From: a virus | IMG/VR virus record: IMGVR_UViG_3300042868_010462 | Span: 32,001 to 96,000 of that record | DNA: 64,000 nucleotides | Strand: one strand, 5' to 3' | Shown here: positions 1-64,000 of the stretch, one piece after another | Layout: each line of letters begins with the position of its first letter | Numbering within the stretch: position 1 is the first letter of the stretch | Translations under genes and position numbers: made by a program | The notes under the pieces: model-generated | The model's database searches: none | What the model saw: only the letters and a program-made list of their open reading frames with translations | What the model was told of the DNA's origin: nothing

Positions 1-455
1 AATTCGTTGAGTGCCAAACGAACAGAAGTACTAAAAACATTTTTTATAATTGTGCCTTGGTTTCTGATGATTTTAAAGAAGAATTTATTGAAGGTGATTT
101 TGATGGTAATTTAATGAGTTCAATAAATGGGAGAAGGCTAAATAGAAAAAATTTGGAACTAGTACCAACATTAACCTTGAATTATATTTTAGAGAAACAT
201 AAAATTGAAAAAATTGATTTTTTTTCTCTTGATGTTGAGGGTTATGAATTAGAAGTTCTCAAAGGTATTGATTTTAAAAAATTCAAACCTAAGTACATTT
301 TAATCGAAATTTATAATCATCTTTTTGAACCTATAACTAATTTTTTAAAAAATGAAAATTACATTTTAGTTCAGAATGTTTCAAACTTCAACAAAAACGA
401 TTATCCAAACTGGGATGGAAGTCATAATGATTATTTATTCAAACAAATAAATTAA
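1..455 (+). CDS. FkbM-family SAM methyltransferase (5' partial, frame open from window edge)
   Basis: IDFFSLDVEGYELEVLKG motif; reading frame open from position 3 (FVECQTNRS...NCALVS). Confidence 0.85.
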   Translation, partial: FVECQTNRSTKNIFYNCALVSDDFKEEFIEGDFDGNLMSSINGRRLNRKNLELVPTLTLNYILEKHKIEKIDFFSLDVEGYELEVLKGIDFKKFKPKYILIEIYNHLFEPITNFLKNENYILVQNVSNFNKNDYPNWDGSHNDYLFKQIN

Positions 456-1105
456 TGAAACTAGACAAAATTTATTTATTGAACCATAAAGATTTTGATG
501 TCAGGAGAGATAATATTGAGTCAAAACTTAAAAGTGAAAAAATAGAATATGAGTTGGTTCAAAATTACCATCCATCTGAAATAAATTATGAGTATGATTT
601 AGGTGATTGGAATCAACATTTTGACATTGAAATAACTCACCCCTATGGTAATTACAAAAATTTTTCCAAAAAGGTTTCTATAGGTAGTTTGAGTTTAGTT
701 CTAAAACACAAATTTTGTTTCTTGAGTCAGTTAAAATATAATTATAAAAACATTCTTATTTTGGAAGACGATTGTGAAATACCAAACAACTTTCAAAATT
801 TATTAGATGACGTTATGAACGAATTTGAACCACTTACCAATTTTGGTGTGGGTGTGGTTATGTTAGGTACGGCATTCAATTTTAGTTCCAAAAAAAATGA
901 TGGGACAAAAAAAATATATTTCGATGAACTACAAAAAACTAGATGTACTCATGCGTATATTATTAATATTGAAGTGACAAAAAAAATAATTGAATATTTT
1001 TCATATTGTAATTTACCTATAGATTTCAAATTAAATGAATTGTTCGAGTTTTTTAAAATAAAAGTTGCTTGGCTAGAACCAGGATTAATTCAAGTAAAAT
1101 TTTAA
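455..1105 (+). CDS. GT25-like glycosyltransferase
   Basis: IYLLN...RR, SL.LKH, ILILEDD, CTHAYII and LPID motifs. Confidence 0.75.
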   Translation: MKLDKIYLLNHKDFDVRRDNIESKLKSEKIEYELVQNYHPSEINYEYDLGDWNQHFDIEITHPYGNYKNFSKKVSIGSLSLVLKHKFCFLSQLKYNYKNILILEDDCEIPNNFQNLLDDVMNEFEPLTNFGVGVVMLGTAFNFSSKKNDGTKKIYFDELQKTRCTHAYIINIEVTKKIIEYFSYCNLPIDFKLNELFEFFKIKVAWLEPGLIQVKF

Positions 1106-1109
1106 TATT

Positions 1110-1988
1110 TTGACCATAACAATAGCCCCAATGGTACATCCAGAAGTTGCTGATGCCCCATATTTTTTAGAAATACTTTCTAATCTAAAAGATAAACTTG
1201 ATGATACATTTCATTTTATAATTTCAAGATTAAATACATCAGAAGAAATTGTACAATTTCACAATTGTATAAAAAATGACAAAAAAAATATTTTAATTTT
1301 ACTTTCAGATGAAAAAGGAATTATTCCTCCTTTTTTGGAAAAACTTTATTTAGTATTCAGAACATATAGTAACTCTAATTTAGTTGATAATAAAAAAATT
1401 TTTCCTGTACCATGTGGTTTTTCTTTTGGGTATGGTGGGTTTTTTGGTAATTCAGATTGGAAATATAAACAAACAACAAAAAAATTACTTGTTGACCGAA
1501 AGTATGATATTTTTTATTCAGGTCAATTTTCTCAAAATAGACAAGATTGTATTAACGTGTTAAACAATCTAAAAAATAACTATAATTGTATTGTAAATAT
1601 TACTGATGGATTTGCTAAAGGTTTCAAATTAGAAGAATACTATAATTTTATGTCAGATTCCAAAATCTCAATAGTACCAAATGGTTGTGTGGTGCCTGAA
1701 TCATTTAGATATTTCGAGTCGTTCGAAAACAACTGTATTGTTGTTACAACTTTCCCAAGAAACACAATATATGGTAATTGGTTTTATAATAATTCTCCAG
1801 CAATATTTTTAGAAGAATGGTCACAATTGACCAATGAATTAGTTGATACACTTCTAAGACCTGACGAACTCGAAAAATTTGATATCGTAAATCAGAAATA
1901 TTTTGAACATAATATATCTCCATTGGGGATTAGTAATTATATTTATAAACAAATTACAATTAAAGAAAATGATAGGGGTATACTTTAG
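1110..1988 (+). CDS. exostosin/GT47-like glycosyltransferase
   Basis: RKYDIFYSG, MSDSKISIVPNG, SFRYFESFENNCIVV. Confidence 0.65.
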   Translation: MTITIAPMVHPEVADAPYFLEILSNLKDKLDDTFHFIISRLNTSEEIVQFHNCIKNDKKNILILLSDEKGIIPPFLEKLYLVFRTYSNSNLVDNKKIFPVPCGFSFGYGGFFGNSDWKYKQTTKKLLVDRKYDIFYSGQFSQNRQDCINVLNNLKNNYNCIVNITDGFAKGFKLEEYYNFMSDSKISIVPNGCVVPESFRYFESFENNCIVVTTFPRNTIYGNWFYNNSPAIFLEEWSQLTNELVDTLLRPDELEKFDIVNQKYFEHNISPLGISNYIYKQITIKENDRGIL

Positions 1989-2688
1989 AGGAAGATTAGG
2001 GAACAATATGTATCAATATGCTTATATTCGAAGTGTTTCAGAAAGATTAAATTTAGAATTTACTATACACGAATCACCACAAGGTAATTTTGAACAATTT
2101 GATGATATTTTTCCTCATTTAAATTACAAAAAAAATGTTGGTTCTTTTACTAAGATGTTAGAAGAAATAAACTATGACTTTAAAGAAGATTTATACAACT
2201 TAAAAGATGATACAATAACGTATGGATTTTTTCAAAATCATATGTACTCCGAAAGAGAAAAAGTTAAAAATTGGTTTAAAATCTTTTTAGACGACAATCA
2301 AGAAAAAGAATTGGAATCAATTGTAAATAATTTTAGTCCTGATGAGTATTGTTATATTAATTTTAGGGGTACAGATTTTATGGATGTTATTAGTTGGCAG
2401 ACAAACAAAGATTTTTTTGAGAGAGCAAAAAATCAAACTAAAAGAAAAAAATATTTGGTAATTACTGATGATATTGAAAACGCTAAAATCAATATTAATG
2501 CTGATGCTTATTTTAACCCAAATTTCAAAATCGCATTGAAATTGATGACTTTATCAAAAGAATTAATAATTCCCGCATGGACTTCTTTTGGTTGGTGGGG
2601 TGCGTGGTTGAGTGAAAGTGAAAAAATTTGGGCGCCTGATATAACTGACATATGTTATAATAAAAATGATATATTCACGTATATATAA
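1969..2688 (+). CDS. GT11 alpha-1,2-fucosyltransferase-like protein
   Basis: GRLGNNMYQYA, FRGTD, TSFGWWGAWL motifs; ATG at 1969 preferred over the track start at 1903. Confidence 0.8.
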   Translation: MIGVYFRGRLGNNMYQYAYIRSVSERLNLEFTIHESPQGNFEQFDDIFPHLNYKKNVGSFTKMLEEINYDFKEDLYNLKDDTITYGFFQNHMYSEREKVKNWFKIFLDDNQEKELESIVNNFSPDEYCYINFRGTDFMDVISWQTNKDFFERAKNQTKRKKYLVITDDIENAKININADAYFNPNFKIALKLMTLSKELIIPAWTSFGWWGAWLSESEKIWAPDITDICYNKNDIFTYI

Positions 2689-2702
2689 AAAAATTTCAAT
2701 TA

Positions 2703-3335
2703 ATGACTGATACACATTTCGAAAAATTAAAAATAAAGTTTAAAGGATATGAAACCTTAAAAGAATCCTATTCCCAAGCAGGTCAAGACCTATTCGTTTT
2801 GTGCGTGTTGGATGGGAAGAAAAATGGTAAATTTTTAGATATTGGTGCATCTTGGCCAAAATTTTATAATAATACCTTTTTATTAGAGTCCGATTATAAT
2901 TGGAGTGGGTTGTTAATTGAAATAGATAACGAGTATTGTTCTCAATATCCTTCCGATAGAAGGTCAGAATTTATCTGTGGTGATGCAACCTCATTAGATT
3001 ATGTAAATATTTTTTCAAATTTAAAAGAAGTTGATTATCTTTCTTTAGATATTGATGGTTTACCTACTTTAGATGTGCTCAAAAAATTAGATTTGGGTAC
3101 TAATCAAATTTCTGTTGTTACTTTTGAACACGACATTTATAAGTCAGATTCTTATATAAGAGACGAATCAAGAAAAATTTTTGAGTCATTTGGTTATGTT
3201 CGTTTGTGTTCAGATGTTTGTAATGGTGGAAATTCTTTTGAGGATTGGTATATAACTCAAAAAATTTACGATGAAAAACTTAAAGTTTTGGAATCGGTAA
3301 ACAATGAGTGGACTGAAATTATTTACAACAAATGA
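2703..3335 (+). CDS. FkbM-like methyltransferase
   Basis: YSQAGQD, FLDIGA, NNTFLLE..WSGLLIE, DYLSLDID, TFEHD. Confidence 0.8.
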   Translation: MTDTHFEKLKIKFKGYETLKESYSQAGQDLFVLCVLDGKKNGKFLDIGASWPKFYNNTFLLESDYNWSGLLIEIDNEYCSQYPSDRRSEFICGDATSLDYVNIFSNLKEVDYLSLDIDGLPTLDVLKKLDLGTNQISVVTFEHDIYKSDSYIRDESRKIFESFGYVRLCSDVCNGGNSFEDWYITQKIYDEKLKVLESVNNEWTEIIYNK

Positions 3336-4354
3336 AAATAATTTTTGAATCAAGTTTATTGTCTCAGAATGGGACTTCTGTAGCAACATTTGACTATGCA
3401 AATTATAACCAAGAAATTTTGGGTAATGAGTCAATTATTCTTACAAAATCTACAAATTATTTGAAAGAGTTACACCCAAATCTTGAGCATCACTCAGAAA
3501 CTTTTAATCTTTTTACAAAAAAATTTGATGTACACCAATATAATAATTGGTATGAAGCTGAAAAAATAATTAGCGACACAAAATGTGATATGTTATATAC
3601 CTTAAAAAGTGGTATTCAGGATGAAATTGTTTCACAAAATACAAAAACAAGTGTTCATGCTGTTTTTAGATGTTTACAACCTCATGGTACAAAAAATGCT
3701 TTTATATCTGAATGGTTGTCTGTTAATTTTTTAGGTGGTCAAATCCCATATGTACCACACATTGTAAAATTACCTGAAATTGACGAGAATCTTAGAAAAT
3801 CTCTTAATATACCAAAAGATGCAATTGTAATAGGACGACACGGTAGTAAAACTTCTTTTAATTTACCTTTTGTTTTTGATGTAATTAATAGAATTATAAA
3901 TGAAAGAACTGATTTATATTTTCTATTTCTGAATACTAATTCTTTTTGTGAAAGTTTTTCAGAAACAAGAATAAATAATCACGAACGAATTATTTTTTTA
4001 CCCGAAACATTCGATGTTTTTGAAAAAACTAAATTTATTAACACTTGTGACGCTACGATACATGCAAGAAAGAATGGTGAAAGTTTTGGTTTGGCTATTG
4101 CTGAATTCTCAATAAGAAACAAGCCGGTTATAACTTGGTCAGGTAAAGAACATCATAAATTTTATGAACATGGACATGATTTTGCCCATATTCATATGTT
4201 AGGGGATTGTGCTTATTATTACGATGATTATGACCAACTTTACAATATTCTAAAAAATTTTGAACCACAACCAAATAAAAATTGGGACGTATACTCCCAA
4301 AAATTTACTCCTCAAAAGGTTATGGAAAAATTTAAATCAGTTTTTTTAGATTGA
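3332..4354 (+). CDS. GT-B fold (GT4-like) glycosyltransferase
   Basis: GT.VA.FDYA N-terminus; HARKNGESFGLAIAEF. Confidence 0.75.
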   Translation: MKIIFESSLLSQNGTSVATFDYANYNQEILGNESIILTKSTNYLKELHPNLEHHSETFNLFTKKFDVHQYNNWYEAEKIISDTKCDMLYTLKSGIQDEIVSQNTKTSVHAVFRCLQPHGTKNAFISEWLSVNFLGGQIPYVPHIVKLPEIDENLRKSLNIPKDAIVIGRHGSKTSFNLPFVFDVINRIINERTDLYFLFLNTNSFCESFSETRINNHERIIFLPETFDVFEKTKFINTCDATIHARKNGESFGLAIAEFSIRNKPVITWSGKEHHKFYEHGHDFAHIHMLGDCAYYYDDYDQLYNILKNFEPQPNKNWDVYSQKFTPQKVMEKFKSVFLD

Positions 4355-4390
4355 TAATTTACTAAAAATTTTGGTGCTTTATACTGAAGT

Positions 4391-5368
4391 ATGAAAAAGA
4401 AAAAAGTAGCTTTAATAACAGGTATTAATGGTCAAGATGGGTCGTATTTAGCAGAATTTCTTTTAAGTAAAAACTACGAGGTATGTGGAACTTTGAAGAG
4501 AAATTCAATTGCTGAGAATCAAACTACAAGATTAGAAAAAATTTATGATAGTATAAATTTACATTACGCAGATATGACTGATTTGTCTTCTTTGATATCA
4601 GTAATACAAATTGTACAACCCGATGAAATTTATAATTTAGCAGCACAATCTCATGTGAAAATTTCTTTCCACCAACCAATCTATACCAGTAATGTTACTG
4701 GTTTAGGTACTTTAAATTTACTAGAAGCGGTAAAACTTATTAAACCCAATACAAAAATTTATCAAGCTTCTTCTTCAGAGATGTTTGGAAATTCTATAGA
4801 TACTGATGGATTTCAAAGAGAGACAACACCAATGAATCCTGTTTCCCCTTATGGTTGTGCAAAAGTTTTTAGTTATAATATTTCTAGAAATTATAGAAAT
4901 TCCTATGGGATGTTTATTTCAAATGGTATATTGTTTAATCATGAATCACCTAGAAGGGGTACTAACTTTGTTACAAATAAAGTTTGTAAAGAAGCAGTTA
5001 AAATTAAACTTGGGTTATCTAATGAGTTAAAACTAGGAAATCTTGAAGCAACAAGAGATTGGGGACATGCTAAAGATTATGTAAGGGCTATGTGGGAAAT
5101 TTTACAATTGGATACTGCTGATGACTTTGTTTGTGCAACGGGTAATTCACATAGTGTACGAGATTTGTGTCAATATGTTTTTTCTTACTTAGGATTAAAT
5201 TATCTTGATTATGTTAAAGTTGATGAAAAGTTTCTAAGACCTGAGGAATTACATAATTTAAAAGGTGACTCATCAAAACTGAAAAATAAAACAAAGTGGA
5301 CTTATGAATATACCTTTGAGTCAATGCTTGAAGAAATGGTACAATATTGGTTGAATTATTATGAATAA
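4391..5368 (+). CDS. gmd: GDP-mannose 4,6-dehydratase
   Basis: ALITGINGQDGSYLAE, PDEIYNLAAQSHV, YQASSSEMFG, GILFNHESPRRG, RDWGHAKDY. Confidence 0.97.
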   Translation: MKKKKVALITGINGQDGSYLAEFLLSKNYEVCGTLKRNSIAENQTTRLEKIYDSINLHYADMTDLSSLISVIQIVQPDEIYNLAAQSHVKISFHQPIYTSNVTGLGTLNLLEAVKLIKPNTKIYQASSSEMFGNSIDTDGFQRETTPMNPVSPYGCAKVFSYNISRNYRNSYGMFISNGILFNHESPRRGTNFVTNKVCKEAVKIKLGLSNELKLGNLEATRDWGHAKDYVRAMWEILQLDTADDFVCATGNSHSVRDLCQYVFSYLGLNYLDYVKVDEKFLRPEELHNLKGDSSKLKNKTKWTYEYTFESMLEEMVQYWLNYYE

Positions 5369-6266
5369 TAAAATTTTAGTTACAGGAAGTAATGGTTTAG
5401 TTGGTTCAGAAATCAATGCTGATTATAGAATAGGTAAGGAGTATGATTTAAGAAAGGATTTTGATTGTAGTAGGATGTTATCTATGTATGCACCTACCCA
5501 TGTTGTAAATTGTGCAGCTAAAGTTGGTGGTATTGGTCTTAATATGGCAAAAAAAGGAGAACTTTTTTATGATAACATTATGATAAATACAAATATGATA
5601 GAAAATTGTAGAAAGTATAATGTAAAAAAACTTGTAACATTTTTATCGACTTGTATTTTTCCTGATAACATAAGTTATCCATTAACAGAAAAAAAGATAC
5701 ATTTAGGTTCACCCCATTTTTCTAATGATGCTTATGCCTATGCGAAAAGAATGGTCGACATACAAAATAGAGCATATAGAGAACAATATGGTATTGAATA
5801 TGTGTCTGTTATCCCAACAAACATTTATGGACCTAATGACAACTATTCTTTAGAAAATGGACACTTAATACCTATGTTAATACATAAAATGTTTATAGCT
5901 TCAAAAAATAAACAAGATTTTGTTGTTTGGGGTAGTGGTAAACCAATGAGAGAATTTATATATTCCAAAGATATTGCTAAATTAACTGAGTGGGTCTTAT
6001 TAAACTACAATGAGGATGAACCAATTATATTGGGTAATTCTGTAGAAGTAAGTATATTAGATATTGTGGACTTAATAGTAAAAGAGTTTAACTTTAAAGG
6101 AAAAGTTAAATTTGATAAAACTAAACCTGATGGTCAATTAAGAAAACCATCCGATAATACTAAATTGAGGACTCTTTTACCTGATTTTGTATTTACTCCA
6201 CTAGAAACGGGTTTAAAAGAAACTATAAATCATTTTATACAAAATTATGAAAGTATAAGAAAGTAA
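5361..6266 (+). CDS. fcl: GDP-L-fucose synthase
   Basis: VTGSNGLVG, AAKVGGI, LSTCIFP, YAYAKR, PTNIYGPNDN, WGSGKPMREF; directly follows gmd. Confidence 0.95.
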   Translation: MNNKILVTGSNGLVGSEINADYRIGKEYDLRKDFDCSRMLSMYAPTHVVNCAAKVGGIGLNMAKKGELFYDNIMINTNMIENCRKYNVKKLVTFLSTCIFPDNISYPLTEKKIHLGSPHFSNDAYAYAKRMVDIQNRAYREQYGIEYVSVIPTNIYGPNDNYSLENGHLIPMLIHKMFIASKNKQDFVVWGSGKPMREFIYSKDIAKLTEWVLLNYNEDEPIILGNSVEVSILDIVDLIVKEFNFKGKVKFDKTKPDGQLRKPSDNTKLRTLLPDFVFTPLETGLKETINHFIQNYESIRK

Positions 6267-6276
6267 TAAAAAAAAT

Positions 6277-7005
6277 ATGACTCAAAGAAGAAAAACGAAT
6301 CAACAACAAGAACCTGAACAAAAAAATAAAACTAAAAAGGAGATTATTTCAGAAATAATCAAAAAGAAATCTAAGGAAAAATTTTTAACTGAAAATCAAA
6401 AATTGTATTACGATTTACTTAAAAAAAATCAGATAACGATTTGTTCAGGTCCTGCGGGTGTTGGTAAATCTTACATTGCAATGAAAGCAGCTATCGACTT
6501 GTTAGCCGACCCCCAATCACCATATGAAAAAATTATTATAGTTAGACCAGCTGTTGAAGCAGAAGAAAAACTAGGTTCATTACCAGGAAATGTTGAGGAA
6601 AAATTAGACCCATATATTTTCCCATCATATTATTTGATGAATAAAATCATTGGTAAAGAAGCGAGAGAGAAACTTAAAGAAAATGATATTATTGAAGTTT
6701 TTGCTTTAGCATATATGAGAGGTATGAACATTGACAATTCACTTTTAATATTCGAGGAAGCACAAAACTCAACACCAAATCAAATGAAATTACTATTGAC
6801 AAGAATAGGATTCAATAGTAAATTTTTTATCAGTGGTGACTTAGAACAAACTGATAGATACAAAGACAAAACACATTCAGGTTTATATGATGCAATAAAA
6901 AAATTCAAGGACTTAAGTGATGTTGGTGTTTTTGAATTTGATACTCAGGATGTTGTAAGAAACCCATTAATCGGTAAAATCTTAAAAAGATACGAAGATA
7001 AATGA
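6277..7005 (+). CDS. phoH: PhoH-family ATPase
   Basis: GPAGVGKS, RPAVEAEEKLGSLPG, LAYMRG, EEAQN, LLTRIG, GDLEQTD, VVRNPL. Confidence 0.95.
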   Translation: MTQRRKTNQQQEPEQKNKTKKEIISEIIKKKSKEKFLTENQKLYYDLLKKNQITICSGPAGVGKSYIAMKAAIDLLADPQSPYEKIIIVRPAVEAEEKLGSLPGNVEEKLDPYIFPSYYLMNKIIGKEAREKLKENDIIEVFALAYMRGMNIDNSLLIFEEAQNSTPNQMKLLLTRIGFNSKFFISGDLEQTDRYKDKTHSGLYDAIKKFKDLSDVGVFEFDTQDVVRNPLIGKILKRYEDK

Positions 7006-7655
7006 GAGTAGCTATAGATATCAACGGTGTACTTAGAGATACTATTGGTAAGTTTAAACAATTGTATGAAAAACATTTGATTGATACACCTCAAAGTGAG
7101 TACATTAACACAACATATACAATTGACTTGTCAGGTAATACAGAAGTACAAACACTACCAGAACCATTTGAATACAAAATTTTATCCCCAGTTACAAGTT
7201 TAGATTTAAAAAAACATTTTTCATTTCAAAACGAGGAGGAATATTATTCATTTATGTATGAAGAATATTGTATGGAATTATTTGGACATTCTCCATCTAC
7301 TGAAATGTCAACATTTTATGATTTGAATGATGTTTATTATAATCTAAGAAAAAGATTTGATTTTCTTTTAATCTCAGATGAGATAGGAAAATCAAAACCC
7401 GCAACTTTATTCTTCTTGTCTAAATTTGGTTGTGAGTTAGAAAAAATTATGTTTTATTCAAACACCACAATTAATTATTTATGGGACGAATTTGACATTT
7501 TACTTACTGCAAATCCTAACTTATTATTAAATCATCCGATTGACAAAAAAGTAATCAAGTTTGAAACTGAATATAACAAGGATATAAACAAATACGACTC
7601 AATCAAAAGTTTGAAAGAGTTAGAACAATTACTCAAACAATTAATAAAATGTTAA
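7002..7655 (+). CDS. HAD-like 5'(3')-deoxyribonucleotidase-type protein
   Basis: N-terminal AIDINGVLRD (HAD motif I variant). Confidence 0.55.
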   Translation: MRVAIDINGVLRDTIGKFKQLYEKHLIDTPQSEYINTTYTIDLSGNTEVQTLPEPFEYKILSPVTSLDLKKHFSFQNEEEYYSFMYEEYCMELFGHSPSTEMSTFYDLNDVYYNLRKRFDFLLISDEIGKSKPATLFFLSKFGCELEKIMFYSNTTINYLWDEFDILLTANPNLLLNHPIDKKVIKFETEYNKDINKYDSIKSLKELEQLLKQLIKC

Positions 7656-7918
7656 AAATATTAGGAGAAAATTATTATTTTGATATAGATGTTATTGAAA
7701 ATTACATTAATGTCGAGCCACCTAAAGATTATAGTGGCGCACCACAAAATCATATAAGTGTAGTAAAATATGAAATGGTAAAAATGATGGTAGAAACACT
7801 TATAGTTGAAAATGAGGAAGCCGATGAAACTTTAGGGATGAAAAATAGTGATTTATCTATACCATTTAGATTAGCTTTCAATTCTTTACTATATAAAAAA
7901 TTAATAAACAAAATTTAA
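7649..7918 (+). CDS. hypothetical protein
   Basis: ORF tightly coupled in the operon. Confidence 0.7.
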   Translation: MLKILGENYYFDIDVIENYINVEPPKDYSGAPQNHISVVKYEMVKMMVETLIVENEEADETLGMKNSDLSIPFRLAFNSLLYKKLINKI

Positions 7919-7919
7919 T

Positions 7920-8978
7920 ATGAATTCTGAACAAATACAAAAAGTAGAACAATCAATTAAAAACTTAAAAGATAAAAATTCTAAAATTTATCTATTAGTA
8001 CAAGACACCAAAGGTAATGCAAAAGCTTCGGTAGCATACATCTATAATATGGGTTTAGCATTAATGGAAGATGGATTTAACGTCATAATGTTACACGAAA
8101 AAAATGATTACTATGGTGTAGATTCTTGGTTAGGTGAGGAATATATGAAAATACCACATACCTTTATCGAGGGTCAAAATTTAGGTGTTACCCCTGAGGA
8201 TTTCATTGTTATTCCAGAAATCTACGGATTTGTGATGGAACAAATAACTAAATTACCTTGTGGAAAAATTGTTTTAACTCAAGCATATGACCACATTTTA
8301 GAAACCTTACAACCTGGTCAATCTTGGTCACAATTAGGTTTTTATAAATGTATTACTACGTCAAATATGGTTAAAGAATATTTGGAAAATACAATGAGAG
8401 GTATTTCTTATGACGTATTAGAACCATTTATTTCTGAAAGTTTTACAAAACAAAAATTACCAAACAAACCAATCGTAGCAGTTCACACTAGAGACCAAAG
8501 AGATACCTTAAACTTAATTAAAAGTTTCTATCTAAAATTCCCACAATATAGATGGGTCACATTCAAAGATATGAGAGGACTAAGTATAGAACAATTCGCT
8601 GATGAGTTAAAAAATTGTTTCATTTCTGTTTGGGTTGATGAAACAAGTTCATATGGTACTTTTCCATTAGAAAGTATGAAAACAAATATACCTGTCATTG
8701 GATTAGCTCCAAATATAGTACCTGAATGGATGAATGAAGATAACGGACTATGGATTAATAACAAAACTCAAATGGTTGATTATTTGGCTGATTATATCCA
8801 AAATTGGTTAGAAGATAATACCAATCCAAAAATAATTACCGAGATGGAAAAAACTGTGGAAAGTTTACCAACTAAGGATAATTTCTATAAAAAGGTTAAA
8901 GAATTATTTAACGACTATGTGGAAAAAAGAGCCATAACTTTTGAAGAACAATTAAACAAATTACAAGAAGTAGAATAA
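7920..8978 (+). CDS. GT-B fold glycosyltransferase-like protein
   Basis: DFIVIPEI, SSYGTFPLESM...PVIG. Confidence 0.65.
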   Translation: MNSEQIQKVEQSIKNLKDKNSKIYLLVQDTKGNAKASVAYIYNMGLALMEDGFNVIMLHEKNDYYGVDSWLGEEYMKIPHTFIEGQNLGVTPEDFIVIPEIYGFVMEQITKLPCGKIVLTQAYDHILETLQPGQSWSQLGFYKCITTSNMVKEYLENTMRGISYDVLEPFISESFTKQKLPNKPIVAVHTRDQRDTLNLIKSFYLKFPQYRWVTFKDMRGLSIEQFADELKNCFISVWVDETSSYGTFPLESMKTNIPVIGLAPNIVPEWMNEDNGLWINNKTQMVDYLADYIQNWLEDNTNPKIITEMEKTVESLPTKDNFYKKVKELFNDYVEKRAITFEEQLNKLQEVE

Positions 8979-8979
8979 T

Positions 8980-9783
8980 ATGGAAAAATTTAATGTATCA
9001 GTAATATTACCAATAAAGTCAGGGTCAGCATTCGATTTTGATGAATATTTTGTAAAAGCAATTACGTCCCTAAAAGAACAAAAAACACAAATTAATGAAC
9101 TAATAATTGTTCATACCGATGAAACAAAATTAATTGAGGTTTTGGATGATTATGATTTCGGTGACCTAAATGTTAAAAAAATTAAGTGGAGCAACGAACC
9201 TAATTTTTGTAACCAAGTAAACTTGGGTATAACTGAAGCAAGTTCCGAATGGGTTTCAATTTTCGAATTTGATGACGAATACTCCAAAATTTGGTTTGAC
9301 AACGTTGAAAGATATTCTTCAGTTTACAATGACGTAGATATTTTTTTACCAATTGTTGTCGATACTGATGAAAAAGGAATGTTTGTCGGATTCACAAATG
9401 AAGCGACATTTGCATTAAATATTTCAAGTGAAATAGGTTTGTTGACAAACGAAGTTTTACAACAATATCAGAATTTTCAAATTTCAGGTATGGTTATTAA
9501 AAAATCAGTTTTTGAAAATACAGGTTTATTTAAAGGTACGTTCAAACTTACTTTTGGGTATGAGTTTTTACTCAGAGCATCTCATTATGGTTTAAAAATT
9601 ATGTCCCTTCCTAAAATAGGTTACAAACATACCAATTTTAGACCAGGTTCTATTTTTTGGAATTACAAAAATGGTGATACTCAACTTAAACCTGAAGAGG
9701 TCAAATTTTGGATTGAGAGTGCAAAAAAAGAATATTTCTTCACTAGTGATAGAAAAATAAAGTATGAAGGACAAACAAATTAA
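8980..9783 (+). CDS. GT2-family glycosyltransferase-like protein
   Basis: VSVILP, N.G...ASSEWV.IFEFDD, EFLLR. Confidence 0.7.
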   Translation: MEKFNVSVILPIKSGSAFDFDEYFVKAITSLKEQKTQINELIIVHTDETKLIEVLDDYDFGDLNVKKIKWSNEPNFCNQVNLGITEASSEWVSIFEFDDEYSKIWFDNVERYSSVYNDVDIFLPIVVDTDEKGMFVGFTNEATFALNISSEIGLLTNEVLQQYQNFQISGMVIKKSVFENTGLFKGTFKLTFGYEFLLRASHYGLKIMSLPKIGYKHTNFRPGSIFWNYKNGDTQLKPEEVKFWIESAKKEYFFTSDRKIKYEGQTN

Positions 9784-10535
9784 TGACCGAAACAAATATC
9801 ATTTCAGGTGATACTATTTTAGATTCTAAGAAAAAAGGAAGAAAGCCAAAACAAAAAAACTATTTCGATGTACAAGAAGAATTAGCTGTTGTCGATTATC
9901 TAACTGCGGAAACATCGGAGGAAAAAAATAAAATTTATAATGATTTCCTCCGAATTCCATTAGACAAAATGATTTCATCAATTATTCGTAGATACAAATT
10001 ATATCGGAAGGATATGGATTTCGAAGAACTACATATAGATACACATTCATTTCTAATGACTAAAATAGACAAGTTTAAGCCCTCGAAGGAAAAGAAGGCT
10101 TATTCTTATTTTGGTACAATCTGTAAAAATTATTTGATGGGTCAAATAATTAAAGATGCTAAGGAAACCAATAGAAAAATATCATACGAGGATATCTCCT
10201 CAGATTTAGAAAATGATGAAAATTTATCATACTCAATTGATAATGACACATTAGATTCTCAAAATATTATTCAGAGTTTTTTAATTGAACTAGAAAAAGT
10301 TCTTACAGAAAAAAATCTTTCAGAAAATGAATTTAAGTTGGGTCAAGCACTTATGGAGTTATTTGAAAACTACGACTCAATATTCATTGGTAATTCTAAT
10401 AATAAATTCAACAAAAATGTGATACTTCTTTCACTTCGAGAGATGACTAATTTATCAACTAAAGAAATTAGGGTTTGTATAAAACGATATAAAAATATTT
10501 ATATTAGTATGCTTGACAAAATGATGCAAGAATAA
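9783..10535 (+). CDS. phage sigma factor, T4 gp55 (late sigma)-like
   Basis: KNYF N-terminal motif; region-2-like DKFKP...KAYSYFGTICKNYL. Confidence 0.6.
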   Translation: MTETNIISGDTILDSKKKGRKPKQKNYFDVQEELAVVDYLTAETSEEKNKIYNDFLRIPLDKMISSIIRRYKLYRKDMDFEELHIDTHSFLMTKIDKFKPSKEKKAYSYFGTICKNYLMGQIIKDAKETNRKISYEDISSDLENDENLSYSIDNDTLDSQNIIQSFLIELEKVLTEKNLSENEFKLGQALMELFENYDSIFIGNSNNKFNKNVILLSLREMTNLSTKEIRVCIKRYKNIYISMLDKMMQE

Positions 10536-10546
10536 AACAAAAACCT

Positions 10547-10921
10547 ATGGCCAGACCTCACAAAAAAGAAATTAATTTAACGAAAGAATCAATGCTTTCT
10601 TTGATGCAAGAGATATATAACGAACTTGTAGAACAGAGAAACACAGCTATTCGTATACAAAATAAAATGTTGACTATGATGAAAGAACCTGAAGATATGA
10701 CTCTCATAGGTCCTGTTATAGAAAAACAACAAAAGATAATAAATGATTGTGTTGAGAAAAAGTTGACACTTTCAAAGTTACAATCCTCAATGTGGGAAAA
10801 AAGTAACAACACAAAAGAATCATTCTCAATTTCTGATATAGATGTTGATGATGATATTATAAAAGATTTATTAGAAAGAGATGTTTCAAAAACTGATAAT
10901 GTTTACAAAATGAAAAAATAA
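10547..10921 (+). CDS. conserved hypothetical coiled-coil protein
   Basis: ORF in operon. Confidence 0.7.
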   Translation: MARPHKKEINLTKESMLSLMQEIYNELVEQRNTAIRIQNKMLTMMKEPEDMTLIGPVIEKQQKIINDCVEKKLTLSKLQSSMWEKSNNTKESFSISDIDVDDDIIKDLLERDVSKTDNVYKMKK

Positions 10922-12837
10922 TGTCATTAGACCTCAGTTTTGATTATGAATCAGCCAAGAAAAAAATTGCGGCTACGAGTGCTTATAAAGATTTAAAAGA
11001 AAAATTTGATAAAGCACAAGAAAAATCTGGTGATTCACAAGAGAAAGCTTTGGACGCAATCCAAAGTAAATTAGACCAAGTAAAAGAACAAACTAAAAGA
11101 TATCAAAAAGATATAAAAAATCAATTTGAGCAACTTTTAGATTTGAATAACGTGACTGGTGGTAAAGGTTCTAATACAATTTCTTATATCAAACGTCTCT
11201 TAATCCAAACGCTTAAAAATATTGAACCAAGAATTGCTGAAATAATAAATGAAGAAGCGATTACGGCAATAGGTTGTGACCAACAACAAACTTTTTCATC
11301 AAACCAAGGTGGTGCACCACTTTATATTAAAGTAAGTTCAATTGACTTAGGTGGATTATTAAAAAAGAATCCTACTGAAGGTGCTGGTAAAGTACTATAT
11401 GAAAAATTACAAATAGACATTCAAAAGGCACCATTCTCTATGAATAGAGAACTATATCAAAGGATTCAAAGTGGTTCACCATATAGTTCAGACAATGGTT
11501 CATATTATTTAGGTAAATCAGGACAACCCCTTTTTGATATCCAATTTGTTGACCAAACAATTTATGGACAAACTGGTGGTTTTTATGCTATCACGTTAGC
11601 CAATCGAGTTAATGGTGTTAATAAAGTTGGGGACTTTTTATTAGATTATTTTGGTACTATAAAAATGTTTGATTTTGAAACAGTTTTACCCGCAATATTA
11701 GAATCATTGTGTGGGGCTATATCAATTTCAGCAAACATTGGTTTCGCTCAAGCAGAAAACGCATCAAGATTTGAATTATTCATACAAAGAATTTTAGGTC
11801 TTTGTTTTGATAATGTTTCAGAAATTGATGTACAAGGTACTGCTAAATTGGCAGAACTAGATGGTATAGATGATTCATTTTTTGAACTTACAGAATTGGA
11901 TTTAAGGAAAATAGAACAAAAAATAGCAAACATACAAAAAGGTGTTGTTACATTTGTTGAGTGTAATAATGTTGATTTACCAGTAGATGCTGATTCTATA
12001 TTAAATGCTTTAGAAAATTTAAGATTTATACCTGATAGTGATTTGGTCGATGCCGCAGATAAAATAACACAAACCTTAACTGACAATCCCCAATGGCAAG
12101 GTTTAGTATTAACAGGTGATATCAAAGCTACAGTGGACTTCAACTTTGTAAAACTTATTGTTCAAGGTTTAATATTTTCAATATTAACTCCGAAAGTATT
12201 ATTACCAATATTCATTATCTTAAAAGCTTTAGGAAGAACTATCATTGACCAAATTAATAGTTGGAGGGATTTTATAACTCAATTCAGAAAATTTATAATA
12301 AATTTCATATCCAAAGTTGGGGCTATATTTGTTGAGGAACTTTTCAATTTAATCAAAAAAGATATTCTCAATTTATTACAAACTGTTATAAAAGATTTAG
12401 CTAAAGAAAAAGTAGATAAAAGATTAATAATGATTATTAAACTTGTACAATTACTTTTAGTAATAGCACAATTTATAAGGGATTTCAGGAAGTGTAAAAG
12501 TGTTATTGATGAAATTCTTTGGTTATTAAAAATAGCTTTATCAGGATGGGGTGGTGAAATCCCACTACCATTATTAGCAGTTTCTCAACTATTGGATGGG
12601 TACTCAGAAACAAGAGCATTCATTGGTGCAATTGAAGAATTACAAAGATTAGGAATTCCTACAGGTGATTTACCTGATGGAAGCCCAAATTTGGGTATAT
12701 TGAGTATATTAGGTCAAATGAAAGCTATGGCTAATGAAAATTCAGAAAATGGAAAAACACAAATATTTATTCCACCATTAGCAATTACACCAGCTGGAGT
12801 TACAACACCAGCAACAGGATTTGGAAAATCATATTAA
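10921..12837 (+). CDS. putative virion/baseplate protein
   Basis: 638 aa ORF directly upstream of the gp5-like gene. Confidence 0.55.
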   Translation: MSLDLSFDYESAKKKIAATSAYKDLKEKFDKAQEKSGDSQEKALDAIQSKLDQVKEQTKRYQKDIKNQFEQLLDLNNVTGGKGSNTISYIKRLLIQTLKNIEPRIAEIINEEAITAIGCDQQQTFSSNQGGAPLYIKVSSIDLGGLLKKNPTEGAGKVLYEKLQIDIQKAPFSMNRELYQRIQSGSPYSSDNGSYYLGKSGQPLFDIQFVDQTIYGQTGGFYAITLANRVNGVNKVGDFLLDYFGTIKMFDFETVLPAILESLCGAISISANIGFAQAENASRFELFIQRILGLCFDNVSEIDVQGTAKLAELDGIDDSFFELTELDLRKIEQKIANIQKGVVTFVECNNVDLPVDADSILNALENLRFIPDSDLVDAADKITQTLTDNPQWQGLVLTGDIKATVDFNFVKLIVQGLIFSILTPKVLLPIFIILKALGRTIIDQINSWRDFITQFRKFIINFISKVGAIFVEELFNLIKKDILNLLQTVIKDLAKEKVDKRLIMIIKLVQLLLVIAQFIRDFRKCKSVIDEILWLLKIALSGWGGEIPLPLLAVSQLLDGYSETRAFIGAIEELQRLGIPTGDLPDGSPNLGILSILGQMKAMANENSENGKTQIFIPPLAITPAGVTTPATGFGKSY

Positions 12838-12838
12838 T

Positions 12839-13051
12839 ATGGGAAAAAAACAAGATGCTGAAAAAGTTTTAAATATAGTTAAAGATTACAAATCACAATC
12901 AAACAAAGATTTGGTTTTTGCTATGGATTTTATGAAAGAAGATTTTGAACAAACGAAAGAAACTTTAATAAAATTAACTCATCATTTAGATAAGGTTGAA
13001 CTAACCTATAACACAATTTTGAAAGAGTACGAAAGTAGAGTCAAAAAATGA
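12839..13051 (+). CDS. hypothetical protein
   Basis: Small ORF; ATG at 12839 follows the upstream stop. Confidence 0.6.
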   Translation: MGKKQDAEKVLNIVKDYKSQSNKDLVFAMDFMKEDFEQTKETLIKLTHHLDKVELTYNTILKEYESRVKK

Positions 13052-14622
13052 ACATAAGTAATGAAAATATTCACCAGATAATTTTTCCTGGTATTGTTTT
13101 GGACAATAAAGACCCAATGATGTTGGGTAGGTTAAGGGTTATTCCCGAAACTGAAAATTATCAATCATTAATCAATTCAGTTCCCGATTGGAATGAGGAA
13201 AAAGACAAATGGACAAGAAAAGACCCTTTAGTTTTTTTACCATTATTACCCTTCTTTGTAAGTCAAACTCCCAAAATACAAGAGTATGTTCATATTTTTT
13301 ATCAAAACAAAAAATTTGATAAAGAAAATAGATTTTATATACAAGGACCATTCTCAACCCCACTTACAACTAAGTACGAATATTTCCAAGGGGCAAAAAC
13401 TTATTTGGCCGCAGGTGTTCAAAACAAGGAAAGTTTTCCATTAAGAAATCCACAAGATGGAAGTTATAAAGAAAATGTTAAAGGTATATTTCCTGAACCT
13501 GGTGATAACGGATTTTTAGGTAGGGGTTCAGCTGATTTAATTCTTAAGGAAAATGAAGTTTTGATTAGAGCTGGAAAATCATTAAACATTACAGCTCAGT
13601 CCTTACCTCAAGAAAATCAAAATAGAGCATTCATTCAATTAACCAATTTTACACAAGAAAAGGTTTTAGGTGAACCTGATACATCAACAACACTCAAAGA
13701 GGATGTACAACTTGTCAAAAAAATAATTATTTGGGATATTGAAAATCTTGAAAACCTATTTGATACATTCAATGGGTCAGTTTCAATTCATAATGTGATT
13801 CCATCTATCAAAACAAATACAAGAAACTTTAAAATAGATTCAATTAAAACTTTGAGTATGGGTACTGACTATGGTGCCGCTTTAGATACATTAACATTTT
13901 CAAACAAGAGTTATGATGATGCTGTATATTTAATTAATAAATTTATTGAGGGTACATTCAAAAGTGATATTGTTATAACAGGATATAGTTTTAATCAACA
14001 AAACTTTAAAGACCCATTTCCTTTTATTGTGACACCTTCAAAAATTACATATGAAACAGGTATTAAAATATCACCTAATACTTTAGCTAGTGACTTCAAA
14101 GAAGGAATTAATTATTTGAGATTCAAACAAGGAATAAAACTTGTTCAAGGTAATTTAAAGAGTGGATTCTTTTTGGTTTCAGGTAATAAAGCAGGTAGTC
14201 CTGTGATAGGTCCTCAAGCAACACCAGTTCAAGAAACAACACAACCATCAATCTATACGGATAGACCAATAAGTTATGGCGTTATGGGAGCGCAAAGGAT
14301 TTATTTATTATCACAAGATTCACCAAGTCCAAAAGGTAGAAAATTATCACTAAAAGATACAATCTATGGTATTCCTCAGGATAGATTTATTGGAAGTAAT
14401 GAAAACTCAATTGAGAATTTAACCTTCTCTGTTGTGAGAGGTGAAGAATTGATAAAATTATTAACCAAAATATACGCATTCCTTGAAGGTCATGTTCACC
14501 CATTCCCTGGTATGAAACCTGTACCAATCTCAACAAGAAGTGGGCAATCAATTACAGAAATAGGTCAATTATTAGCTGACGCATCAAATACAATTCTAAA
14601 TGGAAATATCCGAATTAATTGA
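13048..14622 (+). CDS. baseplate hub/spike, gp5/VgrG OB-fold-like
   Basis: GIVLDNKDPMMLGRLRV OB-fold start; C-terminal HVHP metal-binding tip. Confidence 0.7.
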   Translation: MNISNENIHQIIFPGIVLDNKDPMMLGRLRVIPETENYQSLINSVPDWNEEKDKWTRKDPLVFLPLLPFFVSQTPKIQEYVHIFYQNKKFDKENRFYIQGPFSTPLTTKYEYFQGAKTYLAAGVQNKESFPLRNPQDGSYKENVKGIFPEPGDNGFLGRGSADLILKENEVLIRAGKSLNITAQSLPQENQNRAFIQLTNFTQEKVLGEPDTSTTLKEDVQLVKKIIIWDIENLENLFDTFNGSVSIHNVIPSIKTNTRNFKIDSIKTLSMGTDYGAALDTLTFSNKSYDDAVYLINKFIEGTFKSDIVITGYSFNQQNFKDPFPFIVTPSKITYETGIKISPNTLASDFKEGINYLRFKQGIKLVQGNLKSGFFLVSGNKAGSPVIGPQATPVQETTQPSIYTDRPISYGVMGAQRIYLLSQDSPSPKGRKLSLKDTIYGIPQDRFIGSNENSIENLTFSVVRGEELIKLLTKIYAFLEGHVHPFPGMKPVPISTRSGQSITEIGQLLADASNTILNGNIRIN

Positions 14623-14642
14623 TATTTATTAATAAAAGATAA

Positions 14643-16109
14643 ATGTCAATTCATAATTCTTATTTCAGTAGAAATAATACAATAATTTCCAATAGTTACA
14701 CAAACACTGGAAGAAATCCTGTTACAGAACTATTTTTCGGAGCTACAGCTATATCACAATTTCCAAGTGGTTATAGTAGATTCATTTTTGATTTAGATTT
14801 GACTTTATTGAGACAAAAAATATCGAATGGTACAATTACTACTGGATGTACTAATAGTATGGTACATACCCTTAGAATGACCAATACCTCAAATTTCAAT
14901 AAAGAATTACTCAACACCACAACGTCACAGACTAGAATGAGAGCAACATCTTTTGATTTGTTCTTATTTAGAATACCTTATATAGACAATGACCCAGCTC
15001 AACCACAATATTGGGATGAGGGTGTTGGTTATGATTTCGCTGACTTGTTATATGAATTCAGTGATTTAGATAGAAACTTTTCAGAAAGACCATCAAATTG
15101 GATTCAAAGAACCACTATAAATGATTGGGAAACACCAGGTTTATATAATAATAGAAATTCAGGAGCAACACCTTATAGTGGTCTCACAATTGTAGCAACC
15201 CAACATTTTGAATTTGGAGATGAAAACATATCTTTTGATATGACAAACGAAATCAACAATATTCTTAATGGAGCAATTACTGGTGTGACAGGTTGGGGGA
15301 TTGCCTATTTACCTCAAGTTGAATTACTATCAGGATTAACAGATACTTATGAAGTTCAATTTTTCACAAGACATACTCAAACTTTCTACGAACCATTTTT
15401 AGAAACGAATTACAATGATATTATTCAAGATGATAGAAATAGTTTCACTTTGGGTAAAGTTAACAAGTTATATTTGTATCTATATGAAGATGGTAATCCA
15501 ATTAATTTAGATTCAAATCCTATAGTTTCAATCTTAGACAATTCAGGTAATGTTATTCCAAGTTTATCAGCTATCACTGGTTGTCAAAGAACACAAGGTG
15601 TTTACGAAGTTGTTATACCGCCACTTATTGGTTACAAAACTCCTTGTACATTCTCTGATAGATGGACAAATCTATTTTATAATGGATTCCCACTACCTAA
15701 CGTACTTAATGACTTTACACTCCAACCATTCAAAAACACATTTACAATTGGAACAAACTCAGTTGACCCCAAAATATATGGTTTTGATTATTATGGTATC
15801 AAACAAGATGAAAAAATATTTAATACAGACATTAGAAAGGTTGGGGTTATTATCAAACAAGCATATACCACAAACAGATTATTACCAAAAGTAAGTGCTT
15901 ACTATCGTGTATATGTCAGAGAGGGACAAACAGAAGTCCAAGTTCAAGATTGGACAGCAATTAACAGAACTCCAAATGAATACTACTTTATATTTGATAC
16001 CAGAGATAAAATACCAAATGAATACTTTATTGATATTAAAGTTGAAAGTAGTGGGGAGGTTAATACTTATAAAAGACAAATCAAGTTCCAAATTGTGAAC
16101 TATAAATAA
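14643..16109 (+). CDS. putative virion structural protein
   Basis: 488 aa, beta-rich; upstream TATTTATT motif. Confidence 0.55.
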   Translation: MSIHNSYFSRNNTIISNSYTNTGRNPVTELFFGATAISQFPSGYSRFIFDLDLTLLRQKISNGTITTGCTNSMVHTLRMTNTSNFNKELLNTTTSQTRMRATSFDLFLFRIPYIDNDPAQPQYWDEGVGYDFADLLYEFSDLDRNFSERPSNWIQRTTINDWETPGLYNNRNSGATPYSGLTIVATQHFEFGDENISFDMTNEINNILNGAITGVTGWGIAYLPQVELLSGLTDTYEVQFFTRHTQTFYEPFLETNYNDIIQDDRNSFTLGKVNKLYLYLYEDGNPINLDSNPIVSILDNSGNVIPSLSAITGCQRTQGVYEVVIPPLIGYKTPCTFSDRWTNLFYNGFPLPNVLNDFTLQPFKNTFTIGTNSVDPKIYGFDYYGIKQDEKIFNTDIRKVGVIIKQAYTTNRLLPKVSAYYRVYVREGQTEVQVQDWTAINRTPNEYYFIFDTRDKIPNEYFIDIKVESSGEVNTYKRQIKFQIVNYK

Positions 16110-16127
16110 TTATTATAACTAAAAAAT

Positions 16128-16769
16128 ATGGCAAATAGTATTCAGTGTCAGGATATATTAAGTACAGATTCAGTTTTTTTCAATGGATTAGCATTGGTAA
16201 ATGGTGATATAGTATCAGCGTGGAATGACCCAGACCCAAATTTAGCAACGAGGGTTTGTTTAACAATAACAGATGTTGATGACCCTATGGCATCAATTAC
16301 TGCAAATACAATATATAATTCTTGTTATGAATGTTTAGTTAATAATTATACGATTGTTCAATTAGAATCTTGTGATAGTGCAACCATTTTGTCTGTTGAC
16401 ATATCAGAATTTGGGGAAATTCCAACTATTGAGAGTGCTTATTTTATTAGAGCAACAGGTAGATATGATAGTTTTGTTGGTTGTTTCAAAGTCAGAACCT
16501 TTGGTCAAATTTCACTTGAGGATTATCTTCTTACTACTTTCTATACATTAGAGTTTCTTAGTACAGCGTCTTTTCCTGATTGTGACACTTGTTTATATGG
16601 TTTTTCAGCAGGTACGGAATCGGCTATTTGTAATGTGTGTTACGATGGAAGTGGATATACAACTACGACCGTTACAGCACCACACCCAACTTGGACAAAT
16701 GGTCAAGGACAAGCAGTAATACAACTAAATGCAGTAACATTAGGAGGACATAATGGTCTTAATAATTAA
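16128..16769 (+). CDS. Cys-rich hypothetical (putative virion) protein
   Basis: CxxC motifs; C-terminus shared with the next ORF. Confidence 0.6.
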   Translation: MANSIQCQDILSTDSVFFNGLALVNGDIVSAWNDPDPNLATRVCLTITDVDDPMASITANTIYNSCYECLVNNYTIVQLESCDSATILSVDISEFGEIPTIESAYFIRATGRYDSFVGCFKVRTFGQISLEDYLLTTFYTLEFLSTASFPDCDTCLYGFSAGTESAICNVCYDGSGYTTTTVTAPHPTWTNGQGQAVIQLNAVTLGGHNGLNN

Positions 16770-16794
16770 ACAACGATATTTATAAATAAAAAAT

Positions 16795-16980
16795 ATGCCT
16801 ACATATACTTACCCATTAAGTGCCACAAGTGCAAACACAGAATATTTACTTTGTGTTGAGTGTTCTGGTACTACTCGTACAGTCCAAACACCTCATCCAG
16901 TTTGGTCTGATGCCCAAAATAAACCTGTCATCCAAATGAACGCAGTTGTTTTGGGAGGACCTAATGGATTAAATAATTAA
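16795..16980 (+). CDS. small Cys-containing protein, paralogue of the C-terminus of 16128..16769
   Basis: CxxC..PHPxW...VIQxNAVxLGGxNGLNN; own TATTTATA motif. Confidence 0.7.
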   Translation: MPTYTYPLSATSANTEYLLCVECSGTTRTVQTPHPVWSDAQNKPVIQMNAVVLGGPNGLNN

Positions 16981-16986
16981 AAAAAT

Positions 16987-17451
16987 ATGAGAATTACAGA
17001 ATCACAACTTAACAACTTAGTTAAAAAAATAGTTAATGAAAAGGATTATGGACAAATCCAAAACTATATGTTCTTTTCAAACTTAGAACAAATGATAAGA
17101 CAAGCTCAATTATTATTAGAGTTAGACCCTATGGAAGTTGAAGCTATCCTAAAAGGTGGTCACGATTGGGCTGATGACCATATAACAGTAGCAAAAGAAA
17201 ATCTAAGTCAGGTATTTGATTTTATGATGAATGAAACTCAATATGATGACTATGAAGAAGACGAAGAAATGGTTATGATGGAAGGGAAAAAGAAAACTGG
17301 TACAAAACTATGTAGTCGAGGAAAAGCTGCAGCTAAATCCAAATTCAAAGTGTACCCCTCCGCTTATGCGAACGGTTTTGCCGTTCAAGTTTGTAAAGGT
17401 AAAATGAAAGGATTAGATGGAAAGAAACGTTGTTCCCCACCTTATTGTTAA
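16987..17451 (+). CDS. putative internal head protein
   Basis: N-terminal MRITESQL..LV..IVNE; basic C-terminal KVYPSAYANG domain. Confidence 0.6.
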   Translation: MRITESQLNNLVKKIVNEKDYGQIQNYMFFSNLEQMIRQAQLLLELDPMEVEAILKGGHDWADDHITVAKENLSQVFDFMMNETQYDDYEEDEEMVMMEGKKKTGTKLCSRGKAAAKSKFKVYPSAYANGFAVQVCKGKMKGLDGKKRCSPPYC

Positions 17452-17464
17452 ATTATAAATTATT

Positions 17465-17498
17465 AAAAAGGTAGAATTATTTTCTACCTTTTTTTTTG
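17465..17498 (+). terminator. intrinsic terminator
   Basis: aaaaggtagaa / ttctacctttt hairpin plus T-run. Confidence 0.75.
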
Positions 17499-17525
17499 TT
17501 TTATCAAAACCTATCCATATATTTG
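17495..17525 (+). promoter_or_regulatory. Bacteroidota-type sigma70 promoter (TTTG ... TAnnTTTG)
   Basis: TTTG at 17495-17498, TATATTTG at 17518-17525, 19-nt spacer, upstream of ORF 17552. Confidence 0.6.
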
Positions 17526-17551
17526 TACTCAATCAAAAAATAAACAATCAT

Positions 17552-17986
17552 ATGGAAAAGTTCATCAAACGAATCACAAAAAGAATCTATGTCAAATGGT
17601 TAACTTGGAATAGTAAAAGTGTAGCCAAAAAAGAAAAAATCTCAGAAACCCAAAAAATGTGTATGTCAATTGCTCGTTCACTTATTACACATCCCGAATC
17701 AAAATTCTTGTTAGCACCTTTAAGTGGAAAACGTTATATCAAAAATGCAGAATTAGATTTGTTTTGCATCTTAGACCACGGAACAATCAGTATCACAAAT
17801 CACGTGTACCACTATGATGTTGTTGTTGGTGATAGAAATTGGGAAAGATTATCAAAAATGTATGATGGAAAAGTGGAAACAATTAGACAAGAGTACGAAG
17901 ACCAAATAATGTCACAAATAGAACACTCATTAGAAAACATAATAAAAAAGGTTAAATCACTATCTGATTTAACCCCTTCTAAATAA
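17552..17986 (+). CDS. hypothetical protein
   Basis: ORF with its own promoter. Confidence 0.7.
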   Translation: MEKFIKRITKRIYVKWLTWNSKSVAKKEKISETQKMCMSIARSLITHPESKFLLAPLSGKRYIKNAELDLFCILDHGTISITNHVYHYDVVVGDRNWERLSKMYDGKVETIRQEYEDQIMSQIEHSLENIIKKVKSLSDLTPSK

Positions 17987-18925
17987 TTATTTTTTCTTTG
18001 GTTTGTATGATGTCATCGTAGGTTTGTTACCAGTACCTAACTTTGGGTCTTTCTTTTCAGCCCTACGTTTCTGAGCACAAGCTGCTTGTTTCTGAGATGC
18101 GCTCATTTTACCAGCAACACCAGCTGCTCTACATTTGGGATATCCTTTTGTATCAGCTTCACTTCTTCCACAAGGAGGATGTTTACCATCTACTTTTCTA
18201 CATATGTTAACCCAAGGTCCTTTAGGTTGTTTTGACCCCTTGGGTTTTTTCTTTGTTCCAAACCATACGGCCAAATCTTCAGTCAAAATTGGGGCTTCTT
18301 CATAACTCCATTCATTCATTGTGTGAACATTGTGGGTATCAATCTTGTAAGTATTGTCATTACCCTTTTCCCACATTCCAACTACACGTTTGATATTATC
18401 CTTGGTAGTTGATTTAATACTTTTGTTATTAACTTCAGTATCAACAAATTCTGTAAATGGGGCTAAAGATTCTTTTTTCCATTTTTTCATACCCAATTCT
18501 ATGGGTGCATTGTACTCACCACCATAACCTGAGGTTACCTCTTTAATTGTTTTGTTGAATGGTTGGTTAATTTCATTTTTTGATGGTCTTTTGATTTTGT
18601 GACCTGGAAATGGATTAATTACATCACCATCATCATCATTTCTTACAGGATTATTTTTTGCATATATTGATACCTTTTTTGCGATTGATTCTAATTTTTT
18701 TATTTCTTTTTTTGGTGTCTCCATTGACCCATCATAACTATCTGTTGCCAATTTCTGACTAAAATATTTGGATGCGGGTTCATTAAAAGGTGCAAGTTGT
18801 GATTTATCAAATATTCTTTTTCCTGGTCTCAATGGTACAACAAATGAACCACGAGCTCCACTTGAATCTGAAGTGGCTTCTTTTAAAATCTCTTGTTTTA
18901 ATTTCTTGACAATCTTATCTATCAT
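17987..18925 (-). CDS. putative internal head protein with conserved basic Cys-containing C-terminal domain
   Basis: Repeated I/L-x-E sites; EDLAVWF...WVNIC...PPCGRS...YPKCR. Confidence 0.6.
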   Translation of the reverse strand: MIDKIVKKLKQEILKEATSDSSGARGSFVVPLRPGKRIFDKSQLAPFNEPASKYFSQKLATDSYDGSMETPKKEIKKLESIAKKVSIYAKNNPVRNDDDGDVINPFPGHKIKRPSKNEINQPFNKTIKEVTSGYGGEYNAPIELGMKKWKKESLAPFTEFVDTEVNNKSIKSTTKDNIKRVVGMWEKGNDNTYKIDTHNVHTMNEWSYEEAPILTEDLAVWFGTKKKPKGSKQPKGPWVNICRKVDGKHPPCGRSEADTKGYPKCRAAGVAGKMSASQKQAACAQKRRAEKKDPKLGTGNKPTMTSYKPKKK

Positions 18926-18940
18926 TTGTATATTATTTTT

Positions 18941-19165
18941 ATGGAAGAAAAAGAATTATTCGGTAAATTATTTAATAGTGTTCCTTTATTAACTGATGAC
19001 CACTTACAAACATTACTCGATGTAATGGATAGAGAACAAGCAATCTTTATGTTAGTACAAGCTGTAAAATACGCATATATGTCAGGTGTATATTCAATTG
19101 GTGAAGTTGAAGTAATTTCAAAATCTATTAGAATACTCTCCAGTAAAGAAACTAAGGATTCTTAG
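18941..19165 (+). CDS. hypothetical protein
   Basis: ATG at 18941 (MEEKELFG...). Confidence 0.55.
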   Translation: MEEKELFGKLFNSVPLLTDDHLQTLLDVMDREQAIFMLVQAVKYAYMSGVYSIGEVEVISKSIRILSSKETKDS

Positions 19166-19562
19166 AATCTATAGCATCTGAAGCATTTTCCTCAGGTTTA
19201 CCTTGAACTGTTGAAGTTGCGACCCCAGTCACTTTACCACCATCAGTAGTTAATGCCCCAACTTTCATTTGTGACATTTCTATTGGTTTAATTTGTCCAA
19301 AGTCACTTGGTAAATCTGTTTTAGTTGTCTCAGTAGAACTTGTCGTTATAGTAGGTGTTGTTGTCACTTTATCAGGTTGTCCTAACTTAGTTTTAATTGC
19401 GGCTAAGGTTTGTGGCCCGAACTGATTATCATCTTTTAACCCCAAAAGTTTTTGAATATCTGCGATAGATTTATTTTCTGTTGTTTGTTCAGCCAAAATA
19501 TTTTTGTTATGTAAACTTAATATTCTTAATTTATCATTTTTATCAATTCTTATTTGTTTCAT
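19152..19562 (-). CDS. putative head protein with peptidoglycan-binding-like motif
   Basis: IQKLLGLKDDNQFGPQTLAAI (DG.FG..T-like); N-terminal RILSLH...LAEQ. Confidence 0.55.
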   Translation of the reverse strand: MKQIRIDKNDKLRILSLHNKNILAEQTTENKSIADIQKLLGLKDDNQFGPQTLAAIKTKLGQPDKVTTTPTITTSSTETTKTDLPSDFGQIKPIEMSQMKVGALTTDGGKVTGVATSTVQGKPEENASDAIDSKNP

Positions 19563-19565
19563 ATT

Positions 19566-20048
19566 CTATTTCTTTGATAATATATCATAAAGTTTGTTTA
19601 TGTTTTCCTGACTTAAATCGGTACCACTCAAACCTGCAAGTTTTAAAACTTCAGGTATTTGTGGTTTTACACTATTTATGACTTTCCCCATTCCAATAAT
19701 ATTAGTTCCACTTGTTACTGGTGTAATCTGTATCTTTCCATCAGTACCACAATAATAAGTTGACATTTCTTTAGTTGTTTTATTCATCCTTCTACCATTC
19801 CCAAACCATAAAAAACCACTTCCATCATACATAACTGTATTATCCTTTCTTAAAATTGGTTTAACATTTTTAGATTGTACAACACACGGAAATTTTTCCC
19901 AACCTGTTGTAATAATACCTGTTCCTAAAGTTTTAAATAAGTCGGAAAAGATATTTTCAGTCAGATATTGTTTTTTGGTTCTGTTTTCGTGTAAATTCAA
20001 AATCCTTTCTCTTTCGGATTCATTCAAAAAATATAACTTCTTATTCAT
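19566..20048 (-). CDS. putative internal head protein
   Basis: LNESERERILNLH...YLTE N-terminal motif. Confidence 0.6.
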   Translation of the reverse strand: MNKKLYFLNESERERILNLHENRTKKQYLTENIFSDLFKTLGTGIITTGWEKFPCVVQSKNVKPILRKDNTVMYDGSGFLWFGNGRRMNKTTKEMSTYYCGTDGKIQITPVTSGTNIIGMGKVINSVKPQIPEVLKLAGLSGTDLSQENINKLYDILSKK

Positions 20049-20077
20049 AAAAATCTTTCTTTATAAATATCATTAAT

Positions 20078-20758
20078 CTATGAAAACTTGTTACCCTTTT
20101 TAATATTTTCTATTCCCCACATTGGTTGAAGATTTTCTAACGACCAACACTTCTTAAACTCATCATCTCCACTACTCTCAAATATAAACGATGATATTGG
20201 TTTAATATGGTCAATATGCCACTCACCATAGTTATCCCAATTCATCCCATCGTTAAATTGTTTTTGTAAATGTACAATAAGTTCCTCAGGTGAGTAACCC
20301 AAGATATCAAAGTAGTGTCCGTACTTCTGTAAATTGTTTTCTTTAAGTACTATGTATATTGCAGTTCTAAAGTTAGAGATGAGTTTATAAATTGGGTCAG
20401 TATGTCTTTTGTGTTTTTGATATTCTCGTTTTTTTTCTCGATGTTTATTAATATTATTTTCTCTCCATTCTTTATGATATGAATTTAATTTATCCCTATT
20501 ATTTTTTTGCCATTCTTTGTGATAAATCGTTTTCTTCTCTTTGTATTTTTCATAAGTTCTTTTATATGTGGCTTTTTTACCTCCTTTGAACTTTTTACCA
20601 GGGACACCAACTTTCACATTGTTTTCTTTTAATATACGTAATACAATATGTTTATTAATACCCAATCTTTCGGATATACTGGGACTACCCAACATTTCGT
20701 CATTGTATAACCTTATTATTTCGTTAACTATTTGTTTATCTAATTGTATCTTTTTCAT
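20078..20758 (-). CDS. free-standing HNH homing endonuclease
   Basis: WHIDHIKP...CWSLENLQPMW..ENIKK; N-terminal HTH-like segment. Confidence 0.85.
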   Translation of the reverse strand: MKKIQLDKQIVNEIIRLYNDEMLGSPSISERLGINKHIVLRILKENNVKVGVPGKKFKGGKKATYKRTYEKYKEKKTIYHKEWQKNNRDKLNSYHKEWRENNINKHREKKREYQKHKRHTDPIYKLISNFRTAIYIVLKENNLQKYGHYFDILGYSPEELIVHLQKQFNDGMNWDNYGEWHIDHIKPISSFIFESSGDDEFKKCWSLENLQPMWGIENIKKGNKFS

Positions 20759-20800
20759 ATAAGATAAATATAAACATAAAGTTGATTATTTCAATAATCA

Positions 20801-20834
20801 ATAAAAAAAAAAAGGGACAAAAACTTGTCCCTCT
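20801..20834 (-). terminator. intrinsic terminator after the MCP gene
   Basis: agggacaa / ttgtccct hairpin with A-run on + (U-tract on -). Confidence 0.75.
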
Positions 20835-20856
20835 CGTCAATATTAACTAAGATTGA

Positions 20857-22725
20857 TTATCTCAATTCTTGTAAGTCGAATGTTCTAACACCATCAACTG
20901 TAATTCTTCCATAGAACCTGTTGTTCACCATTTTTTTAGCGTATCTAGTCATGATACCTTTGATTGGTGTAAAGTTGAATGGATTATACATTGTTGGAGT
21001 CAATTGAAGTGGAACATACGGAGCATAGATGTAACCAGTATCAAGAAGTGACGTACCTTTGTGTCCAATTAACACTTGGTTAGGTGGGAAGTAAGGGTCA
21101 CGATATACTTGGTATCTACCTGCTAATGTACCTACTCTTTCAATACCCATATTGTATTGGTCTTGGTCAGGAGAAGCATTTGATACGTGGAAGTATTCCA
21201 AGTCATCAAAGATTGCAGAAACCTCAGAAGACACAACAATCCAGTTAGCACCACCTCTAAGAGTTGATTTGTGGATTTGAGCAGAAAGTTGGTTGATAGC
21301 AGTAATCAACGTTTGATTCCAATCTTTTTGAGTGTAAGAAGTAGTAGCACTAATTCTTCTCCATCCGTTGTAATCCCATCTTAGATTCCAAGCAGCACCT
21401 TTTCTAAGGTCACGTAGGATTTCTCTATCGATTTCAGCTGCAACTTGCTCAGAAAGAAGAGCAGTTAATTCAGCTTCAGCATCGATGTTGTGGAATGCAG
21501 CAACGTCTTGTGCTAATTCAGGAGACCATTGAGCTCTTAATTTTCTTTCAGTTACAGAAACAGTTACTGATTCAAGGTCGAAAGAAACTTCACCAATTTT
21601 GTCTTCAAATTCTAATTCTTCGTATCTTCTAAATACTGTTGTGAATGCAGTACCTGAAAGTGTACCAGTCAAAGTTGTACCTGTGTAACCATCTAAAGAG
21701 TCAGAACCACAATCAGCACATATTGGACAAGAAAGGTCTACCTCTAAGTAGATACAACCATCTTGACTACAAATGTCATTGTAAGTACCACCACCATTTG
21801 AAGGCCAAGTAGTTTTAGTATTAGTTGAAGTTGGAGAAACGATACCTTTACCATATTGTTGAGTTACAACACGGAATAATAATGAGTTTCTTGTACCAGC
21901 AGCATTGTAAATAACATTACAAGGAGTTGTTGCACTGAAAGGTGAAGATGCTTGAGCGGCTGTTGCATATACTCTTAAATCAGATAAGAATGCCTCAGTA
22001 TCAATTTCATTACCATCAGGTGCAATAAGTTTACCAACACCAGTGTCAGCAAATCCACACATTTTGATAATTACTTTTCTTACGTTAGTTGTTGCTGGAT
22101 ATTGAGATGTTGCATCAGTAAGTAATCCACTACTCCAAACTTGAACAGTAGCTGTTTGAGTAATAGCAGACCAACGACCTTTTGAATAATCAAATAAACC
22201 AGGAGGGTCTAAAGCAGCTTCATTACCTTCATAGAATAAATCATAAAGATTTTTTGCATAAGCACCAGTACTTGTACCATAACCAGCACTTGTATCACCA
22301 GGATAGTTACCAGGACTTCCTACAGGTGCGTAGTGTTGACCACTATCACCAGCATTGAAGTTACCTGAAGGGTAAGTAGCACCAGTGTAACCTTGGATTT
22401 TAGGTACGAAGTAGAACAATTTACCAATAGGTAAGTTCATAGCTTGTACAGATACGATATCGTTAGCTAACAATTTAGAGAAAACTCTTCTTACGATAGG
22501 AAATACAACAGTTTCGAAAGAACCTGAACTTCCATCAGAAGTTGCTTCATTGATTAAGAAAGAAGCTTGGTTTTCATATAACTGAGCTACGTTTTCTTTT
22601 AGGTGGCCTCTAAGACCTTCAAGGAATCCTAATTTATCCCATTTGTTGATAGTATCTTCTTTGATAACTTTAAGGTGTTTCAAACCAATATTACCAACAA
22701 GACCCGATTCTAATAATGCTCCCAT
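20857..22725 (-). CDS. gp23: major capsid protein, T4 gp23-like, with large insertion
   Basis: PIVRRVF..L.A.DIVSVQAM..P.G; RKLRAQWSPELAQD..AFH.IDAEAEL; YAPYVPL; GIMTRY. Confidence 0.97.
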   Translation of the reverse strand: MGALLESGLVGNIGLKHLKVIKEDTINKWDKLGFLEGLRGHLKENVAQLYENQASFLINEATSDGSSGSFETVVFPIVRRVFSKLLANDIVSVQAMNLPIGKLFYFVPKIQGYTGATYPSGNFNAGDSGQHYAPVGSPGNYPGDTSAGYGTSTGAYAKNLYDLFYEGNEAALDPPGLFDYSKGRWSAITQTATVQVWSSGLLTDATSQYPATTNVRKVIIKMCGFADTGVGKLIAPDGNEIDTEAFLSDLRVYATAAQASSPFSATTPCNVIYNAAGTRNSLLFRVVTQQYGKGIVSPTSTNTKTTWPSNGGGTYNDICSQDGCIYLEVDLSCPICADCGSDSLDGYTGTTLTGTLSGTAFTTVFRRYEELEFEDKIGEVSFDLESVTVSVTERKLRAQWSPELAQDVAAFHNIDAEAELTALLSEQVAAEIDREILRDLRKGAAWNLRWDYNGWRRISATTSYTQKDWNQTLITAINQLSAQIHKSTLRGGANWIVVSSEVSAIFDDLEYFHVSNASPDQDQYNMGIERVGTLAGRYQVYRDPYFPPNQVLIGHKGTSLLDTGYIYAPYVPLQLTPTMYNPFNFTPIKGIMTRYAKKMVNNRFYGRITVDGVRTFDLQELR

Positions 22726-22761
22726 TTTCTATTTTTTTTAGTTTAGTTTGCAGTTTATTGT

Positions 22762-24312
22762 TTATTTTAATTTTGACATTAAATCTTTCATTCTAAGGAA
22801 TTGAGGATTTTCGTAAGTTTTTGACTCAATCAAGTTAATTGATGAACCATTTGAAGGACTTTTTTGAATTGTTCTTTCGATTGATTCATTAACTTGTTTT
22901 CCTGTAGAAGGAGTTAATTCGTCTTTAATAATTTTGTAAAGATTTTTTGATTCTTTAAGAGTTTCTACACCATCAAATCTTTTCAGAATGTTAATTTTTT
23001 CTTGTTTTGAAGTTGAATGTTCTGTAAACAATCTTGTCGCATAAGCTAAGTTTGAATTAAATATTGCAACTTCATTTAATTTATTTCTGAAAACGTTTAA
23101 TGCTTTTCTGTATTCCTCATTTTTTTCTCTAAGTAAATTTACTTCTTGAGATTCGATAGATTCTTTTCTGATATGACGTGGTGCTGCTTTTGGTTTTGGA
23201 AGACCTTCTCTACCCCAATATTTACCATTACCTAGTGTTCTTGAAGCTTCTTTAGTTTCCCTTTTTTCAAAATCTGAACCTTTGTGAGTTTTTGATTTCA
23301 TACCTTTTTTTCCGGTATAATCTTCTTCACCTTTGTGAGTTTTTGATTTATCGCCTTTGTTCATACCATATTTACCCTCCTTAAATTCACCTTGTAAACT
23401 TGGTGATTTTTTGTCGAATTCATACTTCGGTCCTTTACCAGTATATGGTGCTTCATCACCCTTTTTCATTTTCTTTGTTGGGAAGTCCATAACCTTTCCA
23501 TAGTTAAATTTAGGTCCGTGTCCAATACCAACTCCTTTCGGTTTTCTGGCTTTCTTTGCTTCCATTAAATCATCCATTTCCTCGTCCATAGAATCATCCA
23601 TTTCCTCGTCCATTTCGATTTCATAGATTGGTTCATCCATTTCCATCATATCCATGTCATCCATTTCCATCATATCCATGTCATCCATTTCCATCATATC
23701 TATGTCATCCATTTCCATCATATCCATGTCATCCATTTCTTCGTCAGTTTCCATTTCGAGTTCATAGATTGGTTCATCCATTTCATACATTTCTTCATCC
23801 ATATCTAACCCTTCACGTACAATGTAATACTCTTTATTAGTCTCATCATCAGATAGTTCAATGTTACCTTCACCATCTTCAACCACCGATATTTTGTCAG
23901 TATCTTTCATTCTTGAAAATACTTTCATTACGTTTTCGATTGGTTCATTTGTTAAATCAATTGTAACATCTTCATCATCTTCCATTTCTTCATCGTCTTC
24001 AAATTCCATGTCTTCATCATCCATTTCGTCTTCCATGTCTTCATCATCCATTTCGTCTTCATCGTCCATTTCGTCTTCCATGTCTTCATCATCCATTTCG
24101 TCATCGAATTCAACATCAGCAATGTCAGATTCTTCTTCTTCTGAATCAACCTCTTCTTCGTCTTCTTGTTCGTTAAGAGATTCTTTTACTAATTCCTTGA
24201 TTTCTTGTCTCATTACTGAACCAAGTATTCCTTTTGCATTCTCAGCAACCGCTTCTTCCAAATTTTTCATTTGAATGATTGCCTCTTCTAAAATGTTTTT
24301 TTCTTCAGCCAT
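22762..24312 (-). CDS. prohead core/scaffold protein (gp22-like)
   Basis: Immediately upstream of the MCP gene; very acidic low-complexity centre, coiled-coil C-terminus. Confidence 0.75.
   Translation of the reverse strand: MAEEKNILEEAIIQMKNLEEAVAENAKGILGSVMRQEIKELVKESLNEQEDEEEVDSEEEESDIADVEFDDEMDDEDMEDEMDDEDEMDDEDMEDEMDDEDMEFEDDEEMEDDEDVTIDLTNEPIENVMKVFSRMKDTDKISVVEDGEGNIELSDDETNKEYYIVREGLDMDEEMYEMDEPIYELEMETDEEMDDMDMMEMDDIDMMEMDDMDMMEMDDMDMMEMDEPIYEIEMDEEMDDSMDEEMDDLMEAKKARKPKGVGIGHGPKFNYGKVMDFPTKKMKKGDEAPYTGKGPKYEFDKKSPSLQGEFKEGKYGMNKGDKSKTHKGEEDYTGKKGMKSKTHKGSDFEKRETKEASRTLGNGKYWGREGLPKPKAAPRHIRKESIESQEVNLLREKNEEYRKALNVFRNKLNEVAIFNSNLAYATRLFTEHSTSKQEKINILKRFDGVETLKESKNLYKIIKDELTPSTGKQVNESIERTIQKSPSNGSSINLIESKTYENPQFLRMKDLMSKLK
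23633..23739 (-). repeat. 24-nt coding tandem repeat (MDMMEMDD x4+) in the scaffold gene
   Basis: Unit tcatccatttccatcatatccatg. Confidence 0.9.
24004..24102 (-). repeat. 27-nt coding repeat (DEMDDEDME) in the scaffold gene
   Basis: Unit ttccatgtcttcatcatccatttcgtc, three copies. Confidence 0.85.
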
Positions 24313-24429
24313 TTTTGGTTTTTTGTATTTTTATTCTATAAATATGTTAATACTTTAAAAAAACTTTTGTAGAGTTATAAACAAACCCAAAAAAGTTTAT
24401 TTATAAATATCCCCAAAATCTATAAAATG

Positions 24430-24457
24430 AAAAAAGGAGGAACAAAGTCCTCCTTTA
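24430..24457. terminator. intrinsic terminator
   Basis: aaaggagga / tcctccttt hairpin. Confidence 0.7.
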
Positions 24458-24478
24458 TTTTTTAATTAGATAAAAAAA

Positions 24479-24694
24479 TTATTCAATTACTTCATCTATT
24501 TTACTCTCGACTATTGCGGTAATACGCCAATCTTGTGTATAGTGCTCATAGATTTTAGTTACTTTTGCTTCAACATCTGTGGGATTGTAACCAAGAACTA
24601 ATTTTTCTAATTTTATTTTTTTTACTTTACCTGATTCTTCATCAACTAAATCCTCGGCAATTTTTGCTACAAAATACTTTTGTCCATCTTCCAT
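24479..24694 (-). CDS. small hypothetical protein (DUF4494-like)
   Basis: YF.AKI...E.GK.KK..E..LV...TD.EAK...I..I.ESKI.EV pattern. Confidence 0.55.
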   Translation of the reverse strand: MEDGQKYFVAKIAEDLVDEESGKVKKIKLEKLVLGYNPTDVEAKVTKIYEHYTQDWRITAIVESKIDEVIE

Positions 24695-24718
24695 ATCTTA
24701 ATGATTTTTTTAATTTAA

Positions 24719-25441
24719 CTAATACCCAAGTTTAGCCAATTTTTTCATTAAATCAAGAGTAGCGTTACCTTTTTCACCAACATTTCTTTCTATAGCCATT
24801 TTTTTATCTTCGTCTAAGTTTTCAGCGTACATATCTCTATCCTCTTTATTTATAAAAAGGTAAGCCCCTGGTGTTGATGGTGAAGATACTAAGTCAAAAC
24901 AAATTAACTCGAAGTCATCTTGTACTTCATTCTGTTCCCCAACCTTTTTAAGTGAACCAACACCACGAGATGAAATACCTAACGTAACTCCTTGTCTGAG
25001 ATAATTCGCAGCCATATCTCCTTTTGTTGAAACTATTCCCCTCTCGTGAAAACCTGGTGAGGTTAGTAATTTTAGTTTACCCATCAATATAGGTCCTTCC
25101 CACCATACTTCAGTAATAATATGAGAAACTCTATCTAAATCTATCAAGGAGGACTCAGGGTGATTTAACTCAGACAATGAAGTACCTTTAGCAATCATTT
25201 TTTTGTAGTTTTCTGCTTCTCTTTTTAAGATTCTTTCAGGATAAACTCTTCCATTACGATTTGGGGTGTTATATTTTTGTAATACAGCATAAAATTCGAA
25301 TGGTTTGGAGTGGTCTAAAAAGTTTTTAGATTCTTTTATTATTTTGGCATTTTCATCCATTGAAGGAGAAACATAACCTGCATCATATTCGATTAATATA
25401 CCTTTACCCACGTGTCCTGGTTTGATTACTTCTAAGTTCAT
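24719..25441 (-). CDS. gp21: prohead protease, T4 gp21-like
   Basis: NRNGRVYP, ELNHP, RVSH, GISSRGVGS, FDLVSSPSTPGAY. Confidence 0.95.
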   Translation of the reverse strand: MNLEVIKPGHVGKGILIEYDAGYVSPSMDENAKIIKESKNFLDHSKPFEFYAVLQKYNTPNRNGRVYPERILKREAENYKKMIAKGTSLSELNHPESSLIDLDRVSHIITEVWWEGPILMGKLKLLTSPGFHERGIVSTKGDMAANYLRQGVTLGISSRGVGSLKKVGEQNEVQDDFELICFDLVSSPSTPGAYLFINKEDRDMYAENLDEDKKMAIERNVGEKGNATLDLMKKLAKLGY

Positions 25442-25480
25442 ATTTGAATTTTACTATATAAATATAAATCAAATATAGTT

Positions 25481-25936
25481 TTATATTTCTGAAGAGTTAT
25501 TTTTATCCTTTTTGGTTAAGGTAAATGAAAAATATTTGTTATTGTGAAAGTTTTCTCTGAAAACGTCTTTTGTGATGTTTTTCAAACAATCCTTTATTTC
25601 AGAAGATTTGAAATCTAAGTAAGGTTGTTTTGTAAAAAAGTTTATTTCTAAGTTGAGAAAAGATTTTTTATTTAAGTTTATACCACTCGACCTTAAATCT
25701 AAGTCCACAATAAAATTTTCGTTGAATAATTCTTTGTTTATATTGTGATAAATTGTATGTTTGATACTTCTACTTAGATTCAAAACAACTCTATTCCAAT
25801 TCTCTACGTCTTCTTTTGGTTCTACCCATGTTTGTATGTTTAGGTAAATGGAGTTCAATTCAAACGAATCTACAGTACCATAAACAACTTTTGCAATTTT
25901 AAAACCTTGTATTTTTGAGGTTTTCCCTTTTTTCAT
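25481..25936 (-). CDS. conserved hypothetical protein
   Basis: 151 aa ORF in the head module. Confidence 0.7.
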   Translation of the reverse strand: MKKGKTSKIQGFKIAKVVYGTVDSFELNSIYLNIQTWVEPKEDVENWNRVVLNLSRSIKHTIYHNINKELFNENFIVDLDLRSSGINLNKKSFLNLEINFFTKQPYLDFKSSEIKDCLKNITKDVFRENFHNNKYFSFTLTKKDKNNSSEI

Positions 25937-26030
25937 TAATTTGTAACATTTTCAGTTTATTTTTTCATAAAAATAGGGGATATTTACTTAATAGTCAAAA
26001 ATAAATTGTTTTAACAAATATTTGTATCAT

Positions 26031-26222
26031 ATGCTAATAATCAAAGTCGATAATAAAACACCAATAGAAAAGGCCTTGAAACTTTTTAAAAGTAAAGTTA
26101 TCAAGACCAAATTGATGACTGAGTTAAAAAACAGAAAGGAATTTGTTAAAAATTCAGTCAAAAGAAGAACTGAATTGAACAAAGCAAAATATGTTCAAAA
26201 AATCAAAAATAAAATAGATTAG
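26031..26222 (+). CDS. rpsU: phage-encoded ribosomal protein bS21
   Basis: MLIIKV...IEKALK.FK.K...L..ELK.R.EF.K.SVKRR...KA; antisense to the head genes. Confidence 0.9.
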   Translation: MLIIKVDNKTPIEKALKLFKSKVIKTKLMTELKNRKEFVKNSVKRRTELNKAKYVQKIKNKID

Positions 26223-26935
26223 ATACTATTATCCAATTCCTCCAATCTAAATAAATTCAATTTATCAAACTTTTCATTTGTAATCTTCGAAATTGTTTCA
26301 TCAATTTTGGTGACTACTTCTTCTTCTGAATTTTGTTTGATGTTACTTAGTTTATTTAAAACACTTTCTTTAACTACTTTGTACTTAGATTCCATTTCAG
26401 TAACATCTGAAGAAAGAAATCTCAACAACTTACCCTTAGTGTTTTCGTCTAATTGTTGTACGTAGTTTTTGATTGTTTTATTTGCTATATTAACCATTGT
26501 TGATATTGGTAAATTAATTGATTCTTTTTCTTTTTTAACCTTTCTTTTAAGGGATTCTGTTATTTTCTTTCTACTATTAATTTTTTGTTCAATAGTTAGA
26601 ACACTATCAGAAAACAAATTGTCAATGTCAGTATATTCGTTTTCAACATCAACACCCTCAACCCATAGTTCAAGTTTCCTCAATTTCTTTGGGTTAATTT
26701 TGCTCACAATATTTTTGTATTGGTTAATAGTTTCATTAACATAGTCGTTAACAATCGTACTATCTATGTTTGATTTATTTTTTAATTCATCATAAATCCA
26801 AAATAATTTAGTAAGATTTTTATTTTCTAAAATTGTATTTTGAAAATTTTTAAGTTCAGATTTAAATTCATTTTTATTGGAAAATGATTCCAACAAAATC
26901 TTATCAATTTTCGATTTAATTATACCAAATTTCAT
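26219..26935 (-). CDS. conserved hypothetical head-module protein
   Basis: 238 aa ORF directly downstream of the portal gene. Confidence 0.75.
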   Translation of the reverse strand: MKFGIIKSKIDKILLESFSNKNEFKSELKNFQNTILENKNLTKLFWIYDELKNKSNIDSTIVNDYVNETINQYKNIVSKINPKKLRKLELWVEGVDVENEYTDIDNLFSDSVLTIEQKINSRKKITESLKRKVKKEKESINLPISTMVNIANKTIKNYVQQLDENTKGKLLRFLSSDVTEMESKYKVVKESVLNKLSNIKQNSEEEVVTKIDETISKITNEKFDKLNLFRLEELDNSI

Positions 26936-26956
26936 AATTTTTTTTATTAATAAATA

Positions 26957-28744
26957 TTAATCTTTTAGGAGTTTACTTAGTTGACTCTCCATTTCCCCCA
27001 AATAATTTTTGGCTTTGGACAAATCAATAAAACTCATTTCCTCAAATATCCCTTCGTTTTCCAACAATATGTTTAAATTATCTCTATTGTTAAATGTTTC
27101 ACCCATACCTTCAGGACCACCTGCTGGTGGTGGAGTTCCCCCTTCAGCTCCTCCTGGAGGTGGTGGTGCCCCACCTGATGTTGTACCTGTTGTTTGAGTA
27201 TATAATTTATCAACATTATCAAACACACCAGTATTTGTTATAATTGTTGCGGTATTTGTAAGCTCAGCACCTACAGCTTTTTCAATTCTCTGTTGTTGTA
27301 AATCAAGTTTGATTTCCTCATCAGAGAATCCCATAACGTGTTTCTTAGCCCATGAAACAGAAGTTGGTGCAATACCCTCAATTGATGTAACACATTCCTT
27401 ATATAATGCGACCTTCTCTTTCCATATGTCAATTTTTAATAAATCTGCTTGACTCGATGGGTTTGTTAAACTTAAAGTAAAATTGGATAATTCATCTTCA
27501 AAACCTAAAAGGAATAAATGTACAATCGCAATCTTATTTAACTCAGCAACCATAGATTTTTGGATTCTGTTAATTGTTCTTGCAAAACGAATATCAATTA
27601 ATGATAAATTTTTACCATCACCAACTGGTTCTTCAAAACCTAAAAACGCTTTAGGTACACGTAAAGCAGTAAGTAGTTTCTTTTGGATGTATTCAATATC
27701 AGCAATCTCACCTAAGTTTTGACCACCAGGTAATGTATCAATCGGACTTGCCGCAGCGGCATCACGTACAGGAATGAAATAATCTTGGTCAACAGCCATT
27801 TGATTAAATCTCATATCCACATTACCTGTTTGAGAATCAACAACCTGACTTCTTTTGAACTTGTTTGCAACACGTTGTACATATGGTTCAACATCTTTAT
27901 CATCCATATTACCAACGAATACTTTAAACACCCTTCTCTCAGGTGCACGTGATGTTCTATAAATTAACATCGCATCTTCAGATAACAATAGTTGTTTCCA
28001 AATACGCCTTGCCTTTTCTAACATTGAAGTACCATATGGTAACTTTCTATCATCACCTAATAATCTAAAGTGTGCAATTTCCCAAGAGTTGAATTCCATA
28101 TCCTTGGCTTTCCACTTGAATCTAAGACCTTTGTTTTCGGCTGGTTCTTCAACATTTTGTCTACTTGCTTGCGCTGGCATACCTCTTTCCAAACGTTCAA
28201 TTTCGATATTTGGTAATTGCATACAACCAACAACTCCTTTTTCAGGGTCAAGTTTAAGATAGACAAAGTTATCACCATACTTACAAGTATTTCTAGTCCA
28301 CATTGGTAGATTTGTATTTAAATCTAAAACATTCAAAAATAAATCTATTAAAATACCCTTGATACGTTTTGATTCTGAGTATATTTGTAACATATACCCA
28401 TTCTGGTCAACCGTAGTAGATTCCTCACCATAAATGTCTAACGCAGCAGATATTTCGGGTGTATATTCCATAGATTCATAATCATAAAACGAAGCCAATC
28501 TAGTTGGTTCGTAATATACAGCCTGAGTGTATAAGTTACTTTCAATCTTAGTCCATTGATTTGCTAAGTAGTAAGTTTGTTGTGCTTGGAGTAATTCCTT
28601 ATCAAATTCTTGTTTTGATTTAGTTTTTAATAACTCCTTTCTATCGAAACTATAAGTTGGGTAATCTTGATTAAGTAAAGCATTAGGACCGAATGCTTGT
28701 GTTAATCTTTGCCAAACTGTTAAATTATTTTGATTATTTTCCAT
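26957..28744 (-). CDS. gp20: portal protein, T4 gp20-like
   Basis: PEISAALDI, EDAMLIYRTSRAPERRVF, DYFIP, IDTLPGGQNL, AL.VP. Confidence 0.95.
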   Translation of the reverse strand: MENNQNNLTVWQRLTQAFGPNALLNQDYPTYSFDRKELLKTKSKQEFDKELLQAQQTYYLANQWTKIESNLYTQAVYYEPTRLASFYDYESMEYTPEISAALDIYGEESTTVDQNGYMLQIYSESKRIKGILIDLFLNVLDLNTNLPMWTRNTCKYGDNFVYLKLDPEKGVVGCMQLPNIEIERLERGMPAQASRQNVEEPAENKGLRFKWKAKDMEFNSWEIAHFRLLGDDRKLPYGTSMLEKARRIWKQLLLSEDAMLIYRTSRAPERRVFKVFVGNMDDKDVEPYVQRVANKFKRSQVVDSQTGNVDMRFNQMAVDQDYFIPVRDAAAASPIDTLPGGQNLGEIADIEYIQKKLLTALRVPKAFLGFEEPVGDGKNLSLIDIRFARTINRIQKSMVAELNKIAIVHLFLLGFEDELSNFTLSLTNPSSQADLLKIDIWKEKVALYKECVTSIEGIAPTSVSWAKKHVMGFSDEEIKLDLQQQRIEKAVGAELTNTATIITNTGVFDNVDKLYTQTTGTTSGGAPPPPGGAEGGTPPPAGGPEGMGETFNNRDNLNILLENEGIFEEMSFIDLSKAKNYLGEMESQLSKLLKD

Positions 28745-28787
28745 AAAGAAATTTTAAATATATTTCTATTGTTTTAAATAGTTCTAC

Positions 28788-28952
28788 CTAATTTGATGTA
28801 TTATTATTAGTTGTACTATTTGTATTATTGTTTTTGAATGGGACTTTATCAGGAGGACTAATTTTTGTAGTAGATATACCCTGACCTGGGACATTCAATT
28901 TTGACCCATTGAATTTCTTATCTCCACTTTTTTTTCTGTTTACAAATCCCAT
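28788..28952 (-). CDS. 54-aa basic protein between terminase and portal (below ORF-track cutoff)
   Basis: MGFVNRKKSGDKKFNGSKLNVPGQG...; TATTTATA 11 nt upstream. Confidence 0.6.
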   Translation of the reverse strand: MGFVNRKKSGDKKFNGSKLNVPGQGISTTKISPPDKVPFKNNNTNSTTNNNTSN

Positions 28953-28971
28953 AATCTTTTTTTTATAAATA

Positions 28972-30735
28972 TTATCTACCTCCGAATAACCAAGAGTATT
29001 TCATATAGTCCTCCTTACTTGCGTTTTGATTTCTTTGATTAATTCTCTCAGTTCCAAAAGGTATCACAGGATTGAAATCAATCTGTTTAGCCGCAGTTTC
29101 ATTGTTAGTAACAGACCAAGATTCTAACATAGCTTTAGTTTGTTCGGTCACCTTTTCTAAACTACTGAATGATGATTCCGCAACATAAGTTGCCATTGCA
29201 ATTGACATAATTAAATCATCGTGTTGACCCTTTTGATGGTCTGGTCTTCCATTTACATATACGAATGTATTCATTTCATTGAATAATCGTAAACTATAAA
29301 TTTTAAACTGATGTCTCATAGCTTCCTCAAATGATGCTATAATTTGTACACGTTTGTTGTTGAAATTTAAACCCGGTATCTTTTCTAAAGCCTTTGGGTC
29401 ATATTTCCACTTATTGGCTAAATCAATTCCATCAACATATAAATTTTTGTAACCCATTTCTTGAAGTTTTCTAGATGTTGAAACACCCATTCCTCCTGTT
29501 ATATCTATTACAATGAAACAATTATACATATTACCCCACTTATAACATATTTCTGCCATCGTATCAGGTGGAAGTTTACCCACATATTCCGCAACTTGTT
29601 CTCTTTCATCAAAGTCAATAATTTGAAATGAACTAAAGTCCTCACTATCCCCTCTACTCACATCCACACCCATCACATATTTGTGACCCATCACAGGTTC
29701 TTTCCAAATCCATAAAGAGTTACCAATCATTTTATTTTGGGGTTCTCTAATCATATTCTCTTTTACCCTTTGCATCAATAGTGAATCAAAAACGTTATCA
29801 CCTGAACCAAGGAAGTTACACTCTAACTCTTGTGATACTTTTCTTTTATCATATTTCAATTTTTTAACCATACCTTCAAACCAAGAAGAACAAGGTTTAT
29901 AACCTGAATCCATTATCAACTTGAGTTCCTCAAAATTTCTTTCTTCAAATGGTATAGTTTCCCAACTAATAATTTCATCTTTAGGATATTCTTCTTTGTT
30001 TAGAAGGTAGTGAATAGTATCTTGAGTTTTAACTAAAAATAAATCTTTTGTATATCTTGGGTCTCTGTACCAAAACATTTCAGATATTTTGAAATCATTC
30101 ATATTTCTATGTGCCTGATTATATATTTCATAGTAAATTGGGTCATAACCATTTGGTGTTGACACCACAATAACTTTACCACCAGTAGAAAGTGAGGCCA
30201 TACAAGCAGCCCAGAAGTCAGAATCTGCATCAATGAACGCAGCTTCATCAAATACAAGAATTGTTGGTGTGAAACCACGTAGGGCATCCTTAGAGGTAGC
30301 AACAGCTTTTACCTCACAACCATTATTTGTTTTATAGTGTTTTTGTGAATTTTTATCACTTGAAAAATCAATACCAACCCAAGATGGCCATTGTCCAATA
30401 AACATCCTGATTTTATTGGCCATTTCCATAGAAGTATCTAGTTTATTTGCGATAATCAAAATCTTTTCAGGTTTTGTTTTTTTAGCAAACGCTATTCTTT
30501 TAGATATCCATGCTGCCGTAACTGTTGATACTCCTGCTTGCCTGTACTTCAAAGCAATATTTTCATTGTATTCCTCGTAGTCATTTAATAATGATATTTG
30601 GTCAGGAAACAACTCCAGTGGGACATATTTTGAAACTGTGTTGTCATATGTTTCAAGGTATGTTCTTAATGCGTAAGGTGTATCTTTCATACATCTTACA
30701 TATTCTATCATTACTTGTTCTTTTGTTAAACTCAT
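28972..30735 (-). CDS. gp17: terminase large subunit, T4 gp17-like
   Basis: KYRQAGVST, LVFDEAAFI, STPNG, QELEC.F, GVDVSRG, HDDL. Confidence 0.96.
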   Translation of the reverse strand: MSLTKEQVMIEYVRCMKDTPYALRTYLETYDNTVSKYVPLELFPDQISLLNDYEEYNENIALKYRQAGVSTVTAAWISKRIAFAKKTKPEKILIIANKLDTSMEMANKIRMFIGQWPSWVGIDFSSDKNSQKHYKTNNGCEVKAVATSKDALRGFTPTILVFDEAAFIDADSDFWAACMASLSTGGKVIVVSTPNGYDPIYYEIYNQAHRNMNDFKISEMFWYRDPRYTKDLFLVKTQDTIHYLLNKEEYPKDEIISWETIPFEERNFEELKLIMDSGYKPCSSWFEGMVKKLKYDKRKVSQELECNFLGSGDNVFDSLLMQRVKENMIREPQNKMIGNSLWIWKEPVMGHKYVMGVDVSRGDSEDFSSFQIIDFDEREQVAEYVGKLPPDTMAEICYKWGNMYNCFIVIDITGGMGVSTSRKLQEMGYKNLYVDGIDLANKWKYDPKALEKIPGLNFNNKRVQIIASFEEAMRHQFKIYSLRLFNEMNTFVYVNGRPDHQKGQHDDLIMSIAMATYVAESSFSSLEKVTEQTKAMLESWSVTNNETAAKQIDFNPVIPFGTERINQRNQNASKEDYMKYSWLFGGR

Positions 30736-30757
30736 AAATTGTATTTTATATAAATAT

Positions 30758-30790
30758 AAAAACCCCCACTTAATTATAAATGGGGGTTTG
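30758..30790. terminator. intrinsic terminator
   Basis: aaaccccca / tgggggttt hairpin. Confidence 0.7.
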
Positions 30791-30794
30791 TAAG

Positions 30795-31940
30795 TTAATC
30801 TTCATCTTCATCATCAAAATCGAATGTATCCCAATCATCGGGATTGAAATCGTCATCATCATCTTCTTTTTCCTCTGGTTCAATTGGTTTCTTCTTTTCA
30901 AACTTCATTTTTTCTAATGGTTTTTCTTTTTTCTTTTCGTAATTAATATCATCTATAATTTCTTGTGACAAATCTAAAAATCTATCGATTTGTTCTTTGT
31001 CATTTTTAAAAACCCCTAACATCATTTTATTGTAATCATCAGGTTTCCCCTCAAATTCTTGAGCCAACATCAATAATAAATCGGGTTCAATTTCATGTGA
31101 ATAACCATCAAGTTCCATATCCCATAAAAATCTTAATTGTTCTATTAGGGCTCTACCATAATTCATATTTTTGATTTCGTGTTTGTGGGCATCAGCTACA
31201 CCCATAATTGTATCACCCACTTCTTTGTTTTTAGGTAATGTGAAAATAGAATCATAATATCTCGCCCCTTTAACCAATTCGTGCATAAGTAAAGGAAAAT
31301 TTGGTGCGGCAGCATCAATAATCCAAACCCCATTTTTATCTAAATAGACATCACAATATGCGACTCTCCCTGTAACACTTTGAGCCATTCTTTCTAATTG
31401 TGCCGTGTTTTCCCAATAAAAACGAGAAGCCCCCGAACCGAACTTTTTGTATAAGTCAACTAATCTTGGGTCAATCGAATTTAATTCATCCTCAATATTG
31501 TTAACAGCATTAAATCCATCCCTCCAAGCAGCTCCTTGTGTTAAAGCATTTTGTATATGTCTTTGTTTTATTCTTTCGTCAAATGATGAATCTACTTGTT
31601 TTGCCTTTTCTATTTTTGTTGTAGGTATTTCTTGAGATAATCTTCTACCACCACTACCTTGACCTAAAATTGCATTTACCTTTATTTTACCATTATCAAC
31701 CCCATTTTTTATATGAGGGTACATATTAAAAAATGTAACTAAAGCTAAATCTTGTAAATCACTTTTGTGACTTGATTCTATATTTGGTAACCCAAACATT
31801 AAAGATGTGAATTCTTGTGAACTTGGTGCTTTGTTTTCAGGATTGTCGTACAGATTTTTAGCTGTTCGTTCTATTCTGTTTTTTACATCATCAGGTAAGT
31901 AGTCACTAATCGGTGCTTCAAATAACCAGTTTTTTTTCAT
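30795..31940 (-). CDS. hypothetical (putative head) protein
   Basis: 381 aa; MHELVKG motif; acidic tail. Confidence 0.7.
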   Translation of the reverse strand: MKKNWLFEAPISDYLPDDVKNRIERTAKNLYDNPENKAPSSQEFTSLMFGLPNIESSHKSDLQDLALVTFFNMYPHIKNGVDNGKIKVNAILGQGSGGRRLSQEIPTTKIEKAKQVDSSFDERIKQRHIQNALTQGAAWRDGFNAVNNIEDELNSIDPRLVDLYKKFGSGASRFYWENTAQLERMAQSVTGRVAYCDVYLDKNGVWIIDAAAPNFPLLMHELVKGARYYDSIFTLPKNKEVGDTIMGVADAHKHEIKNMNYGRALIEQLRFLWDMELDGYSHEIEPDLLLMLAQEFEGKPDDYNKMMLGVFKNDKEQIDRFLDLSQEIIDDINYEKKKEKPLEKMKFEKKKPIEPEEKEDDDDDFNPDDWDTFDFDDEDED

Positions 31941-33037
31941 TACTTCTTTTTTAATCTATTATAAAGTTTTTCCATCACAAAATCAAATTCTTCTTCCCCT
32001 TGAGGTCTTGTTTCAGGATTTTCGTATGGTGTAATTCTTTCAGGTTTTCTTCTTGGTTTTTCCTTTGGTTTTTCTGTTGGGGTTTTTGGTTTGGTCGCGG
32101 GCTCTTTTACACCTGGTTCAGACATAAATTCAAAGTCCATCATATCCAAATCAAAATCTTCATCTTCCCCTTGAGGTCTTGTTTCAGGGTTTTCGTATGG
32201 AGTTTCACGTGATGGTTTTCTTCTTGGTTTTTCCTTAGGTTTTTCAGTTGGAGTTTTAGGTTTTGTTGCTGGTTCTTTTACACCAGGTTCTGCCATAAAT
32301 TCAAAATCTTCTAACATTTCGGATTCACCAAAATAGAAATCCTCGTTAATTCTATTTTTTAATAAACCTAATAAATCCTTTTTAGTTATAGTTGGTTGTA
32401 ATGATTCTTTAACCAATTTATCCAAATTCTTTTCTGTCATAAAATTTTCAAACGTTGGTCTCATCGACTTATTAACATTTTTTCCCATTTGAGATGCCGC
32501 AACAGAACCTATTTTTTCCAAATAGTTTGCCATCGTGAAATTCTCCTTAGTTTCCTTCTTTTTGTATTTTACTGTTTTTTCAGGATGTTTTTTTTCTGGC
32601 ATATTTTTATATTGTTTCTTTGATGTACTCTTAGAAAATTCTTTAGCCATTTTACACCATTTACAATCATCACTTTTACATTTGTTACAACGAGCCCAAA
32701 ATAATCCTTGTTGTGCTTTTGACTCGAATTTTTCATCTAACTTATCATCCTCCATCATTTCAACAGTAGTTTTCCCATCCTTGTTTGATACTACAGCGTT
32801 TTTTACGTCCATTGACCCACCAGGATTCAATGTGTAGATGTCAGTTGTCTTTGTTGATTTGGTCGCATTAACAGGTTGTGTTGTTTGTTCCTCAACCTTT
32901 TTTTTGTTCATTCTTTCATACAATGCGTTTATTGTACTTTCATTTAATGATACAATAAAATCAGGAGTGAGACCACTATCCAATAAAAATCCAACTTTAT
33001 TATTAAGATTCATAAGAAAATTTTTTTTCAAATTCAA
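31940..33037 (-). CDS. putative head protein with internal duplication
   Basis: FESKAQQ..F motif; 57-aa duplication. Confidence 0.7.
   Translation of the reverse strand: MNLKKNFLMNLNNKVGFLLDSGLTPDFIVSLNESTINALYERMNKKKVEEQTTQPVNATKSTKTTDIYTLNPGGSMDVKNAVVSNKDGKTTVEMMEDDKLDEKFESKAQQGLFWARCNKCKSDDCKWCKMAKEFSKSTSKKQYKNMPEKKHPEKTVKYKKKETKENFTMANYLEKIGSVAASQMGKNVNKSMRPTFENFMTEKNLDKLVKESLQPTITKKDLLGLLKNRINEDFYFGESEMLEDFEFMAEPGVKEPATKPKTPTEKPKEKPRRKPSRETPYENPETRPQGEDEDFDLDMMDFEFMSEPGVKEPATKPKTPTEKPKEKPRRKPERITPYENPETRPQGEEEFDFVMEKLYNRLKKK
31992..32305 (-). repeat. 171-nt (57-aa) tandem duplication
   Basis: FEFMxEPGVKEPATKPKTPTEKPKEKPRRKP...TPYENPETRPQGE occurs twice. Confidence 0.9.
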
Positions 33038-33413
33038 GGACTATATCCCTTTCATATAATTTATTTTTTACATTCTCCTCAGTTTCACCAAATCTGAAAA
33101 CTAATCTTTTAACTAAATCAAAATTAATTAACTCAGATTCATTTTCCCAACCTAAAGCTACAACATCATCTATTGTATCAATCATTGAAAAATAATCTGA
33201 TTTTTGTATGACTGATAGAGAAATTTTATCATTTTTTAAAACACCTACTTTTTTTATATGTTCTAAATCAGGTGGTAGTGGATAACCATTAGATGGTTTT
33301 GATTCCCACATTTCACCCCAAACATCAGTAATATTATCACTAAATATAAACTCGTAAATGTTATCACCTTTATAATTCGGACCTAATTCATTAACATATA
33401 TCAAATAGTTCAT
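33003..33413 (-). CDS. hypothetical protein
   Basis: ORF in operon. Confidence 0.7.
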   Translation of the reverse strand: MNYLIYVNELGPNYKGDNIYEFIFSDNITDVWGEMWESKPSNGYPLPPDLEHIKKVGVLKNDKISLSVIQKSDYFSMIDTIDDVVALGWENESELINFDLVKRLVFRFGETEENVKNKLYERDIVLEFEKKFSYES

Positions 33414-34627
33414 ATCAATCTACCACTTGTTGTTACACCAAATTTTTCTCCTTCCATTTCAAAAACTAAAGTTCCCTTTTTGTTTTTACCAATAAGTTTA
33501 GCGGAGGGGTATTTGTTCAAAAATCTTTTTGAAGTTGATTCTTGTTTAAAGTTTTCGGATAACCTTTCCAACTTACTTTCATTAATATTTTTTGGAGTTT
33601 CATTGAAATACTTTTGTAATATTCTGTCAACTTTTGATTCAGATACACCATATCCCATTTCTTTCATCCTCATTTTGTGTTGACGTTCCTCAAAACTTTC
33701 TCTTCTTCCGTGTCTTGGGTACATTTCAGCCATTTCACCTTCTGGTGCAACTGGTATTTCAGGTTCAGGTAATTCTTCACCACCCATCTCAGGTTCAGGT
33801 AATTCCTCATCACTCATTTCAGGTTCTTCAATTTCTTCTCCCTCTTCAAATTTTGAAGTAATTTCTTCAATGTCGTCAGGTTCAAGTTTACTTAAGTCCA
33901 AAGCAGACAAAATTGAATTAATAACATATTTTACATCTTGGGATGACATATCATTATCTTCATCAGTACCAAATGTTCTAAGTTTTTGAGCTAATTTACC
34001 AGTAAGTTTTTGAATACTTTTGAAAGTAACAACATCTTCCTCTTGTGGAGTTTCACCCTCACCATCCATAGGAACTTCATCATCCATTGGCATCTCATCT
34101 GTCATAGGTTCTTCAGCAGGTAATGGTTCTTCGATAGGCATTTCAGTTTCAGGTGTTGCTGGTACAGCTGGTGGTGTCGCAGGTGCTGCTGGTGCTGGTG
34201 GAATTTGAGTTTCTTCTTGTTCATTGGTTTCACCACCTTTTACTAAAAAATATTTTTTGTCATCAATATTTTCTTGTTCGTTAAATAATGACAAGTTTCC
34301 TCTATAACCCTCATTTACATTTACCTCTTTCACAATAAGGTTTAAACGTTTCAATGCTTGTGAATAAGACGAATAATACTTTCTATTTTTCATCGGCTCA
34401 ATATATTCACTAACTGATTCGGTTAATCCTTTTTTAATAACATATCCATTTTTTTCTTTTGTGATATGATATGTATTTCCATCAGCTAAGGTTTTTGAAT
34501 ATTCTAAAGATTCACTCTCGTTAATTGACTGAGGTGTATTTAAATTATATTTAGAAATTTCCAAAATCCTTTGAATTTTTTCCATTCCTCCTAATTTTTC
34601 ACTACCAATAGGTTTTAATTTTCCCAT
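33410..34627 (-). CDS. putative prohead core/internal protein
   Basis: Acidic Pro-rich linkers, many INE/LTE sites; upstream TATTTATA. Confidence 0.65.
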   Translation of the reverse strand: MGKLKPIGSEKLGGMEKIQRILEISKYNLNTPQSINESESLEYSKTLADGNTYHITKEKNGYVIKKGLTESVSEYIEPMKNRKYYSSYSQALKRLNLIVKEVNVNEGYRGNLSLFNEQENIDDKKYFLVKGGETNEQEETQIPPAPAAPATPPAVPATPETEMPIEEPLPAEEPMTDEMPMDDEVPMDGEGETPQEEDVVTFKSIQKLTGKLAQKLRTFGTDEDNDMSSQDVKYVINSILSALDLSKLEPDDIEEITSKFEEGEEIEEPEMSDEELPEPEMGGEELPEPEIPVAPEGEMAEMYPRHGRRESFEERQHKMRMKEMGYGVSESKVDRILQKYFNETPKNINESKLERLSENFKQESTSKRFLNKYPSAKLIGKNKKGTLVFEMEGEKFGVTTSGRLI

Positions 34628-34688
34628 ATTTCGATTTTTTTGTTATTATTTTTTATATATAAATATGTACAATTAATCAATTCTACAT

Positions 34689-35450
34689 TTACTCAATAGA
34701 AAGTTTATTATCTATAAGTTTTAAAGGTGTTTTATATAATTTGTCAATATACCCGTTTCTTCGTAATACTTTAAAAACCAAATTTTCCAAGCTCATTTCA
34801 CCACCCCCTTTTAAACCACTTAATCTAAACTTTTTAAGTTTATTTTTAAATTGATTTAGTGTTTTTTCGATTGTGTCAATATCTAGGTCTTCCATATTTT
34901 TTATCGAAGAATCAATAGTTCTCATCCATTGTTTAGATTTATTTTTTACATCTTTCAAATCCACTTTAAAATCAAACCTTTTGGGTGTTTTTAACCATTC
35001 ATCATTCAGTAACGAATAAACACCTCCACTGATACCTTGCATATCAGTATCCTCAATGAAAAACTCAACATCAAAACCAAACATTTTTACATCTCTTTTT
35101 TGATTGAAAATTACTTTTTTCAAATCAAAATATTCAACGTACATATCTTTAAGTTCATTGGAAAATTGTTTGTAATCAACTAATATGTGCACGTCAATGT
35201 CTGAGAACTTAGACCAATTATAGTTAGCTATTGAACCAACTACAATAATGTCATCAATAACAACGTCAATGTCCAAACTTTCAATAAATTGGTAAGTTAT
35301 CTCAAGTAAATTTTTTCTAACCTTTGGGTTTATTTTATATTTCTGACCTTCAGGGTCACCCATATGTTTTTCATTTGGTAGATACCATATTTTTGGATAC
35401 AACTGGTCTTGTATCTCGAAACTACTTAAAATATTTTCAATATTATCCAT
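34689..35450 (-). CDS. Pol-beta-superfamily nucleotidyltransferase
   Basis: GSIANYNWSKFSDIDVH (GS...DxD), DVEFF; start at 35450 preferred because a TATTTAT motif lies just upstream. Confidence 0.8.
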   Translation of the reverse strand: MDNIENILSSFEIQDQLYPKIWYLPNEKHMGDPEGQKYKINPKVRKNLLEITYQFIESLDIDVVIDDIIVVGSIANYNWSKFSDIDVHILVDYKQFSNELKDMYVEYFDLKKVIFNQKRDVKMFGFDVEFFIEDTDMQGISGGVYSLLNDEWLKTPKRFDFKVDLKDVKNKSKQWMRTIDSSIKNMEDLDIDTIEKTLNQFKNKLKKFRLSGLKGGGEMSLENLVFKVLRRNGYIDKLYKTPLKLIDNKLSIE

Positions 35451-35485
35451 GTCTGATAAATATTCACATACATTGTAAATATACA

Positions 35486-35728
35486 TCAAACCTTTTTGTA
35501 CTTGTAATTTTTAGCGATGGTGGAACTAAAAAACTTACCTTGGGATTCCGATAACCTGAATCTAGTGTAAATTGTGTGCGGTACTTCATCATATTCATAT
35601 TTAGTTCCATTTTTGAATTCAACAATCATTTTTTTAGTTGCTGTATCATACTCACTTCTTACTAAATTACTTGATTGTACTTCATTTATAATTTTTGTAC
35701 CTACTATTTCTTCTTTTAATATTGCCAT
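35486..35728 (-). CDS. KTSC-domain protein
   Basis: SSNL....YD.....VEFKNG..YEY..VP......S.GKFF...I. Confidence 0.9.
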   Translation of the reverse strand: MAILKEEIVGTKIINEVQSSNLVRSEYDTATKKMIVEFKNGTKYEYDEVPHTIYTRFRLSESQGKFFSSTIAKNYKYKKV

Positions 35729-35740
35729 TTTTTTAAATTT

Positions 35741-35768
35741 AAAAAACCCCCATTTATATCGGGGGTTA
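35741..35768 (-). terminator. intrinsic terminator
   Basis: aaccccc / gggggtt hairpin with A-run. Confidence 0.65.
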
Positions 35769-35771
35769 ATG

Positions 35772-36209
35772 TTAATTAATTTTTTTTAATTCATCTCTAA
35801 TTTCTATAGCCCTTTCGAAATCTTGTTTTTCAATAGCTATTTCCATTTCCTTTTTGAGAGTTTCAATTTTCCCTTTGTTTTTCTGAAGTTCTTTTATTTC
35901 GTCTCTGATTTTAGCCGCTTGTTCAAAATCTTGGTTTTGGATACATTCGTTTAATTTAGTTTCCAAATCTCTCTTTGTATTTGAATTAGATGCTGACCAT
36001 TTTGTGTTAGGATTAATCACAAAATGAATTGAAGTGATAATACCATCCTTGGTCTTTCTAACTGAATTTCTCAATTTACTGAAATCAGTATTAAGTTCAT
36101 CGTACTTTAAGTTATCCAAGAAACTTTCCAGTGGAATTGATGGTTTATGTTTTCCACCGAAAATCTCGTCCAAAATTTTCTCAAATTTTTTATAAAAATC
36201 GTTATCCAT
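35772..36209 (-). CDS. tandem UVR (UvrB/UvrC) motif protein, McsA-like adaptor candidate
   Basis: QDFEQAAKIRDEIKEL and QDFERAIEIRDELKKI. Confidence 0.8.
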   Translation of the reverse strand: MDNDFYKKFEKILDEIFGGKHKPSIPLESFLDNLKYDELNTDFSKLRNSVRKTKDGIITSIHFVINPNTKWSASNSNTKRDLETKLNECIQNQDFEQAAKIRDEIKELQKNKGKIETLKKEMEIAIEKQDFERAIEIRDELKKIN

Positions 36210-36375
36210 AATAAATTGTTTGTTGTTAAGTTTATTTTACTTAGTATTGTACGAATTATATACCAATTAATTAAGATAATCAATAATGTCACTTTGTAAT
36301 TAAAAATACTGACATTTTGTCATTACAAGATTGTTGAAAATACCAAATAAAACATTATTATTAAATAAAAAAGTT

Positions 36376-38406
36376 ATGATAGAATCTAAAGATGGAGATT
36401 ACTCAAGTAAAGGTAAGGGTGACACACCAGTATTAAACAACTTTGCAAAAGATTTGGTTAAACTTGCTGAAGAGGGAAAATTAGACCCTGTTGTAGGTAG
36501 AGATAGAGAAATAACAAGAATAGCCCAAATATTATCAAGAAGAAAGAAAAATAATCCAATTATAATCGGTGAACCAGGTTGTGGAAAAACCGCTATAGTA
36601 GAAGGTTTGGCCTTGAAAATATTGAATGGAGATTGTCCAAGAAATCTAATGGATAAAAGAATTATGTCCTTAGATATGACCTCAATTGTTGCGGGCACAA
36701 AATATAGAGGACAATTTGAGGAAAGAATGAAGGTGATTATAGAAGAACTACAAGCCGCCCCAAATATCATTTTGTTTATCGATGAAATCCATCAAATTGT
36801 TGGTGCGGGTAATTCATCAGGTTCGTTGGATGCCTCAAATATATTTAAACCAGCCTTAGCAAGAGGGGAAATCCAATGTATTGGTGCGACCACTTTGGAT
36901 GAATATAGAAAGAATTTTGAAAAAGATGGTGCATTAGAAAGACGATTCCAAAAAGTAATTGTTGACCCATCAACTAAAGATGAAACATTACAAATTTTAT
37001 TAAATGTCAAAGACAAATATGAAAATTACCATAAAGTAAATTATAGTGATGATGTACTTAAACTTTGTGTTGATTTAGCTGAAAGATATATTACAGATAG
37101 AGAATTTCCAGATAAGGCATTTGACATTATTGATGAAGTCGGAGCAAGAAGTCAGGTTGAAATTAAAATGCCTCAAATTGTGGAGGATTTGAAAACACAA
37201 GCACAAGAAATAAAAAAACAAAAAATAGATGTTGTAAAAAGTCAAAACTATGAACTGGCTGCAGATTTAAGAGATAAGGAAACAAAAATATTAGATAAGT
37301 TAGAAGAGGAAAAAAAGAAATTCGAATTTGATTTATTAAACAAAAAGAAAGAAGTTAGTGTAGAACTAGTTTATGAAGTTGTATCTAATATGACTAAGAT
37401 TCCAGTCTCAAAAATGGATTCTGATGAAACTAACAAACTTTCATCTCTTGATAACAATTTGGCTTCGAAAGTTATTGGACAATCAGAAGCTGTTCTTAAA
37501 ATCGCAAAAGCAATAAGGAGAAATAGATTGGGGATTAAAGACCCTAATAAACCAATTGGTTCATTTATTTTCTTAGGCTCAACAGGTGTGGGTAAAACTT
37601 ATTTAGCTAAACAATTAGCTAAGGAAATATTTGGTAGTGAAGAAAATCTAATCCGTGTTGATATGTCAGAATTCCAAGAAAAACATTCAATATCAAGATT
37701 AATTGGTTCACCTCCAGGTTACGTTGGTTACGATGAAGGGGGACAACTTACCGAACAAGTGAAAAATAAACCATATTCAGTTATTTTATTCGATGAAATT
37801 GAGAAAGCAAATAAAGACGTGTTTGCAACGTTACTCCAAGTTTTAGACGATGGACATCTTACTGATGGTCTTGGAAGAAAAATTAATTTCAAGAATTGTA
37901 TCATTATTATGACCTCAAACCTTGGTGTCAAAAAACTACAAGATTTTGGTACTGGTGTTGGATTCAAAACAAACGCGAATGTTTACATTGAAGAGGAACA
38001 TAAAAGGGATATGTTAAAAAAGGAATTGCAGAAATTCTTTGCCCCTGAATTCCTTAATCGTATTGATGAAATTATTGTTTTTAATACATTGAAGGAAGAC
38101 GAAGTAAAACAAATTGTTAAATTAGAGGTCGATAAACTAATTAAAAGATTAGAAGGTTTGAATTATAATATTTCTTGTGATGATTCAGTTTTAGAATTAA
38201 TTTCTAAAGTTGGTTTTGATGAAACATATGGTGCCAGACCAATCAAAAGAGCAATTCAAGATAAAATTGAAGATTTTGTATCAGAAGAGGTGTTAAATGG
38301 TAAAATTATAGAAAATGAACAATACATTCTAACCGTAGATAATGAAAGTATAATTTTCAAAGAAAAGGAAACCAAAAAAACCAAAAAGAAAAAAGGGACT
38401 GAATAG
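36376..38406 (+). CDS. clpC: ClpC-like AAA+ unfoldase lacking the N-terminal Clp repeats
   Basis: LDPVVGR, GEPGCGKT, FIDEIH, UVR-type M-domain (NYELAADLRD), GSTGVGKT, GVGF ClpP-binding loop, YGARP. Confidence 0.92.
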   Translation: MIESKDGDYSSKGKGDTPVLNNFAKDLVKLAEEGKLDPVVGRDREITRIAQILSRRKKNNPIIIGEPGCGKTAIVEGLALKILNGDCPRNLMDKRIMSLDMTSIVAGTKYRGQFEERMKVIIEELQAAPNIILFIDEIHQIVGAGNSSGSLDASNIFKPALARGEIQCIGATTLDEYRKNFEKDGALERRFQKVIVDPSTKDETLQILLNVKDKYENYHKVNYSDDVLKLCVDLAERYITDREFPDKAFDIIDEVGARSQVEIKMPQIVEDLKTQAQEIKKQKIDVVKSQNYELAADLRDKETKILDKLEEEKKKFEFDLLNKKKEVSVELVYEVVSNMTKIPVSKMDSDETNKLSSLDNNLASKVIGQSEAVLKIAKAIRRNRLGIKDPNKPIGSFIFLGSTGVGKTYLAKQLAKEIFGSEENLIRVDMSEFQEKHSISRLIGSPPGYVGYDEGGQLTEQVKNKPYSVILFDEIEKANKDVFATLLQVLDDGHLTDGLGRKINFKNCIIIMTSNLGVKKLQDFGTGVGFKTNANVYIEEEHKRDMLKKELQKFFAPEFLNRIDEIIVFNTLKEDEVKQIVKLEVDKLIKRLEGLNYNISCDDSVLELISKVGFDETYGARPIKRAIQDKIEDFVSEEVLNGKIIENEQYILTVDNESIIFKEKETKKTKKKKGTE

Positions 38407-38417
38407 TCCCTTTTTTT
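38390..38417. terminator. bidirectional intrinsic terminator
   Basis: aaaagggact / agtccctttt between convergent genes. Confidence 0.75.
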
Positions 38418-38418
38418 A

Positions 38419-39090
38419 TTATTTTATTAATTGTTTGAATCTATCAATTTCCTCTTTTAAATTTTCTTCTTTTTTCTTTTCCTCTGTACCCTTTGTTTCA
38501 CCTGTACTTGTTAAAGGACTTGTTGACTTCTTAGTTGTTGTAGTTGTTGTAGTATCAAAATCAACCACTTCAGGTTTACTCAAATCTTCTTCAGGACTCA
38601 TTTCATCCTTTGACATCATCAAATCTTTACCTATTTGCGCTCTCTTTGAACCAGGAACAACATCTAATCGTTGTCCGCTCAATTTTTCAGTAGATAAAAG
38701 ATTTATTTCACCTAAAGCTTTTTTGTAACCAGGAAAAAATGGTTCCCACTTTGTAATAACAAAATCCAAAAGTTTTAACAATCTCATTTTTTTCTCAGGT
38801 GCGATTGATAACTTATCAACTCTTGGTTTTAACTCCTTGAGTTCTTCCATAAATTTTTCAATGTCATCAAGTTCTTTAATTACTTTTTGACTTCTATTTT
38901 TAATTTTACTCAAAAATTTAAAATAACCAAAACTTTCACCTTTCATAAAACCTCTTACACCTTGGAAAAAGTCACTAGCTTTAGTACCACTTAGAATTTC
39001 GTCTAATTCTTCTGTTTGAGATTCAGTTTCTAAAATTATATTAGATAATCTTTCGATGTCACTTTCATTAATATTTCTATACTTACTCAT
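38419..39090 (-). CDS. putative internal head protein
   Basis: N-terminal INESDIERL, C-terminal LKEEIDRFKQLIK; TATTTATA upstream. Confidence 0.6.
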   Translation of the reverse strand: MSKYRNINESDIERLSNIILETESQTEELDEILSGTKASDFFQGVRGFMKGESFGYFKFLSKIKNRSQKVIKELDDIEKFMEELKELKPRVDKLSIAPEKKMRLLKLLDFVITKWEPFFPGYKKALGEINLLSTEKLSGQRLDVVPGSKRAQIGKDLMMSKDEMSPEEDLSKPEVVDFDTTTTTTTKKSTSPLTSTGETKGTEEKKKEENLKEEIDRFKQLIK

Positions 39091-39131
39091 AATTTTTTTA
39101 TTTATAAATATAGTAATATATGAAAAAAAAA

Positions 39132-39923
39132 TTATTTTTTAGTGTATTTTTTTGTACCCAACTCAGATATCATTTTCTTAGCAATATCCAAAGTATTATA
39201 TACATCATCAACAATTACATATTCGTGTTCTGTGTGATAGTTGTAATAACCAACAGCAAAGTTTATACAAGAAAAATCAAATAGTTGTTTAAGTGCGTAA
39301 ACATCAGTATAAGGGTGGGATTGGTATTTGTTTCGACTATTAAAACCCTCCGTTAATACTTTGTCACATTTATCGAAGAAATCACTACCCTTATCAAATA
39401 GTTTGACACCCATACAATACTCACTGACCATCCAATTACCAGGAGCATCAAATTGCATAACATAACCAACATTTGAGAAGAAATCTTTATCGGCTTTTTT
39501 TGACCCATGACATCCTGTTTCTTCTGATACAAAGAAAGCTGCTTTGACATTTGGTAATTGTTTTAATAACTCCAAACAAACATAAACACCACATTTATCA
39601 TCACCCCCAATTCCAGTTGGTAATCCTTGGTCATTAAACGCCTTCAAGGCCATCTTTAATTCGTTTTGGTCATTGGGTAACATCATCTCACGAATATTGA
39701 TTGTATCAAGCTCGTGAACGGTATCTGTGTGGGCAACAACACAAGGAAAATACTCAACCTCATCAGTTTGTTTGGTTGCATAAACATTCCCCATCTTATC
39801 AACAAAATAAGGGATATTATTTTCAACCATCCATTCGGTTAAAAATTGAATCATTAAATCCTCTTTATATGTTTTGGTGGGGACAGATAAAACCCTTTTT
39901 AAAAAACTAATATTTTGTTCCAT
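39132..39923 (-). CDS. M20/M28-family zinc peptidase
   Basis: AHTDTVH, GGDDKCG, EETGC, YYNYHT..E. Confidence 0.85.
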   Translation of the reverse strand: MEQNISFLKRVLSVPTKTYKEDLMIQFLTEWMVENNIPYFVDKMGNVYATKQTDEVEYFPCVVAHTDTVHELDTINIREMMLPNDQNELKMALKAFNDQGLPTGIGGDDKCGVYVCLELLKQLPNVKAAFFVSEETGCHGSKKADKDFFSNVGYVMQFDAPGNWMVSEYCMGVKLFDKGSDFFDKCDKVLTEGFNSRNKYQSHPYTDVYALKQLFDFSCINFAVGYYNYHTEHEYVIVDDVYNTLDIAKKMISELGTKKYTKK

Positions 39924-39932
39924 AGAACAATA

Positions 39933-41327
39933 TTACACAATTCTTTTCAATCTTTTTACTAAACTTTCAAAAAGTTCTGGTGAATGTAAATAATTAGCAA
40001 ACTCTTCTATTGTGTAACTTCTTCTTTCACCTCTACCTGATGATTTATTCCAATGAACTATTACTACTTTTGAGTCGTCTTTTCTAATTTCCTCAACCCT
40101 AAATGAGTTATCTGTATTTGGTACTTTATATTGACCACCTATTTCATAACCCATATTGTTAAGTTTTTTCAATACATCAGCGTAGTTTTTGAAGGCTTCA
40201 AACTTCTCAGGTTCATCTTCTATTTCTTCTAATATTGTATCCAATTGGTCACCAACAACATCATTAAATTGTTCAAAATCAAAATCCCAACTATCCATAG
40301 CCACTTCATTATAATAACCAATATCTAAGTCCATTTCTTCACCCAATTCCTTAAATAGTTCAACAATTGTTGCTTGTTTACTTTGAGTTTTTTTATATAA
40401 ACTTAATAGGATATTTACGGTTGTCACATAATTTGTAAAAACACCTGATTTTCTGAAAACCCCATATTGTTGGAATACATCCGCAATATCTTTTATACCA
40501 ATTTCTTTGATTTTTTCTACTGCGGATTCGTTTCTTAATGAATTGTACTCATCAGCAATCCTTTCACCAACCACCGGAAAATTGGTATCTAAGAACTGAA
40601 CAACACTCTTATTATATTTATCCTCATCTTTGTCTTTTAAATCTTTTACACCAGGAATTAGAAATGAAACAATATCATCCAACTTTTTTTTGTTTTTATC
40701 ATCAAATGAACCAAACATATAACCTTCTTTCCAATCGTCCCAAGTCATATCACTAGGTATCAAATCAAAAGAACTACCATAATAACTATTTCCAAATATA
40801 GACCCCAATATCCTTGCATCCCATTCACCTTCTTTATAGTCAAAAAAAGATATATATTCATCAGCATCAAACATAAGTTGAATCATACTCTTACCAGGAT
40901 TCTTTTCGTTAAGTGTCATCCCATTTAAAGATTCATCAATGCTTCTCATATCCCATTTATCATATTTTTTACCCGCCTTAATTAATAACAACATTTCATA
41001 AGGGTTCTCAGGTTTAATGAACTCAACAAGTTTCGATTCTAATTGTGGATAATCCTCAATTACATCCATAAAGTTATTTACCATCCCATCAAAATCCAAC
41101 ACATCAGTATAGCCATTTCTTACTTGATTCAATACATAACTATTCTCACCATCTTTATCAACGATTAAATAGACATCACCATATCTATTGAACTTATTAT
41201 ATTCTCTCTTCAATTTTTCAGAAGCGTAGTAGTCCATAGCGTCATACCCTTTCACTTTGATAAATAAAACCTTATCATCCTCAAATTTAATCTCTGATTC
41301 TTCATCAGCTAATTCCTTCGGTGTCAT
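39933..41327 (-). CDS. hypothetical protein
   Basis: 464 aa ORF with upstream TATTTATA. Confidence 0.7.
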   Translation of the reverse strand: MTPKELADEESEIKFEDDKVLFIKVKGYDAMDYYASEKLKREYNKFNRYGDVYLIVDKDGENSYVLNQVRNGYTDVLDFDGMVNNFMDVIEDYPQLESKLVEFIKPENPYEMLLLIKAGKKYDKWDMRSIDESLNGMTLNEKNPGKSMIQLMFDADEYISFFDYKEGEWDARILGSIFGNSYYGSSFDLIPSDMTWDDWKEGYMFGSFDDKNKKKLDDIVSFLIPGVKDLKDKDEDKYNKSVVQFLDTNFPVVGERIADEYNSLRNESAVEKIKEIGIKDIADVFQQYGVFRKSGVFTNYVTTVNILLSLYKKTQSKQATIVELFKELGEEMDLDIGYYNEVAMDSWDFDFEQFNDVVGDQLDTILEEIEDEPEKFEAFKNYADVLKKLNNMGYEIGGQYKVPNTDNSFRVEEIRKDDSKVVIVHWNKSSGRGERRSYTIEEFANYLHSPELFESLVKRLKRIV

Positions 41328-41405
41328 AAAAAATATTTTTCTTTATAAATACCTTGGTTTATTCATTATTTATATTTATCCTTGTATAAAGTTAATTGAA
41401 AATAT

Positions 41406-41786
41406 GGGGGTAATCTGGAATCGACTGACGTTGTTAGTTATTCGGGGCATGCCGGACCTGAACTAAGTCCGTTAAACTGGTTTGAAACGATACACGGCAA
41501 CGTTATCAACAAACTTTCTGCAGTAGGTTTAATCCGTGCTGAAGAAGCAGTAGTAGCCTAGTCAATAGGTTATCACTTTCGAGTCGGGGTGCATTAACTC
41601 AGGAACAGGAGCACTATAGGGTTGTCTAACTAATTCTCATCCCTAAAAATGAATTGGCTGATTTTTTTGGTTTTGGTAGTAATTAAAATCAAATAGCTCG
41701 GAACACTGCGAATAATGTTGTCCTAAGCATGTAGTCCTTAATAGTTAAGATGGACAGGAAGGAGTTCGAATCTCCGTGCCTCCACC
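41406..41786 (+). ncRNA. ssrA: tmRNA
   Basis: 5' GGGGGUA pairs with 3' UGCCUCC-A (G3:U70); GGAAUCGAC, GCAUG..., AAGCAUGUAG, T-arm GGAG-UUCGAAU-CUCC; tag ORF 41496-41561. Confidence 0.95.
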
Positions 41787-41792
41787 GTAGAC

Positions 41793-41823
41793 AAAAAAAC
41801 CCCTCTTTTTAGGAGGGGTTTGT
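41793..41823. terminator. bidirectional intrinsic terminator after tmRNA
   Basis: aaaacccctc / gaggggtttt. Confidence 0.75.
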
Positions 41824-41825
41824 TG

Positions 41826-42194
41826 TTATAATACTTCTTTTTGATTTAATGACTTATCAATTCTTTTGTCTGTGTAACGAATTGAATCATCATATCTATC
41901 ATTCATCATTCTCACTAAGTTATCGGTATTCAACCTTGAATTCTCCTCGATTGTTTCAAACCTACGAAACACGGATTCAAATTCGTGTCTGTAATCATCC
42001 CTTTGACTATCGATACCACGATAAACATTTTCAAATTGTCGTTGAACGTTGTCAAACTCGAATCTATCGTTTTGTTTTATGACAGCAATTTGTCTTTCAA
42101 TTTTACTGACCCTGAACAAACCCCAAACAACAACTCCAACAAATGTTAAAGCAACCATCGAAAGCATACCCAAAGCAAAATAAGTAATTTCCAT
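41826..42194 (-). CDS. membrane-anchored coiled-coil protein
   Basis: N-terminal TM helix followed by coiled coil. Confidence 0.65.
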   Translation of the reverse strand: MEITYFALGMLSMVALTFVGVVVWGLFRVSKIERQIAVIKQNDRFEFDNVQRQFENVYRGIDSQRDDYRHEFESVFRRFETIEENSRLNTDNLVRMMNDRYDDSIRYTDKRIDKSLNQKEVL

Positions 42195-42246
42195 AATAAT
42201 AAATTATTTAATCTTTATGTCCTAAGACATAAAAAATATAATATGA

Positions 42247-42741
42247 TTACTTAAGAAGTAAAAGGATAATTGAAGTGAATCCTACTGTAACCCCACCAAT
42301 ACTTAATCCTGTTAACCACTTGTTTCTGTTCTTAGCTTTCTTAAATTCAGTATTCAGTTCTTTGTACATAGCTTGTTGAGATTCATCAATCTTTTTGTAA
42401 CTACCAATAATTTTGTCCTTCTTTTCAATTTCTTTTCTCAACATATCACTCACACCTTGGGATTGGTCTAATGCAGTTTTGTACTGATTTTTAACCTCAA
42501 GACAATAATCTAATACACCATTACATTCTTTCAATTTACTTGTTACGATTTCTAAGGAATCATGTTCAATTGCTATTTGTATTGCAACCTTTCTATTGAT
42601 TGTAAAAAGTGTATCTCCATCTATAACAACTAAATCTATTTTAGGACTTACGGAATCTTTGTTACTTTTTGCCAAATCTTGTGCGTAAACCATCGAGCAG
42701 CTCATCATTAGTACTATTAGTAATAGCTTCAATCTTAACAT
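42247..42741 (-). CDS. secreted coiled-coil protein with C-terminal TM; spanin-like
   Basis: Signal peptide (VYA-Q or MSC), coiled coil, C-terminal hydrophobic helix; overlaps the upstream gene. Confidence 0.5.
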   Translation of the reverse strand: MLRLKLLLIVLMMSCSMVYAQDLAKSNKDSVSPKIDLVVIDGDTLFTINRKVAIQIAIEHDSLEIVTSKLKECNGVLDYCLEVKNQYKTALDQSQGVSDMLRKEIEKKDKIIGSYKKIDESQQAMYKELNTEFKKAKNRNKWLTGLSIGGVTVGFTSIILLLLK

Positions 42742-43018
42742 TGTTTTGAATTTTTAGTTGGTTTATTTTTGTTGATAAGTTTGACTCACTAATTCTAATA
42801 CCAGTAGTAAGTGCATTTAGTTGGGATTCCATAGTTTCCCTTTCAGTTTTCATAACTTCCAATTCTTTATATAAAGAATCAATAGCTTTTCTTTCAGCAT
42901 CTATTAGTTGTTGGTGGAGATTTCTAGTTTCCTTTGCGTTATAACTTATCAAATAACCCAAACCCATTCCAATAAACAAAATAGACGCCACAATAATTAA
43001 GGTGTGTTTCCAATTCAT
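42662..43018 (-). CDS. i-spanin (Rz)-like protein
   Basis: N-terminal TM plus long coiled coil, overlapping the downstream partner. Confidence 0.5.
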   Translation of the reverse strand: MNWKHTLIIVASILFIGMGLGYLISYNAKETRNLHQQLIDAERKAIDSLYKELEVMKTERETMESQLNALTTGIRISESNLSTKINQLKIQNNVKIEAITNSTNDELLDGLRTRFGKK

Positions 43019-43151
43019 ATTATTTAGTTTTTTTATAATTATAATTTTAACAAAAAATTTTTCAACACCATTTGACTTCTTAAAGTTTAATGCGTATTTA
43101 TTAAGTGTTTAATAACTAAATCAAATTAAAATCTTAAATTTTTTAGACAAA

Positions 43152-43316
43152 ATGAGAAAATTACTTTTTGGAACAATCGTTGTTCTTAGCACTGTTCTTG
43201 CTTCTTGTGGAACTACTGCAGCTACTGAAGAAAAAACTACAACTACAGATTCTACAGCCGTTGAAACTACTACAGTTACAACTCCATCTGTTGATTCAGC
43301 TAAAGTTGAGAAATAG
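43152..43316 (+). CDS. 54-aa Thr-rich lipoprotein (missed by the ORF track)
   Basis: MRKLLFGTIVVLSTVLASC lipobox; DST and DSA motifs; upstream TATTTATT, downstream terminator. Confidence 0.8.
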   Translation: MRKLLFGTIVVLSTVLASCGTTAATEEKTTTTDSTAVETTTVTTPSVDSAKVEK

Positions 43317-43337
43317 TTATAATTTCTTACAAAAAAT

Positions 43338-43369
43338 AAATCCCCACTTTTTAAGATGGGGATTTTTTT
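43338..43369. terminator. bidirectional intrinsic terminator
   Basis: aaatcccca / tggggattt. Confidence 0.7.
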
Positions 43370-44012
43370 ATTTTATAAGTTGTTTAATTCTTTGCACTTC
43401 CTCTTCTAAATTTTCTTTTTCTGCTTTTTTCCTTTTCATTCTATTTTGAAGATAAGTACCAGCCATTCCTAATAAATGAAAGGGGACTAAACCAACATCT
43501 AGTAAAGAAAGTTTACCAGGTTCATAAGTTTTTAAACCAGGTACATATTTTTCTTTCTTATTTTTTTCTTTTTGTTTTTCGAATTTATCTGAAGTTTCTT
43601 TGTCTTTAATTTGGATTTCCTTTTCTTTTGATACATTTTTTTCTTGTTTAGGTTCTGTTCTAAGATTTACACTACCAGTGAAGAATGGTGTTATCAATTG
43701 TTCCAAATTACCTGAATCTACAATTTCCATACTGAAAGGACTTGAACTTGTTTTACCTATAATTTCCCCCATTCTTACAGTATCCCCATTAGATTTATAT
43801 ATGTCACCTAATTCATAAAATTTAGTAGTATAAGTGTCTTTTGAAAAAAAGTGTTTAATTTTAACTAGTCCCTTCTTCTTATCAACACCATAAATCTTTC
43901 CATCAAAAGGGGCGTAAACATCAACACCATTTCTATAAGGGGTATAAGTCCATCTTTTGAATTTACTTGTATCTAAATTAGCATCTGTTGTTGGGGGATA
44001 AAATTTTACCAT
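43368..44012 (-). CDS. degenerate M23 peptidase-fold protein
   Basis: GVD.YAPFDGKI, VKIKH, GD.V..GE.IG; zinc-ligand histidines absent. Confidence 0.6.
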   Translation of the reverse strand: MVKFYPPTTDANLDTSKFKRWTYTPYRNGVDVYAPFDGKIYGVDKKKGLVKIKHFFSKDTYTTKFYELGDIYKSNGDTVRMGEIIGKTSSSPFSMEIVDSGNLEQLITPFFTGSVNLRTEPKQEKNVSKEKEIQIKDKETSDKFEKQKEKNKKEKYVPGLKTYEPGKLSLLDVGLVPFHLLGMAGTYLQNRMKRKKAEKENLEEEVQRIKQLIK

Positions 44013-44016
44013 AAAT

Positions 44017-44622
44017 TTATTGTTTTAAATGATTCATCAAAACCCCACCTAAAGAACTTGCATGAACTGCGAGGTGATTTATGGTTTCCATATCCAATTT
44101 TGTTTTTCTCTTGGTAAAATCAATTCCTAGTGTACCAATGAATTTATTATCAATTGTTTTGATTGCGAAAATATATTGAGATTTACAAGCCGTTTCTTCG
44201 GCAATATACTTCAACCCATAAGTTGCAATTGTTTCATCCTTAAAATCAACAATTTCAATAACATCATTTTCGAATAACTGATTGATTGATTTGGTGAAGA
44301 GGTTTACAGGTAGGTTTTTGAAGGTATTTTGTTTTGAGGTGGCGTTAGGACCGACAGCTTCATAAATCATACTGAATTTGGCCATAGATTTGCCCGTAGG
44401 ATAAAAATTACCACCATTATGAAACTGAGTAACCCAAACTCTATCACAATTGATTTCTTCCCTGATGTGTTCGATTTTTGACATTACCAACTCCCCAACT
44501 TTAAGGGCATCGTGTAACATATCAGGTTTTTTCTTTTTCTTATCTAATAGATTTTTAACATATAACAATGTCACAGGTCCCATCACCCCTGTTATAAACG
44601 CTACAATAATATCTGATGACAT
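44017..44622 (-). CDS. T4 gpT-like holin (N-terminal TM plus GAF-like domain)
   Basis: Single TM; DRVWVTQFHNGG..., FIGTLGIDF; lies upstream of the spanin-like genes. Confidence 0.55.
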   Translation of the reverse strand: MSSDIIVAFITGVMGPVTLLYVKNLLDKKKKKPDMLHDALKVGELVMSKIEHIREEINCDRVWVTQFHNGGNFYPTGKSMAKFSMIYEAVGPNATSKQNTFKNLPVNLFTKSINQLFENDVIEIVDFKDETIATYGLKYIAEETACKSQYIFAIKTIDNKFIGTLGIDFTKRKTKLDMETINHLAVHASSLGGVLMNHLKQ

Positions 44623-44699
44623 AAGGTTAAATATTTTTAGTTATTATAAACAATAAATATTAACCTTAAATAAAAAAAGTACAACACTAAGTTGTACTT

Positions 44700-45113
44700 C
44701 TATAATTTTGCTTGGAAATCACTTAATAATTCTTTTGTGAACTCAATTCCGTGTCGTTCTTGGAATGTACTTGTTAATCTATCTGTTGACAATCCTTGTT
44801 TTTTTAGTAGAAGATAAGCCATTAAGTCAGCATCAATTTCATCCTCATCATATCTGTTACCACCAGTGTGGCCTAAGATTAAGTGGGAGACTTCGTGTGC
44901 CTCAACGAATCGTAAATCATCAAAAGTCAAATCGGTATCAACAAAAAGTTCACCATCAATCATAATAGTTTTTGTCTTTGGGTAATAAAAACCAAAACCA
45001 TATTTGTCAAATAATCTTGTCATCATATCGTAATTCTCATTTTCTTTGAAAATTACAGAGATGGTAACATCATCAACAAAAACACTCGGATATGATATGA
45101 TATCTTGATTCAT
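44700..45113 (-). CDS. HExxH metallopeptidase-like (ImmA/IrrE-type)
   Basis: AHEVSH...EIDAD. Confidence 0.65.
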   Translation of the reverse strand: MNQDIISYPSVFVDDVTISVIFKENENYDMMTRLFDKYGFGFYYPKTKTIMIDGELFVDTDLTFDDLRFVEAHEVSHLILGHTGGNRYDEDEIDADLMAYLLLKKQGLSTDRLTSTFQERHGIEFTKELLSDFQAKL

Positions 45114-45189
45114 TTCTATTTTAATTTACACCACCCAAAACAAACTTTACCGAATGTTATTTTGGAAATGAAATTACAGATAAATTTTT

Positions 45190-45495
45190 TCATAATTCTT
45201 TTTCTTGATAAATATTACGGTCTGCGAATTTCAAACCATAATTCAAACCAATCATTGCCATTTGTCTCTTAGCAAAATCTTCGGTCATCTTCATCTTTTT
45301 CTTAACTTCTTTCACACCCCACTTTTGCCATTGGTCATATTGGTCTTCAGTTATTGTCCATTGAGCATACCAATCATCTTTTCTATCTTTGATATCTTCG
45401 AATGTAACATTATGACCTGCAAATTCGAACATCTTGTTAATGATGTCTATTAGTAATTGTTCTTTTTTTTGTTCGTATGATAATCTCTTAGCCAT
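45190..45495 (-). CDS. hypothetical protein
   Basis: ORF. Confidence 0.65.
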   Translation of the reverse strand: MAKRLSYEQKKEQLLIDIINKMFEFAGHNVTFEDIKDRKDDWYAQWTITEDQYDQWQKWGVKEVKKKMKMTEDFAKRQMAMIGLNYGLKFADRNIYQEKEL

Positions 45496-45515
45496 AGTAA
45501 TAATTATTTTAATTG

Positions 45516-45995
45516 TTATGAAAAATCAGTATAAGGTGCAACTCTTAAACCATCAATATATTGTTCTTTTTTTTCAAAATCGTGGGAGTATTGACGAGGA
45601 TGTTGTCTACGATATGTTTCCCCATCCAATCCATCAGGTTGTCCCCATTCTAAGGCCATTTTGATGAACTCCTCAACATCCATTTCTTTACCATATTCAT
45701 CAACTATTCTACCAGTTCGTATGAAGTTAAATAATTCCTCTTTGTTTGAATAATATTTGTTATCATTAAAATTCCATAAGAATTTCCATCCACTACTTCT
45801 TTTACCCAAGTGAATTGATGTGTCTTCAACAAACTTATCCCAATAAGAAATTTGTTCAGATTTATCATCAATTATTTTAAATTTATATATAATTGAGGAT
45901 GAAGATATATCTATATTTTTAATATCCTCAATAAGTTTAGATTTCTTTTCACCCATTTCTCGGACACTTGGTATTCTGTAGTAATTTGTTCCCAT
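45516..45995 (-). CDS. conserved phage hypothetical protein
   Basis: MGTNYY...IHLGKRSSGWKF...IVDEYG; TAnnTTTG at 46019-46026. Confidence 0.75.
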   Translation of the reverse strand: MGTNYYRIPSVREMGEKKSKLIEDIKNIDISSSSIIYKFKIIDDKSEQISYWDKFVEDTSIHLGKRSSGWKFLWNFNDNKYYSNKEELFNFIRTGRIVDEYGKEMDVEEFIKMALEWGQPDGLDGETYRRQHPRQYSHDFEKKEQYIDGLRVAPYTDFS

Positions 45996-46075
45996 TGTGA
46001 TATTGTTTTATTGTCTTACAAAAATAAAAAAACCCATTCTAATTTCAAAATCAAAATGGGTTTTTTTTAAAAATT

Positions 46076-46381
46076 TTATTGGGAAACTCTGAAAGACCAA
46101 TCTATTTCCCACTCTCTTTGACCACCACCATAACCTGTGTCGAAATAGATACCAACCATACTACATAAATGTTCAATTTCACGAACTTTACCTAAGTCAC
46201 CTTCACACTGAAGACCTAAACAAATAGTTTTCCATTCTGTTGAGGGTAATCTATCTGGTCTGTTATATTTTTCTTTTGTTTCAGGTGTTACTATAGAATC
46301 TTTGATTAATACTTCTATTCCTTGTTCTTTTAGTTCATCAACTTTCTTCATTAGAAAGTCATATGCTTCATTGATATTCAT
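46076..46381 (-). CDS. hypothetical protein
   Basis: ORF ending GIYFDTG.GGG.REWEIDWS. Confidence 0.7.
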   Translation of the reverse strand: MNINEAYDFLMKKVDELKEQGIEVLIKDSIVTPETKEKYNRPDRLPSTEWKTICLGLQCEGDLGKVREIEHLCSMVGIYFDTGYGGGQREWEIDWSFRVSQ

Positions 46382-46637
46382 TTTTCTTTAAAATTTCTAT
46401 TAAACTATCTAAATTACTGCTATTAAAAAAATGTTTTTCAAACCCCTCATTTTCGAAATGTATAAATAACAATACTTCATCTTGTGGAAAAACATCTAAT
46501 ACAATCTTTCCGTTTCCAAAACTGAAGTTTATCTGTAGTTCATCATCGAAATTGATTTGAGTACCATATTCCTCTTTGAGGTGTGGTTTAATTTTATTCC
46601 AAACTTCGAGCTGAAACTTTGTTAAGTTGTGTATCAT
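46368..46637 (-). CDS. hypothetical protein
   Basis: ORF. Confidence 0.6.
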   Translation of the reverse strand: MIHNLTKFQLEVWNKIKPHLKEEYGTQINFDDELQINFSFGNGKIVLDVFPQDEVLLFIHFENEGFEKHFFNSSNLDSLIEILKKNEYQ

Positions 46638-46728
46638 GCTTTTCTGTTATTTCTAATTCGTAAAGCTAAAATTATAAAAAGGGATGTAAGAATGCTTGCC
46701 ATAATAATGTTGTAGGTATCCATAAATA

Positions 46729-46989
46729 TTATAATTTATTGAAATCTTCCCTCATTTTTGAGAGTTGGTATTCCGTTGTTTTTCTTTCACTATCTAAGAT
46801 TGATTTGATAAAATCATCACCACCTAACTTGATAAAACGATTGATTTTAAAGTTACAAGTTGATGTCCCCTTTATCTCCATTTCCAATTTTTTTGACTCA
46901 ATTAAGTTATTGATTGTTGATAACTTGAACTCCAAATTAACTATTGTTTCTTTGAGTTTTTTTATCTCATTGTATTTTTCTTCTGTCAT
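46729..46989 (-). CDS. hypothetical protein
   Basis: ORF. Confidence 0.6.
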   Translation of the reverse strand: MTEEKYNEIKKLKETIVNLEFKLSTINNLIESKKLEMEIKGTSTCNFKINRFIKLGGDDFIKSILDSERKTTEYQLSKMREDFNKL

Positions 46990-46995
46990 AATATT

Positions 46996-47487
46996 TTATA
47001 CTAATTGTAAGTTATTTTCTTCACAAAACCAATAGGGAACATCACGATTTTTCCAAGAAACAAAATCTTTTTTTGCACCAATATAATAGTTTCTATATGA
47101 TTGAATTACATCTTTAACCTTATATTCATCAGGCATTGCTTTGGGTGGTTCAGTGAAATCCTTATCCTTTACATTAATTGGATTCATTACACACCATTCA
47201 ATAACATCTTGTGATTTATGTCTTTTACCATAACGATAAGTGTATTCTTTACACAACTCCAACCCCAATTCACATAGGTAATAATAGTTAGATAATGACT
47301 CTCTAACCCATATTGAACAGGGGTGGTTTTTGTGTGATAATTTATATGGAATATCTAAACCTGAGTTTGTAACATGGTGAGCACCACACAAAAGTTGAGC
47401 CGCCTCCAATAGTTGTTTAACACAATGTTTATCACAATGATATCTTGCACACTTGATGACATCATAATCCAATAAAAAAATATTCAT
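46996..47487 (-). CDS. pyrimidine-dimer DNA glycosylase/endonuclease V-related family
   Basis: MNIF.LD....CA..HCDKH.VK..LE.AQLL; H.NHPC..W; EY..RYGK.H; YR.YY. Confidence 0.8.
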   Translation of the reverse strand: MNIFLLDYDVIKCARYHCDKHCVKQLLEAAQLLCGAHHVTNSGLDIPYKLSHKNHPCSIWVRESLSNYYYLCELGLELCKEYTYRYGKRHKSQDVIEWCVMNPINVKDKDFTEPPKAMPDEYKVKDVIQSYRNYYIGAKKDFVSWKNRDVPYWFCEENNLQLV

Positions 47488-47508
47488 AAATTGAGTGAAA
47501 ATAATTAA

Positions 47509-48477
47509 TTAATAGCTATACCTTTCAAAACTTTTCAACCCTGATTGACTCAAAACAATATCACCACATTTTATTAAATCCTCAATTATTTTTTTTGGAA
47601 TATATGGCGACTCCTTTTCAGTTATCACAACAAAGTTACTACCATATTTTTTAATTCCCAAACTTAACTTCAAAGAATTATCTTTATAATTCAATAAACT
47701 TGTGGGTTTTATCTCATAGATGGTTTTACCATCCGTAAAATCAGGATAATACATTTTACATCGGTTACCAATATTGTACTCAATACCATATTGATTATTC
47801 TCACAACTTTCATAAACTATACTACAATTATTAATTAAGAATGAAAGTTCCAAAGAACTTCTAAAATATAACCCTTTAAACCAACCATTTAAGTGTTTGG
47901 TGTTCATAGGATAACTTATAAATCTATCTTTATCTTTATTATTGGTATGAAATTGAATTAAAGAATCTTTAATTTTTCTTTTGGTTGTTTCATTATGATA
48001 TATCGTACCATTTCTTTTTTTTGAATCAATTATGTTTTTTTGCCATCCTTCTGTTCTAGGGCTTTTTTTCCCTTTATTACTTTCACTAATTCTAACAGAT
48101 ACCTCAATCATTTTTGATGGATTATCAACTCCAAACTTCTCCATCATTGTTTTTTTTCGTTGTAATTCCTTCTTTTTTTGGTCAGTACTTTCAATTCTTT
48201 TTTTAATAGTTGAATCACTTTGTTTTTTACCTTTCCAAAATCCTCGTTCAATTGATTTGTTTTTATCTCTACACTCCATTGAACAATTTTCCAAATAACC
48301 AACACTAAGATTTCTAAATGATGTCAAATTACCACATACAAAACATTTATCCCCATCAGCTTCCAATATATACTTGTCATAGTAATCTTTTGATGATATA
48401 TTATGTTTTGAGTTAAAGTGTGATGATAGAGCTTTTGGATTTTTGAACTCACAATCACATATTTTACATTTTTCCAT
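47509..48477 (-). CDS. homing endonuclease (C2H2/NUMOD3-like N-terminus plus TnsA-like PD-(D/E)XK)
   Basis: CKIC..H...H; basic repeats; FRSSLE, YYPDF, YEIKP. Confidence 0.8.
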   Translation of the reverse strand: MEKCKICDCEFKNPKALSSHFNSKHNISSKDYYDKYILEADGDKCFVCGNLTSFRNLSVGYLENCSMECRDKNKSIERGFWKGKKQSDSTIKKRIESTDQKKKELQRKKTMMEKFGVDNPSKMIEVSVRISESNKGKKSPRTEGWQKNIIDSKKRNGTIYHNETTKRKIKDSLIQFHTNNKDKDRFISYPMNTKHLNGWFKGLYFRSSLELSFLINNCSIVYESCENNQYGIEYNIGNRCKMYYPDFTDGKTIYEIKPTSLLNYKDNSLKLSLGIKKYGSNFVVITEKESPYIPKKIIEDLIKCGDIVLSQSGLKSFERYSY

Positions 48478-48560
48478 ATACTTTTTATTATAAATATATA
48501 GATGTTAAGAAAGGTTTCTAAAATCTTTCTGTTAATATGTCTATCAAAAAATATTCATTA

Positions 48561-48983
48561 TTATTTTTCTTGAATGGTGAACGGATGAACTTTCAATTTT
48601 GCGGTTTGTTCCTTATCCAAATGTTTTAAGAAACCATTAATATAATTAACAATATTAGCAGCTCCAACAGGATTGGCGGAGTGAACATATATTTGAGGGA
48701 AAGGACTTGTAAAGTTGTCCATATAGTGACCAACCAACCATTTTGCGGCATCATATCCAGTTTTTTCTTCGATGTTATCATAATCCAATATTCCTTTTTT
48801 AATTACATTTCTAAAATATTCCTCAACCGCAGTATCACCCAAATCGTGGTCAAATGAAATAACATCAACATTGTCCAAACCAAGTTCGTTAATCTTCTTG
48901 ATAAAAGCACCATAGTTTCTAACAACAATCCAATCTTTGTCATCAGGAGTTCTTTCATCATCCAAATAGATTTTATATTTCAT
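48561..48983 (-). CDS. cyclic-phosphate-processing receiver-domain protein
   Basis: IYLDDERTP, ISFDHDLG, TGYD..KWL, VHSANPVG. Confidence 0.85.
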   Translation of the reverse strand: MKYKIYLDDERTPDDKDWIVVRNYGAFIKKINELGLDNVDVISFDHDLGDTAVEEYFRNVIKKGILDYDNIEEKTGYDAAKWLVGHYMDNFTSPFPQIYVHSANPVGAANIVNYINGFLKHLDKEQTAKLKVHPFTIQEK

Positions 48984-49137
48984 AGACCAGTTTTTTGTTT
49001 TTACGAGAATATTGTTTTGAACTTTTATGAACCTTGGTTATAGCAGAATAGCCATGGGGGTTCTTCTCTAAATATACCAATCGTGCACCATTTCCTATTG
49101 CATTGATTGTTATTTGGACTTTATTTTTCGTTTTCAT
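48973..49137 (-). CDS. 54-aa basic protein, ArfA-like C-terminal motif (missed by the ORF track)
   Basis: ...TKVHKSSKQYSRKNKK; TAnnTTTG promoter at 49158-49165. Confidence 0.55.
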   Translation of the reverse strand: MKTKNKVQITINAIGNGARLVYLEKNPHGYSAITKVHKSSKQYSRKNKKLVYEI

Positions 49138-49176
49138 AATATTCTATGTTTGTCCAACAAATATAAAAACAATTTT

Positions 49177-49491
49177 CTATTCGTACAATTTTTTTCTAAC
49201 AAATTCTCCCAAATCAGCATCATTTGGATGATTCAATATTTCTTCCCTCTTTACACAATAAATCTGTTTTGATGGTAAATCATTTGCATCCATTTGATAA
49301 AAATCAACTAACTCAATAACTCTCATCAATTTGTGTGTGGTCTCACCAGTATCCCCCCATTCACTTATAACATGATATTTTTGTTCCCAACCTGAGGGGA
49401 GTATTTTAACTGAGAAAGGTTCAGCTTCACCATGCGGAAATATGGTGGTAATATTTGGTCTTTTTTTAACTACGAGATTCTTATTTTTCAT
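49177..49491 (-). CDS. hypothetical protein
   Basis: ORF ending PND.DLGE.VRK. Confidence 0.65.
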   Translation of the reverse strand: MKNKNLVVKKRPNITTIFPHGEAEPFSVKILPSGWEQKYHVISEWGDTGETTHKLMRVIELVDFYQMDANDLPSKQIYCVKREEILNHPNDADLGEFVRKKLYE

Positions 49492-49696
49492 TGAAAAAAT
49501 GTTTTGATATTAGATAAGAAAATATAAGAATTATAATCTCACAGGTCAACAAGAAACAAATGGAAGTGTCCGCATACGAGTGATTCATAATTATACTTTT
49601 TACTTCCTCAAATTCGAATATATTGAATGTACTAAAATGATAAGCACCTAACATATAAAACATTAGGTTTAATACTAAAACAACACCGATTTTCAT
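49481..49696 (-). CDS. small membrane protein
   Basis: Two hydrophobic segments. Confidence 0.55.
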   Translation of the reverse strand: MKIGVVLVLNLMFYMLGAYHFSTFNIFEFEEVKSIIMNHSYADTSICFLLTCEIIILIFSYLISKHFFNEK

Positions 49697-49724
49697 TTGA
49701 AATATAATTTTTAAGGTAAGTGAA

Positions 49725-49904
49725 TCAATCTCTGTTTCTCATATGAATTGGTAACATCCTATGCGTAGCAACCTTTTTTTTGAGATTTGGACTTTTCATT
49801 TTGTGTCTCAAACTTGCTTGTGGATATGAATGACAGGTAGGTCTTTGAAAGACAACACAAGAGGAAAGTGTTAAAAATAAAAATAGTATTAATATCTTTT
49901 TCAT
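49725..49904 (-). CDS. 59-aa lipoprotein (missed by the ORF track)
   Basis: MKKILILFLFLTLSSC lipobox; TATTTATT upstream. Confidence 0.65.
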   Translation of the reverse strand: MKKILILFLFLTLSSCVVFQRPTCHSYPQASLRHKMKSPNLKKKVATHRMLPIHMRNRD

Positions 49905-49998
49905 TATAATAAATATCCTACAAATCAGTATCTAAAAATCCAAACAAATAAAAAATTAACAGAACTAATAACATTATGTATAACATATAAATTTTTTG

Positions 49999-50075
49999 TA
50001 CCCCCTGAGAGAATCGAACTCTCAATCAAAACATCATCCTAAATGATGCGCGTCTACCTATTCCGCCAAGGGGGT
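49999..50075 (-). tRNA. tRNA-Leu(UAG), short variable region
   Basis: ACCCCCU/AGGGGGU acceptor; loop UU-UAG-GA; UUCGAUU T-loop. Confidence 0.85.
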
Positions 50076-50082
50076 ATTTTTG

Positions 50083-50167
50083 TAGTCGGAGCGGGACTCG
50101 AACCCGCACGAACCTTTCGATTCAAAGGATTTTAAGTCCTTCGTGTCTGCCATTTCACCACCCAACC
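50083..50167 (-). tRNA. tRNA-Leu(UAA)
   Basis: Loop CU-UAA-AA; long variable arm. Confidence 0.92.
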
Positions 50168-50171
50168 AACA

Positions 50172-50300
50172 TTACAATCCAAATCCCACCTTAATGAGAT
50201 AAACCAAACCTAGTACAATTATAGCCAACATCGTACCCGCAAACATCTGTGAAGAAAATTTAATTTGTTCTTCAGTTTTTCCTTGATTTTTGTTTTCCAT
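50172..50300 (-). CDS. 42-aa membrane protein
   Basis: MENKNQGKTEEQ... with C-terminal TM. Confidence 0.5.
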   Translation of the reverse strand: MENKNQGKTEEQIKFSSQMFAGTMLAIIVLGLVYLIKVGFGL

Positions 50301-50542
50301 CATAAAAATTTTTGAAAGTCCATAAAATGTTTATCAACCCACATTTTTCCTGTTACTTGTGTTGGATGTTCCGTTTTACTTTTATCGAATAATTCAGCCA
50401 TCGTTTTTCTTTCATTATCTAACTCATCCCAAAGATAAGATATCGCCAAGTTTAATTTCCGTTTTTCCTCAGTACCAACCTCGGACTCTCTGACAAGTTT
50501 TTCTAACTTTGCTATAACATTTTGAATGGGGGTGTTTTTCAT
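50300..50542 (-). CDS. hypothetical protein
   Basis: Start at 50542 (MKNTPIQ) avoids overlap with the upstream ORF. Confidence 0.6.
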   Translation of the reverse strand: MKNTPIQNVIAKLEKLVRESEVGTEEKRKLNLAISYLWDELDNERKTMAELFDKSKTEHPTQVTGKMWVDKHFMDFQKFL

Positions 50543-50558
50543 CACAACTTTAATTTTT

Positions 50559-50735
50559 TTAATTGTTAATGTCAAGTTCCAACTGACTCTCACTAAATAT
50601 GTGCAACATTCCATTGTCGATTAATTCAGCAACAATTCTTGTGTCACCTGATGTTGTTTGAAATACCGCTACTACGATACCAGGGAACTTATACCCTTTT
50701 GGTTTGTAAACCTTGTCTCCTACTTTGAACTTCAT
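50559..50735 (-). CDS. 58-aa SH3-fold protein resembling DfrB/R67-type DHFR (missed by the ORF track)
   Basis: FKVGDKVYKPKGYKFPGIVV..F.T..G....VAE....GMLHIF....LE. Confidence 0.55.
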   Translation of the reverse strand: MKFKVGDKVYKPKGYKFPGIVVAVFQTTSGDTRIVAELIDNGMLHIFSESQLELDINN

Positions 50736-50741
50736 TTTTTT

Positions 50742-51146
50742 CTATTTTAAATAATTAACATGTATTGAATGAAAACCCTCACTCCTATTTATTTTCAATT
50801 CCATCCTTGAACCAGTAACATAATCAACCCAAACATTTTCACCAACTTTCACATATGGCTCCAAATCTTTATAAGATTTGTTTAACATCTTGATTGGTCT
50901 GTAAACACTCCAATTTGCACAATATTCTACCCCATTACTTTCAACAAAAATGAACCCATAACTTTCCAATTGTTTCTCGTCCATATACACAATATCATAA
51001 TAATAAGTAAAAATCTTTAACCCATCAATGAATTCTGTTTTGTGATTTGTACCTAGATTTTTTTCAATTTGTTGGGAAGATAAACCCAGTTGTGCAAATG
51101 TTAAAAATGGTAAAAATAATAATAGAAATAAAATCGTTTTTTTCAT
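50742..51146 (-). CDS. secreted hypothetical protein
   Basis: Signal peptide ending TFA-Q. Confidence 0.65.
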   Translation of the reverse strand: MKKTILFLLLFLPFLTFAQLGLSSQQIEKNLGTNHKTEFIDGLKIFTYYYDIVYMDEKQLESYGFIFVESNGVEYCANWSVYRPIKMLNKSYKDLEPYVKVGENVWVDYVTGSRMELKINRSEGFHSIHVNYLK

Positions 51147-51160
51147 AATTTTTGTTTTAG

Positions 51161-51247
51161 TACACCCAGTAGGACTCGAACCTACAACGACCTTTCGGTA
51201 CCACTCCGCTTAGAAGGCGGGCATTCTTCCAATTGAATTATGGGTGC
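51161..51247 (-). tRNA. tRNA-Arg(UCU) with long variable arm
   Basis: Loop CU-UCU-AA; extra arm ACC-GAAA-GGU. Confidence 0.85.
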
Positions 51248-51350
51248 TAATCGATTGTCTTTCCAATCTGTCAGGTACTTCTATACCAATGAGACGAATT
51301 GTTTTTTTTTCAGTCGCATTACTTTCTGGAACTTCGTCAAAACCAAGTTG

Positions 51351-51431
51351 TAGTCAGTATAGGAATCGAACCCATATAATTTCATCTCAAGTCTAAGACT
51401 CGGAATTACTGTAACCACCCAGTGACTGACT
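51351..51431 (-). ncRNA. tRNA-like element (AGUCAG family) copy 1
   Basis: AGUCAGU/ACUGACU acceptor, UUCGAUU T-loop, non-canonical anticodon arm. Confidence 0.6.
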
Positions 51432-51646
51432 TTCCCCCACCTTGAGATTACTGGTGAGTAGTTATTTCGGTTTTTATGCTATTCAAAAAACCTGTTGGGC
51501 ATCCCCACTGAAAAAAGTCACACATACGAAGGAGGGGGTGTGCTGCCGCCTTTAACCCTAAGAATCGGCATTCCGTTGTCCGATTTGAACGAGTTCATTG
51601 TTAAATGAGTCTTGAACCAAAGACTGCTGAGTATCTCTTACTCATT
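51432..51646 (-). ncRNA. unidentified multi-hairpin structured RNA
   Basis: GC-enriched, no track ORF, at least 5 hairpins (UGAGUA/UACUCA, AGUCUU/AAGACU, AAUCGG/CCGAUU, GGUUUUU/AAAAACC). Confidence 0.5.
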
Positions 51647-51647
51647 G

Positions 51648-51754
51648 TAGTCAGGACAGGATTCGAACCTGTAAAATCTTTTATCTGGTTTAGGGTAGGT
51701 TCTATTCCTATCTCCTTCCAAAACATATAGCGTCTACCATTCCGCCACCTGACT
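51648..51754 (-). ncRNA. tRNA-like element (AGUCAG family) copy 2
   Basis: AGUCAGG/CCUGACU acceptor, Leu-type D arm, ACAGG-UUCGAAU-CCUGU; anticodon domain replaced by about 55 nt. Confidence 0.7.
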
Positions 51755-51759
51755 AAATT

Positions 51760-52020
51760 TTAATTCAGTGCATCTATTTCCATACAATACAAACCGAACT
51801 CTTGTATTTCATCACCATATCTATACTTGTAAGTTCCCTCATAAATGTCGGGATAACTACTATCATAAGGAAAATAACCCAAGTATTCAACATCCTTATC
51901 TTCAAAGTAGGGTGGTAATCCCATATACTCATCCAAGAGTTGTTTGACCTTTTCAACTGTCGTTGCAGTTAGTACTGGGATTTTATCTTCCCTATCTACT
52001 ATAAGATATATTAGTGCCAT
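51760..52020 (-). CDS. hypothetical protein
   Basis: ORF. Confidence 0.6.
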   Translation of the reverse strand: MALIYLIVDREDKIPVLTATTVEKVKQLLDEYMGLPPYFEDKDVEYLGYFPYDSSYPDIYEGTYKYRYGDEIQEFGLYCMEIDALN

Positions 52021-52391
52021 TGTTGTAAACTTTTATTTATATTAATTTTTGTCAATTTTTTTTTTCTTTTTTTTTTATTTTTTTCTTTTCCTTTTTTTTC
52101 TTTTATTTTTTTTTCTTTTGTTTTTACGACTTCCACCAAATCCATTTCTGGGTCAGATAATTCTTGATAACCAAACATTGAAAAGTCAGAAATATAAGAC
52201 CACCACTTTCCATCAAAAACATATCTTTCATGGTCTATTTTTGGTTTTTTATTGTCAATGCTTTTACCAAAATAAATTCCATCCCATCCATCTCTTTTCC
52301 CTTCTATTGGTGGATTACCCTTGATAATTTTTACTAATCTACCATCTCTACTCTTGTAAGTTTTACCTACTTCTAAAATTATATTTTCCAT
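52011..52391 (-). CDS. hypothetical protein
   Basis: True start probably 52391 (MENIILEVGKTYKSRDG); the longer track ORF runs through a tRNA-like element. Confidence 0.6.
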   Translation of the reverse strand: MENIILEVGKTYKSRDGRLVKIIKGNPPIEGKRDGWDGIYFGKSIDNKKPKIDHERYVFDGKWWSYISDFSMFGYQELSDPEMDLVEVVKTKEKKIKEKKGKEKNKKKRKKKLTKININKSLQQWH

Positions 52392-52423
52392 ATTTATAAT
52401 TTTTATTTTTTTAAATAAGTTAG

Positions 52424-52504
52424 TAGTCAGGACAGGATTCGAACTTGTGACGATAAACGCAGATGTGTACCTCATCTTGGCAGCTCCAATTCTGCCACCT
52501 GACT
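52424..52504 (-). ncRNA. tRNA-like element (AGUCAG family) copy 3
   Basis: Same acceptor and T arm as copy 2; loop AG-GUA-CA lacks U33. Confidence 0.7.
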
Positions 52505-52604
52505 TTGTTTGTTTAAACTTTTCGGTTTTCCTATTCAAAACCTTAACGTCAGGCAACAATCTAAGTGTCAGCCACTACTTGTGAATTATTAGGTGTCACA
52601 ACCA

Positions 52605-52835
52605 TTAGAAATATTTTCTTGTAAGATATTCATCAGTTCCTAAACTTGGTGCGTTGTTATTTTCATCTAAATGAAGAAACATAAATCCTTTGTAAGCGTT
52701 GGCTTCTAATAGAATCTTTTCAATCATTGTGATGATTCCAAGTTTTTCTTCCATCATAATGTTTGGATGGGCTAATTGTTCGTTAGCGAAGTTTTTAATC
52801 ATCTCAACTTGGATTGTTTTTTTCTCTTTAGCCAT
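52605..52835 (-). CDS. hypothetical protein
   Basis: ORF; TAnnTTTG at 52858-52865. Confidence 0.65.
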   Translation of the reverse strand: MAKEKKTIQVEMIKNFANEQLAHPNIMMEEKLGIITMIEKILLEANAYKGFMFLHLDENNNAPSLGTDEYLTRKYF

Positions 52836-52920
52836 TGTGTTATTGTTTAAGTGTTCACAAATATAGAAATAGATTTTTAATTACACAACCTTTGATGAAT
52901 AATTTTGAGAAAAATATTTG

Positions 52921-52991
52921 AGCGGATAGTTGGTACTGCCCCAACTTATCTAGTTTGGAAGACTAGAACATTACTTTTATGCTATGCCCGC
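52921..52991 (-). tRNA. tRNA-Gly(UCC), atypical T-loop
   Basis: Loop CU-UCC-AA; T-loop GGCAGUA. Confidence 0.8.
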
Positions 52992-52995
52992 TAAT

Positions 52996-53226
52996 TTACC
53001 TGAGATTCCAAATACCACCAGCAAAACACTTGAAGTCATTGTAACTTGTAACTCTTATAGGATTTTCTTCATATTTCCACCTATTACAAGTTATATAGAT
53101 TTCTCCTGTCCATTTATCCTTCTTGAGAAAGGTATAAATACCATTACGAGATTTGATATGGATTTTATCCCCATTTTTGAGGTTCTTAAACTGAGACAAT
53201 CTTATTTGTTCCATAAGTGATTCCAT
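52996..53226 (-). CDS. hypothetical protein
   Basis: ORF between tRNAs. Confidence 0.55.
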   Translation of the reverse strand: MESLMEQIRLSQFKNLKNGDKIHIKSRNGIYTFLKKDKWTGEIYITCNRWKYEENPIRVTSYNDFKCFAGGIWNLR

Positions 53227-53243
53227 AGTATTTGAATAAAAAG

Positions 53244-53318
53244 TGGAGCCGGTATGAGGAATCGAACCCCATTATCTTGATTACAAGTCAAGCACATCAC
53301 CACTTATGCTTTACCGGC
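53244..53318 (-). tRNA. tRNA-Thr(UGU)
   Basis: Loop CU-UGU-AA; encoded CCA. Confidence 0.93.
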
Positions 53319-53325
53319 ATTTATA

Positions 53326-53598
53326 TTATCTTCTTTTATAAACATAAGTTATTGTATCACCAATCTTATAAACATCATTTCTCTTGGTTATAACAAACTC
53401 GTCACAATCAGTTGAATAATGATATCTTTTCCCATATTCAATGGTGGATGGTGATTCTGTAACATAAAATGTATCTATTACACATCTTTTAACAATATCC
53501 CCATCTTCAATTTCATTATAGTTTGTTCTATTTAGAATTGAAGCTAATAAAACAAATGAAACAAAAAATAAAAACAAACAAGGAATTAAATATTTCAT
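53326..53598 (-). CDS. hypothetical membrane-anchored protein
   Basis: N-terminal hydrophobic helix. Confidence 0.6.
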   Translation of the reverse strand: MKYLIPCLFLFFVSFVLLASILNRTNYNEIEDGDIVKRCVIDTFYVTESPSTIEYGKRYHYSTDCDEFVITKRNDVYKIGDTITYVYKRR

Positions 53599-53600
53599 CT

Positions 53601-53849
53601 TTAAACTTTTAACAAATAAATTAATAATGAACCCAAAGTATAACCAATACTGGAAGCCAAGGCCATCTTGATTCTTTCATTCCAATTCTTTGATTCAACC
53701 ATATAACCAACAAATGGTAATCCCAAAAATGGCCCGATACAAGCCCAAAAAATCATCATAAAATCTCTATCAGCAACCGTTGCAATATACATAGTTGCGG
53801 CCAACTCAATAACAAATGATGCGATACCAATTATAATATATTTTTTCAT
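53601..53849 (-). CDS. small membrane protein
   Basis: Three hydrophobic helices. Confidence 0.65.
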   Translation of the reverse strand: MKKYIIIGIASFVIELAATMYIATVADRDFMMIFWACIGPFLGLPFVGYMVESKNWNERIKMALASSIGYTLGSLLIYLLKV

Positions 53850-54442
53850 AAATGTTTAATTACCCAATCCGCAAACTTCTTTTGTCCTGATAAACTTACA
53901 TGAACCCCATCACCAGCATCTTTGAATGTTACAGATGTATCCTTTGGAATTATAAGACAATTTTTCAAACCTGTCTTTGGGTCAACCATCAATTTTTGAA
54001 ATTCAACATACCTTGCTCTACATCTATCAGTGGTCTCAGTACCATATACAGTTCTAACCATAACTTTGATGGGGTCATATCCAACAATAACAATCGGTTT
54101 AATCCCCCTCCTATTACAAGAATCAACCATCATCTGTATATTATTAACGGCACCCTGTAAGTTCACATAAGAAAAAGCATCATTACAACCCCCATAAATA
54201 AACACACTGGTAAACATTGAATCTCTCTTCAAATGGTCGTTAAGTGTTAATCTCATCCAATCCGTTCTCTTTCCACCACTTGATTTATTTAAACTCTGAT
54301 AACCGAATTCCTTGGCTACCATATCTTGCCAACCACCAGTATAACAAGTCAAACTATCACCGATGAATAATACCCTCAAAGGTGGGGTTGAAAAGGAAGT
54401 TAATAAAATAACACATAACAATAATAAACTAATTTTCTTCAT
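53846..54442 (-). CDS. secreted SGNH/GDSL hydrolase
   Basis: Signal peptide; FIGDSLT, GGCND, DGVH. Confidence 0.88.
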   Translation of the reverse strand: MKKISLLLLCVILLTSFSTPPLRVLFIGDSLTCYTGGWQDMVAKEFGYQSLNKSSGGKRTDWMRLTLNDHLKRDSMFTSVFIYGGCNDAFSYVNLQGAVNNIQMMVDSCNRRGIKPIVIVGYDPIKVMVRTVYGTETTDRCRARYVEFQKLMVDPKTGLKNCLIIPKDTSVTFKDAGDGVHVSLSGQKKFADWVIKHL

Positions 54443-54455
54443 AAAACAATTTTTT

Positions 54456-54533
54456 TGGTGGAGACAGTGAGAATCAAACTCACCTCACAGATATTGCAAA
54501 TATCCATCGCCAAGTCTTGGTACATGTGCCCCC
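54456..54533 (-). tRNA. tRNA-Ala(UGC), atypical D arm
   Basis: G3:U70; loop UU-UGC-AA; encoded CCA. Confidence 0.85.
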
Positions 54534-54541
54534 ATTTTTAT

Positions 54542-55063
54542 TTATAACCCAATTTCCTCCAAAGGTAAAACCTCAAAGAAATATTTACAACCAACATCTG
54601 TTATATATTCAAAAACATCCTTATAACAATCTTTATTGAAAAAATTACTTAAGACATAATAGTACTCAACTTGGATACCGATTGGACTAAACAATTTTTT
54701 ATATTGTCTTTTTTTGAAATTACAAGTTTGTAATTTCTCATCAACAGAACCGGCACCATTTTGGTATTTCTTTTCAATTATGTAGATGGTATTCCCCACT
54801 AATATTGCAGCATCAGGTAAAAGTTTTTTACTGATAATCGTATTGTGGTCAATATTATATCTACTTAACAATTTTTTGTACAGACCATATTTCTCAAAAT
54901 ATTCACCGACAATTATACCATTTTTTACAATTTGGTCTTGATTATCCATCACATAATCACTTTGTTCCACTAACAATTTTTTTAGGTGTGTTGTAGCTTC
55001 AAAATGTAATCCGTTAACATTTGTGTTTGCACCCCCACCACTTTTGTTTGGCGTTCTATTCAT
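54542..55063 (-). CDS. PD-(D/E)XK restriction-endonuclease-like nuclease
   Basis: GGANTN..GL.FE; LLPD...IIEKKYQ..GSVDEKLQT. Confidence 0.7.
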   Translation of the reverse strand: MNRTPNKSGGGANTNVNGLHFEATTHLKKLLVEQSDYVMDNQDQIVKNGIIVGEYFEKYGLYKKLLSRYNIDHNTIISKKLLPDAAILVGNTIYIIEKKYQNGAGSVDEKLQTCNFKKRQYKKLFSPIGIQVEYYYVLSNFFNKDCYKDVFEYITDVGCKYFFEVLPLEEIGL

Positions 55064-55079
55064 AGTTTTTCTTTTTTTG

Positions 55080-55164
55080 TGGTGGGAATGGAGGGATTCG
55101 AACCCCCTCAGCTAATACAAATGATTTACAGTCATCCCCGACTCTCCAGCTTCGGCGCACTCCC
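55080..55164 (-). tRNA. tRNA-Tyr(GUA)
   Basis: Loop CU-GUA-AA; encoded CCA. Confidence 0.9.
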
Positions 55165-55175
55165 ATTATAAATTG

Positions 55176-55250
55176 ATGCAGGAACGGGAGTCGAACCCGT
55201 ATGGTACGGCTTATGAGACCGAGCTGGAACCACTTCCAGTCCATCCTGCA
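55176..55250 (-). tRNA. tRNA-Met(CAU)
   Basis: Loop CU-CAU-AA; UGCAGGA acceptor. Confidence 0.85.
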
Positions 55251-55259
55251 TTGTGTTTG

Positions 55260-55331
55260 ACGCAAAGAAAGGAATCGAACCTTTTACCTTTGGGTTATGA
55301 GCCCAATGTGCAACCACTACACTTCTTTGCA
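55260..55331 (-). tRNA. tRNA-fMet(CAU), initiator type
   Basis: Three G-C pairs at the base of the anticodon stem; U1:G72. Confidence 0.85.
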
Positions 55332-55339
55332 TATATTTG

Positions 55340-55411
55340 TAGCCCGTAGGGGAGTCGAACCCCTCTTGCAAGAATGAAAATCTTGAGTCCTAGCCGATAG
55401 ACGAACGGGCC
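55340..55411 (-). tRNA. tRNA-Glu(UUC)
   Basis: Loop UU-UUC-AU. Confidence 0.93.
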
Positions 55412-55422
55412 ATATTTGTTTG

Positions 55423-55496
55423 CGAGCTATAGGGGATTCGAACCCCTGGTCTTCAGCGTGACAAGCTGAAATGTTAAACCCCTACACCAATAGCTC
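55423..55496 (-). tRNA. tRNA-Asp(GUC)
   Basis: Loop UU-GUC-AC. Confidence 0.93.
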
Positions 55497-55518
55497 TTTT
55501 GTATTAATTCTTCCCTCT

Positions 55519-55542
55519 ATGTCAATGAACTTTACAAAGTTA
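55519..55542 (-). promoter_or_regulatory. TAACTTTG promoter immediately followed by boxA-like GTTCATTGACAT
   Basis: TAnnTTTG at 55535-55542; 12-mer at 55519-55530 identical to 61354-61365. Confidence 0.7.
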
Positions 55543-55549
55543 AACAATC

Positions 55550-56029
55550 TTATCCAATTTTCCAAGCACCATAGATAACTTTTTTTCTCTGTAGTGCATC
55601 TTCTGTGTTTCCAATTACAACTCCATCTTTGATTGTGAAAGCATGACCCTTGATTGTAACAATGTAAGTTCCTTTTGAATACTTTTCCAAGAACTTAGCT
55701 GTTGTCATATTTCTCAAAACATTTCTTCCTTTCACCTCAACCCAATATGCCATTTGAATATCTTCTCTAATTGGTGTAACACCTTTACGATTGAACTTTA
55801 TCTGTTTTGACGCAAGTGTATTCATAGTTAAACCAAAGAGTGCAGTCCCTTGTCTATTTTTTCTACCAAAAACCTCTGCCACTTTTTTGTGAGCATAGTC
55901 GTAAGTAACTCCAAACGCTGAAGCAAAGGCTCTGACGACACAATCGTCTTTCTCACTTTGAGCTAACTTCGATTCTGCAATCCCTTTGATGGCGACTGAT
56001 GATGATATGTATGGTGTTTTCGTTTTCAT
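55550..56029 (-). CDS. conserved phage hypothetical protein
   Basis: DDCVVRAFA...GH....DG; promoter TTTG at 56061-56064 and TAACTTTG at 56034-56041. Confidence 0.75.
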   Translation of the reverse strand: MKTKTPYISSSVAIKGIAESKLAQSEKDDCVVRAFASAFGVTYDYAHKKVAEVFGRKNRQGTALFGLTMNTLASKQIKFNRKGVTPIREDIQMAYWVEVKGRNVLRNMTTAKFLEKYSKGTYIVTIKGHAFTIKDGVVIGNTEDALQRKKVIYGAWKIG

Positions 56030-56073
56030 ATTACAAAGTTACAAAACCATTTTTAATTTCCAAACTTTGTGAT

Positions 56074-56208
56074 AAAAAAAAATCCATCTTTTTTTACGAA
56101 GATGGATTTGACATTATTAACACTCAAAACTTAAGTTCATACCATCTCCATCCGAGGATTTCTACCCTCAGCTCCAGTCGTTAAGTCCATATAGAGATTG
56201 CGTTTCAT
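56074..56208 (-). promoter_or_regulatory. putative attenuator 2: 23-aa leader ORF (56137-56208) plus terminator (56074-56109)
   Basis: MKRNLYMDLTTGAEGRNPRMEMV*; leader GGAGAUGG can pair with terminator 5' arm CCAUCUUC. Confidence 0.55.
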
Positions 56209-56267
56209 TGAATTTCTTACTATTTTTTTATTAAATATAATGATATAACGGAAAAGTGTCAAGTATG

Positions 56268-56579
56268 TTACAAAAAAGATGAAATAATTTGTGCTACTTT
56301 ATATCCTGTGAAGGCTCCCAATGCCGCAGAACCTGGTAAAACAAAGAACTTACCGAATAAACTTTCATATTTTGACCTATTAACGATGTATGAAATTAGG
56401 ATATAATAAAGAAAGAAGTTAATCAGTACAGCAATATCGATTTCCTTGGCCATAAAGACAACAATCGAGTTTCCAAAGAACCCCCAACTGAAGTTTATTA
56501 ATGTCTCCCTGATTAATTCCCAAACTGATGTATTGGCATCAGCAACCTTAATTTCCCTTGTAAATAAATTATTTTTCAT
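56268..56579 (-). CDS. membrane protein
   Basis: Three hydrophobic segments. Confidence 0.65.
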   Translation of the reverse strand: MKNNLFTREIKVADANTSVWELIRETLINFSWGFFGNSIVVFMAKEIDIAVLINFFLYYILISYIVNRSKYESLFGKFFVLPGSAALGAFTGYKVAQIISSFL

Positions 56580-57085
56580 CCTATAAAATCGTCAAATCCG
56601 TTGTTACTTAAAAAATCGTTATCTTCATCTATTTCTCTTATCTCGAACTCAAAACTTGATACATTACAAACTACATCTTTAGTGAATGTTTCGTGTATAT
56701 AATCAAAGTCATCTGGAGATATTTGAACTTGTTCATCTTTAAATAATTTGAAAAGTTCCTTTGTATTTCTGTAAAGATTTGGGTATTGATAAGTTTTCAA
56801 AATACCATCCATTTCGAATACTTCAAATCTTTTGTAAAAATTATCGTTGTACATTAGAATATGTTCCTGAGCCCACTCATTAACAACTTGAAGAATGAAT
56901 GTCTTTAAACCCTGCATACAAGCTACCCTATAGTCCTCATATTGTTGTTCAACAGTTAAACTACCAATCTCAACATCATCAACCTCTTCTTCATATTTGG
57001 CAATTGTATCCAAGGCCAACATCTGTAATTCATCCCAATTTGTTTGATGTATTTTATAAAAGTTTACAACTACCATTTCTTTCAT
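56576..57085 (-). CDS. hypothetical protein
   Basis: ORF. Confidence 0.65.
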   Translation of the reverse strand: MKEMVVVNFYKIHQTNWDELQMLALDTIAKYEEEVDDVEIGSLTVEQQYEDYRVACMQGLKTFILQVVNEWAQEHILMYNDNFYKRFEVFEMDGILKTYQYPNLYRNTKELFKLFKDEQVQISPDDFDYIHETFTKDVVCNVSSFEFEIREIDEDNDFLSNNGFDDFIG

Positions 57086-57105
57086 TATTAAAGTGTTATT
57101 TAATT

Positions 57106-57747
57106 TTATTCCTTCGAATCTGTATCGTAAAACATTAAGTCAGAGTCTTCGGTTGCCCATTTATTATGTCCTTCACAATTATAATAATCTAAATTAACTA
57201 GATAATCAGGTTTCTCAGGAAAATCTTTTGTGACAAAAGAAGGTTCATTCCATCTTATTCTATTGTTGGGTTGTAAGGCAATTTGTCCATTATCTAATAA
57301 GATGATGTGATGACACTTGTGTTCCATAGGGTCTTCTGACAATGTTAAATCAGTATTCATATCACTTGAACCCCAGTTAATTGTGCCAAAATAATTTCCA
57401 TCATACCATTTCTTATCTTTCATAAAAACTGAAACCCGCATCCCATATACAAAACTAAGTTGAATGAGGGAAAAGTTATATGAAAAACAATTCCATAATT
57501 GCAGAAAATGAAAAGACAAATCAGGATTTGGTGTCTCAGGTTTTGTCAATAGTGCATGAGATGGTAATTTGTCTCTCATTACACCATTGTTCAATAAAAC
57601 CTGAAACAAAACCGCCTGGTTTGGCATACACCGAATCGAAGTAACAATTCCTTCTGTAAACTCACCAAATCCTTTTTGGTGCTGATACATATATTCATTT
57701 CGAACATAAACTTTAAGTGGGAAAAAATTACTTTCGATATAAGCCAT
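57106..57747 (-). CDS. conserved phage hypothetical protein
   Basis: LQLWNCFS, EHK..H...LDNGQ.ALQPNNR. Confidence 0.75.
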   Translation of the reverse strand: MAYIESNFFPLKVYVRNEYMYQHQKGFGEFTEGIVTSIRCMPNQAVLFQVLLNNGVMRDKLPSHALLTKPETPNPDLSFHFLQLWNCFSYNFSLIQLSFVYGMRVSVFMKDKKWYDGNYFGTINWGSSDMNTDLTLSEDPMEHKCHHIILLDNGQIALQPNNRIRWNEPSFVTKDFPEKPDYLVNLDYYNCEGHNKWATEDSDLMFYDTDSKE

Positions 57748-57749
57748 AA

Positions 57750-58070
57750 TTAACTTGTTGGTATGTCATTTGAGCCATACTCTCTTATTAAATAGTCGGT
57801 AAAATCTTCTACACTTTCAACATTGAACTCAACTTCTTCGTGCCAGATTTTTTTATCAACATCATCATATAACCACCAGCCAACTAAGTCCTGAATCCAT
57901 CCGAATTGTTCGTCTTGTTTTTTTCTGAGGAGGGTCGGAATACTTTTTTCAAGTTGAGGAGTGGTGTTGTTAAGCTCAAGTAAATCAACTCCCAAACCAT
58001 AGAGCCTATGTATCTTTTCATCGTATTCTTTAATTTTTAACAAAGTTTCGATTATGTATTCTCGTACCAT
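57750..58070 (-). CDS. hypothetical protein
   Basis: ORF with D..GWWLYD motif. Confidence 0.65.
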   Translation of the reverse strand: MVREYIIETLLKIKEYDEKIHRLYGLGVDLLELNNTTPQLEKSIPTLLRKKQDEQFGWIQDLVGWWLYDDVDKKIWHEEVEFNVESVEDFTDYLIREYGSNDIPTS

Positions 58071-58078
58071 TATAAGTA

Positions 58079-64000: not shown

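What the first reader, a model, noticed from the sequence alone, without database searches (positions are those of the whole stretch)
51351..52504. Family of tRNA-like RNAs with fixed AGUCAG acceptor and T arm but scrambled anticodon domains
Seen: three elements (51351-51431, 51648-51754, 52424-52504) share acceptor AGUCAG(G/U)...(C/A)CUGACU-A and an intact UUCGA T-loop; two share the 3' 20+ nt exactly (GUUCGAAUCCUGUCCUGACUAC). The anticodon domains are unrelated and non-canonical: a tight CUUAG loop, a roughly 55-nt insert, and AG-GUA-CA lacking U33. They punctuate small accessory ORFs and other structured RNAs. Inference: selection keeps the elbow and acceptor shape (recognised by RNase P/Z, CCA enzyme, EF-Tu or Ro-type proteins) but not decoding. 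Possible roles are processing signals that release neighbouring RNAs, tRNA-mimic decoys, or recombination anchors for gene cassettes.
Basis: partly seen in the sequence, partly recalled or inferred. Interest (0 to 1): 0.72.

Follow-up and report, generated by a model that had tools for sequence, protein, structure and literature searches.

The report
Phage leucine-tRNA-shaped RNAs carrying swappable inserts
Three small genes in a large uncultured phage keep the upper body of a leucine tRNA but carry unrelated folded inserts where the anticodon arm should be; they belong to a big phage RNA family, absent from the databases and papers I searched, whose function is still unknown.

Summary
Three minus-strand elements share the AGUCAG acceptor, A73 and a UUCGA T-loop: E1 51351-51431, E2 51648-51754 and E3 52424-52504. 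E2 and E3 share 22 identical 3' bases.

They are not decoders, suppressors, intron-containing tRNAs or decaying pseudogenes. They belong to a very large phage family. Members keep one constant frame derived from tRNA-Leu. The interior varies from 14 to about 130 nt.

- **The cargo is functional RNA.** Individual cargo types are conserved and show compensatory changes.
- **The cargo is exchanged.** Related phages carry unrelated cargo between identical frames at the same locus.
- **Turnover in this phage.** A 94-100% identical relative lacks E1 and its trailer.
- **Maturation.** The flanks carry the same signals as true tRNAs in these phages (U-1, encoded C74 but no CCA). The frame keeps the bacterial LeuRS identity set.

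My best reading, at about 50%, is a tRNA chassis that matures and stabilises interchangeable effector RNAs. The function is not shown and I found no expression data.

The closest known are the T5 RNA1/RNA2 and T4 rnaC/rnaD stable RNAs, which are analogues rather than members. This scan has already met the same family in at least 32 other genomes.

The parts
51648..51754 (-). E2: 107-nt full-consensus member. Frame AGUCAGG-UG-GCGGAAUGGUAGACGC ... ACAGGUUCGAAUCCUGU-CCUGACU-A. The 57-nt interior forms a long irregular hairpin with loop AAUAGAA.
   Evidence: Rfam tRNA 39.2 bits. Family model R1 75.5 bits. The same cargo occurs at about 93% identity in other phage contexts, L263 and L264. It is 100% identical in relative G001.
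52424..52504 (-). E3: 81-nt member with the shortest interior. It has an anticodon-arm-like hairpin (loop AGGUACA, so G33 and C37), a 12-nt variable region, and an A52-C62 mismatch in the T stem.
   Evidence: ARAGORN Tyr-GUA. Rfam 30.1 bits. R1 57.7 bits. Identical copies occur only in near-identical phages, L061 and L241.
51351..51431 (-). E1: 81-nt member with a divergent frame (C8, a non-Leu D region, T stem AUGGG/CCUAU, pair 7-66 U-A). The cargo is a hairpin with a UUA triloop followed by GAGAUGAAAUUAU.
   Evidence: R1 39.9 bits. The same cargo type sits in the standard frame in L148, L147 and L004. There the loop is UUA or AUA, one stem pair changes G-C to C-G, and the frame changes are compensated.
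51252..51431 (-). E1 cassette: E1 plus its 99-nt 3' trailer. It is present here and absent from the 94-100% identical relative.
   Evidence: Alignment with G001/L121 jumps from window 51251 to 51432.
51432..51646 (-). Neighbouring 215-nt ORF-free structured RNA (X1) lying exactly between E2 and E1. It is a separate family, not part of the tRNA-like family.
   Evidence: 69-79% identical stretches in four other family loci, L009, L081, L059 and L055. No Rfam match. No match in GenBank phages.
52520..52542 (-). Small hairpin GGUUUU-GAAUAG-GAAAACC-GAAA upstream of E3. A second copy lies at 51465-51492, inside X1, upstream of E1.
   Evidence: Local alignment and coordinates.
51160..51247 (-). Context: tRNA-Arg(UCU), 88 nt, with an unusual long variable-arm hairpin (ACC-GAAA-GGU). 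It is replaced by an ordinary shorter, 81%-identical tRNA-Arg in the close relative.
   Evidence: ARAGORN and Rfam. Alignment with L121.

Best explanation
E1, E2 and E3 are non-decoding RNAs built on a constant chassis derived from tRNA-Leu.

**Proposed mechanism.**
- They are transcribed with the phage tRNA array.
- They are matured like the neighbouring tRNAs: RNase P cuts at the U/A(-1)|A(+1) junction, the 3' end is trimmed to A73-C74, and the CCA enzyme completes it.
- The 7-bp acceptor, the Leu-type D arm and the T arm fold into the tRNA elbow and acceptor-T helix.
- The anticodon and variable region is replaced by a cargo module, which is a different folded RNA in each copy.
- The chassis supplies processing, stability and a standard shape. 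Because it keeps the LeuRS identity set, it may also be leucylated and bound by EF-Tu.
- The cargo is the working part. It probably acts on host or phage factors.
- Cargo is exchanged between phages by recombination inside the constant frame.

**Shown here:** family membership, loss of decoding features, constraint on the frame, conservation and covariation of the cargo, cargo swapping, and tRNA-type flanks.

**Inferred:** expression, processing, CCA addition, charging, and any cargo function.
For: **Family.**
- There are 170 distinct members of 65-182 nt with the same ends.
- In the same loci, tRNA-like elements with other acceptor stems have a median length of 74 nt. The AGUCAGG class has a median of 103 nt.

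**tRNA-Leu origin.**
- The D arm UGGCGGAAU(U)GGUAGACGC matches the phage's own tRNA-Leu.
- Model R1 scores the window's own tRNA-Leu(UAA) at 46.1 bits. Its acceptor GGUUGGG differs from AGUCAGG only by transitions.

**Constraint at the RNA level.**
- U8 95%, A14 85%, A15 84%, U48 79%, A73 100%.
- The D stem has changes on both sides at all 3 pairs.
- E1's frame changes are compensated.

**Not a decoder.**
- Only 25 of 127 members get an intron-less ARAGORN call, with scattered and often A34 anticodons.
- 'Intron' positions are random.
- The genome reads well under code 11.
- E1's UUA is AUA in relatives.

**Cargo is functional RNA.**
- Subfamilies show conserved loops with covarying stems, for example L010/L046, L066/L098/L076 and L050/L091/L072.
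- E1-type and E2-type cargo is kept in unrelated flanks.
- Cargo folds better than shuffled sequence (mean z -0.52, p 3e-8).

**Swapping.**
- At orthologous sites with 87-100% identical flanks and identical frames, the cargo is unrelated. Set L016/L082, L075/L089, L111 and L024 shows this, as does set L030/L118 versus L054/L077.

**Maturation.**
- Family flanks: U-1 78%, A-2 73%, C74 99%, then A-rich.
- True tRNAs of the same loci: U-1 64%, C74 192/192, CCA encoded in only 16.

**Charging is possible.**
- For bacterial LeuRS the determinants are A73 and the U8-A14, G18-U55 and G19-C56 core.
- The anticodon arm is dispensable for aminoacylation (PMC2377443).
Against:
- **No cargo has a recognised function.** There were no Rfam hits in 15 loci and no common motif. 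Complementarity to the phage's own genome is at chance level. GenBank phages give only chance-level matches.
- **No linked protein partner.** The commonest neighbouring protein family is present in only 15 of 121 loci.
- **The acceptor sequence itself is nearly invariant.** It is identical in 160 of 182 elements that have this acceptor type. A mere chassis would not need that. It points to a sequence-specific partner or to homogenisation by recombination.
- **Cargo structure is only modest** (5% of members have z below -2).
- **Sampling bias.** Most members were collected with a pattern that fixed the 3' frame.
Confidence: 0.5

Rival explanations
1. Only the frame matters. The RNAs would be abundant mimics of the tRNA top half that soak up a factor recognising the acceptor, CCA end or elbow. 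Candidates are tRNA-targeting defence nucleases or toxins, LeuRS, or the RNase P/CCA enzymes. The interior would be tolerated filler that only has to fold without disturbing the frame.
For: The frame is far more conserved than the interior, and the acceptor sequence is nearly invariant. Interiors have no shared motif. Host defences that cut class II tRNAs, and phage tRNAs acting as decoy or supplement, are documented (PMC13096335).
Against: Filler does not explain conserved loop sequences with covarying stems. Nor does it explain identical cargo types kept in unrelated contexts and even in a diverged frame (E1 versus L148). Several copies per genome with different cargo, rather than plain duplicates, also fit poorly.
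Confidence: 0.2
2. The function is at the DNA level. The constant 25-nt frames would be shared homology that lets phages exchange the DNA between them, acting as recombination anchors. The tRNA shape would be inherited baggage from a tRNA-Leu gene.
For: Homology breakpoints fall inside the frames. A block containing two cargos, a spacer and in one phage an ORF is exchanged, with its right border in a 3' frame. The E1 cassette indel and the tRNA-Arg swap are seen between 94-100% identical phages. A homing-endonuclease-like ORF lies at 47509-48477.
Against: A DNA-only role does not explain three things: wobble-only variation on the 5' acceptor strand, D-stem covariation, and compensated changes in E1. 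It also does not explain retention of U8, A14, G18G19, U48 and A73, or of tRNA-type U-1/C74 flanks. Recombination at any conserved repeat is expected as a side effect.
Confidence: 0.1
3. They are punctuation marks. RNase P and RNase Z cleavage at the frames would cut the polycistronic transcript to release and stabilise neighbours, namely the 215-nt X1 RNA and the small-ORF mRNAs.
For: E2 starts 5 nt after the stop codon of ORF 51760-52020. X1 is bounded exactly by E2 and E1. In two other phage groups the element starts 12-45 nt after a conserved ORF. The flanks carry tRNA processing signals.
Against: Any ordinary tRNA could do this, and the arrays are already full of them. The idea does not explain conserved, swappable cargo or the invariant frame.
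Confidence: 0.1
4. They decode. E3 would be a nuclease-resistant tRNA-Tyr(GUA), E1 an ochre suppressor (UUA), and E2 a tRNA-Gln(UUG) with a 29-nt intron.
For: ARAGORN makes these calls. The close relative lacks the 800-bp block that holds the canonical tRNA-Tyr.
Against: - E3 lacks both U33 and a purine at position 37, and has a T-stem mismatch.
- E1's loop is AUA in relatives, and the stem leaves only 3-5 loop bases.
- The E2 call needs a relaxed threshold, an A-G mismatch and an intron at 38/39, and a canonical tRNA-Gln(UUG) exists at 61264-61337.
- Code 11 gives 90.5% coding coverage with no sign of recoding.
- Family-wide calls are scattered.
Confidence: 0.05
5. They are decaying tRNA pseudogenes or recombination debris.
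For: Some cargos contain T-arm-like hairpins or D-loop insertions that look like nested tRNA fragments. E3 has a T-stem mismatch.
Against: The frame is held across more than 120 divergent contigs with wobble or compensatory variation only. Cargo types are conserved.
Confidence: 0.03

Closest known systems
Phage T5 RNA1 and RNA2 (GenBank AY543070, misc_RNA, 'tRNA-like stable RNA with unknown functions')
   Same: They lie in the phage tRNA gene cluster. Both have a paired acceptor, a T arm and a long non-anticodon interior. RNA1 has a Leu-type D arm (GCCGGAAUUGGUAGACGG). RNA2 has the same T arm, GCAGGUUCGAAUCCUGU, and an internal T-arm-like hairpin like some cargos.
   Different: The acceptor sequences differ. 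The family model scores only 24.2 bits (RNA2, partial match) and 12.4 bits (RNA1), no better than ordinary tRNAs. Rfam tRNA gives 24 bits for RNA1. They are analogues or distant relatives, not members. Their function is also unknown.
Phage T4 rnaC (species 1) and rnaD (species 2) stable RNAs
   Same: They are small stable RNAs at the end of the T4 tRNA cluster, next to a homing endonuclease gene. rnaC ends in a canonical T arm followed by an acceptor-like 3' strand.
   Different: rnaC scores 21 bits with the family model and rnaD does not match. Neither has a Leu-type D arm.
Class II bacterial and phage tRNA-Leu (Rfam RF00005)
   Same: They share the D arm, T loop, A73, the U8-A14 and A15-U48 core, and C74-only 3' flanks. 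The window's own tRNA-Leu(UAA) scores 46.1 bits on the family model.
   Different: The family has no 5-bp anticodon stem with a 7-nt U33/R37 loop. The interior is 14-130 nt and variable.
Engineered 'tRNA scaffold' for expressing recombinant RNAs (from my own knowledge: Ponchon and Dardel 2007) and aptamer-tagged tRNAs (PMC7590224)
   Same: The design is the same: foreign RNA is inserted in place of the anticodon arm so that the tRNA body provides processing and stability.
   Different: Those are man-made. This would be a natural counterpart, and it is unproven.
tmRNA and YrlA-type Y RNAs (bacterial tRNA mimics)
   Same: They are tRNA-like domains joined to non-tRNA modules. The phage also encodes a tmRNA (41406-41787) and a DUF2828 protein.
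   Different: tmRNA has G3-U70, pseudoknots and a tag ORF. In YrlA the 5' and 3' ends form the Ro-binding stem and the acceptor is closed by a loop. Neither Rfam model matches the elements at E up to 10.

Membership tests
Phage tRNA-Leu-frame cargo RNAs (AGUCAGG family, not in Rfam) | 7-bp acceptor AGUCAGG/CCUGACU, then A73 and an encoded C74 | tested here: met
   E2 and E3 match exactly. E1 has AGUCAGU/ACUGACU, a compensated change. All three have A73 and C74.
Phage tRNA-Leu-frame cargo RNAs (AGUCAGG family, not in Rfam) | Leu-type D arm (U8, G10-C25 stem, A14 A15, G18G19) and T arm ACAGG-UUCGAAU-CCUGU | tested here: met
   E2 has the full set. E3 has it apart from C48 and an A52-C62 mismatch. 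E1 keeps the T arm with compensated changes but has a divergent D region (C8). Model R1 gives 75.5, 57.7 and 39.9 bits.
Phage tRNA-Leu-frame cargo RNAs (AGUCAGG family, not in Rfam) | Interior is a non-canonical, copy-specific module; the gene lies in a phage tRNA array | tested here: met
   The interiors are 31, 57 and 31 nt and unrelated to each other. The elements sit among 20 tRNA genes found by ARAGORN or Rfam.
Canonical elongator tRNA (RF00005) | 5-bp anticodon stem and 7-nt loop with U33 and a purine at position 37 | tested here: not met
   The E3 loop is AGGUACA. E1 has a 3-5-nt loop. E2 has a 39-nt irregular hairpin with loop AAUAGAA.
Suppressor tRNA of a recoded phage | Conserved anticodon complementary to a stop codon, plus in-frame stops in phage genes | tested here: not met
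   UUA in E1 and L148 is AUA in L147 and L004. Code 11 gives 90.5% coverage, and reading TAG or TGA as sense brings no gain.
Intron-containing tRNA | Insert at a fixed position (37/38) whose removal restores a canonical anticodon arm | tested here: not met
   ARAGORN 'introns' start at positions 29-41 with lengths of 2-87 nt and random anticodons. The E2 call needs relaxed settings and a mismatch.
YrlA / Y RNA | Ro-binding stem formed by the 5' and 3' ends, and a tRNA-like domain with a closed acceptor | tested here: not met
   No RF02553 match at E up to 10 in 51250-52650. The ends form an open acceptor with a discriminator base.
tmRNA | tRNA-Ala-like acceptor with G3-U70, a tag ORF and pseudoknots | tested here: not met
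   Pair 3-70 is U-A. Only 41406-41787 matches RF00023.
T5 RNA1/RNA2 and T4 rnaC/rnaD stable RNAs | Sequence and structure homology to those RNAs | tested here: inconclusive
   The architecture is shared, but model scores are 12-24 bits, within the range of ordinary tRNAs.
Leucine-accepting RNA (LeuRS substrate) | Aminoacylation by LeuRS; the sequence prerequisites are A73 and the U8-A14, G18-U55 and G19-C56 core | not testable with these tools
   The prerequisites are present in E2 and E3 and in 136 of 170 members. They are defined in PMC2377443. Charging itself needs an experiment.

The most novel reading that the evidence does not exclude
Phages run a natural 'tRNA-scaffold' cassette system. 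One universal tRNA-Leu top half is processed by RNase P and completed with CCA, and may be leucylated. It would carry a very large, fast-turning library of small effector RNAs, such as aptamers, decoys or inhibitors aimed at host defence or translation factors. New cargos would be acquired by recombination inside the constant frame. This would be an RNA counterpart of integron or anti-defence gene cassettes.
Probability: 0.3. Interest if true: 0.85.

Novelty: new variant of a known kind. Interest (0 to 1): 0.62.

Why it matters
tRNA-like stable RNAs in the tRNA clusters of T4 and T5 are annotated as of unknown function. From my own knowledge they have been known since the 1970s-80s.

These elements show that the same design is widespread in uncultured phages, probably mostly of Bacteroidota. 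They also show that it is under strong selection and is modular: one frame with very many cargos, exchanged at the frame.

- **If the cargos are effectors,** this is a large untapped class of phage regulatory or anti-defence RNAs. It would also be a natural precedent for the tRNA scaffolds used in RNA engineering.
- **If the frame is charged with leucine,** it is a new class of non-decoding aminoacyl-RNA.
- **For annotation,** tRNA finders mislabel these genes as Tyr, Gln-with-intron or suppressor tRNAs. That can wrongly suggest stop-codon recoding.

Tried and rejected
- **Suppressor, recoding and intron readings.** Rejected.
- **Linked protein partner.** I clustered 2,480 ORFs from 121 loci. 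No family is present in more than 15 loci, and the top ones are DUF932, terminase, a phosphoesterase and T5orf172.
- **RNA-repair and maturation enzymes in this contig.** RtcB, the CCA-adding enzyme and RNA ligase are all absent, but the record is only about 50% complete.
- **Known RNA families in the cargo.** Rfam finds only tRNA and tmRNA in 15 loci.
- **Shared cargo motif.** None beyond one subfamily and mis-parsed D arms.
- **Antisense targets in the phage's own genome.** The longest complements, 10-13 nt, are no longer than for shuffled cargo.
- **Cargo, X1 RNA or frame in GenBank phages.** The E2 cargo gives only chance-level matches, X1 gives none, and the frame gives only partial T-arm matches.
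- **Host tRNA with this frame.** There are 21 hits in 185,579 species genomes. Almost all are short MAG contigs carrying family members, many binned to Bacteroidota. The one isolate hit, in Hymenobacter montanus, looks like a tRNA gene with a replaced 3' end.
- **Own promoter.** A Bacteroidota-type TAnnTTTG motif at -12 occurs in only 6 of 167 upstream regions.
- **Literature.** Six searches found no description of the family. One further search was rejected for a term that was too short.
- **E3 15-mer scan.** It was too short and gave mostly chance hits. Only L061 and L241 are real.
Full report
**1. What is there**

The window is bases 32001-96000 of a 147,874-bp virus record with 30.6% G+C. 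CheckV rates the record as about 50% complete. Standard code 11 gives 90.5% coding coverage. Reading TAG or TGA as sense brings no gain.

The minus strand between 50 and 61 kb carries a tRNA array. ARAGORN finds 19 tRNAs and Rfam finds 19 plus a tmRNA, which makes 20 distinct tRNA genes.

The three elements lie on that strand at the stated coordinates.
- **E2 (51648-51754)** matches the Rfam tRNA model end to end at 39.2 bits, with about 30 extra interior bases.
- **E3 (52424-52504)** scores 30.1 bits. ARAGORN calls it Tyr-GUA, but its loop is AGGUACA, with G33 and C37.
- **E1 (51351-51431)** is found only with relaxed settings, as 'Stop-UUA'.

E2 and E3 share their first 11 and last 22 bases. 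A model of the family finds exactly these three copies in the whole contig.

**2. They belong to a very large phage family**

Some loci hold up to six copies within 5 kb.

- They share AGUCAGG-UG-GCGGAAU(U)GGUAGACGC at the 5' end.
- They share ACAGGUUCGAAUCCUGU-CCUGACU-A at the 3' end.
- The interior between these ends is 14 to about 130 nt long, which gives total lengths of 65-182 nt.

In the same loci, tRNA-like elements with any other acceptor stem have normal lengths (median 74 nt). The AGUCAGG class has a median of 103 nt. A few related frames with altered acceptors also carry long interiors, for example AGUCUUG and AGCCAAG.

Among 185,579 prokaryote species genomes the frame occurs 21 times. 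Almost all are short MAG contigs that carry family members, many of them binned to Bacteroidota. No host tRNA has this frame. GenBank phages have no exact copy.

This scan has already reported the same family in at least 32 other genomes. I re-derived the points below independently.

**3. The frame is a tRNA-Leu top half under selection at the RNA level**

The D arm is that of tRNA-Leu. The window's own tRNA-Leu(UAG) reads UGGCGGAAUAGGUAGACGC. The family model scores the window's tRNA-Leu(UAA) at 46.1 bits, and its acceptor differs from AGUCAGG only by transitions.

Across the 170 members the core is kept as follows:

| Position | Kept in |
|---|---|
| U8 | 95% |
| A14 | 85% |
| A15 | 84% |
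| GG at 18/19 | 91% |
| U48 | 79% |
| UUCGAWU T-loop | 100% |
| A73 | 100% |

The last two were partly fixed by the search pattern.

The 5' acceptor strand was not fixed by the pattern. It varies almost only at A1, C4 and A5, where a transition leaves a G-U pair: 20 such variants against 2 that give a mismatch. The D stem was also unbiased, and it shows changes on both sides at all three pairs. E1's divergent frame is fully compensated: pair 7-66 changes G-C to U-A, and pair 50-64 changes C-G to U-A.

These are the determinants reported for bacterial LeuRS, namely A73 and the U8-A14, G18-U55 and G19-C56 core. The anticodon arm is dispensable for aminoacylation (PMC2377443). Charging is therefore possible, but I did not test it.

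**4. They are not decoders**

Only 25 of 127 members get an intron-less ARAGORN call. The anticodons are scattered and often begin with A34. When introns are allowed, the predicted positions run from 29 to 41 with random anticodons.

E1's UUA is AUA in two relatives, and a stem pair covaries, so this is a hairpin and not an anticodon arm. E3 lacks both U33 and a purine at position 37. E2's interior is a 39-nt irregular hairpin. The phage already has canonical tRNA-Tyr and tRNA-Gln genes.

**5. The interior is cargo, not debris**

Most interiors are unique in this sample. Only 33 of 170 fall into small groups. Within those groups, loops are conserved while stems covary.
- L010 and L046 share the loop GCUGGGUAA and an 11-nt leader, while five stem pairs change.
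- L066, L098 and L076, and also L050, L091 and L072, show further compensatory changes.

The E1-type cargo occurs in three other phages, in L148 within the standard frame. The E2-type cargo occurs at about 93% identity in two other, unrelated contexts.

Interiors fold slightly but significantly better than shuffled sequence (mean z -0.52, p 3e-8). They match no Rfam family, share no motif, and show no above-chance complementarity to the phage genome.

**6. Cargo and cassettes are exchanged at the frames**

At one orthologous site the flanks are 87-95% identical. The phages L016/L082, L075/L089, L111 and L024 carry four unrelated cargos there, between identical frames. At another site L030/L118 and L054/L077 differ only in the cargo.

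Between L026 and L113 a whole block is replaced. It comprises cargo, spacer or small ORF, and a second cargo. Its right border lies inside a 3' frame.

In this phage, a relative that is 94-100% identical over the compared stretches (G001) has identical E2 and E3. It lacks E1 and its 99-nt trailer (window 51252-51431), and it carries a different tRNA-Arg. It also lacks the 800-bp block 54455-55255.

**7. Maturation signals**

Upstream of the family members, position -1 is U in 78% and -2 is A in 73%. Downstream, C74 is present in 99%, followed by an A-rich trailer, and CCA is not encoded.

True tRNAs from the same loci show the same signature: U-1 in 64%, C74 in 192 of 192, and CCA encoded in only 16. 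From my own knowledge, U-1 is the nucleotide that bacterial RNase P prefers.

The elements therefore look like substrates of the same maturation pathway. E2 begins 5 nt after a stop codon, and X1 is bounded exactly by E2 and E1, so co-transcription followed by cleavage is likely. This is inference.

**8. Neighbourhood**

No protein family is consistently linked to the family. The maximum is 15 of 121 loci.

Near the elements this phage has the following genes:
- a cREC_REC 'cyclic-phosphate processing' protein at 48561-48983;
- a homing-endonuclease-like ORF at 47509-48477;
- a DUF2828+DUF7788 protein at 61914-63311.

RtcB, the CCA-adding enzyme and RNA ligase were not found in the half of the genome that is held.

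**9. Comparison with known RNAs**

T5 RNA1 and RNA2 are annotated as 'tRNA-like stable RNA with unknown functions'. They share the architecture: RNA1 has a Leu-type D arm, and RNA2 has the same T arm and an inner T-arm-like hairpin. They score only 12-24 bits on the family model, as does T4 rnaC at 21 bits. Ordinary tRNAs reach 27-46 bits. I therefore treat them as analogues, not members.

SPP1 has a weak candidate at 6647-6756, with 24 bits, an identical D arm, discriminator U and an odd T loop. The YrlA and tmRNA models do not match the elements.

The six completed literature searches found no description of the family.

**10. Verdict**

The interiors, however, are conserved and exchangeable modules rather than scrambled remains.

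I think a tRNA chassis that matures and stabilises interchangeable effector RNAs is the most likely mechanism, at about 0.5. Top-half decoys (0.2), DNA-level recombination anchors (0.1) and transcript punctuation (0.1) remain live alternatives. Expression, CCA addition, charging and any cargo function are untested.

Noticed in passing
window 51160-51247 (-): The tRNA-Arg(UCU) is 88 nt long with a class-II-like variable-arm hairpin (ACC-GAAA-GGU). The 94-100% identical relative G001 has an ordinary shorter tRNA-Arg at the same place, and the two tRNA genes are only 81% identical. Decoding tRNAs here may also carry swappable add-ons.
   Followed up: partly
window 54455-55255: An 800-bp block is absent from relative G001. 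It holds a PD-(D/E)XK-nuclease-like ORF (54542-55063, weak Pfam hit), tRNA-Tyr (55080-55164) and a tRNA-Met (55175-55250). It looks like a mobile nuclease-plus-tRNA cassette.
   Followed up: partly
window 51432-51646 (-), and hairpins at 51465-51492 and 52520-52542: A 215-nt ORF-free structured RNA lies exactly between E2 and E1. It is 69-79% identical to stretches in four other family loci and has no Rfam or GenBank-phage match. A small hairpin, GGUUUU..GAAUAG..AAAACC-GAAA, recurs upstream of E1 and E3.
   Followed up: partly
window 52921-52991 (-): Rfam finds a tRNA (40.7 bits) that ARAGORN misses. Its anticodon loop is CUUCCAA (UCC, Gly) and its T loop is unusual.
   Followed up: no
window 41406-41787 (+): A phage-encoded tmRNA (Rfam 90.4 bits) lies on the strand opposite to the tRNA array.
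   Followed up: no
window 48561-48983 (-), 47509-48477 (-), 46996-47487 (-): Just downstream of the array lie a cREC_REC 'cyclic-phosphate processing receiver' protein (E 5e-24), a homing-endonuclease-like ORF (PHROG 3339; weak zinc-finger and NUMOD3 hits) and a pyrimidine-dimer glycosylase-like protein.
   Followed up: no
window 61914-63311 (-): A 465-aa protein with DUF2828 and DUF7788 domains (E 1e-40 and 2e-51). Other readers flagged it as Ro60/TROVE-like with Y-RNA-like neighbours. I confirmed only the Pfam domains.
   Followed up: partly
family loci L001-L144 (canonical tRNAs): All 192 ordinary tRNA genes in these phage loci encode C74 after the discriminator, but only 16 encode CCA. The usual 3' flank is N73-C-A-A or N73-C-U-A.
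   Followed up: yes
L038, L099 and L011 (156-168-nt elements): A second family of long tRNA-like elements. The acceptors are UGUAAGG, UGUAGAG and UGUCAGG, the discriminator is G, there is an insert in the D loop, and the interior is conserved (including GGGUUGACCACAAAGCCGGCU).
   Followed up: no
L267 (Bacillus phage SPP1) 6647-6756 (+): A candidate tRNA-Leu-frame RNA (24 bits on the family model). It has the acceptor AACACGG/CCGUGUU, the D arm UGGCGGAAUAGGUAGACGC, a 55-nt interior and discriminator U. It overlaps the doubtful 'gene 10' and could be a laboratory model.
   Followed up: partly
window 52011-52391 (-): A small ORF between E3 and E2 ends in a lysine-rich tail, which is encoded by the long T-rich tract at 52050-52120 on the plus strand. 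It has no Pfam or PHROG match.
   Followed up: no
L134 (Hymenobacter montanus) about 6790-6881: This is the only isolate genome with the 3' frame. It looks like an Arg(CCU)-type tRNA gene whose 3' end was replaced by ...UUCGAUUCCUGUCCUGACUAC. That may be an integration scar.
   Followed up: no
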